Source: Candidatus Babelota bacterium (GTDB lineage Bacteria; Babelota; Babeliae; Babelales; CAIQNR01). From it: a DNA stretch of 64,000 nt. Below, in pieces: positions 1-64,000 of this stretch; position 1 is the first letter of the stretch, and every line of letters starts with the position of its first letter. Made by a program: the position numbers and the translations under genes. Below the pieces are notes generated by a model, which had not been told where the DNA came from, did not search any database, and worked only from the letters and a program-made list of their open reading frames with translations. Location: contig CBFHTA010000001.1 of NCBI GenBank assembly GCA_965658655.1, positions 328,722 through 392,721 of the forward strand. Reading direction: 5' to 3'.

Positions 1-207
1 ATTTTCTTCTAGAGGGGAAAGAGTGAGGCCAAAATCAAAGGGACTTGTTCCTCTTCTTGTATCAGTAGTTGGTGTTAACGGAGAAGAAGTAACTTTTAGA
101 GGGGAAAGAGTGAGGCCAAAATCAAAGGGGCTTGTTCCTTTTTCGGTTTCGGCAGTCATTAAAAATGAAGGAACAGAAAGTAATAGTAATAAAAAAACAA
201 AGTGCAC
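1..207 (-). CDS. Secreted hypothetical protein with internal 29-aa-period repeat (3' end runs off window)
   Basis: Manual translation, not in the ORF track: GTG at 207 after AGGA, MHFVFLLLLLSVPSFLMTA-ETEKGTSPFDFGLTLSPLKVTSSPLTPTTDTRRGTSPFDFGLTLSPLEEN, open to base 1. Confidence 0.7.
   Translation of the reverse strand, partial: MHFVFLLLLLSVPSFLMTAETEKGTSPFDFGLTLSPLKVTSSPLTPTTDTRRGTSPFDFGLTLSPLEEN
10..139. repeat. 43-bp direct repeat, 2 copies, 87-bp period (10-52, 97-139)
   Basis: tagaggggaaagagtgaggccaaaatcaaaggg(a/g)cttgttcct; the single mismatch is synonymous (AGT/AGC) in the minus-strand ORF. Confidence 0.9.
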
Positions 208-289
208 GATATGATTCCTACATGTGTGAATTGGTTTGATTAAATAAGAATTAAAGTATCACATATAGAAGTCTTGTCTATCAATAACG

Positions 290-703
290 TTATTCTGCGG
301 CCCTTTTGTCTTGTTGTTTTACATAGTATTCTAGCGCAGACATAAAGCCTGAGGAATGGCTTACGGGGGGTATCTTTTGTTTAAGTTTTTTTTCTATTTG
401 TTTGAGTTTTGATTTTGGTTTTTTTTTAACAGGTTTAGGTGTTTTTTCTAATGTTTGTTCTTTTCTTTTTTTTCTTTGTAAAAAAAAGAGCTTCTTAGCT
501 TCTGCTATAGGCAATACCCTTTCAGGAGGGAGTGCCATGTTATCTTCTTTTTTTTTACTCGACTTGCCCGCTTTGTGCGTATTTTTTGCTGCACTAGATT
601 TGTTATTAGCTGGGTGAATGGTCCCAGTCCATAAGCACAGAGGTAGTACTATATTAGAGAGATTTTTTATTTTTATATATCGTTTTAATAATGCTTTTTT
701 CAT
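290..703 (-). CDS. Lys-rich hypothetical protein, possibly exported
   Basis: 137-aa ORF, weak hydrophobic N-terminal segment, then basic clusters (QRKKRK, KKKPKSKLK); start uncertain because it overlaps the upstream gene by 50 bp. Confidence 0.55.
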   Translation of the reverse strand: MKKALLKRYIKIKNLSNIVLPLCLWTGTIHPANNKSSAAKNTHKAGKSSKKKEDNMALPPERVLPIAEAKKLFFLQRKKRKEQTLEKTPKPVKKKPKSKLKQIEKKLKQKIPPVSHSSGFMSALEYYVKQQDKRAAE

Positions 704-1472
704 TTATTATCGCTTTAATATATTTTTGTGATCGACTATCTATTTTTTGTGGCTTTAAAAACACAATGGTATCTACAATTGTTTCTTGGCATAAAGTATG
801 CAATGCGTCAAGGGTTGGAAGTTTACTTTGGTTAACATGCACGCTTTCTAACACAACGGTTCCGAATTGTTTTGTGAGTGTATTCATGAGTGTGTAAGAA
901 ATCCAAGAGGATGGGTTGATCTTCTCTCCTAGACCGCCATTGTCTACCATAGTAAGGGAGCCATTATTGTTATAGACAGAGACTGTTTTTTTATTGCACC
1001 TTATGGTTCTTTTTGAGGGCGCACTGAGTATTTTATTGGTTAGTAAGATAGTACAGAAAAGAAGTGTATACAAAAATGCACTGGTAGATTTTTTTCCCCA
1101 CTGTGTGTGTTGTAAAATAATAATCGATAACATGGCAGCAATAATAGAGAAGGGCAGTACAGAAAGTTTAAAACCAACCATCCATGTCTTTGGTCCCCAT
1201 TGCAAACACCACAGCCAAAGTTGGGTGATTTTTTCTAACATCCAAATACACATGCTATTGGGTATATGTAAAATTTCAGTAAAAAAAACAAGAGAAGAAC
1301 ATAATAGAAAGACGCTCAAGAAGGGCGCAAAAACCAAATTGCCTACTATGGTTAGTAAAGAAAATGGCAATCCCCATGCAATGAGAAAGGGAATCGAAAT
1401 TAATGAAAGAAAAAATTGTACTTGAATAAATGGAATAAACCATCTAGTTGCTGCTTGCCAATATATGTTCAT
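654..1472 (-). CDS. Partial ComEC/Rec2-like competence membrane protein
   Basis: Q..LSLISIP...WGLPFSLLTIVGNLVFAP matches the second half of the ComEC Competence domain; followed by a short soluble tail (LTMVDNG). Confidence 0.55.
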   Translation of the reverse strand: MNIYWQAATRWFIPFIQVQFFLSLISIPFLIAWGLPFSLLTIVGNLVFAPFLSVFLLCSSLVFFTEILHIPNSMCIWMLEKITQLWLWCLQWGPKTWMVGFKLSVLPFSIIAAMLSIIILQHTQWGKKSTSAFLYTLLFCTILLTNKILSAPSKRTIRCNKKTVSVYNNNGSLTMVDNGGLGEKINPSSWISYTLMNTLTKQFGTVVLESVHVNQSKLPTLDALHTLCQETIVDTIVFLKPQKIDSRSQKYIKAIINEKSIIKTIYKNKKSL

Positions 1473-1621
1473 GTACCATAGAATACCACATGCTAATGTA
1501 AAAGAAACCTTTTAGAGGATTAATGAGTTGAGTGTGTTCAATCTTTTCATTGATGAATTTCTTTACTAATATTCATAAAGTAAGTATAGAATGAAGCTGT
1601 AAAAAGAAAGGTTTATGTAGT

Positions 1622-2035
1622 ATGAAAAAGCAATTAGTTTTTTTAGTCATAGTATTGTTAGCAGCAAAGAATGTTTTTCCTTCTGCTCCTCCTCCTCAGT
1701 ATCAACACCTTGAGCATAGTGCTGGTCCTTGTGGGAAAGATGCAATTGTTTCTGCGCCACCATCTTTAGTTATAGATAAATATGATCCAACAAAAGAAGT
1801 CCTAAAAGGTGAAAATAAAGCGGCTGTTTATGTTGTTGAAAATTCATCTTGTGTATGTTTATGTCCTATTAAAGTAAGTATTATTCCAGTTTTGCATGGT
1901 ATTACTACACGATTGTCCTTTGGTTTATTTGGTGCAGCGGATAGTACTATAACCGAAGAAAATAAACATGCAGATTTTGTTGATCAGGCTTCGTATCTTT
2001 CTGTTGACGATGACATGGGAAAAAAGAAAGCATGA
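1622..2035 (+). CDS. Secreted hypothetical protein
   Basis: MKKQLVFLVIVLLAA signal peptide; AAAGG RBS; stop overlaps tkt start (ATGA). Confidence 0.7.
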   Translation: MKKQLVFLVIVLLAAKNVFPSAPPPQYQHLEHSAGPCGKDAIVSAPPSLVIDKYDPTKEVLKGENKAAVYVVENSSCVCLCPIKVSIIPVLHGITTRLSFGLFGAADSTITEENKHADFVDQASYLSVDDDMGKKKA

Positions 2036-3846
2036 AAAGTTTGCTTGAGGAAAAAGCCTATCTGTTACGGTTAGGTTCTTTAAAAGCAACACGTGTTGCA
2101 GGGTCGGGGCATCCAACTTCTTGTTTGTCGGCAGCTGATATTGTTGCAACACTTTTTTTTCATACCATGCAGTACGATCCACAGAATCCATATAACCCAA
2201 ATAATGATTGTTTTATTTTATCCAAAGGTCATGCTGCACCTTTGTTGTATGCTGCGTGGTGGCAGGCGGGGGTGTTAACAGAAGAAGAGTTGCTCACACT
2301 TCGTCAATTCGATTCTGTTTTAGAAGGGCATCCAACTTCACGATTTGGGTATACCAAAGTTGCAACAGGGTCACTGGGTTGTGGCCTTTCCATTGGTTTA
2401 GGAGAAGCACTTGCCGGCCGTGTTGCACGTAAAAATTTTAGAACGTATGTGTTACTCGGTGATAGCGAATGTGCAGAAGGTTCGGTATGGGAAGCAGCAG
2501 AACTTGCGGCGTACTACAAAGCACATACTCTTACCGGAATTGTTGATTATAATAGACTGGGTCAAAGTACAGAAACACTCGATGGACATAATACACACGT
2601 GTTAGCAGAAAAATTTAAAGCTTTTGGTTGGCATACTCTTGAGATAAATGGTCACAATATTGATGAGATTGTACAAGCCTTTGAGGATGCGCAACAAGAA
2701 AAAGAAAAGCCAACCATAATTATTGCAAAAACATTTAAAGGTAATGGTGTAGCATCTGTTCAAAATTTAGAAAATTTTCATGGTAAAGCGCTCGATGCAA
2801 ATGCTGAAAAACAGTTAGTGCCCTCTGTTAATCATGGTCCAGAGTGGCATCCTAATGTGCCAAAACAAGAAGATGTATTGGAACAAAAAGAATATAGCAT
2901 TCCTGCGCCTTCGTATCAGGAACCAATTGCAACACGTAAAGTGTATGGAGATGCGTTGGCTGCATTAGGTAAAGAATATAAAAATGTTGTTGCGCTAGAT
3001 GCAGAAGTTAAAAACTCTACCTTTGCTCAAACGTTTGAGCAACAACATAAAGAACGGTTCTTCCAATGTTTTATTGCAGAGCAGAATATGGTTGGTATGG
3101 CAATCGGATTCTCTGTGCATAATTTTTTACCGTTCACTTCAACTTTTGGTGCCTTTTTTTCTCGTGCGTTTGATCAAATTCGAATGGCAGGTGTTGGTCG
3201 AAACGCAATTAAACTTTCTGGGTCACATGCTGGAATTTCTATTGGAGAGGATGGTCCATCTCAAATGGCACTCGAGGATTTGGCTTTTATGCGTGCGGTG
3301 CCGAAGGCTCTTGTTCTTTATCCAAGCGATGGAGTGAGTGCGTACAAATGCGTAGAGCTTATGGCAAATTATTCCGATGGTGTTTCGTATCTTCGAACCA
3401 CTAGAGAGGCAACACCAATACTTTATAAAAGCAACGAAGAATTTAAAGTGGGGGGCTGCAAAATTCTTAAAAAGAATCGAAATTCCAAAGCACTTATTGT
3501 TGCTGCAGGTATTACGGTGCATGAAGCACTGAAAGCAGAAGAGCAGCTTGAGGCTGAACAGATCTATGTTTCTATTATAGATGCGTATTCCATTAAGCCG
3601 CTTGATGATTATACTATTGCGCGCGAAGCACGTGAGTGCGGTAATGTGATTGTTACTGTTGAAGATCACTACCTTGAAGGTGGCCTTGGCAGTGCTGTTG
3701 CAGATGCTTTAAGCGATACCGATATTCGTGTGATACGCTTGGCAGTTTCTGAATTGCCTCGATCAGGTAAACCCGAAGAGCTTCGCTCTTGGGCCGGTAT
3801 TGATACAGCAGCGCTTATAAAACACATCAAAATTTTGGTTCAATAA
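2032..3846 (+). CDS. tkt: Transketolase, short animal-like type
   Basis: GSGHPTSCLSAA, LSKGHAAP, EGHPT, ATGSLG, GDSECAEGSVWEA (ThDP motif), FIAEQNMVG, SHAGISIGEDGPSQMALED. Confidence 0.95.
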   Translation: MKSLLEEKAYLLRLGSLKATRVAGSGHPTSCLSAADIVATLFFHTMQYDPQNPYNPNNDCFILSKGHAAPLLYAAWWQAGVLTEEELLTLRQFDSVLEGHPTSRFGYTKVATGSLGCGLSIGLGEALAGRVARKNFRTYVLLGDSECAEGSVWEAAELAAYYKAHTLTGIVDYNRLGQSTETLDGHNTHVLAEKFKAFGWHTLEINGHNIDEIVQAFEDAQQEKEKPTIIIAKTFKGNGVASVQNLENFHGKALDANAEKQLVPSVNHGPEWHPNVPKQEDVLEQKEYSIPAPSYQEPIATRKVYGDALAALGKEYKNVVALDAEVKNSTFAQTFEQQHKERFFQCFIAEQNMVGMAIGFSVHNFLPFTSTFGAFFSRAFDQIRMAGVGRNAIKLSGSHAGISIGEDGPSQMALEDLAFMRAVPKALVLYPSDGVSAYKCVELMANYSDGVSYLRTTREATPILYKSNEEFKVGGCKILKKNRNSKALIVAAGITVHEALKAEEQLEAEQIYVSIIDAYSIKPLDDYTIAREARECGNVIVTVEDHYLEGGLGSAVADALSDTDIRVIRLAVSELPRSGKPEELRSWAGIDTAALIKHIKILVQ

Positions 3847-3908
3847 TGTTATTTTTCATCATTTATTGAAAGAGATCATTAAAATGTGCAGGATCCTTCA
3901 AAAAGTCC

Positions 3909-4067
3909 TTTGCAGGTTATAATCGAGCTGTTAGATCAGTTGCTTGACTGAGGTAGATTGAAAAAAATAAACAGATAACGGGCACAAAGTTGTAAATAAG
4001 TTTAACTACCAATAAAACAGTCTTTGAAGATATAAAATAAAAAATACATAAAGCTTTAATCTGCAAA
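3909..4067 (+). ncRNA. Candidate 6S-like rod-shaped small RNA
   Basis: Nested pairings 3909-3919/4057-4067, 3946-3950/4018-4022 and 3952-3956/4006-4010, with an A-rich internal bubble; terminator follows immediately. Confidence 0.35.
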
Positions 4068-4092
4068 ACCCACTGTTTCTCGGTGGGTTTTT
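4065..4092 (+). terminator. Intrinsic terminator
   Basis: aaaacccactg-tttct-cggtgggtttt followed by T-rich tail. Confidence 0.8.
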
Positions 4093-4153
4093 CGTTGTTT
4101 ACATTATTTCCTATTTAAGGCAAACTGACCGCTATAGTGTGTAGGAGAGCTCC

Positions 4154-5653
4154 ATGAAAAAACTTATTCTTGTATTATTGTCTGTGTCGTTATTAATAGG
4201 CTCATTCTTATTTGTTTCTAAAGCAAATTCCTTTAAATCTTCGGTTCCTTTAGCGAGCTCATCAATAGCTCCTTCAATGAATGATTTTAGTCCTTCTAAA
4301 AAGATCGCTCAGTGTTCTTCTTCTGGTCAAAAAGAACGTCATGGTGCATTTGTAGTTGTCAGTGCGGGAACTACTGATGATGGTAAGGGTAAGATTTGTG
4401 ATTACTTGGCAAAAGATGCTTTCTTTTCTGTTCGATCTCAGGGAACACTTCCTGAAGGTCACAGAGTGCAAAAGAATGGAAAAACATATGTTCTCCATCA
4501 TATTCCGGTAGCGATTCTTACACCGCATGTAAAATGTTATCTGGCACCGGGAATGGTCATTGACCCCAAATTACTTTTTCAAGAAATAGATGATTTACAA
4601 AAGCAAGGTATAAATCTTGATGATCGTTTGAAAATTTCTACGGCAGCTCATTTATTAATGCCATATCATGTGCAGATCGATAATCTTGGTAGAAAAACAA
4701 AACGACGCAAGGGTGCTGCAGGAGTTCGTCGTGGTGCAGGAGCCGCTTCATCGGATAAACGCTTAGGTTTGGGAATTCGTATTGCAGATTTGTGGGGAGA
4801 AGATTTCCCTATTGATCTCAAAGAAAAATTGAAAATTATTAATGAAACTCTTACCAAGGTATATGGAGCAAAGCCTGTGGCGTATAAGCCTTTACTAAAA
4901 GAGCTTATGGAGTACAAGGAAAAATTTGAGCCTTATGTTCGGGACCGTGTTGAATTAAAACTAAACCAGCTTTTAAGAAAACGTAAAAAAGGAATCTTTG
5001 AAGGTGCCCATGGTACATTTCTTGATATTACGCATGGTATTTATCCATATACTGCTCCTACCGATACCACTGCTTCTGGAATAGTTGCAAATGCTGGTGT
5101 AGGACCGTCTAAGATCGATCATACTTTGGGTGTAGTGAAAGCCTATGCTACATGTGAAGGCGATGGTCCGTTTACAACAGAAATTAAAGATCCAGCAATT
5201 ACTCAGCATTTTAGAGATAAAAATAAAGCACTTTCTGATCCAGATAGATATCGTTATGGTTGGCTTGATGCTGTTATGGTTCGTCAAGCTATGTTTATCA
5301 ATGGAATGGACTCTATTGTAATTAGTCGACTAGATGATTTAGATGGACTAGATAAAATAAAAGTTTGTATCGATTACGATTATAAAGAGAATCCTGAAGA
5401 TACTGAAGTACAGCATTTCGACTATCCACCGCCTAGAATTAAGCAGTTACGGGAGGTTACACCGCATTATGTTGAGTTTGATGGGTGGAAAGAATCAACC
5501 AAAAATGCAAAGCACATTTCGCAGTTACCTTTGAATGCACGTGTGTTTGTTAAACGTCTAGAAGCTTTATTTGCGACACCTGTAAGCATTGTTTCTGTTG
5601 GCCCTCGTCAAGATCAAACAATTTTAGTGAATGATTTCTTTAGATACATTTAA
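4154..5653 (+). CDS. Divergent adenylosuccinate synthetase (PurA) family protein with N-terminal signal peptide
   Basis: TDDGKGK P-loop, EGH, AHLLMPYH, FEGAHG..LDITHGIYPY, GVVKAY, GWLD, RLD, SVGP; about 62-aa N-terminal extension; AGGAG RBS. Symbol withheld because substrate residues are altered. Confidence 0.88.
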   Translation: MKKLILVLLSVSLLIGSFLFVSKANSFKSSVPLASSSIAPSMNDFSPSKKIAQCSSSGQKERHGAFVVVSAGTTDDGKGKICDYLAKDAFFSVRSQGTLPEGHRVQKNGKTYVLHHIPVAILTPHVKCYLAPGMVIDPKLLFQEIDDLQKQGINLDDRLKISTAAHLLMPYHVQIDNLGRKTKRRKGAAGVRRGAGAASSDKRLGLGIRIADLWGEDFPIDLKEKLKIINETLTKVYGAKPVAYKPLLKELMEYKEKFEPYVRDRVELKLNQLLRKRKKGIFEGAHGTFLDITHGIYPYTAPTDTTASGIVANAGVGPSKIDHTLGVVKAYATCEGDGPFTTEIKDPAITQHFRDKNKALSDPDRYRYGWLDAVMVRQAMFINGMDSIVISRLDDLDGLDKIKVCIDYDYKENPEDTEVQHFDYPPPRIKQLREVTPHYVEFDGWKESTKNAKHISQLPLNARVFVKRLEALFATPVSIVSVGPRQDQTILVNDFFRYI

Positions 5654-5751
5654 GCAAAAATTATAGGGCAATCTACTATTGCACACTGTATTGTACCTAT
5701 CGAGAAAAAAATTACGCACGCAAAGATGGCCATAGCTAAAAGCTTTTTCAT
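5650..5751 (-). CDS. 33-aa hydrophobic small protein
   Basis: MKKLLAMAIFACVIFFSIGTIQCAIVDCPIIFA with AAAGGA RBS upstream of ATG at 5751. Confidence 0.4.
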   Translation of the reverse strand: MKKLLAMAIFACVIFFSIGTIQCAIVDCPIIFA

Positions 5752-5803
5752 GGGTTTCCTTTCTAAAAATAAATAATTTAGAGTTCGTGAATAAAAAAGT
5801 GCA

Positions 5804-5992
5804 TTATTGCCAAATAATAACACCGTATTTAAACGTGAGTAGCGCAAAGAAGACGACCGCGTGTGAGCGATATGTACGCTTTAGTTTGATCAGAGTGATC
5901 AAAAAACTAAGATAAGAGAAGCGTGAAAGTTTAGATTTCGGTCGATCGGGCGGTATAGAATTTCGCAATTCATTCGAAGATAACAATATCAT
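5804..5992 (-). CDS. 62-aa basic/hydrophobic small protein
   Basis: Strong AAGGAG RBS before ATG at 5992; co-directional with the upstream gene. Confidence 0.45.
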   Translation of the reverse strand: MILLSSNELRNSIPPDRPKSKLSRFSYLSFLITLIKLKRTYRSHAVVFFALLTFKYGVIIWQ

Positions 5993-6015
5993 AGTAATTC
6001 TCCTTTTTAAAAACA

Positions 6016-7998
6016 TTACTTCTTGTCAGTATACGCTTTCAGCTTTCTAATAACAAGAGAAGGGTTGTATTCGCTGCACTCAAGGTTGTACCAATCACTT
6101 TTTTTGCATGATTGGAAAAAGCGTGAGAATCTATTTATCCAAATTCCATGATGGTATTTACTTAAGTCAAAATTTGGGTGTGTTTTATCTGTAATATGAG
6201 ATAACATAACCACAGGAAGGTGTACTGCGTGAATACCATGTTGTTCAAACCATGGTTTATGACTGTAATAATTAAGATTAAACGTTGCCAAAATGAGCGG
6301 TTCTTGGGCAGATCCTAAGCCTGCGAAAAGTCCTCGATAAAACCAACAATCAAGAAGTGAGGGGAGATAAGCACCTATGAGAGCATGCGGAAGTTCTTTT
6401 TTAATAATGGTTTTTAGTTTAATTCCTAATTGCTTTGCGGCATCTTGGAGTGTAGAAAAATACTCATGAAAACGGTTATTTTTAAATAAGAATGTTATAC
6501 GTTTGTTTATTGTGTTTAGTTTCTTGAGGTTCGATTGTTTTGTGGTGCGAATATAGAGGTTCCAGGAAACATCAGAAAAATCCATAAGATTCGTATAGAC
6601 AGCCGCTTGCTCTGGTGCATGATACATTTCAAAATCAAAAAAGATACCACCGATAGGAACATGTTTATCTGCATGCTTTTTCCAGTGAGTTATAAACTTT
6701 TTAAATGGGTCAATGAATTCTTCTTTCCAGAAGTGTTGATCATCGAGTGGAGAAGGAATCTTTGAGAATTCTTTCCCATAAACATTCCTTACTGGATGAG
6801 TAACAGGTGACTTTCCATAGTTATTGGTAAGATCGAAACCTACAAAAAGAGATGGTTTTTCTTGTTCTCTGTAAGTTCTTGCAAGTTCTTTAGTAAAATG
6901 ACGAATTCCTGTGGTAACTTGTTCGTATTCTTTTTCTGAGCGCATAGCCTGCTTGCTCAAAAACCATTCCGGATTAAATGAGGTCCATAAAAGATTAACG
7001 TTGCTTTTTTTTAGGTAGTCTACAGCAGTTTTCCAATTATTTTTAAGTGGTTCAATTTCCATCCAGGCGCAAGAAATTTTTTTGTGAAAAAGTGGATGTG
7101 CGGCTGCTGTATAAAGTTTTGACTCTTGTGGAAGCACGTTTGGTGGTAACGTAATTTTTACAGGACTTGCTGTTGGTGATTGACCGGTTGTAAGTGTGGT
7201 ATGTAACTGAAGCAAAGTATGCTGAAGAACGGTAAGGAATTTCTTTCTATCTTTCCAGTCGTAAGGAGAGAAGAACATATTTTCTTCAAGATCGACACCT
7301 TTAAAACTGCTGTCTGGCCCTAAAACAAGAGCTGCATGTTTATGGGGTTTTACATACAATCCCAAAGGCAAAATGCTTTCTAAATAACTTTTTTTACGAT
7401 CGGCTGGAAGCGTAAGAGGTTTATGCTCTAATTCACTTAAAGATGAGAGTCGACAACGAAGAGGTTTTTTTTGACCCTTATATGAAACGCGAGGATAAAA
7501 CAAAGAAGTTCTGTACGTCGAGCTACGGTCATTGTCTGTTGAAAAAATACACGGGCCTAGATCATTTGTAATGGTACACAGTTGATGATTGATATTTAGT
7601 TGGTTAAAAAATCCACAAAGTGCATGAGCAACTTGGGGATTTTGTGGAAGCTTGCCTGGGAAAAGAAGTGCTAGAAGACCTTTTTCTTTTTTGGCGTACG
7701 CTTTAACTAAAGAGAGTATTCTTGTGGTTAAAGGACTTTTGGTTGATGCACCACTGTTTTTAAAAAAGTAAGGATCGAGGAATAAAAAAACAGCGTCAAA
7801 GTTTTGTAAGCTGTTTGGAGGACTATAGAAATTTGCAAAAGAGCAGTTGAAACCAACAGATTCTGCCAGTGCTTGTAATTGTGAATAACTTGCCTGTGAT
7901 TTTCCGCTTGTATCTAGAATAAGTAATTTTTTTTGTGGTGTTTTTGCGCAGAGCTGTACAAAATTTAAAAACAGTAAGTAATACTTTAACTTTTTCAT
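6016..7998 (-). CDS. Secreted protein, putative glycoside-hydrolase-like TIM barrel with N-terminal alpha/beta domain
   Basis: 660 aa, signal peptide, AGGGG RBS; GGIFFDFEMY strand-end acidic motif, PSPLDD.FW and aromatic-rich C-half resemble GH-like barrels; function is a low-confidence guess. Confidence 0.6.
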   Translation of the reverse strand: MKKLKYYLLFLNFVQLCAKTPQKKLLILDTSGKSQASYSQLQALAESVGFNCSFANFYSPPNSLQNFDAVFLFLDPYFFKNSGASTKSPLTTRILSLVKAYAKKEKGLLALLFPGKLPQNPQVAHALCGFFNQLNINHQLCTITNDLGPCIFSTDNDRSSTYRTSLFYPRVSYKGQKKPLRCRLSSLSELEHKPLTLPADRKKSYLESILPLGLYVKPHKHAALVLGPDSSFKGVDLEENMFFSPYDWKDRKKFLTVLQHTLLQLHTTLTTGQSPTASPVKITLPPNVLPQESKLYTAAAHPLFHKKISCAWMEIEPLKNNWKTAVDYLKKSNVNLLWTSFNPEWFLSKQAMRSEKEYEQVTTGIRHFTKELARTYREQEKPSLFVGFDLTNNYGKSPVTHPVRNVYGKEFSKIPSPLDDQHFWKEEFIDPFKKFITHWKKHADKHVPIGGIFFDFEMYHAPEQAAVYTNLMDFSDVSWNLYIRTTKQSNLKKLNTINKRITFLFKNNRFHEYFSTLQDAAKQLGIKLKTIIKKELPHALIGAYLPSLLDCWFYRGLFAGLGSAQEPLILATFNLNYYSHKPWFEQHGIHAVHLPVVMLSHITDKTHPNFDLSKYHHGIWINRFSRFFQSCKKSDWYNLECSEYNPSLVIRKLKAYTDKK

Positions 7999-8116
7999 CT
8001 TTTTCCCCTAACCCTTGTGTTTAAACCTAGCAATTTTATTAATAAAGAAACAAGAGATGGGGTGAATACGAGAACATTTTTTGGTTATTTAAATAACAAT
8101 ACTGTGTATTTTTTAT

Positions 8117-8518
8117 TTATAAAAGCGATCTATGTTTGTTTAAAAATAGTTTTCCTTGTTCAGATTGTAGATAAGCTAAAAGACATATTTCTGGTGTAAG
8201 ATTAGGATAGCGTTTGCGAACTTTGGTTAAGGCAAGAATGAGTGCTCCTGTTCCTTGTACTGCATCTCCTACTGAGTGGAGTATCTCTTCTGTATCATCA
8301 ACTTCTTTAGCAGCCACTGCATTTAAAAGATTAGGAATAACAGAGTGTAGAAGAGTACCAACAATCAATGATGCCGAGTCTGGTTCTTCTTTTTTATCTT
8401 CTTTTTTCTTTATCGTGAGTTTTTCTGTGACCGGTGGTTTGCGCTTTCTTAAAGTTGTCATGGAAAGAGCTGGGGTAGTTGCACATAAAAGTAGAAAAAA
8501 TAACATAAAACGTTTCAT
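8117..8518 (-). CDS. Secreted hypothetical protein
   Basis: MKRFMLFFLLLCATTPALS signal peptide, AAGGAG RBS, RKRKPP basic cluster. Confidence 0.75.
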   Translation of the reverse strand: MKRFMLFFLLLCATTPALSMTTLRKRKPPVTEKLTIKKKEDKKEEPDSASLIVGTLLHSVIPNLLNAVAAKEVDDTEEILHSVGDAVQGTGALILALTKVRKRYPNLTPEICLLAYLQSEQGKLFLNKHRSLL

Positions 8519-8630
8519 ATATTCTCCTTAAATCTAAGTTCTCGTATTCAGGAGTTAGATATAGCTTATGACTGCTACTTCTCGATACAATTCTTATGAA
8601 ATTACTCGAAATTACTTGTTCTATTTATTA

Positions 8631-9944
8631 TTACTGGGCTTCTTTGTCTTTAAAGATAAGAACTTGAACCACACGTTTAGGTGTAGATTTTTGTACTTGG
8701 AATACATAACCTTGATAAGGTACTCGTTCCCCTTTGCGTGGTAGATGCTGCAGTTTCTCTGTTAAAAAACCTGCAATAGTAACGGCATCTTCACTATCGA
8801 AACGAATATTTAAAAGTTTTTCGATTTGATCTAAATCAACACCAGCATAGACAAGCCATCCACCATTTTCAAGTGGAACAATATGTTCGGAAACAGATTC
8901 GTGCTCATCGCTAATGTCACCTACAATTTCTTCGATAGCATCTTCTAGAGTTACTAATCCAATAATTCCGCCATACTCGTTAAGCACCATAGCAATATGA
9001 TGCCGCTGCTGTTTGAATTGACGTAAAAGCTGGTTTACACGCATACTTTCTGGCACAAATAAAATAGGGCGTACTAAGTCTTTAAGTGGTTTGTCTTCAG
9101 ACTTTTCTAGGAGCAGGAAAATATCTTTCTGATGGACCATCCCAATAATATTGTCTGCTTTTCCTTCATAAATAGGTAATCGAGAATAGTGATACTTAGC
9201 AAACACTTTTAAAGCCTCGTCAATTGAGGTTGCAGCATCTAGTGTAATTACATCAACTTCGGGTACCATAATCTCTTCTACCGTGGTATTACCTAAGTCG
9301 AAAATACTGCTGAGCATTTGGCTTTTATCGCTGTCCATCAAACCTTTTTTGTTGATATACTCGATTAAGAATTGAATTTCTTTCTCAGAAGAAAGAGCTT
9401 CTTCGGTCGCGTCTTTATGAGAGTTTTTTTGATTGATCATTTTAATAATGAAGTTAGAAAACATAGAAAGGATAACAACCAATGGATACATTAAGTAGAA
9501 TGTAGTATTGATGAGCCATAGTGTGGATTTGAATAGAGAAGATCCGCGAGCTTGGGCAATATTCTTAGGTAGAATTTCTCCGATAATCAAAATTGCTGTA
9601 GTAGCAATAGCGATACCTAAAGAAAACCCAAGCCCTTCAGATAATTTGAGACTCGCAAAGAGATCTTCCATAACTTGTGTAATAAGTGCTGCAGAGGTGA
9701 CATTAGCAATACTGTTGGCAATCAAAATAGCAATCAGAACTTTTTGAGGTTCTTGTTCAAGCGTTGCGAAGAGCATACGATAGCCCTTGGTATTCTTGGC
9801 GATCTCTTTAAGATTAAATAGTCGAAGCGCTGTGACAGCTGTTTCTAAAAAAGAAAATAGTGCACAGAACAACAACGAAACAGTAAAGTAACCAATCTGT
9901 AAGTAAAAAACACTCGGTAAGGAATTTTCCATACGATTTATCAA
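8631..9944 (-). CDS. HlyC/CorC (CNNM) family transporter: DUF21 + CBS pair + CorC_HlyC
   Basis: FSFLETA, GEILPK, EIMVP, YSRLPIY, LNEYGGIIGLVTLEDAIEEIVGDISDE, TIAGF. Confidence 0.93.
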   Translation of the reverse strand: MINRMENSLPSVFYLQIGYFTVSLLFCALFSFLETAVTALRLFNLKEIAKNTKGYRMLFATLEQEPQKVLIAILIANSIANVTSAALITQVMEDLFASLKLSEGLGFSLGIAIATTAILIIGEILPKNIAQARGSSLFKSTLWLINTTFYLMYPLVVILSMFSNFIIKMINQKNSHKDATEEALSSEKEIQFLIEYINKKGLMDSDKSQMLSSIFDLGNTTVEEIMVPEVDVITLDAATSIDEALKVFAKYHYSRLPIYEGKADNIIGMVHQKDIFLLLEKSEDKPLKDLVRPILFVPESMRVNQLLRQFKQQRHHIAMVLNEYGGIIGLVTLEDAIEEIVGDISDEHESVSEHIVPLENGGWLVYAGVDLDQIEKLLNIRFDSEDAVTIAGFLTEKLQHLPRKGERVPYQGYVFQVQKSTPKRVVQVLIFKDKEAQ

Positions 9945-9956
9945 ACCTTTCTTTTA

Positions 9957-12152
9957 TTATTCAATCGAATCACCAGGACCGATATCAAATTCCTTGTCAA
10001 AGAAGGTTTGAAGCTTTTTGCTTCGCGAAGGATGTCGCAATTTTCTTAGCGCTTTCACTTCAATTTGTCGAATTCGTTCCCTGGTGACTGAGAAATCTTT
10101 TCCAACTTCTTCCAACGTATGTTCTGAGGCTACATCAATTCCGAAGCGCATTTTAAGAACTTTTTCTTCTCGAGGTGCTAAAGTCTTTAGTACTTGGCGA
10201 ACTCGCTCTTTTAAATCTGAGTTAGCCACGGTGTCTGCTGGAGAAAATTCATCATCATGAGGAATAAAATCTTTTAAGAAAGCATCTTCACTGTCACCTA
10301 CAGGTGATTCTAAAGAAACAGGCTCTTTAGAAATTTTAATAATGTTCTTAACCTTCTTCTCATCAAGATTGAGTTCTTTAGCTAGTTCTGCGTATGTTGG
10401 TTCGCGCCCGTGCTGCTGTACGAAGAGCCTTTTGATCTTGTTGATTTTATTTAATGTTTCAACCATGTGGACAGGAACACGAATAGTTCTAGATTGATCA
10501 GCGATTGCACGAGTAATTGCTTGGCGAATCCACCAGGTTGCGTATGTAGAGAATTTGTATCCACGTTCGAATTCAAACTTCTCTACTGCTTTCATCAAGC
10601 CGATGTTACCTTCTTGAATAAGATCTAAGAAATGCAGACCACGGTTAACATATTTTTTTGCCAAGTTAACAACCAGTCGAAGGTTAGCCTTAGCCAATTC
10701 ATCTTTTGCTTGTTTGTCGTCTCGCTGGCTTTTAATAAGCTGTCGATAATACTTAGTAATCTTATCAAGTGGAAGACCAGTTTCGCTTTCTGTTTTTTTG
10801 ATTGCCTTGTTGGCCATACGTGCTTCTACGTTAAGCTCTTCAATAAGTGACTTATCGTCTTCGCTTGGCTTTTTAGCTTTCTTTAAAGAAGTTAAGCGTT
10901 TTTCATTCGTACGAATAATCTCTTGCTTCTCTTGAATCTTGAATAGATATTTTTCAATTTTCTTACCAATCTTTCTAATGAATTTATTGGCAAGACGAAT
11001 TGATTTAATCTCGTCGCTGATAGCTTTCTTGTTGTCTTGGACCTTTTGAAGCATCTCTTTCTTCTTTTCTGCAGAAGAAAGGTCGTTGCGATATTTCTTA
11101 TAAATCTGTTCTTCGTTTTTGGTCAAGTCAGCGATTTTATTAAGTGTCTGTAAGAATGCTTTAAGTTCTTCGTCGATCTTTGGGATGTTTTCATCATCGT
11201 ATTCAGCAAACTGAATGATGTCTTTAAGTGCTAGACTATTCTTTGCTATCCGATCGATCATAGCTGTAAATTCTTTGTGTACAAAAGGGAAGTGAGAAAT
11301 TGCATCGATAGAAAGACGTTTACTTCCGGCTATTTTTTCTGCAATAACTTTTTCGGTCACTTTGTTCAGAAGAGGAATTTTACCAATATCACGAAGATAA
11401 CATTTAACCCCATCGGTAATTTGAGCTGAGGTTTCTGTGGTTTCTTTTTCTTTTTCTTCTTCTTCATCGCTGTCGGCATTAATACTGCTGGCGAGTTTTT
11501 CTTTCATCTCACCTTTGTGGCCAGAGCCATATTCTTCTTTTTCTTGGTCAAAGTGGGCTTGTTGAACAAGTTCTTCTTCCATTACTAAAGCAATGTGTGC
11601 TTTTTCTAATTCTTTTAAAAAATCGTTAGCCTCTTTTTCAGAAAGCTGCCCTTTTTCATTGAATGCAATCACTTCTTCGTACGTCAGCACTCCGTTTTCT
11701 TTGCCTTTTTCTATAAGACTGTTGTGCAATTCTTTTTTGATTGTAGCTAAATCTTTTGCAGGAGCCTTCTTAGAAGTTTTTTTCTTGGGAGATTTATTGA
11801 TAGACGTAGAAATAGATTTTTTAACTGTCTTAGATGCTTTTGTTTGTGTTTGAGATGATGCCACTTTTTTAACCGGTTGTTTAGGAGTTTTAATCGCTTT
11901 CTTCTTGACCACTTTCTGAGTTACTATTTTTTTGATTGTCTTTTTAGGCCCTACTGTTTTAGCAACCTTCTTCTTGACTACACGTTTTACAGTTTTTTTC
12001 TTAACCGCCTTTTTAGGTGCAACTTTTTTAGCTGAACGCTTAACAGCTTTTTTAACCTCTTTTTTCTTGGCTACTTTCTTAGCGGGTTTCTTCTTGGTTG
12101 CTTTCTTCTTGTTGTCCCCAATGAGCCTACTCAAAATACTTTTAATAACCAC
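9957..12152 (-). CDS. rpoD: RNA polymerase primary sigma factor sigma70 with Lys/Ala-rich N-terminal extension
   Basis: [11 protein letters not shown] (1.2), [71 protein letters not shown]. Confidence 0.97.
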
Positions 12153-13903
12153 TATATGAGCCCCTTCCGCAATAACTTTTTTTTCAGATCGAGAAAAGAC
12201 GCGACAATTCTTTGCACTGCTTCTTTATTGTGCTCTGCTTCTGCTTGTGCTAGTTGTATTTTTGTTCCACTCACAATTGTTTTCCAATATTTTTTTTCCA
12301 GGAGTATTACGACCTGATTGAAGTCTTCTTCTTCTTCTTGGCTTACGAGTAACTCATTTACCATGCGCTTTTCATGATATTCAAGAGTGTCAAAAAAAAG
12401 AGCGAAAGTATCGCCTTCATCAGACCCTTTTACCTGCTTCAGTTTGATTATCAAACACTTGAGTGGTTCGGGTGTATAGTGCAAAAGTCGCTGAACTTCG
12501 TCTCGTTCCAACAACTGAGTGTTATTAAGTATACCACACATGAATTTTTTTTCTAAAGAAGAAAGCTCAAAAACTGGCATTTGAGCAGGTTTTTCTTCTG
12601 TTTTTGGCGCTGCAGGCTTATTTCTTCTGGTTGCACCCATCTCTTTTTTTAGAGATCCAAAGGGCAAATCAAAGATTTCTGAGGCTTTTTGAAGAAGAAT
12701 GTCTTGTTTAAAGGCATCTTTTAGGTTTGCAACAATGGCCAAAAAGCTTCGAGTTGAGTTTAATTTTTGTTGAAGTGGCTGCTGAGAAAAGTCTTTTCCA
12801 AGGGCTTTTAAGTAGAAAGATAAAATATCCTGCGCATGGCCAATCGCTTCTTTAAGATCGCCGTTGTCGTTCAGGTAGGTTGCAGGGTCGTGCCCCTCGG
12901 GTAAAAAGATAACTTGTAAATCTAGATCAACTTGCCAACAGAGTTCAGCAAGTCGAAGCATTGCTTTTTGTCCAGCAGTGTCACTGTCATAGACTAAGTA
13001 AACTGTTTGTGCATGGTACGCTAGTAATTTTAAATGATCTATTGTGCACGATGTTCCCAGGGTGGCCACGGTGTTTCGGTAACCGTATTGGGCCATGGCA
13101 ACACAGTCTGTATAGCCTTCAACTAAGAAGACCTGCCCTGTTTTTTGAATTTCTTTCTTTGCTAAATCTAAACCAAAAAGCAATGAGCCTTTTTGAAAGT
13201 AGCTGTTTTCTTTTGAATTGTAATATTTTGAGCGTTCATCAGTTTTTTTTAGAACACGGCCACCAAAGCCACAGTTATTGCTAAGGTGATCTTTGATAGG
13301 GAATATCAATCGTTGTTCAAAGGCTGAATAAACGGTTTTGCCTTCTGAGGCAATGCCCGCATCAAATAAATCTTTAAGCAAAAATTGCTCATCGGCAATG
13401 TCTCTTGCAAGTGCTTTAATTGAGCGTTCTCCGCCAGGAAAATAGCCAATTTTAAAAGTATTAATACTTGCTTGTGAAAAACCACGTTTTTCTAAATAGT
13501 GCATAACCGAAGGGTATTTAAACAATTGTGTGTGGCACCAATTTGCAACGGCTTGGCACACAGCAAAGTATCGTTTTTTCTCATCTGTTTTTTCTGTTGA
13601 CTCTTGGCTGATTGTTTCCGGTAGGTCTATATTGTATCGTTCTGCCAAATGCTTAGCAGCTTCAACTTGTGTGCAATTTTCTATTTTAGAGATAAACCCA
13701 ATAACGTCACCACTTTCTTGGCAACCAAAGCAGTAAAAAATTCCGCGATGAGGACTCACGGTAAACGAACCGGTTTTTTCGCTATGAAATGGGCAAGCGC
13801 CTTTCCAATAGTTACCGGCTTTTTTTAAGGCAAGATGTTCTTGTACAACATCTAAAATTTGTAATCTTTGCTTTACAAAGCTAAATAGGTTCATAGAGAA
13901 CAA
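12152..13903 (-). CDS. dnaG: DNA primase
   Basis: CPFHSEKT..F...CFGC zinc finger, GFGGR, KYYNS, VEGYTD, TOPRIM YDSDTAG, HDP; start may be ATG at 13894. Confidence 0.97.
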
Positions 13904-13940
13904 GAATACAGGAGAATTTTAAAGATGGGTAGCAAGATTT

Positions 13941-14225
13941 TTAATTATTCGTTTGTTTGAGTTCCAAGCGTTTTATTTTTTCCTCAGGATCTTTTATTTT
14001 TTGTTCTATTATCTCTATTGTTTCGGGGTTGTTGTTTTTGGTTCTTAGTTGGGTGCGTGGTTCTTCTTGAAGACGCTTGTGTCTTCTTTGTTGTCTTACA
14101 AGATATCTCTTGTTTCTTTTAAAAGTTTAAATTGTTGAAGCAAAGGTAAAATACATTCTGATTTTTCATCGCAGTCGCAGGGCCAATATAATTTGATGTT
14201 GCAGGAAGCAATCTGTGAGAGGTTG
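13941..14225 (-). pseudogene. Possible frameshifted gene remnant between lgt and dnaG
   Basis: Two start-less open frames (…NLSQIASCNIKLYWPCDCDEKSECILPLLQQFKLLKETRDIL* and …YLVRQQRRHKRLQEE…EKIKRLELKQTNN*) overlapping near TTTTAAAA. Confidence 0.25.
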
Positions 14226-14978
14226 TTATCTTCTTCTGAGATAATAGCTTTTACTTTTAATCATTAATCCAACAACAGCTATACATAATGCAATGAGCTG
14301 ATCATGAGAATAATGCAAAAGTAGGGGTACGTGTCTAGCTCTTAACCCATCTAGGCCAGATCGTAATAATCCCATGAAAAATAAGTAAGATCCAAAAAGG
14401 TATCCAGAACCGTTTTTATGAATGTTTCTTTCTGAATACAAAACACAAAAAATAATAAAGAGTCCCAGCGCGCTTAAGAGTTGCACGGGAATGAGAGGTT
14501 GATTAAGGAGAGCCATAGAGTCTGGATTGGTGTACATCACATGAAACCAACTGCTGGTTACGCGTCCATGGCAACAACCAGAAAGGGCACAACCCAAGCG
14601 TGCAATGCCTTGAAGTAGCGGAATATAAATTGCAAAGCGGTCCAAAACAAATATCACAGGGACTTTGTAGAATTGAAGATAAAGAGGGATAAAGATTAAA
14701 TTAGGAATAATAGCTCCAAAAACAGATAATCCGCCATCCCATACTGCAATTGGATTTAAAAAAGAGTCTGCTCTATGTTCGACTAAATAGAGAAGTCGTG
14801 CGCCAATAACGCCAACGAGAATTACTAAGCTTGTCAGGTTTAGAATTTTGTCTAGAGAAATCTTGGACATCAACGGTTTGTCTTGTTTAATCATGTAGAG
14901 CATTGTAAGAATGCCTATAACAATCATGGCGCCATAACTTTGAATAGCAAATGGTCCAAAAGTAAAAAGAGTAATCAC
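14226..14978 (-). CDS. lgt: Prolipoprotein diacylglyceryl transferase
   Basis: SYG, GARLLY, WDGGLSVFG, RLGC…GCCHG, PVQL, multi-TM. Confidence 0.9.
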   Translation of the reverse strand: MITLFTFGPFAIQSYGAMIVIGILTMLYMIKQDKPLMSKISLDKILNLTSLVILVGVIGARLLYLVEHRADSFLNPIAVWDGGLSVFGAIIPNLIFIPLYLQFYKVPVIFVLDRFAIYIPLLQGIARLGCALSGCCHGRVTSSWFHVMYTNPDSMALLNQPLIPVQLLSALGLFIIFCVLYSERNIHKNGSGYLFGSYLFFMGLLRSGLDGLRARHVPLLLHYSHDQLIALCIAVVGLMIKSKSYYLRRR

Positions 14979-14981
14979 AGG

Positions 14982-16787
14982 CTACTTTCTTTTAGGTTTT
15001 TCCAATAGCTTAACTTGTAAGATTAAAAATGAAAGGGCGGCAGGAGTCATGCCAGAGATTAATCCTGCTTGAGCAATGGTAGCAGGGCGAATCTTAGAGA
15101 GTTTCTGTTGTAGTTCTTTAGAAAGTCCTGTCATGCCGTTGTATTCAAAAGATTCTGGAAGTTTCATTTCTTGGTGTTTTGTGAGCTTTTGAACTTCACG
15201 TTCTTCACGCACTAGATAGGGTTCGTATTTAATAGCTGCTTGAATAGTTTGGCATATGCGGCCATGTAATTTTTTGCCAGTTAATTTTTCTATTTTTGCT
15301 TGAGTGTCGACGTTCTCTGTAAACAAATCAAGAAGTTCGGCATTTTTTGTTTTTGCTCGTAGTTCTTTAATAGTTTCTTCAATAAGTTTTTCTTCTTCTA
15401 AAAATTTTGCATAGAACCCATCAGATACCAATCCTACATTATGAGCTTTTGGGGTAAGTCGAGAAAAGGCATTATCTTGACGGAGGAGTAATCTACGTTC
15501 AGCACGAGAGGTAAACATTCGATAGGGCTCATCGATGCTTAGTGTGGTAATGTCGTCTATCATTACACCAATATAGCCTTCTGACCTGCTAATAGTGAAA
15601 GGATCTTTTTTGTGAGCAACTTGGTGTGCGTTGGCTCCGGCCATCAATCCTTGACCTGCAGCTTCTTCGTATCCTGTAGTTCCATTAATTTGACCTGCTA
15701 AAAATAAACCTGGAACAGATTTTACCTCGAGCGTATGTTTTAACTGGTTCGGTATAACAATGTCGTATTCAATTGCATAACCCGGACGAGCTATTTTAGC
15801 GTTTTCAAAACCTTTAATGGCTCTAATATATTTTTCTTGAGCATGTTCAGGAAGTGAGGTAGAAATACCATTAGGGTAGATCCAGTCTGTATTCGCGCTT
15901 TCGGGTTCTACGAAAATCTGATGTGCCGTTTTGTCTGGAAAACGCGTAATTTTATCTTCGATAGAAGGGCAATAGCGTGGACCTGTACCTTCTATATCTT
16001 CTCGTAAAATAGGGGATTCGTTGGCATATTTCTTAACAATATCGTGTACAGCTTCGTTAGTGTGGGTGATATAGCAATCGTGGGAATTTTTAACTTCATG
16101 TGGTTCAAATTCAAATAAAAAATCTAAATCTTCTAGCCCTTGGCTCTCCATTACGGAAAAATCAATTGTTGATCTGAGTAATCGAGGAGGAGTTCCAGTT
16201 TTGAGGCGACCAATTTTAAGATCTAAATTAATCAGGGCTTGAGTCAATGTTGTGACCGCGGCTTCATCTTCTCTACCAGATGCGTAGTTTTTGAGCCCTA
16301 CATGAACGAGGCCGTTCAAAAACGTGCCGGTTGTTAGTACCACGCTCGGTGCATGTAAAATGCTGTCATCGTTGAGTTTTACCCCGGTTACCGTTTTGTT
16401 GGAATCGACAACAATATCATCAACCATTGCTTCAAGTATTGTTAGGTTTTCTGTTTCTTTTAGGGCTTTTTGAGCTTCTTTTGCATAAGCTTCTTTGTCT
16501 ATTTGTAGCCGCAGGCCATGAACAGCCGGACCTTTTTTGGTATTGAGCATGCGGGCTTGAAGATAGGTTTTAGTACAGAGCTTGGGCATTAAGCCTCCAA
16601 GTGCACTAATTTCAAAAACGATATGTCCTTTTCCAATACCACCAATTGCAGGATTGCAAGGCATGTATCCAATCTTTTTTTCTGTTAGGGTGATAAGAGC
16701 TGTCTTTGAGCCAAGACGTGCAGCAGCATACGCCGCTTCTATACCTGCGTGTCCACCCCCAACAATAATAACATCGAATTTGTTCAT
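14982..16787 (-). CDS. mnmG: tRNA U34 carboxymethylaminomethyl modification enzyme
   Basis: GGGHAGIEAA, CNPAIGG, LN..KGPAV, RLKTGTPPR, GPRYCPSIEDK, AGQINGTTGYEEAA, EPYRMFTSRAE; start moved to MNKFDV (16787). Confidence 0.97.
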   Translation of the reverse strand: MNKFDVIIVGGGHAGIEAAYAAARLGSKTALITLTEKKIGYMPCNPAIGGIGKGHIVFEISALGGLMPKLCTKTYLQARMLNTKKGPAVHGLRLQIDKEAYAKEAQKALKETENLTILEAMVDDIVVDSNKTVTGVKLNDDSILHAPSVVLTTGTFLNGLVHVGLKNYASGREDEAAVTTLTQALINLDLKIGRLKTGTPPRLLRSTIDFSVMESQGLEDLDFLFEFEPHEVKNSHDCYITHTNEAVHDIVKKYANESPILREDIEGTGPRYCPSIEDKITRFPDKTAHQIFVEPESANTDWIYPNGISTSLPEHAQEKYIRAIKGFENAKIARPGYAIEYDIVIPNQLKHTLEVKSVPGLFLAGQINGTTGYEEAAGQGLMAGANAHQVAHKKDPFTISRSEGYIGVMIDDITTLSIDEPYRMFTSRAERRLLLRQDNAFSRLTPKAHNVGLVSDGFYAKFLEEEKLIEETIKELRAKTKNAELLDLFTENVDTQAKIEKLTGKKLHGRICQTIQAAIKYEPYLVREEREVQKLTKHQEMKLPESFEYNGMTGLSKELQQKLSKIRPATIAQAGLISGMTPAALSFLILQVKLLEKPKRK

Positions 16788-16797
16788 GTATGCCCTT

Positions 16798-16841
16798 AAA
16801 AAAAATGATCCCCAGAAAATCAATATGATCATCCAGGGATC
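16798..16841 (-). terminator. Terminator-like hairpin directly upstream of the mnmG RBS
   Basis: Minus strand gatccctggatgatca-tat-tgattttctggggatc followed by a T8 run; G-U pairs form only on the minus strand. Confidence 0.6.
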
Positions 16842-16933
16842 TATTTTACCCAATTAAAAGGAGTTTCGCAATCGAGACTCCGCGTTCATCGTAAGATGAA
16901 CTACCTCCATTTCCGCCTATTTAAGACAAAAAT

Positions 16934-17254
16934 TTACTTTTTTGCTTTTTGAAAAATTTTTTGCAAATGTTCTTTTTCCTGTGTGCAGGCTTTGATAACA
17001 GCTAATTTTTCGACGAAGCCAAGTTTTGCAACTGCTTCTTGTGCTGTTTTTTCACATTTTACATCTTTGAATGTTTCTGCAATTTTCTCATGACCATTGT
17101 CTGTAAGCTCTTTTTTAAGTGTTTCTTCACACTTTGCAGCTTTAATGCAATCTCTAATAGATTTTTTAACAATAGCTTTAGTCTCTATAACGTTTATAGA
17201 AGTAAGCATTGCCACAGTTAACACAATCATTAATTTATTTAGATTCAATTTCAT
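16934..17254 (-). CDS. Secreted hypothetical protein
   Basis: Signal-peptide-like N-terminus, helical Lys/Glu-rich body with 4 Cys, AAGGG RBS. Confidence 0.7.
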   Translation of the reverse strand: MKLNLNKLMIVLTVAMLTSINVIETKAIVKKSIRDCIKAAKCEETLKKELTDNGHEKIAETFKDVKCEKTAQEAVAKLGFVEKLAVIKACTQEKEHLQKIFQKAKK

Positions 17255-17348
17255 AATAATACCCTTTTGATTTGAAGTAATATATTCGTTCAGGTCTCAC
17301 TAGAATACTAAAATAGAAAAAGGAGTGCAAAAGCCCCCTTCTGATTTG

Positions 17349-17377
17349 TTGATTTACGAGGGATATCCGTTTAAACT
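17349..17377 (+). promoter_or_regulatory. Putative sigma70 promoter of mraY
   Basis: TTGATT-17 bp-TAAACT, 40 bp upstream of ATG. Confidence 0.5.
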
Positions 17378-17417
17378 TAGAGGCTGATTAACCTTAAATA
17401 AGCTCAATTGGAAATCT

Positions 17418-18482
17418 ATGCTGTATCATATTGCCTCGTATCTTCGGCCTTATTTCTCAGCCTTAAACGTTATCCATTACATTAGCTTTCGAGCCATGGC
17501 TGCTCTTTTAAGCTCACTGGCTTTTTCCCTTTATTTTGGCCCTTGGTTTATTAGGCTTTCTCAAAGGTTATTCAGGGCTAAAGTTCGGCCTTTTACTCCC
17601 GACAGCCACCAGGTTAAAAACGATATGCCTACTATGGGGGGCATTTTTATTATAGGGATTGTTCTTTTAACCGTACTTTTATGGGGTAATTTGGTTCGCC
17701 CTCAAATATGGATTGCGCTTGCTTGTTTGGTTAGTTTTGCCGGCATTGGTTTGCTCGATGATATTTCTAAGCTTACCGATTCTCAGGGGATTTCTTCTCG
17801 GTTGAAGTTTGCATTACAGTTTTTGGTTGCCGCTCTTATTGGTTTTTTTTGGGTGTGGTATGTTAACCCGTCTACAGAATTAAGTTTCCCTTTTTTTAAG
17901 AATTTTCATCCAGATCTTGGGGTGTTTTTTATCCCTTGGGTTATGTTTGTCTTAATTGGAACCAGTAATGCTGTAAACCTCACCGATGGTTTAGATGGTT
18001 TAGCTATAGGATCTTTAATTTCTAACTTTGGTACATTTGCTCTTATCTGTTACATCGCAGGGCATGGAGTAATCTCTCACTATTTACATATTCCGTTTGC
18101 AGGTACCGGTGAAATGGCAGTTGTAGGAAGTTCTTTAGTTGGGGCCTCGCTTGGCTTTTTATGGTATAACACTTACCCCGCTCAAATCTTTATGGGTGAT
18201 GTGGGTTCGCTGGGTTTGGGAGCGGTTTTAGCATTTATGGCGCTTTCGAGCAAACAAGAACTCTTACTTCCTATTGCTGGAGGTTTGTTTGTTGTTGAAA
18301 CACTTTCTGTCATTGTGCAAGTGTTATCGTTTAAATTTTTAGGCCGCCGTATGTTTAAAATGGCTCCTATTCATCATCATTTTGAATTGCAGGGGTGGCA
18401 AGAATCAAAGATTACCGTGCGCTTTTGTATTATTTCTTTTGTGTTGTGTTTAGTTGCGCTTATGACTTTGAAGTTGCGTTGA
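17418..18482 (+). CDS. mraY: Phospho-N-acetylmuramoyl-pentapeptide transferase
   Basis: PTMGG, LLDD, SNAVNLTDGLDGLA, PAQIFMGDVGS, MAPIHHHFE. Confidence 0.98.
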   Translation: MLYHIASYLRPYFSALNVIHYISFRAMAALLSSLAFSLYFGPWFIRLSQRLFRAKVRPFTPDSHQVKNDMPTMGGIFIIGIVLLTVLLWGNLVRPQIWIALACLVSFAGIGLLDDISKLTDSQGISSRLKFALQFLVAALIGFFWVWYVNPSTELSFPFFKNFHPDLGVFFIPWVMFVLIGTSNAVNLTDGLDGLAIGSLISNFGTFALICYIAGHGVISHYLHIPFAGTGEMAVVGSSLVGASLGFLWYNTYPAQIFMGDVGSLGLGAVLAFMALSSKQELLLPIAGGLFVVETLSVIVQVLSFKFLGRRMFKMAPIHHHFELQGWQESKITVRFCIISFVLCLVALMTLKLR

Positions 18483-19736
18483 ATATTTTGTATAGAGAAA
18501 CATTATAATCCCAATCATTAAAATTACAGTGAATCGTATTAATGGGCTCAGGCTAGTGAATATGAATCCTTGAAAGCATGCAATAAGTCCTGTGGTACAA
18601 GAAAGTAGTCCTATTTTGCTCAAGAGTGTTCGTTCTGCTCTGTGAAGGCTTATAACGCTAATGGTATACGCAGTTAAGCAACCGAGGGTGCTGGTATATT
18701 GGAGTGGGATTTGTGAGCCATAAGAAAACAATAAATGCATTAAACAAATAATACCTTCTACAAAAACACACAAATAGGGAATGTGGTATACATTCTCTTT
18801 TTTAAAGAATGAAGAACCGAATAAGTGTTTGTGTTGTGCTAGAGCAAAAAGATTCCAGACATTACTATACATAATCCCATAAGCTCCTCCTAAAGAAGAA
18901 AGAGCGATGGCTATAGAGGTCAGCGGAGTGAAGATATGGGCAAGGGCGGGAGAGACTTTATGAAAGAAGACAGGAAAGGCTTCTGTGTAATCGGGTTGTT
19001 GCGCCAACACTGGGCCTAGGGTTAAAGAGAATAATGTTTGGTAAAGGACAGCAAGTGTAACAACAATGCCAAAAGATATGAGAATAGCTCGTGCAGCATT
19101 TTGTTTTGAATTTTCAATATGTTGAGCGAGTGAGCACGTTGCTTCGAACCCTAAACAGCAAAAGAGTGTAAGGGGAAGTGCAACAGGTAAGTTTCTCCAG
19201 ATGTGGCTCGGTGCATGAATAGTAATGTTTCCAATTTTGTGAAATCCATAGAATACAATAAGGGTAATAGGAGCTGTTTTGGCAATAAGGAAGAATGATT
19301 GAATAGTGCTTCCTGCTCTAACATGCAAAAGGTTAAGGCCTACAAATAAAAATATGAGTACTGTGTCTATTCCGAGGGTGGGGTATACTTCTAAAGCAGG
19401 AATAACATCTTGTATAAACATAGAAAATACATGAATACCCAATGCGGCAGATGACAGTTTACCAACAAAGTAACTCCAGGAACTTACGAAACCCCAGAAT
19501 GGATTAATGTCTGCGCCGTAGGTATAAAAACTTCCACCTGGGTGTGTTTGCGTTAAGCGAGCAATACACAAAATTAATGGCAGCATAATGGCAGCAGCAA
19601 GGAGGTACAAGGTTGATCCCCATAGTCCCATTTTCTTTGCTAATAAAACGGTATTCACAAAAACACCACTTCCAAGCATAATGTTTATGTTGACCAATAA
19701 AGCAGCGATAAGCGAGAGTTTGTGTTGCTTTTGCAT
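18450..19736 (-). CDS. APC family amino acid permease
   Basis: NIMLGSGVF (TM1), GGSFYTY, GFEA (TM6), about 12 TM. Confidence 0.88.
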   Translation of the reverse strand: MQKQHKLSLIAALLVNINIMLGSGVFVNTVLLAKKMGLWGSTLYLLAAAIMLPLILCIARLTQTHPGGSFYTYGADINPFWGFVSSWSYFVGKLSSAALGIHVFSMFIQDVIPALEVYPTLGIDTVLIFLFVGLNLLHVRAGSTIQSFFLIAKTAPITLIVFYGFHKIGNITIHAPSHIWRNLPVALPLTLFCCLGFEATCSLAQHIENSKQNAARAILISFGIVVTLAVLYQTLFSLTLGPVLAQQPDYTEAFPVFFHKVSPALAHIFTPLTSIAIALSSLGGAYGIMYSNVWNLFALAQHKHLFGSSFFKKENVYHIPYLCVFVEGIICLMHLLFSYGSQIPLQYTSTLGCLTAYTISVISLHRAERTLLSKIGLLSCTTGLIACFQGFIFTSLSPLIRFTVILMIGIIMFLYTKYSTQLQSHKRN

Positions 19737-19830
19737 AGTGTTCCTTAGAGTTCTTTACACACGTCTTTTTTGTTGTATATACCCAAGTGAAGTGTTTTTT
19801 ATTTTTACCACAAATTACAAGGAGTGGCTA

Positions 19831-20802
19831 ATGAAGCAGGTAATACAGGCCGTTACAGCTTTAATAGGAATAAGTTTTTTGACTACATCTGTTTATGCGC
19901 GGCCCCCTATGCTGGGTAAGTTTTTTAAGAATTCAGTAGTGGTTGCACAGAGTTTTTCTTCTCAAGCAAGAAAAGCAAAAGTAGCTCATGTAGATATGGG
20001 AGGTACCCGTGGAGACAGCTATTGTAGTCAATCTCTTAAGGCATTTGAGGAGGCAGTTGAGTCATTAAATGTTGAAAAAGAAAATGTGCACAATCTCATT
20101 TATGATAAAATGGGAATGCCTAAAAAAACACATTTAAGAGAAATTTTGTTTAGCGATCAAGGCATTGATTTATTTGCCGAAGTAAATGGTCGTTATCCTC
20201 AAGAAGCTGATCTAGATAATGCTTATAAAGTTTTTGTGAAAGTGCAACGTGAATTGTTAAAAGACGGTTATCCAATTATTCCAGGATATGCTCAAGCAGA
20301 AAAAGAGATGAGAGACATGGGTTTATCTATTATTGGAACCACTGATTATGATTCAGACTTAAGAGATTGTACAGATTTGTGGCTGAGGTATCAAGGTTCA
20401 GATGTAGATGATTCTATTACCCCAGAAGAAGCTGGTGGAGGTGGTTGGCCGTCTCCGGAGCAAATTTTTGAGGTTATGAAAAAAGCGTATAAATTACGCG
20501 GAGAATTTGTAAAGCCACATGAAATCGTAACGTTTGATGATACTTCCGCGGGAATAGAGGCAGGGCGCAACGCAGGAACCTGGTGTGTGGGTATCGCAGG
20601 AACAAGTATTTTGCAAAATCAATATCCAGGAGATTTTACAACCATTAGTAAAGTATTATTAAGAGCTGGAGCACATTTTGTTATTGATTCGGTTAGAGAG
20701 GCGCCGGACGTAGTGCAAGATATTAATATTTTTATGGAAGATCCATTAATGAGCCCCGAGACGTTTGTTGCACGTTTAATTCAAAAAGAAGAGAGTGATT
20801 GA
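19831..20802 (+). CDS. Phosphonoacetaldehyde hydrolase (PhnX)-like HAD enzyme with signal peptide
   Basis: Start at ATG 19831 (AAGGAG RBS); DMGGT..D..S, MGMPKKTHLR, F...NGRYP.E.D, DDTSAGIEAGRNAGTWCVG, AGAHFVIDS. Confidence 0.82.
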   Translation: MKQVIQAVTALIGISFLTTSVYARPPMLGKFFKNSVVVAQSFSSQARKAKVAHVDMGGTRGDSYCSQSLKAFEEAVESLNVEKENVHNLIYDKMGMPKKTHLREILFSDQGIDLFAEVNGRYPQEADLDNAYKVFVKVQRELLKDGYPIIPGYAQAEKEMRDMGLSIIGTTDYDSDLRDCTDLWLRYQGSDVDDSITPEEAGGGGWPSPEQIFEVMKKAYKLRGEFVKPHEIVTFDDTSAGIEAGRNAGTWCVGIAGTSILQNQYPGDFTTISKVLLRAGAHFVIDSVREAPDVVQDINIFMEDPLMSPETFVARLIQKEESD

Positions 20803-20843
20803 CTGAGAGAGGTATCTATTTAGGCTTTCTATAAGAGGTATTG

Positions 20844-20875
20844 ATGGGGTGCGTCTTTGCGTACTTCATTTTTTT
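20844..20875 (+). terminator. Intrinsic terminator
   Basis: atggggtgcgt-cttt-gcgtacttcat then T run. Confidence 0.65.
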
Positions 20876-20881
20876 GATGAT

Positions 20882-20910
20882 TTTACCTTTTTCTTTTCTG
20901 AGACTATAAT
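20882..20910 (+). promoter_or_regulatory. Putative sigma70 promoter
   Basis: TTTACC-17 bp-TATAAT, 40 bp upstream of ATG 20951. Confidence 0.5.
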
Positions 20911-20950
20911 GAAAGTTATTTATTATTTATAAAATGGGAAGGAGTGGTTC

Positions 20951-21634
20951 ATGCAACTACTAAGGTTAGCTCTAATTTTATTATTGAGTCCTCAATTATT
21001 AATCACAAAAGAGTCTGAGACTATTGAGATTTCAGAGAAGAATAATTATACCAGAAATCAGAGTATTGATGGATTTAAAACGGCATTGAGATCTTTGGGT
21101 ATTGACCCAGAAGTGAGAGGAATCGAGCGAATACTCGCTGATTATTCCAGTACAGCAGACAAAAGAAATTTCCTTGAAAAGCTTGTAATGAGCGCTGAGG
21201 GTAGTGCTCAATTTCAAAAGAAGAATGGCAGAAAACCAACCAATTCTGATGTTGAATCTGCATATGAGGTCTTGCTTGGTCATTACGAAACAGTTGCTCA
21301 AAAGGTTTGCGTTGCTGCTGAAAATGAAACTATAGAGGGGGGTTTAAAGGCCATATCGAATGGTAATATTGCCTCTCAATTATTATATTCTGCTACTCAT
21401 GGATATAATAATTTAAAATCCGGATGTTCACATGATTTAACGCATGCACATCATCATGGGCATAATCACCGTCATTCAGAAGGGGAAGATGGTCTTTCTA
21501 GTGCCCATAAATGTTCGCATGGCCATGGTTCTCATGAACATCATAATCATCACCATAACCACCATCACGACCATACACGTGCGTCTGGTAGTGTTGATGT
21601 TGTAATAGGTTGCGCTTGTTCACAGTGTGGATAA
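20951..21634 (+). CDS. Secreted protein: PhnX-cap-like domain plus His-rich/CxCxxC tail
   Basis: Signal peptide, AAGGAG RBS; residues ~38-110 align by eye to the cap of the upstream gene; HAHHHGHNHRH…HHNHHHNHHHDH…CACSQC. Confidence 0.75.
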   Translation: MQLLRLALILLLSPQLLITKESETIEISEKNNYTRNQSIDGFKTALRSLGIDPEVRGIERILADYSSTADKRNFLEKLVMSAEGSAQFQKKNGRKPTNSDVESAYEVLLGHYETVAQKVCVAAENETIEGGLKAISNGNIASQLLYSATHGYNNLKSGCSHDLTHAHHHGHNHRHSEGEDGLSSAHKCSHGHGSHEHHNHHHNHHHDHTRASGSVDVVIGCACSQCG

Positions 21635-22357
21635 CAAGTAAAGAGCTAATGATCCTGCAATAGCAGCATTTAAGCTTTCTGTGTTTTTATTCATGGGTAA
21701 TGTAATGTGCGTTTTGCAATCAGCAATTTGATCTGGTGAAAGACCATGTGCTTCGTTGCCCACAACTAATAAAAGATTCTTGTTTGATTTAAGATTTTGT
21801 GGAGGTTGTCCACCCTTTACCACTAACGCACAAAGTGTAAAATTCTGTGTGTTCTTAATGAGTTGTTTCCAAGACCATTGTAGGATTATAAGGTGAGCTA
21901 CAGCTCCAGCAGATGCTTGAATTACTTTAGGAGAAAAAGGATCGCAACCATCAACAATAACTGCGCTTTTAGATCCAAACGCTGCGGCTGAACGAAGCAA
22001 TGTCCCCATGTTTCCAGGATCAGTAATATTAGAAAGAACGAGCCCAGAGTAAACAGTACTGCTTGATTTTGGATAAGAAAAAACAGCAACTATGCCACTT
22101 GGGGTCGTTGCGGCACTAATTTTTGCCATAACATGATTAGAAACTATAATTGGTTCTTGTTTAAAAAGATTTTGGGCATCTTCTGCCATCTGTTCTGTAG
22201 TAAAAAGTTCTATTGGACTCCAGTTGTTGTATGCGAAGCTTTTGAGCACTCGGGTACCTTCGGCTAAAAACTTTTTTTGTTCTTTACGGCCTTTAGAGGA
22301 GTGGAGTTTAGTAATGGTTTTTATAAGTTCATTTTGAACTGATGTTATATTTTTCAT
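21620..22357 (-). CDS. TrmH/SpoU family RNA 2'-O-methyltransferase
   Basis: ITSVQN, AEG, DPGNMGTLLRSA, VGNEAHG, ESLNAAIA. Confidence 0.93.
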   Translation of the reverse strand: MKNITSVQNELIKTITKLHSSKGRKEQKKFLAEGTRVLKSFAYNNWSPIELFTTEQMAEDAQNLFKQEPIIVSNHVMAKISAATTPSGIVAVFSYPKSSSTVYSGLVLSNITDPGNMGTLLRSAAAFGSKSAVIVDGCDPFSPKVIQASAGAVAHLIILQWSWKQLIKNTQNFTLCALVVKGGQPPQNLKSNKNLLLVVGNEAHGLSPDQIADCKTHITLPMNKNTESLNAAIAGSLALYLLSTL

Positions 22358-22375
22358 AGAGCCTTAGTATAACAG

Positions 22376-22882
22376 TTACCAGTAATAGTTGTAGTAGGGT
22401 CTATTACCATATGGTCCCCAACCTCCCCAAGGGGTATAAAATGGATCAGAACTCATGTAATAGTATCCACGTTGACGATAGCCAAAGCCAAAGCCAAAAG
22501 AGACATTGGGGCCAACGTTTACCTCTGGTCTTCGATCTTTAATATCAATTACTTTTTCTTCTAAAGAGCCATCTTCATCGTAAAAGTTGAGGATTACAAT
22601 ACCGTCTTCCATACCGGTTATTTCGTGCTTACCATCCTCTATTTCGGTAATGTATACCTTACCATTACTTTTAGGGTTTACAGTAATAGTGTTGTAGCCA
22701 CGTATAGTTTTGCTTTTGCCCACACGAATATTTTTGAGGCTTCTTAGGTTAGAACGAGATTTTCGTTTTCCCCTTTTCTTTTTTGTAGAGGAAGTTTTAG
22801 AAGTAGAAAAAAGGCCTGTATATGTTTTTTCTACATAGCCTAATGCCAGCAATGTAATAAGTGTGAAATAAATTTTTTTCAT
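22376..22882 (-). CDS. Secreted protein with basic patch, Ig-like beta domain and Gly/Tyr/Trp-rich tail
   Basis: GGAGGT RBS, ATG 22882, signal peptide, KKKRGKRKSR, EITGMEDGIVILNFYDEDG, SFGFGFGY…PWGGWGPY…YYW. Confidence 0.75.
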   Translation of the reverse strand: MKKIYFTLITLLALGYVEKTYTGLFSTSKTSSTKKKRGKRKSRSNLRSLKNIRVGKSKTIRGYNTITVNPKSNGKVYITEIEDGKHEITGMEDGIVILNFYDEDGSLEEKVIDIKDRRPEVNVGPNVSFGFGFGYRQRGYYYMSSDPFYTPWGGWGPYGNRPYYNYYW

Positions 22883-22897
22883 TCTAACCTCCACTTA

Positions 22898-22946
22898 AAA
22901 AATGGGCCCCAACTTTTTCCTTTTTTAATTAAAGTTCAAGGCCCAA
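22898..22946 (-). terminator. Terminator-like hairpin
   Basis: Minus strand gggccttgaacttt…aaagttggggccc followed by atttttt. Confidence 0.55.
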
Positions 22947-22975
22947 ATTTTATAAGACTTATGATTAATTAATTC

Positions 22976-23359
22976 TTATAATGATGCTGCGGTTAAAGTG
23001 CTCATTTTTTCGTTTAAATCTTTGCTTGGTTTAGATCCCCCCTTATATTGTTTTGCAAGTTTTTTTGTTGCAGTAAAAGCTTTACTTACTGCATCTTTCA
23101 CAACGGCATCTTTTATATCTGAGTGGCTCGCTGTTGCCTTTGCATCATTGCAAGCATCATAAGCTCTTTTTTGCTCTTGAGTTTGAGGAAGGCTGCTAAT
23201 TGTTTGTTGTAGTTTTGTTACCGCGCTAAACACCTTGTCTTTGTGGTCCTTGTCCTTATTCAGATGTCCTAGATGGTATGATGCATGCATAACATCTTTG
23301 TTAGCTTGAATTGTTACTGCACTTACTAATAATGTAATTGCTAATAGTTGTTTCTTCAT
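22976..23359 (-). CDS. Secreted helical hypothetical protein
   Basis: MKKQLLAITLLVSAVTIQA signal peptide, AAGGAG RBS. Confidence 0.8.
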   Translation of the reverse strand: MKKQLLAITLLVSAVTIQANKDVMHASYHLGHLNKDKDHKDKVFSAVTKLQQTISSLPQTQEQKRAYDACNDAKATASHSDIKDAVVKDAVSKAFTATKKLAKQYKGGSKPSKDLNEKMSTLTAASL

Positions 23360-23978
23360 TTCAATCTCCTTTTTAGTTACGGTTAATTAATTCTTATTTT
23401 TGTAATTCTGTTACTATCGATTGTAATTTTTTAGCATTATCGTTAAGAGTTTTTGCGGCAGGTAATGATTTAACTGTACTTATCTTTTGTATATTATTAT
23501 TAGCACGTTGTGTGTAAGTATTTGTCTCTGTAATTCCTGTAGCAATCTTTGAAACGTCACCTTCCTCTAGAGCCATAGATAACGGTATAGTATTTGTCGT
23601 GATTGACATAAGAGAAAGAAAAGCCTTCACGTTGGATATTTTTTGTAGTTCTTTTATTTTCATTAGAATCTCTGTCGCTTCTTTGATAGCTTTCAAGATA
23701 GGTTTTAAATTGGCTTTATATTCTGCAAGACCTTTTTTTAACGCAGCTTCTGCATTTTTTAAGTCTTGCGCAATAGTAGCGGCACCTTTCTGTGCGGCTG
23801 TTTCTACGCCATGTATGTCTCCTTCTCCCTTGTTCTTCAAATGCTGATAATCGTGAACTGGATTAAGATCATGCCAGTGAAAATCAGCATTTATTTGTGT
23901 TCCACCGACTAGCAGTGTGATAATTAATAGTTGTTTCTTCATTTCAATCTCCTTTTTAGTTACGGTTAATTAATTCTT
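23342..23978. repeat. 54-bp perfect direct repeat (23342-23395, 23925-23978) covering intergenic DNA, RBS and first 6 codons
   Basis: taatagttgtttcttcatttcaatctcctttttagttacggttaattaattctt x2; 14-bp partial copy at 22965-22978. Confidence 0.95.
23394..23942 (-). CDS. Secreted helical hypothetical protein
   Basis: MKKQLLIITLLVGGTQINA signal peptide, AAGGAG RBS. Confidence 0.8.
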   Translation of the reverse strand: MKKQLLIITLLVGGTQINADFHWHDLNPVHDYQHLKNKGEGDIHGVETAAQKGAATIAQDLKNAEAALKKGLAEYKANLKPILKAIKEATEILMKIKELQKISNVKAFLSLMSITTNTIPLSMALEEGDVSKIATGITETNTYTQRANNNIQKISTVKSLPAAKTLNDNAKKLQSIVTELQK

Positions 23979-23987
23979 TGTTCTTAT

Positions 23988-24596
23988 TCATTTCTCATCT
24001 TTTTTGTTTTCTGTCTCTTTTACTTTAATAGAAACTGTTTTGCCTTCTTTATCTTTTAAAATTGCATCTTCTTTTCCATAATCAATAGCTTTAATCTTTA
24101 ACACTTTATATTTTCTCTTATCACTTCCTGTCAGGGTGATATTTTTTGTTCTTATGCTTCCAGCTTCATGTTCATGCTTATTGTCTTGATGAAATTCATT
24201 GCCCGGAGTAATTTTAAAGTATTTCTTTTCGCCTTCTTCCATTGTTATATGTGAAGGAAGGGCTTTGGCAGCTACAATAATAGTATAGCCTTTGCGTTTT
24301 TTGGTTTCGCTTTTTTTCGAGTTTTTATTTACTATTTCAATAAAGGCTTTTCCTGCTTTATGGGCTGTAACTTCCCATTTTTTGTGGTCGACTTTTTTTA
24401 CAGAAGCAATGTTTGAATTGCCAGAAACAAGAACTTTGTTTTTTCCAGGTTTAAATCTTTTGGTTTGTTCTGGTACCATGATTGAGTTTTTTGAGCTAGC
24501 TTTTTGAAAAGCAATATAAGCACCAAGAATTATAAATTGAGTGGTTCCTATGTATCCTGCCAATGCTAATGCAATAATTAATATTTTTTTGCTCAT
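23988..24596 (-). CDS. Exported protein with two Ig-like (Big_2 / pilus-secretin N-terminal type) repeats
   Basis: Long hydrophobic N-terminus; VSGNSNIASV…WEVTAHKAGKAFIEI and LKIKAIDYGKEDAILKDKEG. Confidence 0.65.
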   Translation of the reverse strand: MSKKILIIALALAGYIGTTQFIILGAYIAFQKASSKNSIMVPEQTKRFKPGKNKVLVSGNSNIASVKKVDHKKWEVTAHKAGKAFIEIVNKNSKKSETKKRKGYTIIVAAKALPSHITMEEGEKKYFKITPGNEFHQDNKHEHEAGSIRTKNITLTGSDKRKYKVLKIKAIDYGKEDAILKDKEGKTVSIKVKETENKKDEK

Positions 24597-24616
24597 TTTA
24601 TTTCCTTCCTTTTGGC

Positions 24617-25015
24617 TTATTTAATAGTTATTTTTATTCTTTTAAAGAGTACGGCCCGAGATTGTATTGGTCTTTTGTATTTTTTAGTTAAATAGTTACT
24701 TATTCTTCTTTTTAATCTTTTATTGTGAGTAATAGTCAAAGTGTATTCTCCAGCGCTAGGAGCTTTGAATTTTAAAATGTTTGCAGTGCAAATACCTTGT
24801 GAGATTACTTTTCCATTCTTATTTTTGAGCTTATAATAGGTTTTAAATTGATTGTTATCAACAAGATTGCTATAAACACCTAATATTTTCTTTGCATTAA
24901 GTGCATAGTTACGGCCTGCCTCAAACCCTGTCATTAAGTTGACCTGTTTAATTCTGTTGGTTGCGTGTATGTTTACGCTTACTAGCGTACATAGGGCTAT
25001 TAAAACCTTTTTCAT
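24617..25015 (-). CDS. Secreted basic beta-rich hypothetical protein
   Basis: MKKVLIALCTLVSVNIHA signal peptide, GGAG RBS; FKAPSAGEYTLTIT beta-sandwich-like motif. Confidence 0.72.
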   Translation of the reverse strand: MKKVLIALCTLVSVNIHATNRIKQVNLMTGFEAGRNYALNAKKILGVYSNLVDNNQFKTYYKLKNKNGKVISQGICTANILKFKAPSAGEYTLTITHNKRLKRRISNYLTKKYKRPIQSRAVLFKRIKITIK

Positions 25016-25129
25016 GTTGATCTCCATTTAACCCTAAATTTTCCATTAATACTAAACTAACAAATCTGAGAATTGAAAATCAAGGATAATTTGTCTTAGA
25101 GCCTATATTGATTCTTTTTGGGCTTAAAT

Positions 25130-25447
25130 TTAAATCTCTATGCTGACATGAAATAGAGATTTAAATTCATCTTTTAAGGTTTTTTTGAAAAGGGCAAAAG
25201 TTCCTTCGGGAGCTCCAGACTTAGGTTTTATAGTGCAAGAATGAATGTGTTGATCTTGTAAAGAGTCGACTGGCTTGCAAGAAATTTTAAGATAATCTTC
25301 GTTCTGTTTGTGGACGCCAATAGGTCGTTTCCTATGGGGAGAAACTAAAGAAAATGTATGAGGATTATCACGAGAAATATTAATTACTTTTGCGTGAACT
25401 GATCCTGTTATTATAAGCATTGTAATTACAATAAATTTATTTTTCAT
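25130..25447 (-). CDS. Secreted hypothetical protein
   Basis: MKNKFIVITMLIITGSVHA signal peptide, GGAGG RBS. Confidence 0.72.
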   Translation of the reverse strand: MKNKFIVITMLIITGSVHAKVINISRDNPHTFSLVSPHRKRPIGVHKQNEDYLKISCKPVDSLQDQHIHSCTIKPKSGAPEGTFALFKKTLKDEFKSLFHVSIEI

Positions 25448-25553
25448 CTCTCCCTCCATTTTTTAGATGCTAACGAGCGTTAACATAAAACCATATGTAT
25501 TTATTATAATGCTACAGGATCGTATTATTCAAGGTTTTTTAAAAAAGAAATTT

Positions 25554-26684
25554 TTAAATTTCGTCATTAAGAATTTTTGACCTTAAATTCTCCATATATT
25601 TCATCATAAAATGAATATTATGAATACTCGCAAGGTGATAGGCGGTTAATTCATGGGCCTTGAACAGGTGCCTAAGATAAGCAATGGTATAGTTTTTACA
25701 GGTATAACAGGCACAGTCTTTTTCGATAGGTTTAAAAATATTTTGGTATTTTGAGTTTAAAAGTTTAATAGATCCTTGCAGTGTAAAAAGTGTTGCGTGC
25801 CGAGCGCATTTGGTTGGGTAAGAAGAATCCATGGTATCTACGCCTAGTTTTACCACAGGTTCGATTGAGGTTAAATCTCCAATACCCAATAAATGGTTTG
25901 GTTTTTCGGAAGGTAAAAACGCCATCATTTTTGTGAGCATCTCAAACATTTGAGTATGATTTTTGCCGAGAGACCCACCAATTGCATGACCATCAAAATC
26001 AAGGTTACCTAAAATTTTACAACTTAACTCGCGTAGTTCAGGGTCAATACCACCATGAATTACCGAATACATTGCCTGCTGGTTTCTGTTTTTTAAATGA
26101 TGATTCAAAGAACGTTCTTCCCAGCGATGAGTTCGGTCGAACGAATGTTTAAGTTTATGAGGATTTGTGTGGTACGGAGGAAGTTCATCAAAAGGAATAA
26201 TAATATCTGCACCTAGATTTTTTTGTGCTTGAACAGATGTTTCTGGTGTAAGTAGAATTTTTTCTCCATCACGATACGATCTAAATAAAACACCGTCTTC
26301 ATTGATTTTAAGAACACTGTTTGATGTTTGCTTTTGCCCCTTGCTCTTAATTTCACTTGTTACACCGCCATACATTAAACTAAAAACTTGGAAACCGCCG
26401 GAGTCAGTTATAATTGGTTGCTTACGATTCATAAATTTATGCAAACCGCCAGCTTCTTTAATAAGTTGTGTTCCTGGATGCAGCATAAGGTGGTAAGTGT
26501 TGCAGAACATAAGTTGCACATTAAGTTGATCAACCAATATACTATCGAGTGCTTTCATGGTTGCGTTTGTACCAACAGGAACAAAATTAGGAGTTTCAAT
26601 AATGCCATGTGGTGTATGAATCTTACCAACACGAGCTTTAGATTTTTTAGATTGGTGGATGAGTTCAAATGTAAAGAAAGACAC
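25554..26684 (-). CDS. tgt: tRNA-guanine transglycosylase, chlamydial-type
   Basis: TPNFVPVGT, CNTYHL, TDSGGFQVFSL, GADII..FDEL, HGG, HLLGIG, CACYTC…H zinc site. Confidence 0.96.
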   Translation of the reverse strand: MSFFTFELIHQSKKSKARVGKIHTPHGIIETPNFVPVGTNATMKALDSILVDQLNVQLMFCNTYHLMLHPGTQLIKEAGGLHKFMNRKQPIITDSGGFQVFSLMYGGVTSEIKSKGQKQTSNSVLKINEDGVLFRSYRDGEKILLTPETSVQAQKNLGADIIIPFDELPPYHTNPHKLKHSFDRTHRWEERSLNHHLKNRNQQAMYSVIHGGIDPELRELSCKILGNLDFDGHAIGGSLGKNHTQMFEMLTKMMAFLPSEKPNHLLGIGDLTSIEPVVKLGVDTMDSSYPTKCARHATLFTLQGSIKLLNSKYQNIFKPIEKDCACYTCKNYTIAYLRHLFKAHELTAYHLASIHNIHFMMKYMENLRSKILNDEI

Positions 26685-26687
26685 GGA

Positions 26688-27362
26688 TTAATCCTTACCT
26701 TTCGGGATAAGGTATTTGTGGCAAAGTGAAATGCAAGGCACCGCAATAGAAATTGCAATAACTTTTACAATGTAGCTAAAAACAATAATATTACCAATAT
26801 TAGCCACATTGCCGTAAAGGCCTAAGAAAGCAAAAAGGATAGTATCTGCCAATTGTGCAATCAGAAGTGCACCCATAGATTTAATATAAAAATATCCGTC
26901 ACCCAATTTTTTAGTAAATATATTAAAGAGTCCAAGGTTAATAGATTTACTGATAGCTGATACTATAAATGATGCAATAATAATTCGTGGCATAAAGCCA
27001 AGAAGATAATCGTAATGGATAGATGACGTATCGTGTGTATTAGGAATATACATAATTAAAAATTGAGAAACGATTAAGAAAAAAATGGCAGTATAGATTC
27101 CTACTCCAATAGAGCGCTTTGCTTCTTTCTGCCCATAGTATTCACGTAGTAAGGTAACGCCCATATTCGAACCAATAGCAAATACGTCTGAGGTAACTAC
27201 GTCAAGACCAAAGAGGGTTACTTCTTTAACTACAAATAGATTTCCGAGTACCCAAGCAACCGAAGTAAAAGCATAAAGAGCTCCGGATCCAAAAAATACG
27301 GCACCAATGGCAAAGCCAGATACCAGAATACTCTGAGTGACAAATAATATCTCGTTCCACAT
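26688..27362 (-). CDS. yhhQ: Queuosine precursor transporter (YhhQ/Vut_1)
   Basis: GNLFVVK, LREYYGQKEAK, PRIIIAS, QLADT..F..L..YG; directly upstream of tgt; start moved to MWNEIL (AAGGA RBS). Confidence 0.85.
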   Translation of the reverse strand: MWNEILFVTQSILVSGFAIGAVFFGSGALYAFTSVAWVLGNLFVVKEVTLFGLDVVTSDVFAIGSNMGVTLLREYYGQKEAKRSIGVGIYTAIFFLIVSQFLIMYIPNTHDTSSIHYDYLLGFMPRIIIASFIVSAISKSINLGLFNIFTKKLGDGYFYIKSMGALLIAQLADTILFAFLGLYGNVANIGNIIVFSYIVKVIAISIAVPCISLCHKYLIPKGKD

Positions 27363-27626
27363 AAGCAATATCCTTGAAAAAGAGTGTGTTAACAGTATAT
27401 CTTGTATATTACTTAATTGAAGGGTTACCGGGGGGAAACTCAAGAAAAAAGGTTCATTTTTTTTGAATCTTCCTTTTTTAAGCTTATTGGGGTCTCCTCT
27501 TATTGATTTCAGTGGAGAGATCATGAAGCAAAAAGCCTTACTTTTCTTTTTTTTAAAAAATCTTCATGAGACAACTGTTGTTTAAATGGGATGAGTTTTA
27601 ATTAAAATCCAGTTAGGGGGACGAAT

Positions 27627-27848
27627 ATGAAGCGATTACTATTTTTATTATTGACTATGAGTCTGCCGATACAGACAAATCATTGGTTAGAAAGTACTGA
27701 TGAACGAATTTCATATGAATGTGTTCATTGTGAAGAACCATTGTCTCGATCTGAAGTTTCACTTGCTTTGTTAACAGCTATTCACCAAGAGCCACCAACT
27801 TTTATCTGTGACAAATGCAGAAATAAGTTGGAAAAAGTAGAAGATTAA
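27627..27848 (+). CDS. Small secreted zinc-ribbon-like protein
   Basis: Signal peptide, CVHC and CDKC pairs, AGGGGG RBS. Confidence 0.65.
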   Translation: MKRLLFLLLTMSLPIQTNHWLESTDERISYECVHCEEPLSRSEVSLALLTAIHQEPPTFICDKCRNKLEKVED

Positions 27849-27862
27849 GGAGGTTTATTGTA

Positions 27863-28162
27863 ATGAAAATCTATGTAGGTATTTTATTGTTTTCGATCAC
27901 GTTACTTCATTCTGGAAGTCAGGAAGAAGAATCTCATGAAGAAGCAATTTTAAACGAACTTGTTAACCAACACTCTAGTGAGAATGATTATCAAGAAATA
28001 TTTAAGTTGTATTTTCAAATGTATTCAGAATGGTTAAAAAGAGAAAATATTTCAAACGAAGATAAAAAAAAATATACTCAACTAGTTCAGCATGGAAAGA
28101 ATCAAATAAAACGTTACCAAAAACGCCTTGATAAAGCCCGGGTTGATCAAGTGCAATCTTAA
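27863..28162 (+). CDS. Secreted helical hypothetical protein
   Basis: AAGGAGG RBS, signal peptide. Confidence 0.7.
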   Translation: MKIYVGILLFSITLLHSGSQEEESHEEAILNELVNQHSSENDYQEIFKLYFQMYSEWLKRENISNEDKKKYTQLVQHGKNQIKRYQKRLDKARVDQVQS

Positions 28163-28179
28163 TAAAGTTCTCGAGAATA

Positions 28180-29115
28180 TTACTTGGAAAGTAAAGGATA
28201 CTTTTTAAATCCTACAAAAATACATTCAGGTTCAGGAACAATCCCAAATTCTTTCTTTACTTTTTCTTGAAGAAGGCGTGCCAATTGGACGATCTCATGA
28301 GATGTGCCATTCCCGCGATTTAAGAGCATGTTTGCATGTTGTGGAGAAACTTGTACGTCTCCTACTTGTGCTGCTCCTTTAACACCAATTTTATCTAGAT
28401 AATAAGCAACATAAATCATTTTTTTATTGTCATACATTAAAGAAACTTCATTTGGATGAAAATTTCTAAAGAAGCTACCGCAAGTGTTTTCTTTAGGATA
28501 GCGCGAGATGCGGTGACGAATAATTTCCCATCTTCTTCCTCGGGCAAATGCGCCGCCATTATCGTCTACTACTTCGAGTTGAAATGTTGCATTTATTAAA
28601 TAATATTCTTTTTCCATGAGCTTTGATTTGTCATAGCCAAACTGAAACCATTCTGTATTAACTTTTTTAATGGTGCCAGTCGGAATATGAATAACCTCAG
28701 CTTCTAATAAATAGTCACTAATAAAGGCTTCAAAGTAATGTAGGTTAATATAAACAGCGCCGCCAACAGTTCCAGGAATATAAGAAAAAATTTCTAAACC
28801 AATAAGATTGTTATCAACAGCTAATCCAATCAGATCATCCATACGTGTGCCAGCGTTGGCAGTTATCAATCCAGTTTTTGTGTTGAGTATAGGATTGTTT
28901 TTTTGAGGATGAATAACAAGACCATCAAAGCCATCATCATTGATCAGAATATTGGCGCCTTCACCTAAAACAAAAATCTCTAGATTGTTTTTTTGAGCAA
29001 AGGTTAATGCTTCTTTAAAATCTTGAGTTGTTTCTGGTTGACAAAAATAGCGAGCAGGCCCGCCAGTTTTAAACCAATTTTTATCGTTAAGCGGTATATT
29101 CTCTTGTATTTTCAT
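28180..29115 (-). CDS. murB: UDP-N-acetylenolpyruvoylglucosamine reductase
   Basis: FKTGGPA, LGEGANIL..D.G..G, IPGTVGGAVY.N, CGSFFRN, HAN.L.N.G. Confidence 0.95.
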   Translation of the reverse strand: MKIQENIPLNDKNWFKTGGPARYFCQPETTQDFKEALTFAQKNNLEIFVLGEGANILINDDGFDGLVIHPQKNNPILNTKTGLITANAGTRMDDLIGLAVDNNLIGLEIFSYIPGTVGGAVYINLHYFEAFISDYLLEAEVIHIPTGTIKKVNTEWFQFGYDKSKLMEKEYYLINATFQLEVVDDNGGAFARGRRWEIIRHRISRYPKENTCGSFFRNFHPNEVSLMYDNKKMIYVAYYLDKIGVKGAAQVGDVQVSPQHANMLLNRGNGTSHEIVQLARLLQEKVKKEFGIVPEPECIFVGFKKYPLLSK

Positions 29116-29130
29116 TACTCTTCTTTATTG

Positions 29131-30045
29131 TTAAATTTCAGCGGCAACGCGTGCCAGTTTCTTTCTGGTATTTACTTTCCCTGCGGTAACTAAAGCAATA
29201 CATGCTTGGCTACAACATTCTTGTGATTTAGTAATACACTCTGGGCAGCCCAAAAATTGTTTGTTGCATTGTGCATTAATACAGTTGGTGTAATAATCGC
29301 AAGGAGCATCGCACATATCGCAATTGCTTAAAATGTCATCGTTTACCTTATGAGAAACACGACCATCAAATACGTAGTTAGATCCTCTAAAGTGGCCGTC
29401 AGGGAACTTTTCTATATAGCGATGAATGCCACCTTCAATTTGATATACTTTTTGGGCAACGCCTTTTTTATTTACGTACGCAGATGCTCGTTCGCAACGA
29501 ATACCACCGGTGCACATCATGAGAACAGTTTTGTCTTTAAGTTCATTAACGTGTTCATCAACGTATTCTGGAAACTCTCTAAAATATTTTTTATCTGGGC
29601 ACATGGATCCTGGAATAGTTCCAATACGTGTTTCGTAATTGTTACGAGTATCAATAATCACTAAGTTATCGGGTTTGTTGTTTAGGAGTTCGTGAGTTTG
29701 TTCTGGAGTTAAATGTTGACCGCCATCTGCAGTGGTGAGGTCTTTTGGATCGATACCTAGGTTGACGATTTCTTTTTTGATTTGAACTCGAATGCGTGGA
29801 AAATACCGTTCGTCACCGGGAGCAGTTTTAAAATCTATGCCACCGAATGATTCATGGGCATTCATAGCCTCTATGTAAGCTTGTGTTGCCTCTTCCGATC
29901 CACCAACGGTTCCATTGATGCCTTCGGTCGCCAGAATAATACGACCAGTCAGGCCTAATTTTTTACATAAACGTTTTTGCCATTTTGCAACGGCTTCTGG
30001 TATTTCAAGCTCAACATATTTATAAAACAGTAAAATTTTTCCCAT
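29131..30045 (-). CDS. trhO: Rhodanese-domain tRNA U34 hydroxylase TrhO (YceA/UPF0176)
   Basis: FYKY, GRIILATEGINGT, DTRNNYE, CTGGIRCE, GGIHRY, YVFD.R, Cys-rich C-terminus. Confidence 0.92.
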   Translation of the reverse strand: MGKILLFYKYVELEIPEAVAKWQKRLCKKLGLTGRIILATEGINGTVGGSEEATQAYIEAMNAHESFGGIDFKTAPGDERYFPRIRVQIKKEIVNLGIDPKDLTTADGGQHLTPEQTHELLNNKPDNLVIIDTRNNYETRIGTIPGSMCPDKKYFREFPEYVDEHVNELKDKTVLMMCTGGIRCERASAYVNKKGVAQKVYQIEGGIHRYIEKFPDGHFRGSNYVFDGRVSHKVNDDILSNCDMCDAPCDYYTNCINAQCNKQFLGCPECITKSQECCSQACIALVTAGKVNTRKKLARVAAEI

Positions 30046-30129
30046 AACGGCACTTCTCTTTGCATTTTTATTGAATTACAGATCTCTGTCAGTATACCAT
30101 AGAGCTTTTAAACTTTCTAAGGGGTAAAA

Positions 30130-30693
30130 ATGCAGAATCGATTTCTTGTTGTTTTGCTGGTAATAAGGACAGTATCTGCCAGTTCTCATCCTGATGATTT
30201 ATTATCTTGGTCACCGCCCTCTTGGTCTCCACCTGTTCCTGAAGTATCGAGTAGTGAATCGTCTGGCTCTAATTCTTCATTGTCGCCTGAAGTTTCTTCA
30301 GTTTCATTTTTTGAGACAGTTGATGAATACAAAAAGGCCATTAAAGATTTAGCGGAAAGGGAAAGAGAGTCTACGTCTGTAGATCTTGAAGATAAAAAAG
30401 TAACGTTTACTCGTATGGGTAAAGAATGGCACTTAGTTGCAACGTCAGGTTGTATTTTTAAAGATTGTATATTGGTTGAATCAAAATTCTATATAGAAGC
30501 AATGCTTTGTGGAAATCGTGAAGAACATATAGGCCAGCAATCAGTTACGTTTAAAGCTTGTACAGATGACCTGTGTCGGTCTCATCCACCATCTGTGGGA
30601 GCATGGTCAATTTTAGAAGAAAATGGGCTTGTAGGTAGTTCTGTCGATAAGTACTTTAAAGTGGTATCAGGTTCTGATGATACTGTTGGATGA
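30130..30693 (+). CDS. Secreted hypothetical protein with Ser/Pro-rich linker
   Basis: Signal peptide, SWSPPSWSPP repeat, poly-Ser, AAGGGG RBS. Confidence 0.65.
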   Translation: MQNRFLVVLLVIRTVSASSHPDDLLSWSPPSWSPPVPEVSSSESSGSNSSLSPEVSSVSFFETVDEYKKAIKDLAERERESTSVDLEDKKVTFTRMGKEWHLVATSGCIFKDCILVESKFYIEAMLCGNREEHIGQQSVTFKACTDDLCRSHPPSVGAWSILEENGLVGSSVDKYFKVVSGSDDTVG

Positions 30694-30775
30694 GTTGCAT
30701 CAGTTGTACTTTTGTCCTATTCTAAGCACTAGAAAAAGGTTTTGAAACGTTTGTTACCGTGCAAAGGCTCCACTC

Positions 30776-33103
30776 ATGAAATTGTCGCTTCGGTGGGTAT
30801 GTGACCACCTTGAAATTGATTGGAAAAAGATCAATGTTGAAAAGCTTGTAGAAAAATTTAATACTACTACGGCAGAAATCGAAGAGTTTGAAAAATATAC
30901 GCTTGATCTTAAACCCTTTGCATTGGCTCAAGTTATAAGTTCGTCTAAAAATGGTTGTGCGTTAGAATGTCCAGAATGGAAAAGCAAACCAGTGTTGCCT
31001 GCTAGGACCGACGCTCAAAAAAGCGCTTGGTATCTCATTAAAAAAGAGGGTGACAAAGTAGAATGGGTAAGTCCTGCTGATTTTGATTGTGAAAAAGAAG
31101 GTTTATTACCAGCGTTTTTTTGTTCAGAAAAAGATGCTAGATCAGGTGCATGGAAAAAACAGATAGAGACAGAAGATTATATTCTTGATGTAGACAATAA
31201 ATCTATCACTCATAGGCCAGACATGTGGAGCCATCGTGGATTTGCTCGTGAAGTAGCAGCATTTCTCGATATTCCTCTCGTTCCAGAGTCTCAATTTTTA
31301 ACTAAGATTCCTTTGATTACAGAAACCAAAAAATTTAAAGCGAGTAAAGAAATACCTTTTTCTATTTCATTAGATGCTTCTGGGTGTAAACGTTTTTCAG
31401 CTTTATATATTGATGATATTGCATGGCAGCCGTCGGATTTAGTTATGGCAAGTAGGTTGTTACGTTTAGATAATCGAGCAATAGATTTATTTGTTGATGC
31501 AACCAACTATGCAATGCTTGATATTGGTCAGCCACTTCATGCATTTGATGCAGATCAATTGGCAGGTAAAACAATTGGTCCTCGTTTGGCAAAGAAGGGC
31601 GAAAAACTCAAACTACTGGATGAAACAAAACTTAATCTTACTAAAGACGATATGGTAATCGCTGATAGCAAACAGCCTCTTGCGCTTGCAGGTATTAAAG
31701 GTGGTTTATCTAGCGGAGTAACTCCTGAAACACGCGCTATTTTGTTAGAATCAGCGAATTTTGATGCAACACCAGTTCGTTTATCTGCTGCACATCATAA
31801 AGTGCGAACAGAAGCTTCTGCTCGTTTTGAAAAATCACTTGATCCAAACCAAAACGTTCTAGGAATTATGCGCTTTGTAAAATTACTCAAAAATGCAGAT
31901 GCAGAGATTTCTTATACTCCAAAGATCGTATCTCTTGGTTCAGTGGCAAAAACCAGTACAATTAAAGTGGCACATGAGTTTATAGAGAAGAAATTAGGTA
32001 CAGCTATTAAACCTGTGTTTGTTAAAAAAACATTAGAAAAAATTGGATTTGAAGTTACAGATACAAAGGGTGTTTATACCGTTACGGTGCCAACGTATCG
32101 AGCAACTAAAGATATTGATATTCCAGAAGACATTGTAGAAGAAGTAGGGCGTTTCTATGGTTATGGTTCCTTACCACTTGAGCTTCCACAAATCACGAGT
32201 ATTCCTGAGAAAGACCTTGCAACAGACCGCGTAGACCTTATTAAACAGATGCTTGCGGCAAATGTTCATATGCACGAAGTTCAAAACTATGGTTTTTTCG
32301 ATAATGAATTCTTAAAACAAATTAATTGGAAATTGCATCGTCCAGTAAGGTTAGCTAATGCCATTTCAGAGCAACGCACTGTTCTTGCAACCTGTTTATT
32401 ACCAGGGCTTTTGCAGAATGTGGTAGAAAACAAAGGCGCTAAAGATGAATTGCGTTTCTTTGAGTGGGGTCGTGTTTGGCGTGTTAATGCAAAGAATAAA
32501 AATAAAGTAGATGAACATAGAATTCTTGCAGGCCTTTTTTATAAACGTAAAGGCGATATTGATTTTTACAATGCCAAGCAGGAGCTCGAAGAGTTATTTG
32601 CTTCGATTGGTTTAAACCTGGAATGGAAAAAAGCAAAAAATCCTTCGCAATGGGCAAGTAAATACCAGACAGCCGACTTATTCTACAATGGTAAGAATAT
32701 TGGTAATGCTGGTAGAATTGCAAAATCAAAACTTGCTGCCATTGGAGGTGGAGATGCGTTTGGTTTTGAACTATGCGGAGATTTCTTAGTTGAATTTGTG
32801 CCTGCCATTACCAAGTTTAAAGAACTTCCAAAGTATCAGGCGACGTCGCTTGATGTAAGTGTTATGGTCCCTTCAAAAACGACAGTGGCAGATTTAGAGA
32901 ATGCGATTGTAAAAGCCGATAAACGTATTTTTGATGTAGCGCTTCAAGATGTTTTTGTGAAGGATGATTGGGAAAATAAAAAATCTATTACGTTGCGTTT
33001 CTTCGTGAGAGATAATGAAAAGACCCTTAAAAAAGCAGATATTGATGCGGTGCATGGTGCGGTTGAAAAAGCACTTAAGAAACAGGGAGCTGAAGTTCGA
33101 TGA
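30776..33103 (+). CDS. pheT: Phenylalanine-tRNA ligase beta subunit
   Basis: MKLSLRW, DNKSITHRPD.WSHRGFARE, GQPLHAFD, RTEASARFEK, VPTYR..KDI…EDIVEEVGR, FDX-ACB C-terminus. Confidence 0.96.
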   Translation: MKLSLRWVCDHLEIDWKKINVEKLVEKFNTTTAEIEEFEKYTLDLKPFALAQVISSSKNGCALECPEWKSKPVLPARTDAQKSAWYLIKKEGDKVEWVSPADFDCEKEGLLPAFFCSEKDARSGAWKKQIETEDYILDVDNKSITHRPDMWSHRGFAREVAAFLDIPLVPESQFLTKIPLITETKKFKASKEIPFSISLDASGCKRFSALYIDDIAWQPSDLVMASRLLRLDNRAIDLFVDATNYAMLDIGQPLHAFDADQLAGKTIGPRLAKKGEKLKLLDETKLNLTKDDMVIADSKQPLALAGIKGGLSSGVTPETRAILLESANFDATPVRLSAAHHKVRTEASARFEKSLDPNQNVLGIMRFVKLLKNADAEISYTPKIVSLGSVAKTSTIKVAHEFIEKKLGTAIKPVFVKKTLEKIGFEVTDTKGVYTVTVPTYRATKDIDIPEDIVEEVGRFYGYGSLPLELPQITSIPEKDLATDRVDLIKQMLAANVHMHEVQNYGFFDNEFLKQINWKLHRPVRLANAISEQRTVLATCLLPGLLQNVVENKGAKDELRFFEWGRVWRVNAKNKNKVDEHRILAGLFYKRKGDIDFYNAKQELEELFASIGLNLEWKKAKNPSQWASKYQTADLFYNGKNIGNAGRIAKSKLAAIGGGDAFGFELCGDFLVEFVPAITKFKELPKYQATSLDVSVMVPSKTTVADLENAIVKADKRIFDVALQDVFVKDDWENKKSITLRFFVRDNEKTLKKADIDAVHGAVEKALKKQGAEVR

Positions 33104-33546
33104 CCTATAATAATAAAGCTTTATGGCTATTGCTGCTACTTGATCGCATTGTAAAGCGTATTATTGTATATGCACATGTGTGTCCTGTAAGGGTATCTCC
33201 CTTTTTAGCATGTCAACCAACGTTAAATCGTGGGATTTCTTGGAGCATGTTTGCTAATGCTGGACCAAATGTTTTTTATATAATTACTGCAGTTATTGGG
33301 TTATTTCTCTTTGGTTTTGCATGGTACACTCATAAGCGTGCAGAAGCTGATTATGATACGTTTGGCGAAATGCTGGTTTTGGTTGGTGGAACATCTAATT
33401 TTCTTGATCGTTTAATCTATGGTGGTGTTGTAGACTTTATTCAAGTGTCGTTTGGGAAATGGTCTTTTCCTATTTTTAACTTTGCCGACATTTATATTGT
33501 CTTAGGTGTTGGAATTATGATTTATACTACGATTATAGAAGAGTAA
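33100..33546 (+). CDS. lspA: Lipoprotein signal peptidase II
   Basis: D...K, NRGISWS, GG.SN.LDR..YGGVVDFI, FPIFNFAD. Confidence 0.94.
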   Translation: MTYNNKALWLLLLLDRIVKRIIVYAHVCPVRVSPFLACQPTLNRGISWSMFANAGPNVFYIITAVIGLFLFGFAWYTHKRAEADYDTFGEMLVLVGGTSNFLDRLIYGGVVDFIQVSFGKWSFPIFNFADIYIVLGVGIMIYTTIIEE

Positions 33547-33549
33547 CGT

Positions 33550-34194
33550 TTGAATCTTTTAGCCCAGCTGCAACAAGTTTTTTTCCCTCCATTTTGTTCT
33601 TATTGCAAAGAATTTCTTGCTCAAGAGACGATTCTTTGTACTGCTTGTTTTGAACGTATTAAACCGGTAGTTACATATCCATTACAAGTTACTAAAAGAT
33701 GTGAAGTACCGGTGTTTGCAGTGAGTGGGTATCATGATCCTTTGCGTGCTTTAATAAAAACTAAACATTTCCGTCAAAGAAGAACATCTCATGAATTGGG
33801 ACAACTTTTGTGGAATATGACTAATTTGCAGCACCAAAAATTTGATATTATTGTTCCCATACCTTTGCATTGGTCACGGTATGCCTGGCGATGGTTTAAT
33901 CAAGCAGAAGAAATTGCAAAAGTCATTGCAAGTAAAAGTAATAAGCCGGTGGTTAACCTTTTAAAACGAACACGTAAAACAAAATTTCAAATGGGGTTAA
34001 CTCGAAAAGAACGAATTAAGAACATTGCTGATGTTTTTGAGTTAACAGCAGATGCTCATTTGTATAAGAACAAGCGTATTCTTGTGGTTGACGATGTTTT
34101 GACAACTGGTACCACACTTAAAGAAGCGATTAAGCAAGTTCGCCGATTGGTCCCGGGCGATCTAAAGGTTGCCGTTGTAGCTCGGGTTCTTTAG
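33550..34194 (+). CDS. comF: ComF family protein (zinc ribbon + PRTase)
   Basis: PPFCSYC…CTAC, VPIPLH…R.FNQA, VVDDVLTTGTT. Confidence 0.92.
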   Translation: MNLLAQLQQVFFPPFCSYCKEFLAQETILCTACFERIKPVVTYPLQVTKRCEVPVFAVSGYHDPLRALIKTKHFRQRRTSHELGQLLWNMTNLQHQKFDIIVPIPLHWSRYAWRWFNQAEEIAKVIASKSNKPVVNLLKRTRKTKFQMGLTRKERIKNIADVFELTADAHLYKNKRILVVDDVLTTGTTLKEAIKQVRRLVPGDLKVAVVARVL

Positions 34195-34630
34195 CTTTTA
34201 ATTTTTCTATAAGCGATTGTGGAGCTTTTTTCGCTATAGCAATTTTAAGCGGGGTTTCTTCTTTGTAGGGTATTGATGAATCTGCTCCCTCATCTAAGAG
34301 TCTTTCGGCAGCGCGAAAACCTGTCTGTGTTCCATAAGTTAAAGCGTAAAGAAAGGTTGATATTGAGCGGGGATTTCTGTATTTATCTTGTATAGTAATG
34401 CTACTGGTAGCGAGCAGTTTTACTTTGTCTCCTAGTTCTTCAAAAAATTCATTCAGCTTGTGTGTATGAATAGCTTGTGTAAAATCTCTTTTTTCTTTAT
34501 AGGTTATCCCTGCTTCATGAGGATATCTCCTCTGCTCTATGGGTCCAAAATCTATAGGTCCAAATGCACATATTATTGGCATCATTGTACTGCAAAAAAT
34601 GGCTATAAGTATTCTTTGTCGTTGATTCAT
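34130..34630 (-). CDS. Secreted ankyrin-repeat-like protein
   Basis: Signal peptide; LYAL…AAERLLDEGADSS…ETPLKIA ankyrin signature. Confidence 0.65.
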   Translation of the reverse strand: MNQRQRILIAIFCSTMMPIICAFGPIDFGPIEQRRYPHEAGITYKEKRDFTQAIHTHKLNEFFEELGDKVKLLATSSITIQDKYRNPRSISTFLYALTYGTQTGFRAAERLLDEGADSSIPYKEETPLKIAIAKKAPQSLIEKLKAKEPELQRQPLDRPGPIGELA

Positions 34631-34721
34631 TTTCTCTTTTGCCTCGTTTTATAATCTATGTTACATTACATTATCGCTCTATTAGGATAGGCAAAAAAAC
34701 CATTTATAGTAAGGAGTTACG

Positions 34722-35771
34722 GTGTCTATGAACAGAAGTATTAAGATGAAAAGGGGAATGACAGGGTTGGCGATTGTATCACTAATGTTGTTGCCTGGAT
34801 GTGGTATTCTTAACTTTGTGAAAAGCAAAATGGGTTCTTCTGATACACCAAAACATGTTCCTTCTCATGCTGAAGAAGCTTCTAGTACTCCTGTAGATGA
34901 CGGTAGTAAAGTGCTTATGTCTATTGATGGTAAGCCTGTTATTACAGAAAAATCTTTTGATGAATATTATCAGCAATTTATAAGTACTAATCCGCAGCTA
35001 CAAGCTATGATTCAGTTTATGCCCAACGCAAAAAAAGAAATTTTCAGTGGTATGGCTAATGAACGTCTTTTGATCACTTGGGGTGAAAAAAATAACATTC
35101 ATACTGATAAAGATTACCAAGCACAACTTAACCAAGCTGTGCGTATGGTTAAAACTAACTTGGCTGCAAAGCGTTTTGAAAAAGACATTATTGGGCCAAT
35201 TGAAGTTACAGATAAAGAGATGCGTGAATATTATGATTCGCACAAAGATCCAGAGTTAATTGTTACTCCAGGTGGTATTAAAGCTATAGGTAAGCAGTTT
35301 GATTCTAAAGAACAAGCGCAAACATTATTTGATAAAGTAAAAGATTCTCCAAATACTTTTAAAGTTGACGCTGGAAAAGGGGTACAAGATTTTGCTCCTA
35401 TTAACAAAGCAAGCTTTGATGTAGACACTAGTGTTAAAGAAAAAGTATTAGCAGTTGGTAGTTTCCCTAAAGTGTTAATGGTAGAAGGTACTGATAAAAA
35501 GTACTGGGTGGTTGTTGCGCTTAAAAAAGAAGAAGGGAAATACCGTCCGTTTGATGAAGTTAAAGATGGTTTAAAGAAAATGATTGAACGCGATAAGACA
35601 ATGAAACTTTATACAGAAAAAATTTCAACGCTTAAAAAAGAATATAAAGTTACAGAAGACCTTAGTTCTTTGGAGTCATCAGGAATGCCAGCAGGGCTTC
35701 CAGCAGGAATACTTCAAGGTGCGTCAGGCGATGACAAACCAAAAAAGAGTGGCGGCGTTAGATCGTTATAA
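34722..35771 (+). CDS. PrsA/SurA-like foldase lipoprotein (parvulin-like)
   Basis: Lipobox LLPGC; IDGKPVIT, EVTDKEMREYYDSHK, PFDEVK; AAGGAG RBS. Confidence 0.8.
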   Translation: MSMNRSIKMKRGMTGLAIVSLMLLPGCGILNFVKSKMGSSDTPKHVPSHAEEASSTPVDDGSKVLMSIDGKPVITEKSFDEYYQQFISTNPQLQAMIQFMPNAKKEIFSGMANERLLITWGEKNNIHTDKDYQAQLNQAVRMVKTNLAAKRFEKDIIGPIEVTDKEMREYYDSHKDPELIVTPGGIKAIGKQFDSKEQAQTLFDKVKDSPNTFKVDAGKGVQDFAPINKASFDVDTSVKEKVLAVGSFPKVLMVEGTDKKYWVVVALKKEEGKYRPFDEVKDGLKKMIERDKTMKLYTEKISTLKKEYKVTEDLSSLESSGMPAGLPAGILQGASGDDKPKKSGGVRSL

Positions 35772-35799
35772 GAGTTAAGAAAGTATATAAAGATAGTAA

Positions 35800-35833
35800 T
35801 GAGTCATCCTGCTTCAACGAGCAGGGTGACTCA
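35800..35833 (+). terminator. Stable intergenic hairpin (terminator or mRNA stabiliser)
   Basis: tgagtcatcctgct-tcaacg-agcagggtgactca; weak T tail. Confidence 0.55.
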
Positions 35834-35854
35834 CTTTATTATGGGTAGAAACAT

Positions 35855-36841
35855 ATGAAAAAAGATATTTTATTAGTGTTGTTAGCAGCAACAACACTTT
35901 CTGCAAAAGAACCGGTTAAGGTTGATACAGTAGATAAAACTATAGAGTCTTCTATTAAAAAAAATCCTCAGAAGAAAGAGGCGTCTCTTGTAAGAAAAGA
36001 AAATACTACAACCAATAAAATAGATACATCTAAAAAAACTGTAGCAAAGAAGAAACTCGTTTTAGAAGATGAGATTGGTGCTATTATTCATACTAGTCCT
36101 GAGCATGAGCCAATTTTGTTAACACGTAAAGAATTGAATCGTTTGTCTATTAATGGTACTCCGCAAACAAAAGAAGAAGTTATTCGAGCAAGAAAAATAG
36201 AATACGAAGGAGTACATGTTTTTAAAATGCCTATTCCTGATGAAGCTATTACGGGGTACATGCGTTCTTTAAGAGAGGCGCATGGTATGACCGATGATCA
36301 ATTTAAACAAAAATTTGAAGAAGCTGGTTATTTGTATGAAGAAGGTATCGATGAACTACGAAGAATGTTAATTGTTGACCAACTTTTTAACTTTAAGATT
36401 AAATCTCGTTTAGTAGTACCTGAAGCTGATGTGCGTGCATATTATGATAAAAATCCACAAGAAGTGCCTGCGGCATATAATATTCGACAAGGGTTTTTAT
36501 CTAATGGTATTTTAACTTCTGAAGAAATTAAAGAACTGAGGCAAACGAGTAAGCATAGCAATCTTGTTGACTGGATGTCTCCATATTGGCGTTCTGAAGA
36601 TGACTTAGCAAGCTCTTTAAAACATATGAAAACATTGCCAGATGGTTCTGTTGCGGCAGTTCTTACTACTGGTAATGGTTATGAAGTTATTCAGCTTGTG
36701 AAAAAGCGTCCAAAACGTACACGTACGTTTGAAGAGTCTTACAAGGAAATTACTGATATTCTACAAAGACCACTCTTTGAGGAGCTGGTTAAAAAGTATG
36801 AGCAAGAGCTCGATAGAAAATACGAAGTTGAGTATTTATAA
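35855..36841 (+). CDS. SurA-like periplasmic chaperone
   Basis: Signal peptide; HGMTDDQFKQKFEEAG, VPEADVRAYYDKN, GYEVIQL…TFEE. Confidence 0.75.
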   Translation: MKKDILLVLLAATTLSAKEPVKVDTVDKTIESSIKKNPQKKEASLVRKENTTTNKIDTSKKTVAKKKLVLEDEIGAIIHTSPEHEPILLTRKELNRLSINGTPQTKEEVIRARKIEYEGVHVFKMPIPDEAITGYMRSLREAHGMTDDQFKQKFEEAGYLYEEGIDELRRMLIVDQLFNFKIKSRLVVPEADVRAYYDKNPQEVPAAYNIRQGFLSNGILTSEEIKELRQTSKHSNLVDWMSPYWRSEDDLASSLKHMKTLPDGSVAAVLTTGNGYEVIQLVKKRPKRTRTFEESYKEITDILQRPLFEELVKKYEQELDRKYEVEYL

Positions 36842-36878
36842 ACGAGCAAAAATAACAAAGTAGTATTTTTTTTAAAGT

Positions 36879-38123
36879 TTAAGTTTCTGTTTCTTCGGTT
36901 AAGTCTTGAGATTGATTATAGAGCTCAAGAGCCTTTTGAGTCAGAAGCTTTTTCTTTGATTTATAGGCAGGTTTTTCTTCAAAGTAACTGTCTAGCAGTG
37001 TTGCTAGATCCATTTCTACTTTAAGACCTCTTCGTTTTTCTCTTGTGGCAACATTATGTATAGGAATAATACCAACTAGATAATGGGCGTTTGAGCAGGC
37101 TCGTTCTACTTTGCCTATATTTACACAGTCAGGTTGATTGTCTGGGATGTAGTATTTAATTTTCACTACAGCATTCACTAGTTCGTGTTTAGCAAGTGCA
37201 TCAAGAATTTGAGAAGTTTGATCTTCTTCGGATTCTTTGAGTTTTACTTCTACTTGAATAAACGGGCGGGTAGGAACCTCTATAAATTCATAACGTGTTT
37301 TTTTTCGTTCTGCAGAAACAAGACAAAAACCTTTAGGTTCTTTGCGTTCTCCAAAATCAATACGTTCTATAGATCCTGAATAGACAATGGCGGGGTATCC
37401 ATTTTTGTTTAAGTTTTGATAACGATGCAAATGGCCAAGTGCTACATAATCATACGGTTCAATAGCAAGTTGAGAAGGCATCAGTGTTGGGTCTGTTCCA
37501 TATACCGCACGTTTTTCAGATCCAGAAAATATTCCAGAGCTAACGGTCATGTGGCTTGCTAGTACGGAAGGAATAGTAGGGTCGCACTTTTGTGCAAAAT
37601 CTGTGATTAAAGTACCAACTGCTTCTGCAATATAGCGTGTGATATCTTCTGCCGATTGTAATAAATGCTTCTTGTTTAAACTAATGGTATTTCTAGTTGG
37701 CCATGGAATGCCTACAATTTGAATAGGACCATTTTTGGTTTCTAGTTTTAATAATTCTGGCTGACTCATAACATGGAACCCATCAAGAGGTACAGAATTA
37801 AATACTTCTAAACTATTAGCTTTACCAAAGCTCAAGGGGTTGTCATGATTACCAACTATAATAACAATAGGAATGCCTGCTTTGTACAAACGTAAAAAAC
37901 AACGCATAAATAATTTTTGTTGTGTAGGACTTGGATTTGCAGTTTTATAGGCATCGCCAGAAAATAAAAAGAAATCGATTTTTTCTTTAATGCCAATGTC
38001 TATGCAATGGTTAAGTGCGTTTTCAAAATCTAAGAGACGAGTATGAATACCCGTCTCTGGATCTATCTTTCCGTAGTTTTCCATTCCAAAATGTATGTCA
38101 GCGGTGTGTATAAATTTGATCAT
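36879..38123 (-). CDS. sbcD: SbcD/Mre11 family nuclease
   Basis: HTADIHFG, SGD, GNHD, SH, DYVALGHLH, YSGS..R.DFGE. Confidence 0.93.
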   Translation of the reverse strand: MIKFIHTADIHFGMENYGKIDPETGIHTRLLDFENALNHCIDIGIKEKIDFFLFSGDAYKTANPSPTQQKLFMRCFLRLYKAGIPIVIIVGNHDNPLSFGKANSLEVFNSVPLDGFHVMSQPELLKLETKNGPIQIVGIPWPTRNTISLNKKHLLQSAEDITRYIAEAVGTLITDFAQKCDPTIPSVLASHMTVSSGIFSGSEKRAVYGTDPTLMPSQLAIEPYDYVALGHLHRYQNLNKNGYPAIVYSGSIERIDFGERKEPKGFCLVSAERKKTRYEFIEVPTRPFIQVEVKLKESEEDQTSQILDALAKHELVNAVVKIKYYIPDNQPDCVNIGKVERACSNAHYLVGIIPIHNVATREKRRGLKVEMDLATLLDSYFEEKPAYKSKKKLLTQKALELYNQSQDLTEETET

Positions 38124-38129
38124 AAATTC

Positions 38130-38181
38130 GAGTCATCCTGAGTGGTTTTTGAACCTTGTGGAAAAAATGTATTCAAGGATC
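38130..38181 (+). repeat. REP-like palindromic element
   Basis: gagtcatcctgagtg-gttttt…aaaaatg-tattcaaggatc imperfect hairpin; 5' 11-mer gagtcatcctg is shared with the hairpin at 35801. Confidence 0.4.
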
Positions 38182-38189
38182 AAATTCAT

Positions 38190-39644
38190 CTACTGGTTGT
38201 TTTCAAAATTCTTGCTTTTGACTGCTGCTAAAAAAGGGGATGACCCCTCCTTTTCAGTGTCAGTTTTTTTGTTTTTGATTTTGTCTACGTAACCTTCTTT
38301 ATTAACCTGTCGTTCACGCGCAATGGCGAGTGCACCTTCTGGGACTTCTGTGGTTATAGTAGACCCAGCTGCAGTGAACGCTTTCTTTTTAATAGTAATT
38401 GGGGCAACCAAAGTATTATTGCTTCCAATAAAGGCTTCATCTTCAATTCGTGTTCGGTATTTACCAGTACCATCGTAATTGCAGGTAATGGTTCCAGCAC
38501 CAATATTTACTGAGTTGCCAACAACTGCATCACCCAAGTAACTTAAGTGTTTTGCTTTGGAATTTTTTCCGACAGTACTTCGTTTAATTTCTACAAAGTT
38601 GCCAACAGAGGCTCCATCTTGCAGTATAGAATCTTGCCATACATGTGCGAATGGGCCAACTTCTACTCCAGAGCCAATAGTGGTATCAGAAACAATAGTA
38701 TGAGCATGAATAGTGGTGTTGTCTGCTATGCATGTATCTTTAACTAATGAGAAAGCACCAATAGAGCAATTTTCTCCTACGATGGTTGATCCAAGCAGTT
38801 GTGCTCCAGATTCAATAGAGCTTCCTGCACCAATAGTTACACCGCGATCAATCTGCACGTTGTGAGCAATAGAGAATCGAACACCGTGGTCCATCCAGTA
38901 TTTTACAATTTCTGCTTTAAGAATTTGCTCTGCAGCCCATAGTTCTTTAAATGTATTGATTCCACGAATCTTATCAAAAGCAGCAGTGGTTGTTCCTACA
39001 GCAAGTTTTTCATCACTGGCTATTTTAACTAAGTCTGTAATGTACCATTCATTAGTTACAGAACTTTGTGTGAGTTTCTCCATGCTTTTTTCTAAGAATG
39101 TTCTCTTGATTAAATATACACCAGCATTGATAAAGCAATTTTCGGTTATGTCACCAGTGAATTCTTTTGCTTCTACAATAGAAATAGAAGTGTCATCTTT
39201 AACTACTCGGCCATAGTTTCGAGCAGTAGGTTCACAATTATGAGAAGTTACAAAACTTATTGCAGCGTCTTGTTCTTTATGTTTTGCATACAATTCTTCA
39301 ACAATCTCTGTTGTTACTAAAGGCATATCGCCGTTCATAACAAGAATGTGATCTTTTATCCAGGTTGGTTGGGAGGTTTTTATGGCGTCTCCGGTTCCCC
39401 GTTGTTCGGTTTGCTCAACAAAAAGGACAGAGTCTTTAAAGTGCTTTTCGATAGTTTCTTCCACAAGTTCTTTTTGGAATCCTACTACCATGGTAACTGG
39501 AACATTGAGTGAGGTAAAAAGCTTTGTAGGGTATACAACCATTTCTTGGCCGCATAACTTTTCTATTAGCTTTGTTTTTCCTGTTTTAAACCGAGATGAT
39601 TTTCCTGCGGCTAAGATAACTGCTTGGACATCTTTGAGAGCCAT
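38190..39644 (-). CDS. glmU: Bifunctional GlcNAc-1-P uridyltransferase / GlcN-1-P acetyltransferase
   Basis: ILAAGK..R, EQRGTG, NGDMP, YGR, EWYITD, GNFVEIK, KAKHLSYLGDA, GAGTITCNYDG. Confidence 0.97.
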   Translation of the reverse strand: MALKDVQAVILAAGKSSRFKTGKTKLIEKLCGQEMVVYPTKLFTSLNVPVTMVVGFQKELVEETIEKHFKDSVLFVEQTEQRGTGDAIKTSQPTWIKDHILVMNGDMPLVTTEIVEELYAKHKEQDAAISFVTSHNCEPTARNYGRVVKDDTSISIVEAKEFTGDITENCFINAGVYLIKRTFLEKSMEKLTQSSVTNEWYITDLVKIASDEKLAVGTTTAAFDKIRGINTFKELWAAEQILKAEIVKYWMDHGVRFSIAHNVQIDRGVTIGAGSSIESGAQLLGSTIVGENCSIGAFSLVKDTCIADNTTIHAHTIVSDTTIGSGVEVGPFAHVWQDSILQDGASVGNFVEIKRSTVGKNSKAKHLSYLGDAVVGNSVNIGAGTITCNYDGTGKYRTRIEDEAFIGSNNTLVAPITIKKKAFTAAGSTITTEVPEGALAIARERQVNKEGYVDKIKNKKTDTEKEGSSPFLAAVKSKNFENNQ

Positions 39645-39831
39645 GGATACTCCCTCTCTTTTATTATATAAACAATACGATACACTAGTTTTTGAATTTT
39701 AAGCTATCATAAAAATGTTGGGGCGTCTAAAATCTTACCTTTTGTGTTTCTATCAAGCTTGACTAACACTAGCAACTGTTTACTCTATATACACTATAAT
39801 TACGATGTATTCTAATCATGGATAGTAAGTT

Positions 39832-41073
39832 ATGACAATAAAACAGGTAGTACTGGTAATATCAGCTTTAGTGGCAACTTCTGATGCGTACGCAATGGCA
39901 ATCAATAACCGTTACTTGCCTTCGTATACGCAACCTTTTGGAAGAACTCTCGATACTCGTTCTCATATGCATGGAAAACTCTTTTTTATGACTGCAGACA
40001 AAGCGTTTGCGCGTTCTGATGAGGAAAGAGGAATTCCTGAGGTTTGGGGAAAATATGATCAGCGATTAGCTAGTGATGTACTTCTTTCGATGGGGATTGT
40101 TAATCCCGCAATATTACTTGCTCAATGGCAAGCTGAAAACAAAATAATATGGGAAGTAGATCAGAAGATTGAAGCGCAGGGTTTTTCATTTGATGGTGAG
40201 TGGAATATAGGTCGCGGAATTTCTTTTGGTGGATCATGTGCTTTTATGCGTGCTAATTCTAATTTAACATTTTCTATTCCGGTTGTTACACGAAGAGATA
40301 TGGGTTTAACCACTCCTCAAGAGAATCAGCTTGATCGTCAACGGCGAGATATGAACAAATTAATTGGAATTACAAGTACTCAGTGGAGTAACACAGGATT
40401 TTCTGACGCACAATTGTATGTTCGTTGGGGAAATGTATGGGATTACAAACTTAAAAGTCGAGAAGTAGATGCTGGTATTAAGACAGGTGTTTATTTTCCT
40501 TTAGCTGAAAAACGAGATGAAAATAATCCGGCTTCAATTCCGTTTGGTTCAAACGGATTGTACGGAATTTTCTTTGCAGGTGACCTTGCGTTGGAGATCA
40601 AAGAAGATTGGACCTTCGGAATGGCATTGCAATTGAGTAAGCATTTTACTCGCATACAAATCCGTCGTTTGCCGGTAAAGAAAGAAAATTATTTATTTGG
40701 TGGAACTACAGGAAACGTTAAAGTTGATCCCGGAGTTACTTTTCTTTGGAATCCTTTTGTAAGGTTGGGTGATTTGCGTGATGGGTGGAGTGTGCATGTT
40801 GGTTTCACTTTAACTAATCATGCAGGTGATGTATGGACCGATAAACGTTCTGATAAAACAATTACTATTGATTTAAATGACATTCATAAAGTTTCAAAAT
40901 GGCAATCTGAGTACTTATCTTTATATGTTTCGTATGATCCAAGTAAAATAACAAAAGATCATAGAATAAATCCAATTTTCACAATTAATTGGGATGCTCC
41001 AGTAAGAGTTTTTGCTGCAGAAGAGGTAGCAAAAACACATAAGATAGCTTTAGGTATTGCTTTTGATTTCTAA
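39832..41073 (+). CDS. Probable outer-membrane beta-barrel protein
   Basis: Signal peptide (AYA), alternating beta strands, C-terminal KIALGIAFDF BamA-type signal. Confidence 0.7.
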   Translation: MTIKQVVLVISALVATSDAYAMAINNRYLPSYTQPFGRTLDTRSHMHGKLFFMTADKAFARSDEERGIPEVWGKYDQRLASDVLLSMGIVNPAILLAQWQAENKIIWEVDQKIEAQGFSFDGEWNIGRGISFGGSCAFMRANSNLTFSIPVVTRRDMGLTTPQENQLDRQRRDMNKLIGITSTQWSNTGFSDAQLYVRWGNVWDYKLKSREVDAGIKTGVYFPLAEKRDENNPASIPFGSNGLYGIFFAGDLALEIKEDWTFGMALQLSKHFTRIQIRRLPVKKENYLFGGTTGNVKVDPGVTFLWNPFVRLGDLRDGWSVHVGFTLTNHAGDVWTDKRSDKTITIDLNDIHKVSKWQSEYLSLYVSYDPSKITKDHRINPIFTINWDAPVRVFAAEEVAKTHKIALGIAFDF

Positions 41074-41091
41074 CATTTTTGGAGAGAGTAA

Positions 41092-42147
41092 ATGAAAAAA
41101 TGGAAAAATTTTTTTCCCGCACAACGCATTTTTGGTTTTTTTTCTAATGACATTGCTATTGATTTAGGTACAGCTAATACTGTGGTGTATGTACGAGGAA
41201 AAGGAATTGTATTAAATGAACCTTCAGTAGTAGCGGTAAAAGCTAACACACACGAAGTGCTTGCTGCAGGAACAAAAGCAAAAGAAATGTTGGGTAAAAC
41301 ACCAGAATCTATTATTGCTTGTCGTCCTATGCGAGATGGAGTCATTGCTAACTTTGAATTAACTGAAGCTATGATTCGTCATTTTATTCGTGCCGTTCAT
41401 AATGATCGTAGAACATTGGTGAGTCCTCGCATGGTTATAGGATTACCATCTGGTGTTACCCAAGTAGAAAAACGTGCGGTTGAAGAATGTGCACGTCATG
41501 CAGGAGCAAGAGAGGTATATCCTATTATGGAGCCAATGGCGGCTGCAATTGGAGCGGGATTGCCAGTGCAAGAACCAGCAGGAAGCATGGTTGTTGATAT
41601 TGGCGGTGGAACAACTGAGGTTGCGGTAATTACGCTTCAAGGAGTTGTGTTTTGCCAATCAGTGCGTGTTGGTGGAGACGAAATGGATCGAGCCTTAGTT
41701 CACTACATAAAACGTAAATATAACTTGTTAATCGGTGAACGTACTGCTGAGCAAGTTAAAATGACTATTGGTTCTGCCATGTTGAATCCAGAAATAGAAA
41801 AGATGGTTATGCCGGTTAAAGGTCGTGATCTAGTAACTGGTGTGCCTAAAACTATTAACCTTACGGGTGTAGAGGTTCATGAGTCATTACTCGAAATAGT
41901 TTCTCAAATTGTGGACGTGGTACGCGTTGCGCTTGAAAGTACTGCGCCAGAACTCTCGTCAGATCTCGTAGATCGTGGTATTATGATGGCTGGTGGGGGA
42001 TCTTTACTCTCAGGACTCGATAGATTAATTTCGAAAGAAACTGGTTTGCCGGTTAAGGTTGCGGAAGATCCATTATTTTGTGTGGTTCGCGGGGCAGGAA
42101 AAGTGGTCGAAGAGCTTGACTCATTCCGTGATGTTTTAATGAAGTAG
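41092..42147 (+). CDS. mreB: Rod shape-determining protein MreB
   Basis: IDLGTANT, NEPSVVA, RPMRDGVIA, EPMAAAIGAG, DIGGGTTE, GGG.LL. Confidence 0.98.
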   Translation: MKKWKNFFPAQRIFGFFSNDIAIDLGTANTVVYVRGKGIVLNEPSVVAVKANTHEVLAAGTKAKEMLGKTPESIIACRPMRDGVIANFELTEAMIRHFIRAVHNDRRTLVSPRMVIGLPSGVTQVEKRAVEECARHAGAREVYPIMEPMAAAIGAGLPVQEPAGSMVVDIGGGTTEVAVITLQGVVFCQSVRVGGDEMDRALVHYIKRKYNLLIGERTAEQVKMTIGSAMLNPEIEKMVMPVKGRDLVTGVPKTINLTGVEVHESLLEIVSQIVDVVRVALESTAPELSSDLVDRGIMMAGGGSLLSGLDRLISKETGLPVKVAEDPLFCVVRGAGKVVEELDSFRDVLMK

Positions 42148-42150
42148 GCT

Positions 42151-42939
42151 ATGAAAAGAAAATCGCCATCGTCTGACGGTATTACTCTTAAGAAAAAGCA
42201 TGGGCAATACTTTTTACGAGACAAACAAATTATTCTGGATATGCTTTCTCACGTTGATCTCAAAGGTAAGTCTGTATTTGAGATTGGTTGTGGAGATGGT
42301 TTTTTAACGCGAGAAATATTTTATCAAGATATAGAACGTTTATGGGTTTTTGAGATTGACCCTGAGTGGGCAAAAAAAGTTGGGCATGAGTGTATTGGGC
42401 CAAATTTTAAGATGCACATTACGGATTTTCTAGAAGTTGATCTTGAACTCCTTAAGCCTCATGCACCGTGGATTGCACTTTCTAATTTACCGTATCATTT
42501 AACATTTCCTATTTTACATCGTTTTGCAGAACATAGAGAGCTGCTTTCTGAAGGTATCTTAATGATGCAAGAAGAAGTAGCGCAGAAAATTGTTAAGAAA
42601 CGTGGTCGTGGGTATGGTTATGTATCTTTGTTTTTTCAGTATTATTTCGATTGGGAACTTCTCGCAAAAGTACCACCAACAGCTTTTTATCCTGAGCCAA
42701 AAGTATTTAGTCGACTTATAAAATTTACGGTTAAGCAAAACGTTGAACCTATTCCAAATGAAAAAGAGTTTTGGAGATTTATAAAAATTTGTTTCTCTAA
42801 CCCACGTAGAACTTTTCGTAATAATCTTATACAAACGCATATAGATTTAGAAAAAATTCCTGAAAAATACTTAGAGCTTCGCGCTCAACAAATGACTATG
42901 TCTGACTTTCTTGGTTTGTGGCAAAGCATTGGGCTTTAA
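42151..42939 (+). CDS. rsmA: 16S rRNA m6,2A dimethyltransferase
   Basis: KKKHGQYFL, EIGCGDG.LT, EID, SNLPY, MQEEVA, F.P.PKV.S, RAQQ. Confidence 0.94.
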   Translation: MKRKSPSSDGITLKKKHGQYFLRDKQIILDMLSHVDLKGKSVFEIGCGDGFLTREIFYQDIERLWVFEIDPEWAKKVGHECIGPNFKMHITDFLEVDLELLKPHAPWIALSNLPYHLTFPILHRFAEHRELLSEGILMMQEEVAQKIVKKRGRGYGYVSLFFQYYFDWELLAKVPPTAFYPEPKVFSRLIKFTVKQNVEPIPNEKEFWRFIKICFSNPRRTFRNNLIQTHIDLEKIPEKYLELRAQQMTMSDFLGLWQSIGL

Positions 42940-44208
42940 ATAGGTCATTAAAAGCTTACTCTTTCTTAATGGATTGTCTTTTCTCATACCTCTCTTAATC
43001 CGCCGTAGAATTTTTTGTGTTTTTTCTTCTTGTTTTTTTACAGAAAAATCTTCTGGGCGATAATCATAAGCAATTGTATACATTTCTTTTGTGATTTCTG
43101 GAGTAAGGATAGGTATGGCTTTTCTAAAATATTTAGATTTACCTGTTAAGAGGGCCCCGCTATATTGTCGACTATAATCAAGGGTCAGATGCCTTCTTGT
43201 GGGGGCATGTGTATTTACTGCGTGTATAAAAGAAGGAGCAAAGCTTGCTACTGGCAATGGGTCTATTGCTAGATAATGACGATACCAATAAGCGCCCCAT
43301 CTAAAGTTCCATAATTCTGAATGTCCAGAATCGGTATGTCTTTTTCTTAATTTTGTAGAAGCCATGAGTTGATAAGGATTTTCTGGCATAACTTTTATTT
43401 TATTAGCTCCGCGCAGTTTTTTAGTGAGACGTAAACGGATCTGAGTAATTTTTTTTGGAACATCGAACTCGGATCGATTAGAGAAGCGCTTTTTAACAAA
43501 AAGTTCGCGAGAAGAAAAAACGTCCATTGTTTGAATTGAATCTTCTCTTGAATAAAAATTATAAACTTTTTTGAAGATGCTATTCGAAGCTAAATAATCT
43601 GTTGCGCGTTGGATTGGTACTCCAAATAATACAAGATTATCGATAGTGAATGCATGAGGATTAAGGTTTGGATTATCGTCTTTGACTGCAGCAAGATTTA
43701 ACGCAACGCCACCTCCATAGCTATAGCAATATAAATCAATAGTTGGATTAATTCCTTTGCTGTGCAAACGTTTTTTCTCTTTTGATAATGCTTTATAAAG
43801 ATCTTCGGCGGCTTCATACCTTTTACGAATACTTAATAAACCATCCCAACCATAGGTATAGTACAATCGTTTTGGTGGGTTTTCATACAGGGAATCAAAC
43901 TGTTTATCGAATAGGTGAGTGAAAGAGATTGCTGCTGGGCTTGGAGAATCTTTAGTTATGGGATGCAATCCAAGATGTTGCATGGGCTGGCCTTGGAAAA
44001 AGAAAGGGTCTTTGCGTATTTCTTGAGCCGTTTTCATATAGACTGAATTTTCGATTTTATTTTTCATTATTTTAAATAAATTGGAAAAAGAGAATTCTAC
44101 CGGTTTAACGGTGCCGTGAATAAAAACAATCATTTTTGGTTGTTTTTGTGGGTAAAGAGAAACAAAAGAGGTTAAAAGGGTGAAAATAAAGAGTTTCTGA
44201 TACTTCAT
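42871..44208 (-). CDS. Secreted alpha/beta-hydrolase fold protein
   Basis: Signal peptide, VFIHGT oxyanion strand, YSYGGGVAL nucleophile elbow, LVLFGVP, YS.ED, HSELW. Confidence 0.7.
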   Translation of the reverse strand: MKYQKLFIFTLLTSFVSLYPQKQPKMIVFIHGTVKPVEFSFSNLFKIMKNKIENSVYMKTAQEIRKDPFFFQGQPMQHLGLHPITKDSPSPAAISFTHLFDKQFDSLYENPPKRLYYTYGWDGLLSIRKRYEAAEDLYKALSKEKKRLHSKGINPTIDLYCYSYGGGVALNLAAVKDDNPNLNPHAFTIDNLVLFGVPIQRATDYLASNSIFKKVYNFYSREDSIQTMDVFSSRELFVKKRFSNRSEFDVPKKITQIRLRLTKKLRGANKIKVMPENPYQLMASTKLRKRHTDSGHSELWNFRWGAYWYRHYLAIDPLPVASFAPSFIHAVNTHAPTRRHLTLDYSRQYSGALLTGKSKYFRKAIPILTPEITKEMYTIAYDYRPEDFSVKKQEEKTQKILRRIKRGMRKDNPLRKSKLLMTYLKPNALPQTKKVRHSHLLSAKL

Positions 44209-44497
44209 TGCGTCTATCCTTATATTGCTTTTTCTTCTAAATGGTTATACCACTTAAGAATAAGCAAGAGTAATCAGTAAAATAAAGGAAAATTTTATAG
44301 TAGACGTTTTATATTAGGAGTTATCATTTTTAGTCCTTTCTATGCTAAAAATATATAAAAAAATGCTCGTTAAGTATTGATGGTAATAAAAAAATAAAAG
44401 ATTAAGGTAGACATAAAGGAGGCCTTGCTAAAGATTGATAGAAAAACAAAAAGACAATGTTTAATCTTTTTAAAAGTATAGGCTTTAGGGAGTAGGT

Positions 44498-45154
44498 ATG
44501 CTGTTTTGTTTTATGAGAAGTTGCTGCGGAATTATTTATTTATTTGGTCATCTGTTTGCGAGTTATATTAGGATTGCACGAGGAGCATGGAGAGTTTCTA
44601 AACTTAAAAAACCAATTGTAACAATTTTTGGAGGGAGTAAATTAAAGCAATCGCATCCTTATGCAAAAAAAGCGCACAAACTTGGAGAAATGCTGGTTAA
44701 CCATGGGGTATCAGTAATTACTGGTGGCGGACCAGGTATTATGGAAGCAGCAAATTGTGGTGCAGCAGAAGGCAAGACAGAGGCGCGTACAATAGGTATT
44801 TCTGTTCGTCATCTAGCAACAGAAGATTTAAATTCTTGCTCGCAAGAGATCATTGTTGTGAAATATTTCTTTGCTCGAAAATGGTTGTTAACACATTACT
44901 CAACAGGGTTTATTGTATTTCCAGGAGGCTTTGGAACACTCGATGAATTTTTTGAGATTGTAACGCTTATACAAGTAGAGATGATGAAACCATTTCCTGT
45001 GGTGTTAATAGGTAATGATTATTGGCGACCATTGCTTGATTGGACTGAACAAGCTATTAAAGAAGGTTTAGTTATGAAGAAAGATATGGACCTTATTTAT
45101 GTGACAGATGATGTTCAAGAAGCGTTTAATTATTTAGAAGAGAAAAGAGTATAG
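44498..45154 (+). CDS. LOG family nucleotide phosphoribohydrolase (TIGR00730)
   Basis: TIFGGS, TGGGPGIMEAAN.GA, YFFARK, PGGFGTLDE. Confidence 0.93.
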   Translation: MLFCFMRSCCGIIYLFGHLFASYIRIARGAWRVSKLKKPIVTIFGGSKLKQSHPYAKKAHKLGEMLVNHGVSVITGGGPGIMEAANCGAAEGKTEARTIGISVRHLATEDLNSCSQEIIVVKYFFARKWLLTHYSTGFIVFPGGFGTLDEFFEIVTLIQVEMMKPFPVVLIGNDYWRPLLDWTEQAIKEGLVMKKDMDLIYVTDDVQEAFNYLEEKRV

Positions 45155-45200
45155 AAATAAAAAAGCGCTCTATAACAGAGCGCTTTTTTATTTCTATACT
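45148..45200. terminator. Bidirectional terminator, 24-bp perfect inverted repeat
   Basis: agtatagaaataaaaaagcgctct-ataac-agagcgcttttttatttctatact between convergent genes. Confidence 0.88.
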
Positions 45201-45204
45201 TGAC

Positions 45205-45879
45205 TTAATATCCTTTTGGTAGTCGATTTCTTAAGTTGTCGTAATCTTGGGTGAGAGCATTGAAAATATTACGACGAGTTCTTTTAAAGAGTGCTCGATC
45301 TTTAATACTTAGACGGTAAGTTGTAAAGTTAATTCCCGCTTCTGCCAAGTCAGACATTTGTAAACCACTCTTTTGGAAGAACAAAGGACGCAATAAAATA
45401 TTATTTTGAGGTGGATATTTCATTATAGCAATAACTTTATCTACATATTCTTTATGATTTTTATGATAACGTTTTTTGTAGGCTTTCAATAATTTAAGAA
45501 TCTTATTATCTTGATCTTCTGAAACTTTAATTGGTGTTCTTAAAAATTCGTTTGAACCAGCGTTTTTGAGAAAAAGTTCATCACGTATTTTATTGAGTTC
45601 CTGCAAAGATGACACTGCGTACCTTTCAGGAATCGGTTCATTATTCATAATCTTGTTTACAATTATTCTTGTTACAATTGAGTCCATTGCAAAATTGAGT
45701 TCAGAATCGAGTTGAGCTGGCAGTCTCTTAGCGAACGTAGGTGGCTGATTGTTTTCCTCATAGAATCGTTCATAATTTAGTTTATTGTTTAATTCTTTTT
45801 CAAGTACGGGACTCAGTTCACCCTTAGCTTGACCTTGACCAATTAACACAAGTCCTAAAAATAACATTTTTTTCTTCAT
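45205..45879 (-). CDS. Secreted hypothetical protein
   Basis: MKKKMLFLGLVLIGQGQA signal peptide at ATG 45879, GGAG RBS. Confidence 0.72.
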   Translation of the reverse strand: MKKKMLFLGLVLIGQGQAKGELSPVLEKELNNKLNYERFYEENNQPPTFAKRLPAQLDSELNFAMDSIVTRIIVNKIMNNEPIPERYAVSSLQELNKIRDELFLKNAGSNEFLRTPIKVSEDQDNKILKLLKAYKKRYHKNHKEYVDKVIAIMKYPPQNNILLRPLFFQKSGLQMSDLAEAGINFTTYRLSIKDRALFKRTRRNIFNALTQDYDNLRNRLPKGY

Positions 45880-45992
45880 AATACTCTCTCCATTTAGGTT
45901 AAAACTTTTCATTACCTTTATCAGGATACTAAATCCATCAAGCTAAAAACAAGAGTTTTACCGGAATGAGCCTATTTGGAGAGTGTTTGAGC

Positions 45993-47354
45993 TTATTTTT
46001 TCTTTGATCCAAAGATGAACCCAATACCGTAGCCTAAGAGCGATAACCCTAGGGTTATGAAAATAGAGTAGGGCTTAAGAAGGGGGGTGCTTTTAAAGAG
46101 GAAGAAGAGAAAGCCTAGGCCACCAAAAAGGGCGCTTGTTAGGGCAGCTTCTCGTCTTAAATCTTTAGTAATAAAGCAGAAAGCAAGAGGTATGAATAAA
46201 CAGGCGACCGAAAGCTCATAGCTGGCAATTAACACATCTATAATGTTTGGAGGTACAAAGTATGAAGCAGCTAAGGTAAATACACCGCATAAAAAGGTAA
46301 CTGTACGAGAAATATGAATAGATGGTTTTGATCTTGTACCGAGTTGAGTTGCGGCTGTGGTAATAGTAGCACTTACTGCACAAAGGAGAGAATCGGTAGT
46401 AGAGGTTATGGCTGAAAGAAGTGCACATACTGCAAATACAAATACCATAGGACTGGTGATTGCTTTAAGGACTGGAAGCAAAGGATTTACACCCTCTGGA
46501 ATTGGAATATTCATCAACTGGGCTTTAAGCCCTAGATAAAATGGAACAAAAGAAAATACCAGCAATAAAGCACTTGCGATTAATGCAGAAACAGCAGCGG
46601 CGCGATCAGACTTTGCGGCAAAGAATCGCTGTGCTAAGTCTTGTTCAATAATAGAGAAAAAAACTGGCATGCTAAAAATTTTAATTGCGTGTCCCCAAGA
46701 AAGCGTTTTATAAGACACTAAGTTTTGTATGTGTGTATAGGTTTGGTGGTTTAAAAAAGGTGTAGGGCTTGTATATAAGCTATATAAGCAAATTCCGGTA
46801 AAGACAGTAACAATCACAATGATTTGTAAAAGGTCTGCGATTACTACTGCTGCAAGACCACCGATCATGGTGTACGCTAATACAAGTGCCCAAAAGAGTA
46901 AAAAGATTATTTCATTGTTTATTCCAGCAAACGTTATGAGAACAGATTTTGCTGCAATGATTTGACTAATAATAATACCGCACATACTTACAGCAGCAAG
47001 TAATGCAGTTAATTGGTGTAAGAATGGAGACTCGTATGTTTTGTCAAAAATTTCACCGACTGTGGTTACTTTAAATCGTTGTAAGTGTGAAGCTAGCCCA
47101 AGTCCTAAAACAAGAAATCCGAGCACCATACCACCGTTGTAGAGTAATCCTCTGATTGGGTCTTGAGCGGTTCCTAAAAACATTCCTCCACCAACTTGAG
47201 TGGCAAGTAATGTTGCAACAATGGTATGAATAGATAGAGATTTTCCGGCTAAGAAATAGTCGGTAGAAGTAGTAATATTACGAGAAGCAAAAATTCCTAT
47301 GCAGCAATACCCAATAAAAAGTGTTGCTAGTGCAACTAAGAATAACGTTTCCAT
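45993..47354 (-). CDS. Sodium:solute symporter (SSS family)
   Basis: DYFLAGKSL, ATQVGGG, YTMIGGLAAV..AD, QD..QRFFAAKS, SAITSTTDS. Confidence 0.92.
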   Translation of the reverse strand: METLFLVALATLFIGYCCIGIFASRNITTSTDYFLAGKSLSIHTIVATLLATQVGGGMFLGTAQDPIRGLLYNGGMVLGFLVLGLGLASHLQRFKVTTVGEIFDKTYESPFLHQLTALLAAVSMCGIIISQIIAAKSVLITFAGINNEIIFLLFWALVLAYTMIGGLAAVVIADLLQIIVIVTVFTGICLYSLYTSPTPFLNHQTYTHIQNLVSYKTLSWGHAIKIFSMPVFFSIIEQDLAQRFFAAKSDRAAAVSALIASALLLVFSFVPFYLGLKAQLMNIPIPEGVNPLLPVLKAITSPMVFVFAVCALLSAITSTTDSLLCAVSATITTAATQLGTRSKPSIHISRTVTFLCGVFTLAASYFVPPNIIDVLIASYELSVACLFIPLAFCFITKDLRREAALTSALFGGLGFLFFLFKSTPLLKPYSIFITLGLSLLGYGIGFIFGSKKK

Positions 47355-47452
47355 GAGACCCTTTCAGAAAATATATTCTAAAAGATTACCGACTTAACGC
47401 ATTGAACGCAAGAAATGGGCTAAGCTCTAGACAGATATATTAATTTGAATTT

Positions 47453-48106
47453 TTATTCGTTTTCGCCTTCTACAGCCATTTCTTTTGCTTTGGTTTCTTC
47501 ACAGAGTTCTGGCATAGGTAAGAAAGTAAGGGATGGTGTAGATGTTGAACTTGCAGAGCTTACCGATCTTACAGAATCTACTGGGCTTATTGATTTTCTC
47601 GAGTTAGTAGCAGATCGTTTTAATCTCACTAAATCTTCAGAAAAAGATCTTTTTCTTTCAAGAGCACGATAAGCAGATTCTTTTGTAGAATTTGCGATCA
47701 TTCGATTTTCATGAATTCTTTTAGCTGCTTTTTTTCTCTCTACTTGGGCTTGATGTTTTTCTTGCATTTCTATAAATTTTGCTTGGCCAGAATACCGTCC
47801 ACTCTTCTTTTCTTCTAGTGTTTCTAGTCTTTTTTTATGATAGTCTTTTGAGCTATTTTCAAAAGAAAGAGATGAAAAAGCCCGACTTGCCGATCGTACA
47901 AGATCGTCGCCATTTTGGTTTATTAATCTGAGTTCTTCGTAAAGAGCGTCATCTTCCTCTATGTCTGGAGCTTGATGTACTCTTTCTTCTGAAAAAATAT
48001 CTTCAAGTTCAAGTTCAAGCTCAAGATCTGTCAAAGGTCTTGTATCAGCACCATAAGAAGTGATAGTTGTTATACTTAACAATAAAAAAAGTGTTGTTTT
48101 ATTCAT
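47453..48106 (-). CDS. Secreted low-complexity hypothetical protein
   Basis: Signal peptide (SYG-A), acidic N-part, basic coiled-coil, Ser-rich tail. Confidence 0.7.
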   Translation of the reverse strand: MNKTTLFLLLSITTITSYGADTRPLTDLELELELEDIFSEERVHQAPDIEEDDALYEELRLINQNGDDLVRSASRAFSSLSFENSSKDYHKKRLETLEEKKSGRYSGQAKFIEMQEKHQAQVERKKAAKRIHENRMIANSTKESAYRALERKRSFSEDLVRLKRSATNSRKSISPVDSVRSVSSASSTSTPSLTFLPMPELCEETKAKEMAVEGENE

Positions 48107-48128
48107 AATAATTGGATTTTCTTTCTAG

Positions 48129-48920
48129 TTATACTTTTATTAGTTTATTTAAATCTTTTTTAAATTGGTCGATTTTTACAAATACAATGCCGTTCATACC
48201 AGTTTTGTGAGCTTGCTTTATGTTGTGTTCTCTGTCATCCACAAAAATAATATTGTGAGGATGTTTGTTCATATCTACTGATATAAGCGCTTTTTCATAT
48301 GCTTTTTTATTAGGTTTTTGAATCCATTGGTCCGGAGCTGGAGTTACTTTGTTTATAACATTTTGTAGATGAGAAAAGTGTGCAAAATGCTGAGGGTAAT
48401 CATGCTGCAATTCTGTAAGTGTTATAGGGCCAATGTTAGAAAAAATATATTGTTTATATCCTTCATCGTGTAGTTCTTTTACCAATTGAAACATCTCTTT
48501 ATTGGGACTATAAATAGCGTTTACTAACTTATTAAGTTCAGTATACAAATGTTCATAGCCATGAAGTGCTTCAAAGTAGGCTTGAGGTATATAAGATTGT
48601 TTATCTTGTTGAGAGATAATACCACTTCTTACTTTTGAATTTAATGCAGCTTTTAAGAATTGATAAAAGAACTTTGGTTTGTTTTGTATATTCCAGATAC
48701 CAGTACGCCATAAAGCAAACCGGGGTTTGGAAAACAAACAGTCGTGTAAGTCCCACAAAATAATAGGTTTTTGTTTAGCAAATGTTTTTTGTGCATCTTG
48801 TGAGCTCGAGAAAGCCGGACTTACATAAAAAGTTTTCTCTGGTGGTGTTTTGATTTCAAAGAAGATAGCAATGCCAACCAAGGCAAAAAGAAATACACCA
48901 AATAAAAAACGAATTTTCAT
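48129..48920 (-). CDS. HAD-family hydrolase with N-terminal membrane anchor
   Basis: Start MKIRFL at 48920 (AGGGGA RBS); WDLHDCL, FSN, KP, FVDD..HN. Confidence 0.8.
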   Translation of the reverse strand: MKIRFLFGVFLFALVGIAIFFEIKTPPEKTFYVSPAFSSSQDAQKTFAKQKPIILWDLHDCLFSKPRFALWRTGIWNIQNKPKFFYQFLKAALNSKVRSGIISQQDKQSYIPQAYFEALHGYEHLYTELNKLVNAIYSPNKEMFQLVKELHDEGYKQYIFSNIGPITLTELQHDYPQHFAHFSHLQNVINKVTPAPDQWIQKPNKKAYEKALISVDMNKHPHNIIFVDDREHNIKQAHKTGMNGIVFVKIDQFKKDLNKLIKV

Positions 48921-48996
48921 TGTTCCCCTATGTTTTAACCTTACAATTAGAAATATTATACCATGTTTTATTGTTCTACCGCAAACGTTTCCTTTT

Positions 48997-49026
48997 AAAA
49001 AAATCCCCACCAAGAATAGGCGGGGA
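48997..49026 (-). terminator. Intrinsic terminator
   Basis: Minus strand tccccgcc-tattctt-ggtgggga followed by T run. Confidence 0.75.
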
Positions 49027-49051
49027 CAATTTAAAGAAAGGAGGTTCTCGT

Positions 49052-49843
49052 TTAATGAGCTATTTTAAGCTCTGTGAGTAACACTTTTTCCAGTTGTGCG
49101 GGCGTTGATCCAATAGGGTAGTGAATCCCTACATCAAAACCACTTGTAACAGCGGCTTGAACATTTTTAAGTTTATCATCGATAAAAATCGTTATCTGAC
49201 CACAATTTCTGTTTTGCTCTAAGAATAGTTGATACATTGTAGGATTTGGCTTGGTGATCCAGTTATTTTCCGGTGAAGCGATAACATTGTGTTTGTCATA
49301 ACCAAGAAAATCGAGAAAAAAGACTTTAAGGCCATGATCTTCTGTTGGAACGGTTTTTAGGTGGTCTATTTGTACATTGAGCATATTTTGCCCCATATTA
49401 GAGAGCACACCGTGTGTGTGGCCATTATGAGATAACTTTTCCATAAGCTTAACCATACGACTATCAAGAGCATTAATTTTTCTTATAAAGCCTCTGAAGA
49501 ATACTACGGTTTTGGGATCATTCTTGCCGTAAAGGGTAAAGAGGCCATCCCATGAAGAACCTTCTGCTAATCCTTCTTTTTGAAGCTTATTCTTTTTTTT
49601 CCAGAGCTTGAAGAATTTCCAGGTCAACTGAGGAGTTTTAAGAATGCCAGCTTCTCTATGAATGTGTTTAAAAAGGGTGCTTGGTTTTATTTGTTTTTCG
49701 AATAAAACGTCGTTTAAATCCCAGCCAAAACAAGCTTGTTTATTTTGAGCTTGAGTAGCATCAAAGCCATCTCTGTACAGTATTTTAGCTGCATTGAGAG
49801 AAATCGCGCACAAAAATAAAAGAGAAAGCAAAACTTTCTTCAT
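49052..49843 (-). CDS. Secreted HAD-family hydrolase
   Basis: MKKVLLSLLFLCAISLNA signal peptide; WDLNDVL, LSN, KP, FIDD..KN. Confidence 0.8.
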   Translation of the reverse strand: MKKVLLSLLFLCAISLNAAKILYRDGFDATQAQNKQACFGWDLNDVLFEKQIKPSTLFKHIHREAGILKTPQLTWKFFKLWKKKNKLQKEGLAEGSSWDGLFTLYGKNDPKTVVFFRGFIRKINALDSRMVKLMEKLSHNGHTHGVLSNMGQNMLNVQIDHLKTVPTEDHGLKVFFLDFLGYDKHNVIASPENNWITKPNPTMYQLFLEQNRNCGQITIFIDDKLKNVQAAVTSGFDVGIHYPIGSTPAQLEKVLLTELKIAH

Positions 49844-49928
49844 GATTTATACCCCATTTAAAGAAATAACCCACATTCGATACTTAGAATAGCATACCCA
49901 ATGCGGGTTGTAAAAAGCCCAAATAAGC

Positions 49929-50618
49929 TTATTGGTCGATTTTTTTTATGCCTTTCCGTCGCAAAAGACGTTCGAGCTCAATCTCATCATAACGATCAAT
50001 AATCAGGTCAGATTCATGAAGGGCATCGCGGTCTCCAGCAGTATTAATACCTACACAGAACATACCGGCTCGCTTTGCAGCCCGAACACCATGAGCAGAG
50101 TCTTCAAATGCAATACAAAATTCTGGAGCAACACCTAACTTTTGAGCAGCATGTAAATAAAGGTCGGGGTCGGGCTTTGCTTTGTTGTTTACATCAGAAA
50201 TATTATAGATGTGATTTCCGAAATATTCTTCTAAGGCGAGCGTTTCCTTTGAGATTTTCAAAGTATTGTCGTCGGCATTAGTTGCAATTCCTACCATGAC
50301 CTGATTATTAATGACAGTTTTATGAAACGTTTCAAACCCGTCTATAAATTTTAATCCTTCTTTGAACAATTGGCTTGAGATATGTTTTTTTTCTTGCATT
50401 AATTCTTCAACAGCATGTTCAAGTTCGAATCTATCTTTGAGTAATGCACATGTATTATGAATAGCAGAACCTTTGAGTTCTTTTTCTAACTCGCTATGAA
50501 GTTCATCTGTAACTTGAATGCCTTTACTTGTTAAGAGTTCTTTGGTTGTGCTCTTCCAGATATGTTCGCTATCAGTTATGGTGCCATCCATGTCGAAGAT
50601 GATTGCTTTGTATTTCAT
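49929..50618 (-). CDS. HAD family phosphatase (beta-PGM/CbbY-like)
   Basis: FDMDGT, ATNA, KPDPD.Y, FEDS.HGV.AA..AGM. Confidence 0.92.
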   Translation of the reverse strand: MKYKAIIFDMDGTITDSEHIWKSTTKELLTSKGIQVTDELHSELEKELKGSAIHNTCALLKDRFELEHAVEELMQEKKHISSQLFKEGLKFIDGFETFHKTVINNQVMVGIATNADDNTLKISKETLALEEYFGNHIYNISDVNNKAKPDPDLYLHAAQKLGVAPEFCIAFEDSAHGVRAAKRAGMFCVGINTAGDRDALHESDLIIDRYDEIELERLLRRKGIKKIDQ

Positions 50619-50715
50619 GGTGTCCCCTTTTGTTGTGAGTTGAAAATAAATTCAATACTCGGTACCTTTGTAATCAATTGTTTGGTCCCCTCTAACTAAA
50701 GAAGGATACATTATT

Positions 50716-51372
50716 ATGAATAAGAAATACAAAGGTCTGTTTGAAGTGGCAGCTTCAAGTCTAGTTCTGGTGAGTTTTTTATTGTTTCGACTTGCAAAAA
50801 TTTCTCCTATCATTGGTGGTTCTTTTAAATTCTTTTCTTTATCCGATGTTGCCATGCCACTTTCAGGAACATTAGGTCTTGGCATTGCGGCCTTAGTAGC
50901 ATCTATGCGCTTGGGAACAAAAATGATGCTTGCGGGTGTTTCATTAACAAACGCAGGATTTTACTTACCAGGTTTATTTGCGGCAGGATGTTGGACCGAA
51001 CGTAAAAAGTTTTTTCAATTGTTTGTTCCGTTGGTAGCAATGACATTGTTTGTAGTGCATCCAATTGGTTTTTATGCAGCTCCTTATAGCCTCTATTGGT
51101 TGATTCCGGTAACGCTGTATTGGTTAGATAAAGATTCTCTTTTCTTAGATTCTCTTGCAAGTACATTTGTTGCTCACGCAGTTGGTTCTGTAATTTGGTT
51201 GTACGTATTTAGGTTACCGGTACAAACATGGTGGGCATTAATTCCAGTTGTTGCTGTAGAACGTTTATTTTTTGCTTCTGCAATGACTGTTATTTACGGT
51301 AGTGTAGTGTTTGCACGTCGTATCTTTGTTTCTAAAATACTTTCATTTTCTCAAATAGGGTTAGTTGAGTGA
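50716..51372 (+). CDS. Multi-pass membrane protein, possibly ECF S-component-like
   Basis: 218 aa, about 6 TM, AAGGA RBS, coupled to uppS. Confidence 0.65.
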   Translation: MNKKYKGLFEVAASSLVLVSFLLFRLAKISPIIGGSFKFFSLSDVAMPLSGTLGLGIAALVASMRLGTKMMLAGVSLTNAGFYLPGLFAAGCWTERKKFFQLFVPLVAMTLFVVHPIGFYAAPYSLYWLIPVTLYWLDKDSLFLDSLASTFVAHAVGSVIWLYVFRLPVQTWWALIPVVAVERLFFASAMTVIYGSVVFARRIFVSKILSFSQIGLVE

Positions 51373-52061
51373 TTAAGCATTTAGCAATGATAATGGATGG
51401 TAACAGGCGGTGGGCAAAACAGAATAAGTTAAGTTACTCTATAGGATATTCAGAAGGTGGTTTTGGAGCAGCAAAGATTGCAGCAAAATTTTGTATAGAT
51501 TCCGGTATTTCGCATCTTTCTTTGTATACGTTTTCATTAGAAAACTTCAATCGACCTCAACATGAACAAGATGTTTTATTTAACTGTATTGTTAATGAAG
51601 GTCCAAAACAGTTGAAATTTTTTAATAAAGAAAACATTCGAGTACGCTTTATTGGAGATAGGTCTCGATTTCCTGAAAAAGTTCTTCCTACTATTGAAAA
51701 GCTCGAACAAGAAACAGAAGAGAATGATCGATTACAAGTTAACTTGTTGTTCTGCTATGGTGCGCGGCAAGAACTGGTTTGTAGTATTAAACGTTTAATG
51801 AATAAAGTGCAAAAAGGTTTGCTTTCTGAAGAACAAATTTCTGAAAAGGCATTAGAAGATTGCTTATGGACCTCGGGGATCCCTCAACCAGAACTTATTA
51901 TTAGGACGAGTGGAACGCAGCGTTTGAGTAATTTTTTATTGTATCAAGCGGCATACAGTGAATTTTACTTCTTAGATTGTTTGTGGCCAGATATTACGCG
52001 CGAAGATCTTGAAAGTGCAGTTGGTTCTTATCTTGGTGTACAGCGAAATTTTGGTACATGA
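51369..52061 (+). CDS. uppS: Undecaprenyl diphosphate synthase
   Basis: HLAMIMDGNRRWA, FSLENF.R, YG.R.E, IRTSG.QRLSNFLLYQ..YSE, RNFG. Confidence 0.97.
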   Translation: MIKHLAMIMDGNRRWAKQNKLSYSIGYSEGGFGAAKIAAKFCIDSGISHLSLYTFSLENFNRPQHEQDVLFNCIVNEGPKQLKFFNKENIRVRFIGDRSRFPEKVLPTIEKLEQETEENDRLQVNLLFCYGARQELVCSIKRLMNKVQKGLLSEEQISEKALEDCLWTSGIPQPELIIRTSGTQRLSNFLLYQAAYSEFYFLDCLWPDITREDLESAVGSYLGVQRNFGT

Positions 52062-53041
52062 AGGTTACGGTTTTAGGAAGTGGTGCATGGGGAACTGCTA
52101 TTGCAACTGTTCTTGCACACAACCATCATGAAGTGGTGATGTGGACATACGAAGAAGATGTTGTAAAGAGCATTAATCAAGAGCATATAAATGCATACTA
52201 TTTACCTGATATGCCGATTCATAATACTATTTGTGCTACAACCAATAAAGAAGAAGCTCTGCAAGATGCAGAGTGGGTTTTTGAAGCAGTTCCCGTTAAG
52301 TATATGCGTTCAGTTCTTAAAGAATGTGTTTCGTATTACAATCCAGCACAGAAGTGGGTTGTGTTAAGCAAAGGTATAGAAAAAGACACTTGTTTGTTGC
52401 CGGTGCATATTTTAGAAGAGTTATTTGGTAAAGATGTACAAAGTATTGTATTGGCTGGTCCTAGTTTTGCAAAAGAAGTTGTTGCTCAACAATTAACGTC
52501 TGTATCCATTGCTTCAAAAGACATGAAACTGTGTAATGCTTTAGAGCAATTGATGGAAACAGAGTATTTTACATTAGAAGCAACTAAAGATGTGAGAGGT
52601 GTGCAACTTTGTGCTGCTTTAAAAAATGTAGTAGCTCTTGGTATGGGCTTACTTGAAGGTCTTGGGTGCCAAGACAATACCAAAGCATTATTTTTTGCAC
52701 GTATATATCGAGAATTACGATCTTTTATTATAAAGGCAGGGGGTGATGGTGTTACTATGGAAGAGCCTGCGGGCTTAGGAGACTTAGTTCTCACAGCTTT
52801 TGGTGCTCAGAGTAAAAATCTTGCAGCTGGAAAAGCGTTTGTAATTGGAGAGGGCGGTCCGCATGAGCGTGCAGTACCAGAAAGTTTAAATACTATTGTT
52901 GCTGTTTATCAAATCTACCAAGGAAAACAGCAGTGGGGAGAGCCTTGTCCAATGGGTGATGAATATATTCTTTTGGAAGCTTTGTATGACATTGTTTCTA
53001 AGGAACAAGAACCTGCATATTTATTAGAAGTGCTTTCATAA
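52058..53041 (+). CDS. gpsA: NAD(P)H-dependent glycerol-3-phosphate dehydrogenase
   Basis: GSGAWGTA, SKGIE, GPSFA.EV, ALKNV.A, DNTKA, GLGDL.LT. Confidence 0.94.
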   Translation: MKVTVLGSGAWGTAIATVLAHNHHEVVMWTYEEDVVKSINQEHINAYYLPDMPIHNTICATTNKEEALQDAEWVFEAVPVKYMRSVLKECVSYYNPAQKWVVLSKGIEKDTCLLPVHILEELFGKDVQSIVLAGPSFAKEVVAQQLTSVSIASKDMKLCNALEQLMETEYFTLEATKDVRGVQLCAALKNVVALGMGLLEGLGCQDNTKALFFARIYRELRSFIIKAGGDGVTMEEPAGLGDLVLTAFGAQSKNLAAGKAFVIGEGGPHERAVPESLNTIVAVYQIYQGKQQWGEPCPMGDEYILLEALYDIVSKEQEPAYLLEVLS

Positions 53042-53099
53042 AATATAACCTCCACTTGATGTTGTTGAAATCTCTTACATTTAGTTAAGGAGCTGATAA

Positions 53100-53414
53100 C
53101 TACTCTTGGTCTCCTTCTACCTCTTCGGCGTCTTCTTCCGTTGCATTTTGATATTTGTCGTACTCGTCTTGTAGATTATTATAAGCGTTAAAATCTATAC
53201 TACGGGTTAGCTCAAAATCTTCTAGTTCTTCTAGAACTATTGTTAAGATAGCAGAGAGTTGAGCTCTCAGTGTCCTGAGTTCATTGTGTGCGCGTTTTAA
53301 TTTTAGACTCATTTGTTCTATTTGTGGGGATTCATTAATTTGGTTTTCGGGAGCGGCGGCATTTACTTGAAGTGTTAAAAACGTAACAAAATAAACGATT
53401 AGATTTTTCTTCAT
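53100..53414 (-). CDS. Secreted coiled-coil acidic hypothetical protein
   Basis: MKKNLIVYFVTFLTLQVNA signal peptide, AGGAG RBS. Confidence 0.72.
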   Translation of the reverse strand: MKKNLIVYFVTFLTLQVNAAAPENQINESPQIEQMSLKLKRAHNELRTLRAQLSAILTIVLEELEDFELTRSIDFNAYNNLQDEYDKYQNATEEDAEEVEGDQE

Positions 53415-53481
53415 AGATTCTCCTAGGGTTGAAAAGAGTTATAAGAATTAGATGTAGAAAAAACGAGAGAGCGTTGTCAAT

Positions 53482-54198
53482 CTAAACCTTGAGTTGTACA
53501 GAAAAAGGTTCTTTAAGCGATACAAAAGATCCAGCCAATGGTTTTTGTTCAAAAATAATGCAACGATCACAGGTATGATGAGCAGAGGTGGTGTAAGTAT
53601 GATAAACAGTAACACCAATATTGTATTTTTCTAAAAATTGTTTTACTTCCGCAACAGGTTTTCCTTTATAAGATGGAAAAAGCAATACGTCTGATTCTTG
53701 TGAAGCAACATATAGAAGTGCGCCACTGGAAGGTATTTCTTTGCCTGCAGTAGGTATTTGAGCTACACATGTTCCTTCCGGTTTATCACTTTGAACCGGA
53801 AAGGTACGATAACGTATTTTTAAGTTTCTTAACGTTTTAGAATATTCATCAAGTGTTGTTCCTAGTACATTAGGAATGTGAGGTTGAACTGGCTTTTTTG
53901 AAAGAACAAAAAAGATTGTTTGTTGAGGCTTGATAGCACTTTGTGCCTGGGGTGTTTGACTAATAATAGTTCCTGCAGGAATATCTGCATCTTCTTGTTC
54001 AGTAATCATACGCATGTTTAGATTGTGTTGAGACAAAATAACAGCTGCCTCTGGTAATGTTTTACCAACAATGGGTGGTGCTTGAATAACGGAGCGATAG
54101 AAGAAATAAGAAAAAGATTGGTAGCCAAGTATAAAACATATAAATGGAGTGATCCAATATAAGTCTTTAATGTATTTTGAAAAAGAAGAAGGTGTCAT
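53482..54198 (-). CDS. Membrane-anchored PASTA-domain protein (about 3 PASTA)
   Basis: P.IVGKTL.EA, GTIISQTP, PNVLG, G.CVAQIP.AG, PSYKGK…EQKP.AG. Confidence 0.85.
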   Translation of the reverse strand: MTPSSFSKYIKDLYWITPFICFILGYQSFSYFFYRSVIQAPPIVGKTLPEAAVILSQHNLNMRMITEQEDADIPAGTIISQTPQAQSAIKPQQTIFFVLSKKPVQPHIPNVLGTTLDEYSKTLRNLKIRYRTFPVQSDKPEGTCVAQIPTAGKEIPSSGALLYVASQESDVLLFPSYKGKPVAEVKQFLEKYNIGVTVYHTYTTSAHHTCDRCIIFEQKPLAGSFVSLKEPFSVQLKV

Positions 54199-54212
54199 AT
54201 TTAAAACTTCGA

Positions 54213-54589
54213 TTATCTGCAGTTTAACAATAAGCCGGATTCTGTATCTATTGAATCAATTCAATAAATGGCAATCATGTATCTAAGCGACATACCCGCA
54301 TGTTTAACCGGAACAAACGACCGACACATGCCTATTTTGTCTTGCTCCAAGCAGGGTTTACCCCACATATATATTACTATATATGCCCGTGCGCTCTTAC
54401 CGCACATTTTCACCCTTACCAACTACCAATGTAGAAGGCGGTTTATTTTCTGTGGCACTTTCCGTGAGTTCACACTCCCCTTGATTGAAAACTTACGTTT
54501 TCTTCCAAGGTGCTTTGTTCGTTAGGAGTCCGGACTTTCCTCTCTCAAGATTGCTCTTAAAAGCGATTGCCTCGTCTAACTGCAGATAA
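54213..54589 (-). ncRNA. rnpB: RNase P RNA
   Basis: Universal GAGGAAAGTCCGGACTCC and ACAGAATCCGGCTTAT boxes, AAAGTGCCACAGAAA, GGGTAAACCC…GAGCAAG; P1 ttatctgcagtt/aactgcagataa; ends approximate. Confidence 0.96.
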
Positions 54590-55015
54590 CCATTTCAAAG
54601 AAAAATACATTATAACAAAATTACCAATAAATTTTAAGCTTGTACAGTGGTTGGAAAACCAGTCTGTTTTACAGCTTAAAATGCCTGTGTATGATGTGAA
54701 AAGCAAGAAGAATAAAAGTAATAAAGCTAAGAGCCATTCCTTTAGAGCGGTAGTATTGAGCATATACAAAGCAACGCAATAGCTACCTAAAGCGGCAAAA
54801 AAGTCTATCCCTAAAGTAGTATGAACGACCATTGACTCTGCACTCAAAAGAAAAAAAGCAAGAGCAGCAAGGGGTAACGAGTGTCTCTTTGTGAGATTTG
54901 TTAAAGAAAATATATAGAGAAAATAAAGACATTGTTGAGAAAAAATTTGAATGAAAAAGATGTCTAAAAAAAAGAAAAAAACAATAAAAGAAACAAAATA
55001 TAATTCCTGATACAT
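54557..55015 (-). CDS. Small multi-pass membrane protein, possibly MreD-like
   Basis: 152 aa, about 5 TM; size and topology only; 3' end overlaps rnpB. Confidence 0.5.
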   Translation of the reverse strand: MYQELYFVSFIVFFFFLDIFFIQIFSQQCLYFLYIFSLTNLTKRHSLPLAALAFFLLSAESMVVHTTLGIDFFAALGSYCVALYMLNTTALKEWLLALLLLFFLLFTSYTGILSCKTDWFSNHCTSLKFIGNFVIMYFSLKWLSAVRRGNRF

Positions 55016-55067
55016 TATTCTACATTTCAATGAAAGATTCTAATCTGATTATCCTTGTTATTCTATG

Positions 55068-55095
55068 TTGACAATTAATGTTGATCAAGTAGATT
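55068..55095 (+). promoter_or_regulatory. Putative sigma70 promoter
   Basis: TTGACA-16 bp-TAGATT upstream of ATG 55141. Confidence 0.45.
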
Positions 55096-55140
55096 ATAGG
55101 CGTTGTTGAAAATCTTTAAATTTTTCGGGAGTTTAATTAT

Positions 55141-55431
55141 ATGAAGAGTAAAGTAATGGCAGTTGTATTAGCAACTTCTTTGTTCACAGCTGTTCCATCT
55201 TTAGCTACTGATGCACCATCTACTGTAGCACCATCTACCGATGCGGCTACTGCTAAAAGTTGGGGAATTGGTTCTATGGTTAGCACAGTCTTGAATGCAC
55301 CAGGAAGCTGGCATAAATCGCATCCAAAAATTACTGGAACATTGGCTCTTGCAGTAGTTGCAATAATTGCTTACAACTTAGGCAAAGACAGCGATGAAGA
55401 AAAAAGTAAAAAAGCAGAAGAACTAATCTAA
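55141..55431 (+). CDS. Small exported protein with C-terminal TM helix
   Basis: Signal peptide, APST repeat, GTLALAVVAIIAY TM, charged tail; GGGAG RBS. Confidence 0.75.
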   Translation: MKSKVMAVVLATSLFTAVPSLATDAPSTVAPSTDAATAKSWGIGSMVSTVLNAPGSWHKSHPKITGTLALAVVAIIAYNLGKDSDEEKSKKAEELI

Positions 55432-55467
55432 TCTGCTTTTTAAAATGGGGTTTATAGATATTGAAAA

Positions 55468-55495
55468 ATAAAAGGCTGCTTATGCGGCCTTTTAT
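55468..55495 (+). terminator. Intrinsic terminator
   Basis: ataaaaggctgc-ttat-gcggccttttat. Confidence 0.75.
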
Positions 55496-55512
55496 CTTTA
55501 TTAAGGAATCGA

Positions 55513-57414
55513 GTGAAAAAAGCGTTCAGAAGATTTTTTTTAAAAAGTGGCCTTGCTCTTTTTTTTAATCTTACTGCTTTTACTGCTGGGTTTCTCTTTT
55601 TTTTATTTCGTCATCCTATTGTAGATTTTTCTGTTTTAGAGCGATATGACCCAGGAAAGCCGTCTATTCTTTTAGATGAAAAAGGGAAAGAATGGGGAAG
55701 GTTCCAGTTTGATAAACGCGAACCAATTAGTATAAGACAAATGCCCCCTCATCTCTTGCAAGCATTCATCGCAGCAGAAGATTGGGAATTTTATAATCAT
55801 ACTGGTTTATCCTGGCGAGGGATGATTCGTTCTGCGCTTGTGAATCTTTATTATGGGCGTATTGTGCAAGGTGCCAGTACTATTACACAGCAACTTGTTA
55901 AGCTTTTATATTTTGATCCTACTCGAAGCTTTAGAAGAAAGTTAAAAGAGCAGTTTTTTACGTTAATGGTAGAGCGCCAATTTACTAAAGATCAAATTTT
56001 AGAAACGTATTTAAATCATGTGTATTTTGGATGTGGTATCTATGGAGTAGAAGCAGCTACGCAAAGATTCTGGAATAAGAAGGCTGCCGATCTTTCTGTT
56101 GATCAGGCAGCAACTCTAGCTGCAGTTGTGTGTTCGCCAGGTAATTATTGTCCTTTATTGTATCCTCTTTCGTCTGAGCATCGACGTAATGTTGTATTAG
56201 GAAAAATGAAACGTTTGAAATTTATTTCTTCTGAACAGCATAAACGAGCAACAAATATGTCTCTTGCATTGGAATCTCCAGATGCATTAAAGATTGCCCC
56301 TCATTTAAAAGAAACGCTTCGTACATGGTTAGAAGAAAAGTACGGTAAACGGCGTTTGTATAGTGGTGGATTAAAAATTCAAACAACGCTTAATGCGCAG
56401 TTGCAACGTAAAGCAGAGCAATCTTTTAAAGAGCATTTTAAAAAAATTCGTCAGCAGTACGGAGGTGATATTGAGGGTGCTTTAATTACTGTTGAACGAA
56501 CAACGGGAGAGATTAAAGCATTAATTGGAGGAGTTGATTTCTCTGGTTCTCAATTTAACAGAGCATTGCAAGCATATCGACAACAAGGTTCGGTATTTAA
56601 GCCGGTTTTATATGCAACGGCTTTAGAGAACGGAATGAGTTTGTTAGACACCGCCATTGATGAACCTTTAAAAATTAAAACTGGAGGTGCTTTATGGGAA
56701 CCTCGTAACCATACACGTACCTTTGAAGGAGAAATGACTCTTGCTCGGGCACTTTCTTATTCAAATAATATAATTTCCATTAAAACCTTGCTTGAGGTGG
56801 GAGTGCAGAAAGTTATAGCTTCGGCACGTAAAATGCATATTAAAGGACAGTTGAAGCCATATCCTTCTTTGGCGTTAGGATGTGTTGATAGCACTTTGTT
56901 TGAGGTCGTTGGCATGTTTAATGTTTTTTCTAATGATGGAGTGTATGTTGAGCCTTATAGTGTACGTTGGATTAAAGATGAATGGGGTAAAAAGATTTAT
57001 AGAAAATCATATAAAAAAGAGCCTGTTATTTCTCAGTGCGTTGCAAATCAAATCGCTAAAACATTAACTGCTGGCATGGAGAGGAAAAGAAAAACTGCTA
57101 AACATTGGATAGATTCTCAAGCTATGAGCAAAACGGGAACTACCAATGATTCCCGTACTTGTTGGTTTGCAGGTTCTACACCTGAGCTTACAACAGCATT
57201 ATATATTGGGTCTGATGACAATCGTCCTCTTGGACAAAATGTGTATCCTGTACATACTGCGTATCCTATTTGGCTTGCATTGCATAAACAAGTACCTACA
57301 AGAATAAAGCAATTTTCTTTCGATCCTTCTTTAAAGCCTGTTCTGGCAGACTGGAAAACAGGAAAAATAGTTGCATATGAAGATTCTAAGGAAGTTCACT
57401 CTCTGCTTGTATAG
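55513..57414 (+). CDS. Class A penicillin-binding protein (PBP1A family)
   Basis: GT51 AAED..FY.H.G, GASTITQQLVK, RKLKE, YLN..YFG; transpeptidase SVFK, SNN, KTG. Confidence 0.95.
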   Translation: MKKAFRRFFLKSGLALFFNLTAFTAGFLFFLFRHPIVDFSVLERYDPGKPSILLDEKGKEWGRFQFDKREPISIRQMPPHLLQAFIAAEDWEFYNHTGLSWRGMIRSALVNLYYGRIVQGASTITQQLVKLLYFDPTRSFRRKLKEQFFTLMVERQFTKDQILETYLNHVYFGCGIYGVEAATQRFWNKKAADLSVDQAATLAAVVCSPGNYCPLLYPLSSEHRRNVVLGKMKRLKFISSEQHKRATNMSLALESPDALKIAPHLKETLRTWLEEKYGKRRLYSGGLKIQTTLNAQLQRKAEQSFKEHFKKIRQQYGGDIEGALITVERTTGEIKALIGGVDFSGSQFNRALQAYRQQGSVFKPVLYATALENGMSLLDTAIDEPLKIKTGGALWEPRNHTRTFEGEMTLARALSYSNNIISIKTLLEVGVQKVIASARKMHIKGQLKPYPSLALGCVDSTLFEVVGMFNVFSNDGVYVEPYSVRWIKDEWGKKIYRKSYKKEPVISQCVANQIAKTLTAGMERKRKTAKHWIDSQAMSKTGTTNDSRTCWFAGSTPELTTALYIGSDDNRPLGQNVYPVHTAYPIWLALHKQVPTRIKQFSFDPSLKPVLADWKTGKIVAYEDSKEVHSLLV

Positions 57415-57480
57415 TTGACTCTTTCTTTTCAATTAAGGTACACCTGAAAGGAACTTTGCTTGAAGTAGAAAGGATTAGTA

Positions 57481-59196
57481 ATGGTTAAAAAACGAGGTTT
57501 TCTCTTTATTGTAATGTTAGCGTGGAGTGTTAATCTTCATGGCAAAAGCTGGGGCAGCATTGGAAACCAATGGGTAAGTGGGTTTCACAGTGTTTATCAT
57601 GTAATAAAAGGAATTGGGGGCGCTCTTGCTCAAATGGTTGGGCATATTCCTTCTGGTTATGTATTTAACTTTAGGGTTTACAATGGCGTGCAAAGCACTG
57701 TGCATGTTCAAACGCGTCATTACGATAAAGTCATGGGGGGAAGGTTTAAAGGAGACATAAGCAACTCGACCAACATTGAGCCTGGGGGAAATTCAGAGGA
57801 TGCTTTTAGTCAGAGTAATGTACATTTATATTGCAACTTAGAGATTCCAGATTGTGGGTACAGCGAGAATCATTATACTTTAGGGGAAAAACACGACAAA
57901 ACAGTGTATGTATATCATACCTACAACGATCCAGATTCACATGCGCCAAGAGCAGAGCGCTTGGGAGCAGTAAAAGGAGGAAGTGGTGCTTTTAGTGGTT
58001 TAATTTATAACGGTGCAGGAGAAACGGCAGTAGTGGATTTTGTATGGAATAAAAAGCGGATACAAATACCAGTTGAGCCAGGAACGTTTAATGCATTGAA
58101 ATCTACAACTAATAATCCTTTGCGTCCCTCTACGTTAGGGTTGAATGGAAAAGGAGTTGCTATTGGAGCAACGGGATTTGGAACTTCAGTAACGAGTGGT
58201 TCTGGAAAAAAAGCTACACAAGTTTCTATTCCAACTCGTTATAATTATCAAATTACTTCTAATGGTGGAATTGAAACAGGATTATTTCCAGGAAACTTTA
58301 AGCAGCCTGCTTCAGGCACCCAATTACGAGACATTACACCAATGAGTTGTCAAATTTGGAATGAACTTATAGCTACTTCAGAGGGAAAAGCGTGGAGTTT
58401 GAAGCCTATCAGTATGGTTAACGAACCATTATGGTATATGTATACGGGTCAAGGAATTAATCTTCAAGGTAAGATTGTGGATAAACCAATTGGTCAAATT
58501 CCTTCAGGAAAGTGCGCGTCTCTTACTTTACTTAGGCCTTCTGTAAAGCAAGGTACTGCGAAATTATATATGGTTCGTATTCGTACTACTGATACAGCAT
58601 TAGCAGGAGCATTTTTGTCTCAATTAGCAACTATGAAGTTACCTCCATATAATATTAAAGCTCCTAGTCAAAAATTTATTGAAGAAACAGAGAAAACCCT
58701 TCTTTCGGAAAAACTTTCTGATGACGTTGGATATGTAACTAGCTCCAATGGGATTAGAGGAGTCATTATAGGAATGGATATTTTTGCTCCTTATGGAGCT
58801 GCATCGGTTGGTCCATATTATTATACTGTTCCGGCACCTGAGTATGCTGTTTCATCTGTACAGTCAGTCTTTACGCAATGTATTACTAATTTAACTTCTG
58901 CAGCGAGTAAAGAACTTAATAATTATATTCAAGCATGGATAGAAGCGTATCCAACAAAGCCTCTAGAAGTAAGGAAAGCATTAGAAGTATTTTTAATAAA
59001 AAATGGTTCTAAAAGTATGATCGTAAAAAATGGTGATGAAGAAAGTTTGAACTCCACAGGATACGCCCTTTTAGATACTCTTTTATATGGACCAAAAAGT
59101 GTGAGTCGTATGCCAATATGGTATCCAAACGCAAGAAAAACAACTATTACACAGCCAGCTATTTGGGCAACTGCAGATAATGTTGTACCTTTGTAG
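57481..59196 (+). CDS. Large secreted hypothetical protein
   Basis: 571 aa, signal peptide, AAGGA RBS, Gly/Thr/Ser-rich beta-type composition. Confidence 0.78.
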   Translation: MVKKRGFLFIVMLAWSVNLHGKSWGSIGNQWVSGFHSVYHVIKGIGGALAQMVGHIPSGYVFNFRVYNGVQSTVHVQTRHYDKVMGGRFKGDISNSTNIEPGGNSEDAFSQSNVHLYCNLEIPDCGYSENHYTLGEKHDKTVYVYHTYNDPDSHAPRAERLGAVKGGSGAFSGLIYNGAGETAVVDFVWNKKRIQIPVEPGTFNALKSTTNNPLRPSTLGLNGKGVAIGATGFGTSVTSGSGKKATQVSIPTRYNYQITSNGGIETGLFPGNFKQPASGTQLRDITPMSCQIWNELIATSEGKAWSLKPISMVNEPLWYMYTGQGINLQGKIVDKPIGQIPSGKCASLTLLRPSVKQGTAKLYMVRIRTTDTALAGAFLSQLATMKLPPYNIKAPSQKFIEETEKTLLSEKLSDDVGYVTSSNGIRGVIIGMDIFAPYGAASVGPYYYTVPAPEYAVSSVQSVFTQCITNLTSAASKELNNYIQAWIEAYPTKPLEVRKALEVFLIKNGSKSMIVKNGDEESLNSTGYALLDTLLYGPKSVSRMPIWYPNARKTTITQPAIWATADNVVPL

Positions 59197-60181
59197 CTAA
59201 AGCTTGTGTGTTATGGGTTAGTTGTTTTTGTTCAAGTACTGTAAAAGAATCAGGGTACATGGATTGCATAGCGTAGGCATTGTCCAATTGATGAGAATTG
59301 CCAGAAATTTCTAACGGAATTGTTATACACGGTTTTTTGAAAAATGCCGTTTCAAAAAGGGTGCCGGCTCCCGATCGACAGATTACAATATCAGTTGCTT
59401 GATAGTAGGAAACTAGATCCTGCTCATATTCAAAAACATATGCCGGAATATGCATTTGTGCATAAAAGAGTTTTAGTTGTTCGATCTCGTTATTACCAGC
59501 CTGATGAATTATTTGAATTTGTGTTCTATCAACCTGTTGCATGGTTGTGCATAAAAGAGTATTTAGAAAAACAGATCCTTGCGATCCACCCAAAATGAGA
59601 ATCGTTTTTTTATTTTCATCATAGCCAAGTTTTTTAATTGCTTCAGCTTTATTAGATGCATTGCTTTGGTTAGGAGAAAAACGTAATGGATAGGGTTCGA
59701 GTATGCATGAAGACCCTAGGTATTTTTGTGTTTCTTTAAAACAGATAGAAAGCTTCTTTGCAAACGGTGCTAGCACTCGAGAAGCCCGCCCTGGTTTTAC
59801 ATTGAGTTCAAAAAGCTCTATAGGAACAAATGCACAACGTGCGGCAAGGCATACAGGCAGAGACAAATAACCACCTGTACTAATTATTTTTTTAGGTCTT
59901 TTTTTTATAAAAATTACAAAACTTGTGAAAAAGCTTCTTGTAAATTGCCAGATAAAAAGAGGAAAAAACCAAGGTTTTCTGTAGGGGACGTTGCCCAGTG
60001 TTAGTGTTACTTGTTGTGATATCCAGGGAAATTTTTCACTAATATTGTTATCAAGTTCTTTATGTGAAGTGAAAAAAAATATTTCTGTGGTGTCTGACTT
60101 TTCTTGTTCTAGTTTTGTAAGGCAGGGAATTATATGCCCACCTGAGCGTGCGGCAACACCGCAGATTATTGTTTTTGTCAT
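59159..60181 (-). CDS. murG: Lipid II GlcNAc transferase
   Basis: SGGHIIP, TGGYLSLP, ELNVKPG, LGGSQGS, RSGAGT..E, HQ..NA. Confidence 0.93.
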   Translation of the reverse strand: MTKTIICGVAARSGGHIIPCLTKLEQEKSDTTEIFFFTSHKELDNNISEKFPWISQQVTLTLGNVPYRKPWFFPLFIWQFTRSFFTSFVIFIKKRPKKIISTGGYLSLPVCLAARCAFVPIELFELNVKPGRASRVLAPFAKKLSICFKETQKYLGSSCILEPYPLRFSPNQSNASNKAEAIKKLGYDENKKTILILGGSQGSVFLNTLLCTTMQQVDRTQIQIIHQAGNNEIEQLKLFYAQMHIPAYVFEYEQDLVSYYQATDIVICRSGAGTLFETAFFKKPCITIPLEISGNSHQLDNAYAMQSMYPDSFTVLEQKQLTHNTQALATKVQHYLQLPK

Positions 60182-60184
60182 GAT

Positions 60185-60622
60185 TTACTTTGTTTTGCAG
60201 CGCGATAAAAAGAGATGCAGCGCATCTCGCATTTCTTTGTCTTTTATTTTTAATAATGCTCCAGATTCAAGAGAATTGAGTGGTATCTTTTTTCTTTCTA
60301 GAGGAGCCTTTATTTTCTTTTTAGGAATAATTACGGGAGTAGATTTCTTTGTTGTATATTTAAGACGTATCTTTTTTAAGTATGGTTTATCTAGATGACC
60401 ATTAATTGTTTTGAGTAACACAGCAGAAAGCATATAAAGTTCTTGAAGCCAACTTACGTCGTAAACTCCAATGATAATGGTATCTCCGTGTATTTTTTCG
60501 AGTGTTATTTTATCGTGTAAATTTCCTACAATAGCTGGCCAATCTGTAAGCAACTTTGTTTTCCAAGAGTTGGTACTTAAACTAAAAGAACTACTAAGAA
60601 CTGTTTTGAGCGATTTAAACAT
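60185..60622 (-). CDS. DUF721/DciA family protein
   Basis: W..IVG…I.IGV.D.SWLQEL…L..IN. Confidence 0.75.
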   Translation of the reverse strand: MFKSLKTVLSSSFSLSTNSWKTKLLTDWPAIVGNLHDKITLEKIHGDTIIIGVYDVSWLQELYMLSAVLLKTINGHLDKPYLKKIRLKYTTKKSTPVIIPKKKIKAPLERKKIPLNSLESGALLKIKDKEMRDALHLFLSRCKTK

Positions 60623-60625
60623 ATT

Positions 60626-61351
60626 CTATACCAATGATTTTTGTAAAAATAAGTTACGCCAAAATATCTTTGAACTTCCAGGCATTGGAGGATTAGCAAG
60701 GGCTTGCTCAAAGAGGTCTATCATACGCTTTGTTTTTGCAATTTGTGTACTACTTCCAGAAGTAACTATTTTTTTATAATGGGTACACCAATATTCTAAA
60801 AAGAGATCAACAAGCTCTCGACTTTCAATTTCAGTTATCTGAGTGCTACTTAATTCCTTTAAGAATGCATGAGGATCAATTGCAAGCGACATAAAGTGAG
60901 TTCCAAAAGCCAAGGGCTGACCATTGGTAATTGTTGTGCCGTATGATTCAATTACACAGCGAGATCGAATGGTTGGTAATACTAGTTGTTTGCGTTGTGC
61001 GGTAAAAATAAAATGGTAACCATTAGGTGGTTCTTCAACAATCTTGAGTAAGCTATTAGCGCATGCAGGAGTTAAGAAATCTGCTTTGGTTAAAACAAAA
61101 AAATATTTTTGATTTTGTTCTAAAGAGAGTTCTGTTTTTTTAAAGATGCTCTCTAGAAGATCTAATGTGTAGCGCTTTTCTGGTTCTATCCACAAAACAC
61201 TGTGATGTTGTTTATCTTTAATCAAATTACAAATGGTACAGGTTCCACAGTTGTTCTCTTGGCAAAACAGTGTTTGTAAATATTTGTTTACAACGGCTTG
61301 CGTTTGTATGTGTGGAACAATAAAAAGCTGTGCAGGTGCAATTTGATTCAT
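60626..61351 (-). CDS. holB: DNA polymerase III delta' subunit, short form
   Basis: C…CGTCTIC…H, AD.LT..CANSLLKIVEEPP, LPTIRSRC; follows tmk. Confidence 0.85.
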   Translation of the reverse strand: MNQIAPAQLFIVPHIQTQAVVNKYLQTLFCQENNCGTCTICNLIKDKQHHSVLWIEPEKRYTLDLLESIFKKTELSLEQNQKYFFVLTKADFLTPACANSLLKIVEEPPNGYHFIFTAQRKQLVLPTIRSRCVIESYGTTITNGQPLAFGTHFMSLAIDPHAFLKELSSTQITEIESRELVDLFLEYWCTHYKKIVTSGSSTQIAKTKRMIDLFEQALANPPMPGSSKIFWRNLFLQKSLV

Positions 61352-61354
61352 ATT

Positions 61355-61978
61355 TTAGGTACCAATGCGTTTGTAAATTTCTTCTATAGCTTTATCAGCA
61401 AGTGCTTCTGGTGACTCTTTTGCATCAAGTATAACAACGTTATCTTGATTTTTGAAAAGGTCCTCAAAGGCTTCAAGGGTTTTTTGAATAAATGCTTCTT
61501 CTTGTTCAAAGACGGTAAGGTCATGGTTACGTTTTTGAATTCTCTCAAGAGCTTCTTTTACGGACAGCTTTAAATAAAAAGTTAAACTTGGCACAACATT
61601 GTTCATGGCCCAAGTGTTAATAGATTTAATAGTATTTATATCAAGACCTCGTGCGTACCCTTGATAAACTACAGACGAATCTGCCATACGGTCTGAGATA
61701 ACAATAGACCCTTCTTTAAGAGAAGGAATTACTAATTTTTCCAAGTGTTCTGCTCTGCTTGCTGCAAATAATAAAAATTCTGCTTTGGGGCACATTTCTG
61801 CATTTGTCGCTAAAAGAATAGATCTAATTTCTTCTCCCAGGGGAGTTCCGCCGGGTTCTTTAGTAAGCACACAGGAATACTCAGAAAGCTTATGATGGAT
61901 ATTTTTTGCAAGGGATGACTTTCCCGATCCATCGATTCCTTCAATAGAAATTAGAAAGCCGTTTGGTATTATCTGCAT
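61355..61978 (-). CDS. tmk: Thymidylate kinase
   Basis: EGIDGSGKS, EPGGT..G..IR, LFAASR, SDR..DSS..YQG. Confidence 0.96.
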   Translation of the reverse strand: MQIIPNGFLISIEGIDGSGKSSLAKNIHHKLSEYSCVLTKEPGGTPLGEEIRSILLATNAEMCPKAEFLLFAASRAEHLEKLVIPSLKEGSIVISDRMADSSVVYQGYARGLDINTIKSINTWAMNNVVPSLTFYLKLSVKEALERIQKRNHDLTVFEQEEAFIQKTLEAFEDLFKNQDNVVILDAKESPEALADKAIEEIYKRIGT

Positions 61979-62115
61979 ACTGAGCCACTATTGTTTAAGA
62001 TGTCATTAAAAGTTTTCTCAATAGTATAGCGAGAATCACAAAATAAAAAACGTGCGATCTTTAAAAAAATGATTTAAAGTGAAAAACGGGTCGTTTTTAA
62101 AAGAGGATCTGAGTT

Positions 62116-63231
62116 ATGAAAAAGAAGCTTCATATTGTTCATATCATTTCAAATTTAGGTGTAGGCGGTGCAGAAGGAGTTCTTTTTCAGCTTCTTAGTA
62201 ATCTTAATACTACAGACTTCAAACATTCGGTAGCCTATTTTTATGATGGTCCGTACGTTGAAAAAATAAAGAACCTCGGTATTAAAGTTTATAAAGTGAA
62301 TGGCCTATTCTTTACCTATGATCCTGTTTTTCTTGTTCGTTTTTTTCTTTTAATTAAAAAACTCAAACCGGGTTGCTTACATACATTGTTGTGGGCAGCC
62401 AATTTTTTAGGGCGATTGATCGCTTCTATTTTAAAAATTCCTCATGTAGAAGTGCTTCACAATAATATTGAACAGAATGGATTGGTACGTCTGGCTCTTG
62501 ATCGTATCACTGTTCGCCAGCGAGGTGAGCTTATTGTTGTTTCTGATGGAGTGCATGACTCTCTTAAGAATTATGCCCCTTGGTTTCTCTGTCGTCCTGC
62601 TCAGGTCATAAAGAATGGGATTGCTGCCTATGAGGACAGTAAGTTTAAAGTTACTCGAGAGAGTTTAGGGCTTACAAAGAATCATTTTATAATTGGTTCG
62701 GTGGGTAGATTTGAGCAGGTTAAAAATTATGGTTTGTTATTAACTGCTTTTGCTCTTCTCTATGATGACCATAGAAAAGCACGTCTTGTTTTGGTAGGTC
62801 AAGGTTCTCAGGAAGCATTTCTGCGCCAGCGTGCTTATGACTTGGGGATTGATGACAGAGTGATTTTTGTGACAGGAAAAGACGCTAAGCCTTATTACGC
62901 TTTGTTTGATGCCTTTGTGTTAGCTTCGCCCAAAGAAGGAATTTCCTTAGCGCTTCTTGAGGCTATGCAGGCAGGTATCGCTTCTGTAGTAACTAGTGTA
63001 ACTACACAACATGATGTTATTCAGGATCAAAGAAATGGGTTCTTGGTTCCATCTGGAAATCCGGTTCTGTTGGCTCAAAAGTTGAACCGATTGATTGAAA
63101 GCAAAGTACTTCGTTGCAAAATAGGAGAAGCCGCTAAGAAGAGAATTGCTTCTGATTTCCAAATAAAAACTATGGTTCAGGAATACAAAAAACTCTATGA
63201 GCGAGTTGCTTTTTGGAACTTTTCGCTTTAA
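62116..63231 (+). CDS. GT4 family glycosyltransferase
   Basis: GGAE, IKNGI, SVGR…KN, EG.SLALLEAM. Confidence 0.92.
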   Translation: MKKKLHIVHIISNLGVGGAEGVLFQLLSNLNTTDFKHSVAYFYDGPYVEKIKNLGIKVYKVNGLFFTYDPVFLVRFFLLIKKLKPGCLHTLLWAANFLGRLIASILKIPHVEVLHNNIEQNGLVRLALDRITVRQRGELIVVSDGVHDSLKNYAPWFLCRPAQVIKNGIAAYEDSKFKVTRESLGLTKNHFIIGSVGRFEQVKNYGLLLTAFALLYDDHRKARLVLVGQGSQEAFLRQRAYDLGIDDRVIFVTGKDAKPYYALFDAFVLASPKEGISLALLEAMQAGIASVVTSVTTQHDVIQDQRNGFLVPSGNPVLLAQKLNRLIESKVLRCKIGEAAKKRIASDFQIKTMVQEYKKLYERVAFWNFSL

Positions 63232-63343
63232 AACGCTTAAAACTAATCGAAGAAAAATTTGATTTTTTTAATCCAATACGATACATTTTAAATTATTGTA
63301 TGACTCGTCCGATTCATGTAATACCAAATCTAGATAACCTCCA

Positions 63344-63378
63344 TTTCCCCTATCCGACGTTCTGCCGGGTGGGGGAAA
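63344..63378 (+). terminator. Strong hairpin between convergent genes
   Basis: tttcccctatccg-acgttctgc-cgggtgggggaaa, 13-bp stem with G-U pairs on the plus strand. Confidence 0.65.
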
Positions 63379-63383
63379 ATTCA

Positions 63384-64000
63384 TTATAATGGTATTTTTT
63401 CTTGAGGTGTTTTCCCTATTGAGAGGGTTGGATGAGAAGGTTCATCTTCATTTTGATAGAAGTTTTTACTCAAATAAGCTCTTCCCGAATCGCCACAGAT
63501 CATTACTGCCACATCATCTTTTGTTAAGGTTGAAAGCTTTTTGTAGAGTCCAACAGCCACGGCACCAGTGCTTGGTCCTCCCAGAAGTCCATAGCGGTGA
63601 GCGAGTGTTTTTAGCATTTTTAGGGCATCTGCGTCACCGATATTAATAATCTCATCTATAACATTGTAATTTATGACTTGAGAGGTAAAGTCGATACCAA
63701 TGCCTTCAATAGCGTATGGTTTGGGTTTCCCTTGTGTAGCACGAAGAGAATTTTCAGAATCCATTCCAATCACTTTAATATCAGGGTTTTTTTCTTTTAA
63801 ATATTGCCCAGCACCGCTGGCAGTTCCTCCGGTACCAAGTCCGGCAAAATAATGGGTAATGGTACCTTGGGTTTGCTCCCAAATTTCAGGACCTAATAGA
63901 TTGTAATGAGCCCAGCGATTTTCAATATTATAGTATTGGTCAGGCATAAAAGAATTGGGTGTTTGTTGGTGAATTCTTCTTGCTTCCATATGGTAGCTTT
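63384..64000 (-). CDS. PLP-dependent cysteine synthase / cystathionine beta-synthase family (5' end outside window)
   Basis: QY.N..N..AH…GPEIWEQT, GLGTGGT, IEGIG, G.STGA, DSGRAYLSK. Confidence 0.92.
   Translation of the reverse strand, partial: SYHMEARRIHQQTPNSFMPDQYYNIENRWAHYNLLGPEIWEQTQGTITHYFAGLGTGGTASGAGQYLKEKNPDIKVIGMDSENSLRATQGKPKPYAIEGIGIDFTSQVINYNVIDEIINIGDADALKMLKTLAHRYGLLGGPSTGAVAVGLYKKLSTLTKDDVAVMICGDSGRAYLSKNFYQNEDEPSHPTLSIGKTPQEKIPL

Follow-up and report, generated by a model that had tools for sequence, protein, structure and literature searches.

The window, by which we mean the whole 64,000-nucleotide stretch analysed here, contains a reading frame for a 499-amino-acid protein that resembles adenylosuccinate synthetase (PurA) and carries an export-type leader (Table 1). 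The frame runs exactly as an earlier, sequence-only reading of this DNA had quoted it. Upstream, a terminator-like hairpin closes a transketolase gene, so the PurA-like gene is its own transcription unit. A transketolase gene also lies upstream of the PurA-like orthologue in two further genera of the window's family. The start at ATG 4154 is sound. The sequence-only reading had allowed for a real start further inside, with no signal peptide, but this start has a strong Shine-Dalgarno sequence, while M42 (ATG 4277), the sole internal methionine ahead of the PurA domain, has no purine-rich site before it and was rejected. We also considered as a partner the convergent leader-bearing ORF at 6016-7998 (660 aa, no Pfam family). 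It was found in 94 of the 261 genomes of our phylum set; within the window's family it occurs in the window's genome and 1 of the 15 others, in its own genus only. Its distribution does not track that of the PurA-like gene, and we dropped it.

Table 1. Features of the PurA-like gene and its upstream flank (window positions; residues named in the remarks by motif position, such as H41, follow E. coli PurA).
Feature	Position	Strand	Remarks
Transketolase gene, upstream neighbour	2032..3846	+	Profile match and neighbourhood comparison
Terminator-like hairpin, 3' of the transketolase gene	4065..4091	+	11-pair stem, then a T run
Shine-Dalgarno AGGAG	4143..4147	+	6 nt before ATG 4154; read from the sequence
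ORF, PurA-like protein of the exported type (predicted)	4154..5653	+	499 aa and stop; PF00709 profile match
Putative Sec-type leader, residues 1-24	4154..4225	+	MKK, 18-residue uncharged stretch, S-K-A before N25; heuristic rule and modelled helix
Ser-rich linker, residues 25-66	4226..4351	+	Disordered in the model; pLDDT <50 for residues 25-58
PF00709 adenylosuccinate synthetase domain, residues 67-490	4352..5623	+	Whole 416-position profile (1-416), E 1e-112
P-loop TDDGKGK, residues 74-80	4373..4393	+	D13, K16, K18 kept; G12>T, E14>D; no variation among the 11 nearest relatives
QGTLPEGHR, residues 96-104	4439..4465	+	H41 kept; G36, H37, N38, A39 changed (N38>P)
AGVRRG, residues 189-194	4718..4735	+	Replaces GTTGRG; presumed phosphate ligands T128/T129 lost
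G205 at the R143 position	4766..4768	+	G in 32/36 clade rows
TAPTD, residues 300-304	5051..5065	+	Replaces VTSSN; T239 lost
LSDPDRYR, residues 360-367	5231..5254	+	Replaces the aspartate loop (G)ATTGRRRR
SRLD guanine-specificity element, residues 391-394	5324..5335	+	TKLD in E. coli; D333 kept
SVGP guanine-base element, residues 481-484	5594..5605	+	Kept

Behind the leader and the Ser-rich linker the sequence-only reading had placed a full PurA fold, and this was borne out by the full-length PF00709 match and by structure comparison. The AlphaFold2 model (mean pLDDT 84.2) has a helix at residues 2-24, a disordered stretch at residues 25-58 and the PurA fold from about residue 62, and its best Foldseek matches in the PDB were all PurA structures (target-normalised TM 0.87-0.93). 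PurA of E. coli (1ade/1cg0 series) and Legionella pneumophila (6bs7; PF00709, TIGR00184) has the same whole-domain fold (sequence E 2e-83 to 2e-79). The likeness extends to the P-loop, D13, K16, H41 and the guanine-base elements, which are kept, and to the predicted homodimer. PurA is a textbook cytoplasmic housekeeping enzyme; compared with it, the window's protein is extended at its N-terminus by some 60 residues of leader and linker. ESMFold2 scored the homodimer at 0.89, against 0.00 for the best of three controls, with a contact agreement of at least 98% and a partner pLDDT of at least 88 in the dimer runs. Among proteins solved as same-chain pairs 20 of 30 reach the 0.89 mark, and among single-chain ones 1 of 23, although PurA dimers have already been solved and the pass may merely mirror likeness to them. 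The protein is probably homodimeric, judging by these models.

The leader has Ser at -3 and Ala at -1 relative to N25, and this layout suggests that the protein would be exported via Sec and cleaved near A24/N25. Other routes were rejected. The leader has no Cys, so there is no lipobox of a lipoprotein; it has no twin arginine as expected of a Tat signal; and no FHIPEP (T3SS gate) was found in the window's genome, which speaks against a T3SS substrate. Leaders were called with a crude heuristic rule in a strict and a loose form. The rule flags 39-45% of the ORFs of at least 100 aa in the window's genome (319 or 371 of 824), so the calls are leads and not a secretome. Its false positives include MnmG and GlmU in the loose form and, in the strict form, a RluF-like pseudouridine synthase, a class I tRNA synthetase and a MutS-like protein. 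A single leader is therefore not rare here, and the real evidence is conservation across relatives. The rule was passed by 17 of the 18 full-length PurA-family ORFs of the phylum, and the 18th, inspected by eye, starts with MKKK and a hydrophobic run. Among database proteins, 27 of 33 clade members passed versus 1 of 12 canonical PurAs. In the alignment the leader is kept among the relatives while its sequence drifts, and the Ser-rich linker is limited to the closest of them (P0002-P0006 in alignment A1, where P0005 equals the ORF of genome G107 over the residues shown). By all these sequence signs the protein carries a conserved export-type leader. The signal peptide claimed before thus stands as a putative Sec-type leader kept among relatives, but with an h-region of 18 residues it may also be an uncleaved anchor.

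The sequence-only reading had further proposed a site of action outside the cytoplasm, possibly on a host. The window's genome is compatible with this. It encodes SPase I (Peptidase_S26, C1:435995-436711) and two secretins, a T2SS protein C is among its leader-bearing ORFs, and lgt and lspA lie within the window. The same kind of leader is found on C2H2 zinc-finger proteins (10 at E up to 1e-8) and on RING, ankyrin and LRR proteins, and these leader-bearing eukaryote-type proteins are signs that such proteins may reach the host. For one cultured member of the Dependentiae, PMC6561590 gives signal peptides in 44% of CDS, and its authors interpret many leader-bearing putative effectors as secreted. 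PMC4776705 describes a common type II secretion system with two gspD copies in TM6 genomes. Action outside the cytoplasm would fit a Babeliales energy parasite.

We mapped the active site with a HMMER alignment to E. coli PurA 1ade. Residue roles follow the Honzatko/Fromm literature, and the only backing for our assignments comes from the titles of PDB entries for the K16Q, R143L and R303L mutants and from invariance among canonical sequences. We take D13, K16 and H41 together with the P-loop to be the residues phosphorylating O6 of IMP; the IMP 5'-phosphate is presumably held by N38, T128/T129, T239 and R143, an arginine which we assume to be lent by the partner subunit, and aspartate presumably by the loop residues T300, T301, R303 and R305. 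The GTP site and the phosphoryl-transfer residues are retained (TDDGKGK, GH, SRLD, SVGP), with D13=D75, K16=K78, K18=K80, H41=H103, D333=D394 and S414/G416/P417=S481/G483/P484. The other two sub-sites are replaced. Over the whole domain we found E14>D76, N38>P100, T128/T129>G190/V191, R143>G205, Q224>H286, T239/S240>A301/P302, T300/T301>S361/D362, R303>D364, R305>Y366 and K331>R392, while G298 of the aspartate loop is deleted. E14>D and K331>R are conservative changes, and residues 300-301 form the end of a low-confidence loop (289-301) in the AlphaFold2 model. Across 20 canonical rows the IMP-phosphate ligand positions show little or no variation. Every substitution listed by the sequence-only reading is thus real. 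Three of them are not diagnostic, since H at 224 occurs in 3 of 13 canonical rows and R at 331 in 1 of 13, and SVGP is the commonest canonical form.

The window's genome belongs to the Babeliales (Dependentiae), as settled via MnmG homologues, and comprises 928,713 bp at 95.4% completeness; the genomes of its family span 0.7-1.1 Mb, and these parasites have shed almost all metabolism. Four tandem NTT nucleotide-transporter frames are present. The PurA-like gene is the single PF00709 match, so that a second, canonical purA, which the sequence-only reading had suggested looking for, was not found in this genome. The Lyase_1 profile (PF00206), which covers PurB, gave no match in it or in any of the 16 family genomes, while the control search matched in 14 of 14 named genomes. 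Neither IMPDH nor Ham1 was found in the window's genome.

The gene is maintained and marks out a single family: all 16 genomes of the window's family carry it, compared with 4 of the 245 other genomes of the phylum. None of the 18 full-length copies has a disrupted frame. Over eight pairs dN/dS ranges from 0.056 to 0.236; the three pairs on which we rely give 0.056 (dS 0.53), 0.094 (dS 0.98) and about 0.12 (dS 1.8, near saturation). We therefore rejected a pseudogene or decaying relic, in agreement with the earlier claim that the changes are not random decay. The PurA-like proteins branch off as a clade of their own, with a stem length of 0.77 changes per site. Two of the three substrate sites are lost, yet selection keeps the gene in every species of the family, so the protein must now do a different job, which the leader would place outside the bacterial cytoplasm.

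Constraint is uneven across the clade. The 11 nearest relatives reach down to about 60% identity with the PurA-like protein. Here, 38 positions that are invariant in canonical PurA are changed, of which 8 are identical across these relatives and 12 are conserved by residue class. Their mean conservation of 0.69 lies below the 0.80 averaged over all domain columns and the 0.97 of the 69 positions that are kept. The pockets, which had been described as rewired, are thus mostly relaxed, as 30 of the 38 changed positions vary in the subclade. Across 36 clade rows N38, T128, T239, T301, R303 and R305 are kept in none, T129 in one and R143 in three. H41 is kept in 32 of the 36, D333 in 34, and SVG followed by P or a near variant in all of them; D13 with GKGK is found in 22. 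The claim of an intact catalytic core accordingly holds for this genus and some relatives but not for the whole clade. In genus g2 of the same family (three sister genomes) the P-loop, E221 and D333 are lost, and the 0.056 pair comes from there. Because g2 is under selection in their absence, the selected role of the whole family cannot need GTP.

Several readings compete for these data. A still working adenylosuccinate synthetase, exported or not, could have its product finished by a host adenylosuccinate lyase. Its full-length fold and intact phosphoryl-transfer residues agree with this, and fully canonical leader-bearing PurAs exist in three other Babeliales genomes, one of which (G173, 84% complete) likewise has no Lyase_1 match. 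Nonetheless, the lost IMP-phosphate and aspartate ligands (N38, T128, T129, R143, T239, T300, T301, R303 and R305 all replaced, with a charge reversal at 303), the scores below the cut-offs of both NCBIfam purA equivalogs (377.7 vs 402 for NF002223, 347.1 vs 395.55 for TIGR00184) and the missing PurB in the family make this activity very unlikely on sequence grounds. The R143L and R303L enzymes of E. coli are also said to be severely impaired. An uncleaved N-terminal anchor is improbable too, if less so. With such an anchor the protein would not be exported; its domain would be tethered to the inner membrane from the cytoplasmic side, perhaps close to the NTT importers, and in the cytoplasm GTP is certainly available. 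This reading agrees with the long h-region and with the positive charges on both its sides (K2 and K3 before, K23 and K28 after). In most relatives, however, the hydrophobic stretch is 11-15 residues and too short for a membrane span. By the positive-inside rule N-terminal positive charges favour an N-in, C-out orientation, and MKK sits at the N-terminal extremity. The eukaryote-type-domain proteins of this genome, moreover, carry the same kind of leader.

The sequence-only reading had named as its first option a GTP-dependent ligase or kinase with a different substrate. An exported enzyme of this kind would transfer the phosphoryl group to an acceptor that is neither IMP nor aspartate. Such a role would account for the fact that the 11 nearest relatives do not vary at D13, K16, H41 or anywhere in the P-loop, and for the fixed changes in this subclade, where the R303 position is acidic (D or E; D here), the R305 position Y and the R143 position G, each in 11 of 11. 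It is also consistent with 17 gained-constraint columns across the whole clade, several of them basic (R192, R203, R263, K345, K446, R463). Against it stand the variability of most changed positions, an aspartate-loop replacement that differs between subclades in both sequence and length, and the loss of D13, K16 or the whole P-loop in other genera of the family. Nothing pointed to a new ligase or kinase substrate, and we consider this reading unlikely. We regard as just as doubtful a non-catalytic pseudoenzyme, in which the exported PurA fold would be kept as a scaffold or to bind a partner, perhaps one in the host or the envelope, with any binding of nucleotide incidental or structural. The selected g2 orthologues and the degraded P-loop of many other members argue for it. 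So do the 6 of 17 gained-constraint columns (203, 264, 271, 378, 424, 427) that fall within the 76 predicted dimer-interface residues of 438, an apparent, mild excess. But a P-loop heptad perfectly conserved over the nearest relatives, together with the widely kept H41, D333 and SVGP, is hard to explain without a nucleotide.

Our preferred reading, to which we assign a probability of roughly 0.45, is that of a dimeric GTP-binding protein or enzyme which descends from PurA, has ceased to be an adenylosuccinate synthetase and is exported via Sec to act in the periplasm or the host. Guided by its leader, the protein would cross the inner membrane, with SPase I probably cutting near A24/N25. The mature protein may work in the periplasm, a compartment to which host nucleotides have access in intracellular energy parasites, or, having passed one of the two secretin channels, inside the host cell. 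In the window's genus the guanine-nucleotide pocket and the P-loop, D13, K16 and H41 are tightly constrained, while the IMP 5'-phosphate and aspartate sub-sites are lost. This combination points to a GTP-binding, possibly GTP-hydrolysing effector or sensor and not to a three-substrate ligase. Should the protein bind GTP outside the cell, it would represent a new class of effector or sensor; otherwise it is a well-documented new pseudoenzyme family. In either case it offers a clean natural example of a housekeeping enzyme taken out of its pathway, with an export signal and two of three substrate sites lost. Against our preferred reading, the close constraint on D13, K16 and H41 within this genus would also fit real catalysis on a new acceptor.

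We compared the protein with known systems. PurZ still uses aspartate but works on another nucleotide (dGMP) with another energy donor. The phage PurZ/PurZ0/DgsS proteins (7odx, 7vf6, 6fko; NF038379) are likewise members of the PurA family turned to another use via the substrate sub-sites, but PurZ is cytoplasmic and much more distant (TM 0.68-0.75). With 69.4 bits against a cut-off of 300 for NF038379, identity with PurZ was rejected. Like the organism studied here, Chromulinavorax destructans is a parasite that has both NTT importers and a Sec system, according to the main text of PMC6561590. Its very high share of leader-bearing proteins, ankyrin proteins included, resembles that of the window's genome and is read in the same text as secreted host-directed effectors; the word 'adenylosuccinate' does not occur in that main text. 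In the article listings and text passages that it covered, our literature search returned no prior description of a leader-bearing PurA in Dependentiae or Babeliales.

The closest comparison is offered by the canonical leader-bearing PurAs of G020, G173 and G223 (loci L085, L110, L111). They come from the same phylum and have the same kind of leader, but none of their canonical motifs is altered, and their PF00709 scores are 545-566 bits, versus 377 for the window's protein. For two of the three, an adenylosuccinate lyase gene is located no more than about 1.6 kb away, and in the G020 cluster the FumC, Ham1 ITPase and PurB beside PurA are also leader-bearing. A wider and speculative reading, which we would not expect to hold, is that Babeliales parasites run purine-nucleotide chemistry outside their own cytoplasm. 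An ancestral exported module of PurA, PurB, fumarase and ITPase would have converted host IMP to AMP, either in the periplasm or in the host cytosol, before NTT import, and the window's family would have lost the rest and turned the PurA scaffold into a GTP-dependent effector or sensor acting on the host nucleotide pool or a host protein. The PurA-like protein also touches a wider question raised by other observations in the phylum, namely from what source the NTP-using enzymes that intracellular energy parasites export draw their substrates, and whether these enzymes work on the nucleotide pool of the host. The canonical, half-degraded and P-loop-less versions of PurA together form a ready comparison set for experiments. 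In the free tree the canonical leader-bearing PurAs group together (SH-aLRT 93), apart from the degenerate clade; a single clade of all 51 leader-bearing sequences was not rejected (AU p = 0.348).

The 499-residue translation of the PurA-like ORF is identical to the one quoted in the sequence-only reading. Its ATG start is well supported by the surrounding sequence; a Shine-Dalgarno motif precedes it, and M42, the sole internal methionine ahead of the PurA domain, has no ribosome-binding site before it. The PF00709 profile matched residues 67-490 end to end (Pfam, E 1e-112), while the protein falls under both NCBIfam purA equivalog cut-offs (377.7 vs. 402 and 347.1 vs. 395.55) and is far from PurZ (69.4 vs. 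a cut-off of 300). In the AlphaFold2 model (mean pLDDT 84.2) a helix at residues 2-24 and a disordered linker (25-58) are followed by a confident PurA fold with a single low-confidence loop (289-301). The top Foldseek matches of this model in the PDB were PurA structures throughout (target-normalised TM 0.87-0.93). As an ESMFold2 homodimer, residues 62-499 scored 0.89 compared to 0.00 for the best of three controls, with contact agreement of at least 98% in the runs and partner pLDDT of at least 88. Among proteins whose structures are pairs of one chain, 20 of 30 reach this mark, compared to 1 of 23 among single-chain structures, and since PurA dimers are already solved, the pass may only mirror the likeness to PurA. 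The predicted interface takes in residues 199-209, the helix bearing the former R143.

Coordinates of the features (window positions unless a locus, contig or genome is named; G000 is the window's genome, G020 and G223 are other species of the phylum)
Feature	Position	Strand	Basis
PurA-like ORF, 499 aa	4154-5653	+	read from sequence
Shine-Dalgarno AGGAG, 6 nt upstream of ATG	4143-4147	+	read from sequence
Terminator-like hairpin closing the transketolase gene upstream of the PurA-like ORF	4065-4091		sequence
Leader-bearing 660-aa ORF	6016-7998	-	
RNase P RNA, bacterial class A, full length, 251 bits	54215-54583	-	
NTT/TLC nucleotide transporters, four tandem frames, 444-477 aa	G000:C1:489882-495556 (L088-L095)		
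Leader-bearing C2H2 and other eukaryote-type proteins	L141:157-3894 (G000 C2)		
Further loci of this set	L138:10544-11954; L140:14256-14963		
Glutamine synthetase	L127:2158-3696 (G000 C1)	-	
Ntox37 protein	L140:10679-11119 (G000 C1)		Pfam, E 6e-15
FumC, G020 cluster	L113:847-2343 (G020 C92)		
PurA, G020 cluster	L085:1432-2793 (G020 C92)		
Ham1 ITPase, G020 cluster	L115:568-1191 (G020 C92)		
Adenylosuccinate lyase, G020 cluster	L115:1201-2715 (G020 C92)		
G223 purine locus	L114:2-3782 (G223 C41)		

Aligned with HMMER to E. coli PurA (1ade), the protein keeps D13 (D75), K16 (K78), K18 (K80), H41 (H103), D333 (D394) and S414/G416/P417 (S481/G483/P484). Altered are E14 (to D), N38 (P100), T128/T129 (G190/V191), R143 (G205) and Q224 (H286), and further on T239/S240 (A301/P302), T300/T301 (S361/D362), R303 (D364), R305 (Y366) and K331 (R392). 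The substitutions listed in the sequence-only reading are thus all real. Three of them have no diagnostic value because they also occur among 13 PurA rows with canonical motifs: H at 224 (3/13), R at 331 (1/13) and SVGP, which is the usual form there. The roles given to these residues are those of the E. coli literature; they are backed independently by the titles of PDB entries for the mutants K16Q, R143L and R303L and by the invariance of the mapped positions in canonical sequences.

A PurA-family gene was found in 20 of 261 species genomes of the phylum, with identical sets from the order and phylum scans. It is present in all 16 genomes (8 genera) of the window's family and in only 4 of 245 outside it (G020, G173, G175 and G223). 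Transketolase is the upstream neighbour of the orthologue in two further genera (G048, G106), which supports orthology. In a collection of 5.8 billion proteins the window's own cluster is joined by about 32 others (43-82% identity, 453-503 aa); ordinary PurAs came next, at no more than 42% identity and mostly about 427 aa. In a tree of 70 rows the 48 degenerate sequences form one clade with a long stem (SH-aLRT 100). The canonical sequences closest to it come from Chlamydiota MAGs and from the three Babeliales genomes with a canonical PurA.

For the N-terminus we used a crude heuristic for Sec-type leaders, and of the phylum's 18 full-length PurA-family ORFs 17 passed it; the remaining one begins with MKKK and a hydrophobic run, judged by eye. 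Among database proteins 27 of 33 clade members passed, compared to 1 of 12 canonical PurAs. At least five of the six non-passers begin within the hydrophobic stretch in the alignment and look like short gene calls. In the window's genome the rule has a high base rate (319 of 824 ORFs with the longest start, 371 with internal methionines allowed), and its false positives include MnmG and GlmU in the looser form and an RluF-like protein, a class I tRNA synthetase and a MutS-like protein in the stricter one.

We scanned all 178 leader-bearing ORFs of this genome without further TM segments against Pfam. The set includes envelope proteins (BamA, OmpH, OmpA, PBP, HtrA), enzymes of cytoplasmic type with N-terminal extensions (glutamine synthetase, a spermidine-synthase-like protein, a CPT-like P-loop kinase) and eukaryote-type proteins (10 C2H2 zinc-finger, RING, RING+LRR, ankyrin and LRR). 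The eukaryote-type proteins look like a eukaryote-directed effector set, and their presence argues that such leaders can bring proteins to the host. Leaders occur on at least 10 C2H2 proteins, of which five form a tandem array. The glutamine synthetase (421.6 bits on GlnA, cut-off 429.15) has a leader-like segment ahead of the domain, starting at M34 of the longest frame, and by sequence adds to the ATP-using enzymes of the cytoplasm that bear a leader of export type. A small leader-bearing protein has an Ntox37 (bacterial toxin 37) domain. The 660-aa ORF in the window matches no Pfam or NCBIfam family; its homologues occur in 94 of 261 Babeliales genomes and, inside the window's family, only in the window's own genus.

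The window's genome (928,713 bp, 4 contigs, 95.4% complete) has an MnmG whose best named homologues belong to Candidatus Babeliales and Candidatus Dependentiae (62-63% identity). Proteins from close relatives of this genome, one matching the PurA-like protein (P0005, 72% identity) and one MnmG (P0133, 85%), are filed at NCBI under an 'Alteromonas naphthalenivorans' MAG; this MAG is probably of Babeliales origin and either mislabelled or mis-binned. The PurA-like gene is the single PF00709 match, so the genome yielded no second, canonical purA. Lyase_1 had no match, hence no PurB, fumarase or aspartase, and it was not found in any of the 16 genomes of the family. IMPDH, Ham1 and a T3SS/flagellar export gate were not found in the genome; tandem NTT/TLC transporters, SPase I and two secretins were, and lgt and lspA lie inside the window. 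This matches published accounts of the phylum, in which energy parasitism relies on NTT, nucleotide biosynthesis is lacking and the type II secretion system has two copies of gspD (PMC4776705); for a cultured Dependentiae member, signal peptides are reported in 44% of CDS, and many putative effectors with leaders are interpreted as secreted (PMC6561590). In the literature searched no account of a Dependentiae PurA that is exported or degenerate turned up, and the passages covered of these two papers do not mention one.

The gene is under constraint. Nei-Gojobori dN/dS was 0.056-0.236 across 8 pairs, among them 0.094 for G104/G101 (dS 0.98) and about 0.12 for G000/G107, a rough value since dS (1.8) is near saturation. 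The reading frame is open in 18 of 18 full-length copies. On these comparisons neutral decay is excluded, as the sequence-only reading had held. Its view of rewired pockets is borne out only in part. In 107 columns the 20 canonical rows are invariant or almost so, and of these the protein keeps 69 and alters 38; the mean share of the commonest residue among the 11 nearest relatives (down to about 60% identity) is 0.97 at kept positions, 0.80 over all 433 domain columns and 0.69 at changed ones. Only 8 changed positions are identical in these relatives (12 by residue class), including G12>T, E14>D, R143>G, R303>D/E, R305>Y and T330>S. The pockets that once took IMP and aspartate are thus mostly relaxed, with a few fixed replacements, and the nucleotide-triphosphate site is, by conservation, tightly held in the window's genus. 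In 36 clade rows, D13 and GKGK survive together in 22, H41 in 32 and D333 in 34, and N38, T128, T239, T301, R303 and R305 each in none.

We favour, at a probability of about 0.45, a dimeric protein derived from PurA and exported by Sec; it would no longer be an adenylosuccinate synthetase, would retain a working guanine-nucleotide site in the window's genus and would act in the periplasm or the host. Residual PurA activity, with the product finished by a host lyase, is very improbable. A true GTP-dependent enzyme acting on a new acceptor is rather unlikely. We give the same low credence to a pseudoenzyme scaffold independent of nucleotide. It is suggested by genus g2 of the family, whose orthologues (L083 in G031, L084 in G012, L108 in G098) no longer have the P-loop, E221 or D333, yet the gene is under strong purifying selection (G012/G031, dN 0.030, dS 0.531, dN/dS 0.056). 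In genus g3 the P-loop is broken and a long insert stands where the aspartate loop was. Across the clade 17 columns gained constraint, several of them basic, and 6 are among the 76 predicted dimer-interface residues, an apparent mild excess. The hydrophobic N-terminus could also be a membrane anchor with the domain facing the cytoplasm, which we consider distinctly unlikely; the uncharged stretch is 11-15 residues in most relatives, the length of a signal peptide.

Leaders are also present on canonical PurAs. Those of G020, G173 and G223 have all canonical motifs (545-566 bits on PF00709), and their domain begins at residue 26-31 with the leader in front. Placing all 51 leader-bearing sequences in one clade was not rejected (AU p = 0.348, log-likelihood 5.9 below the free tree), therefore export may be older than the degeneration of PurA. 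In G020 the order is FumC, PurA, Ham1 ITPase and adenylosuccinate lyase, and all four proteins have hydrophobic N-terminal extensions before their Pfam domains; FumC starts with GTG, with GGAG 5 nt upstream. This cluster looks like an export-tagged purine-nucleotide-cycle module. In G223 a SAICAR-synthetase/AIR-carboxylase fusion (447 aa), the layout of animal PAICS, is followed by a lyase without a leader and PurA with one. This locus forms a purine island; the phylum is otherwise without that pathway.
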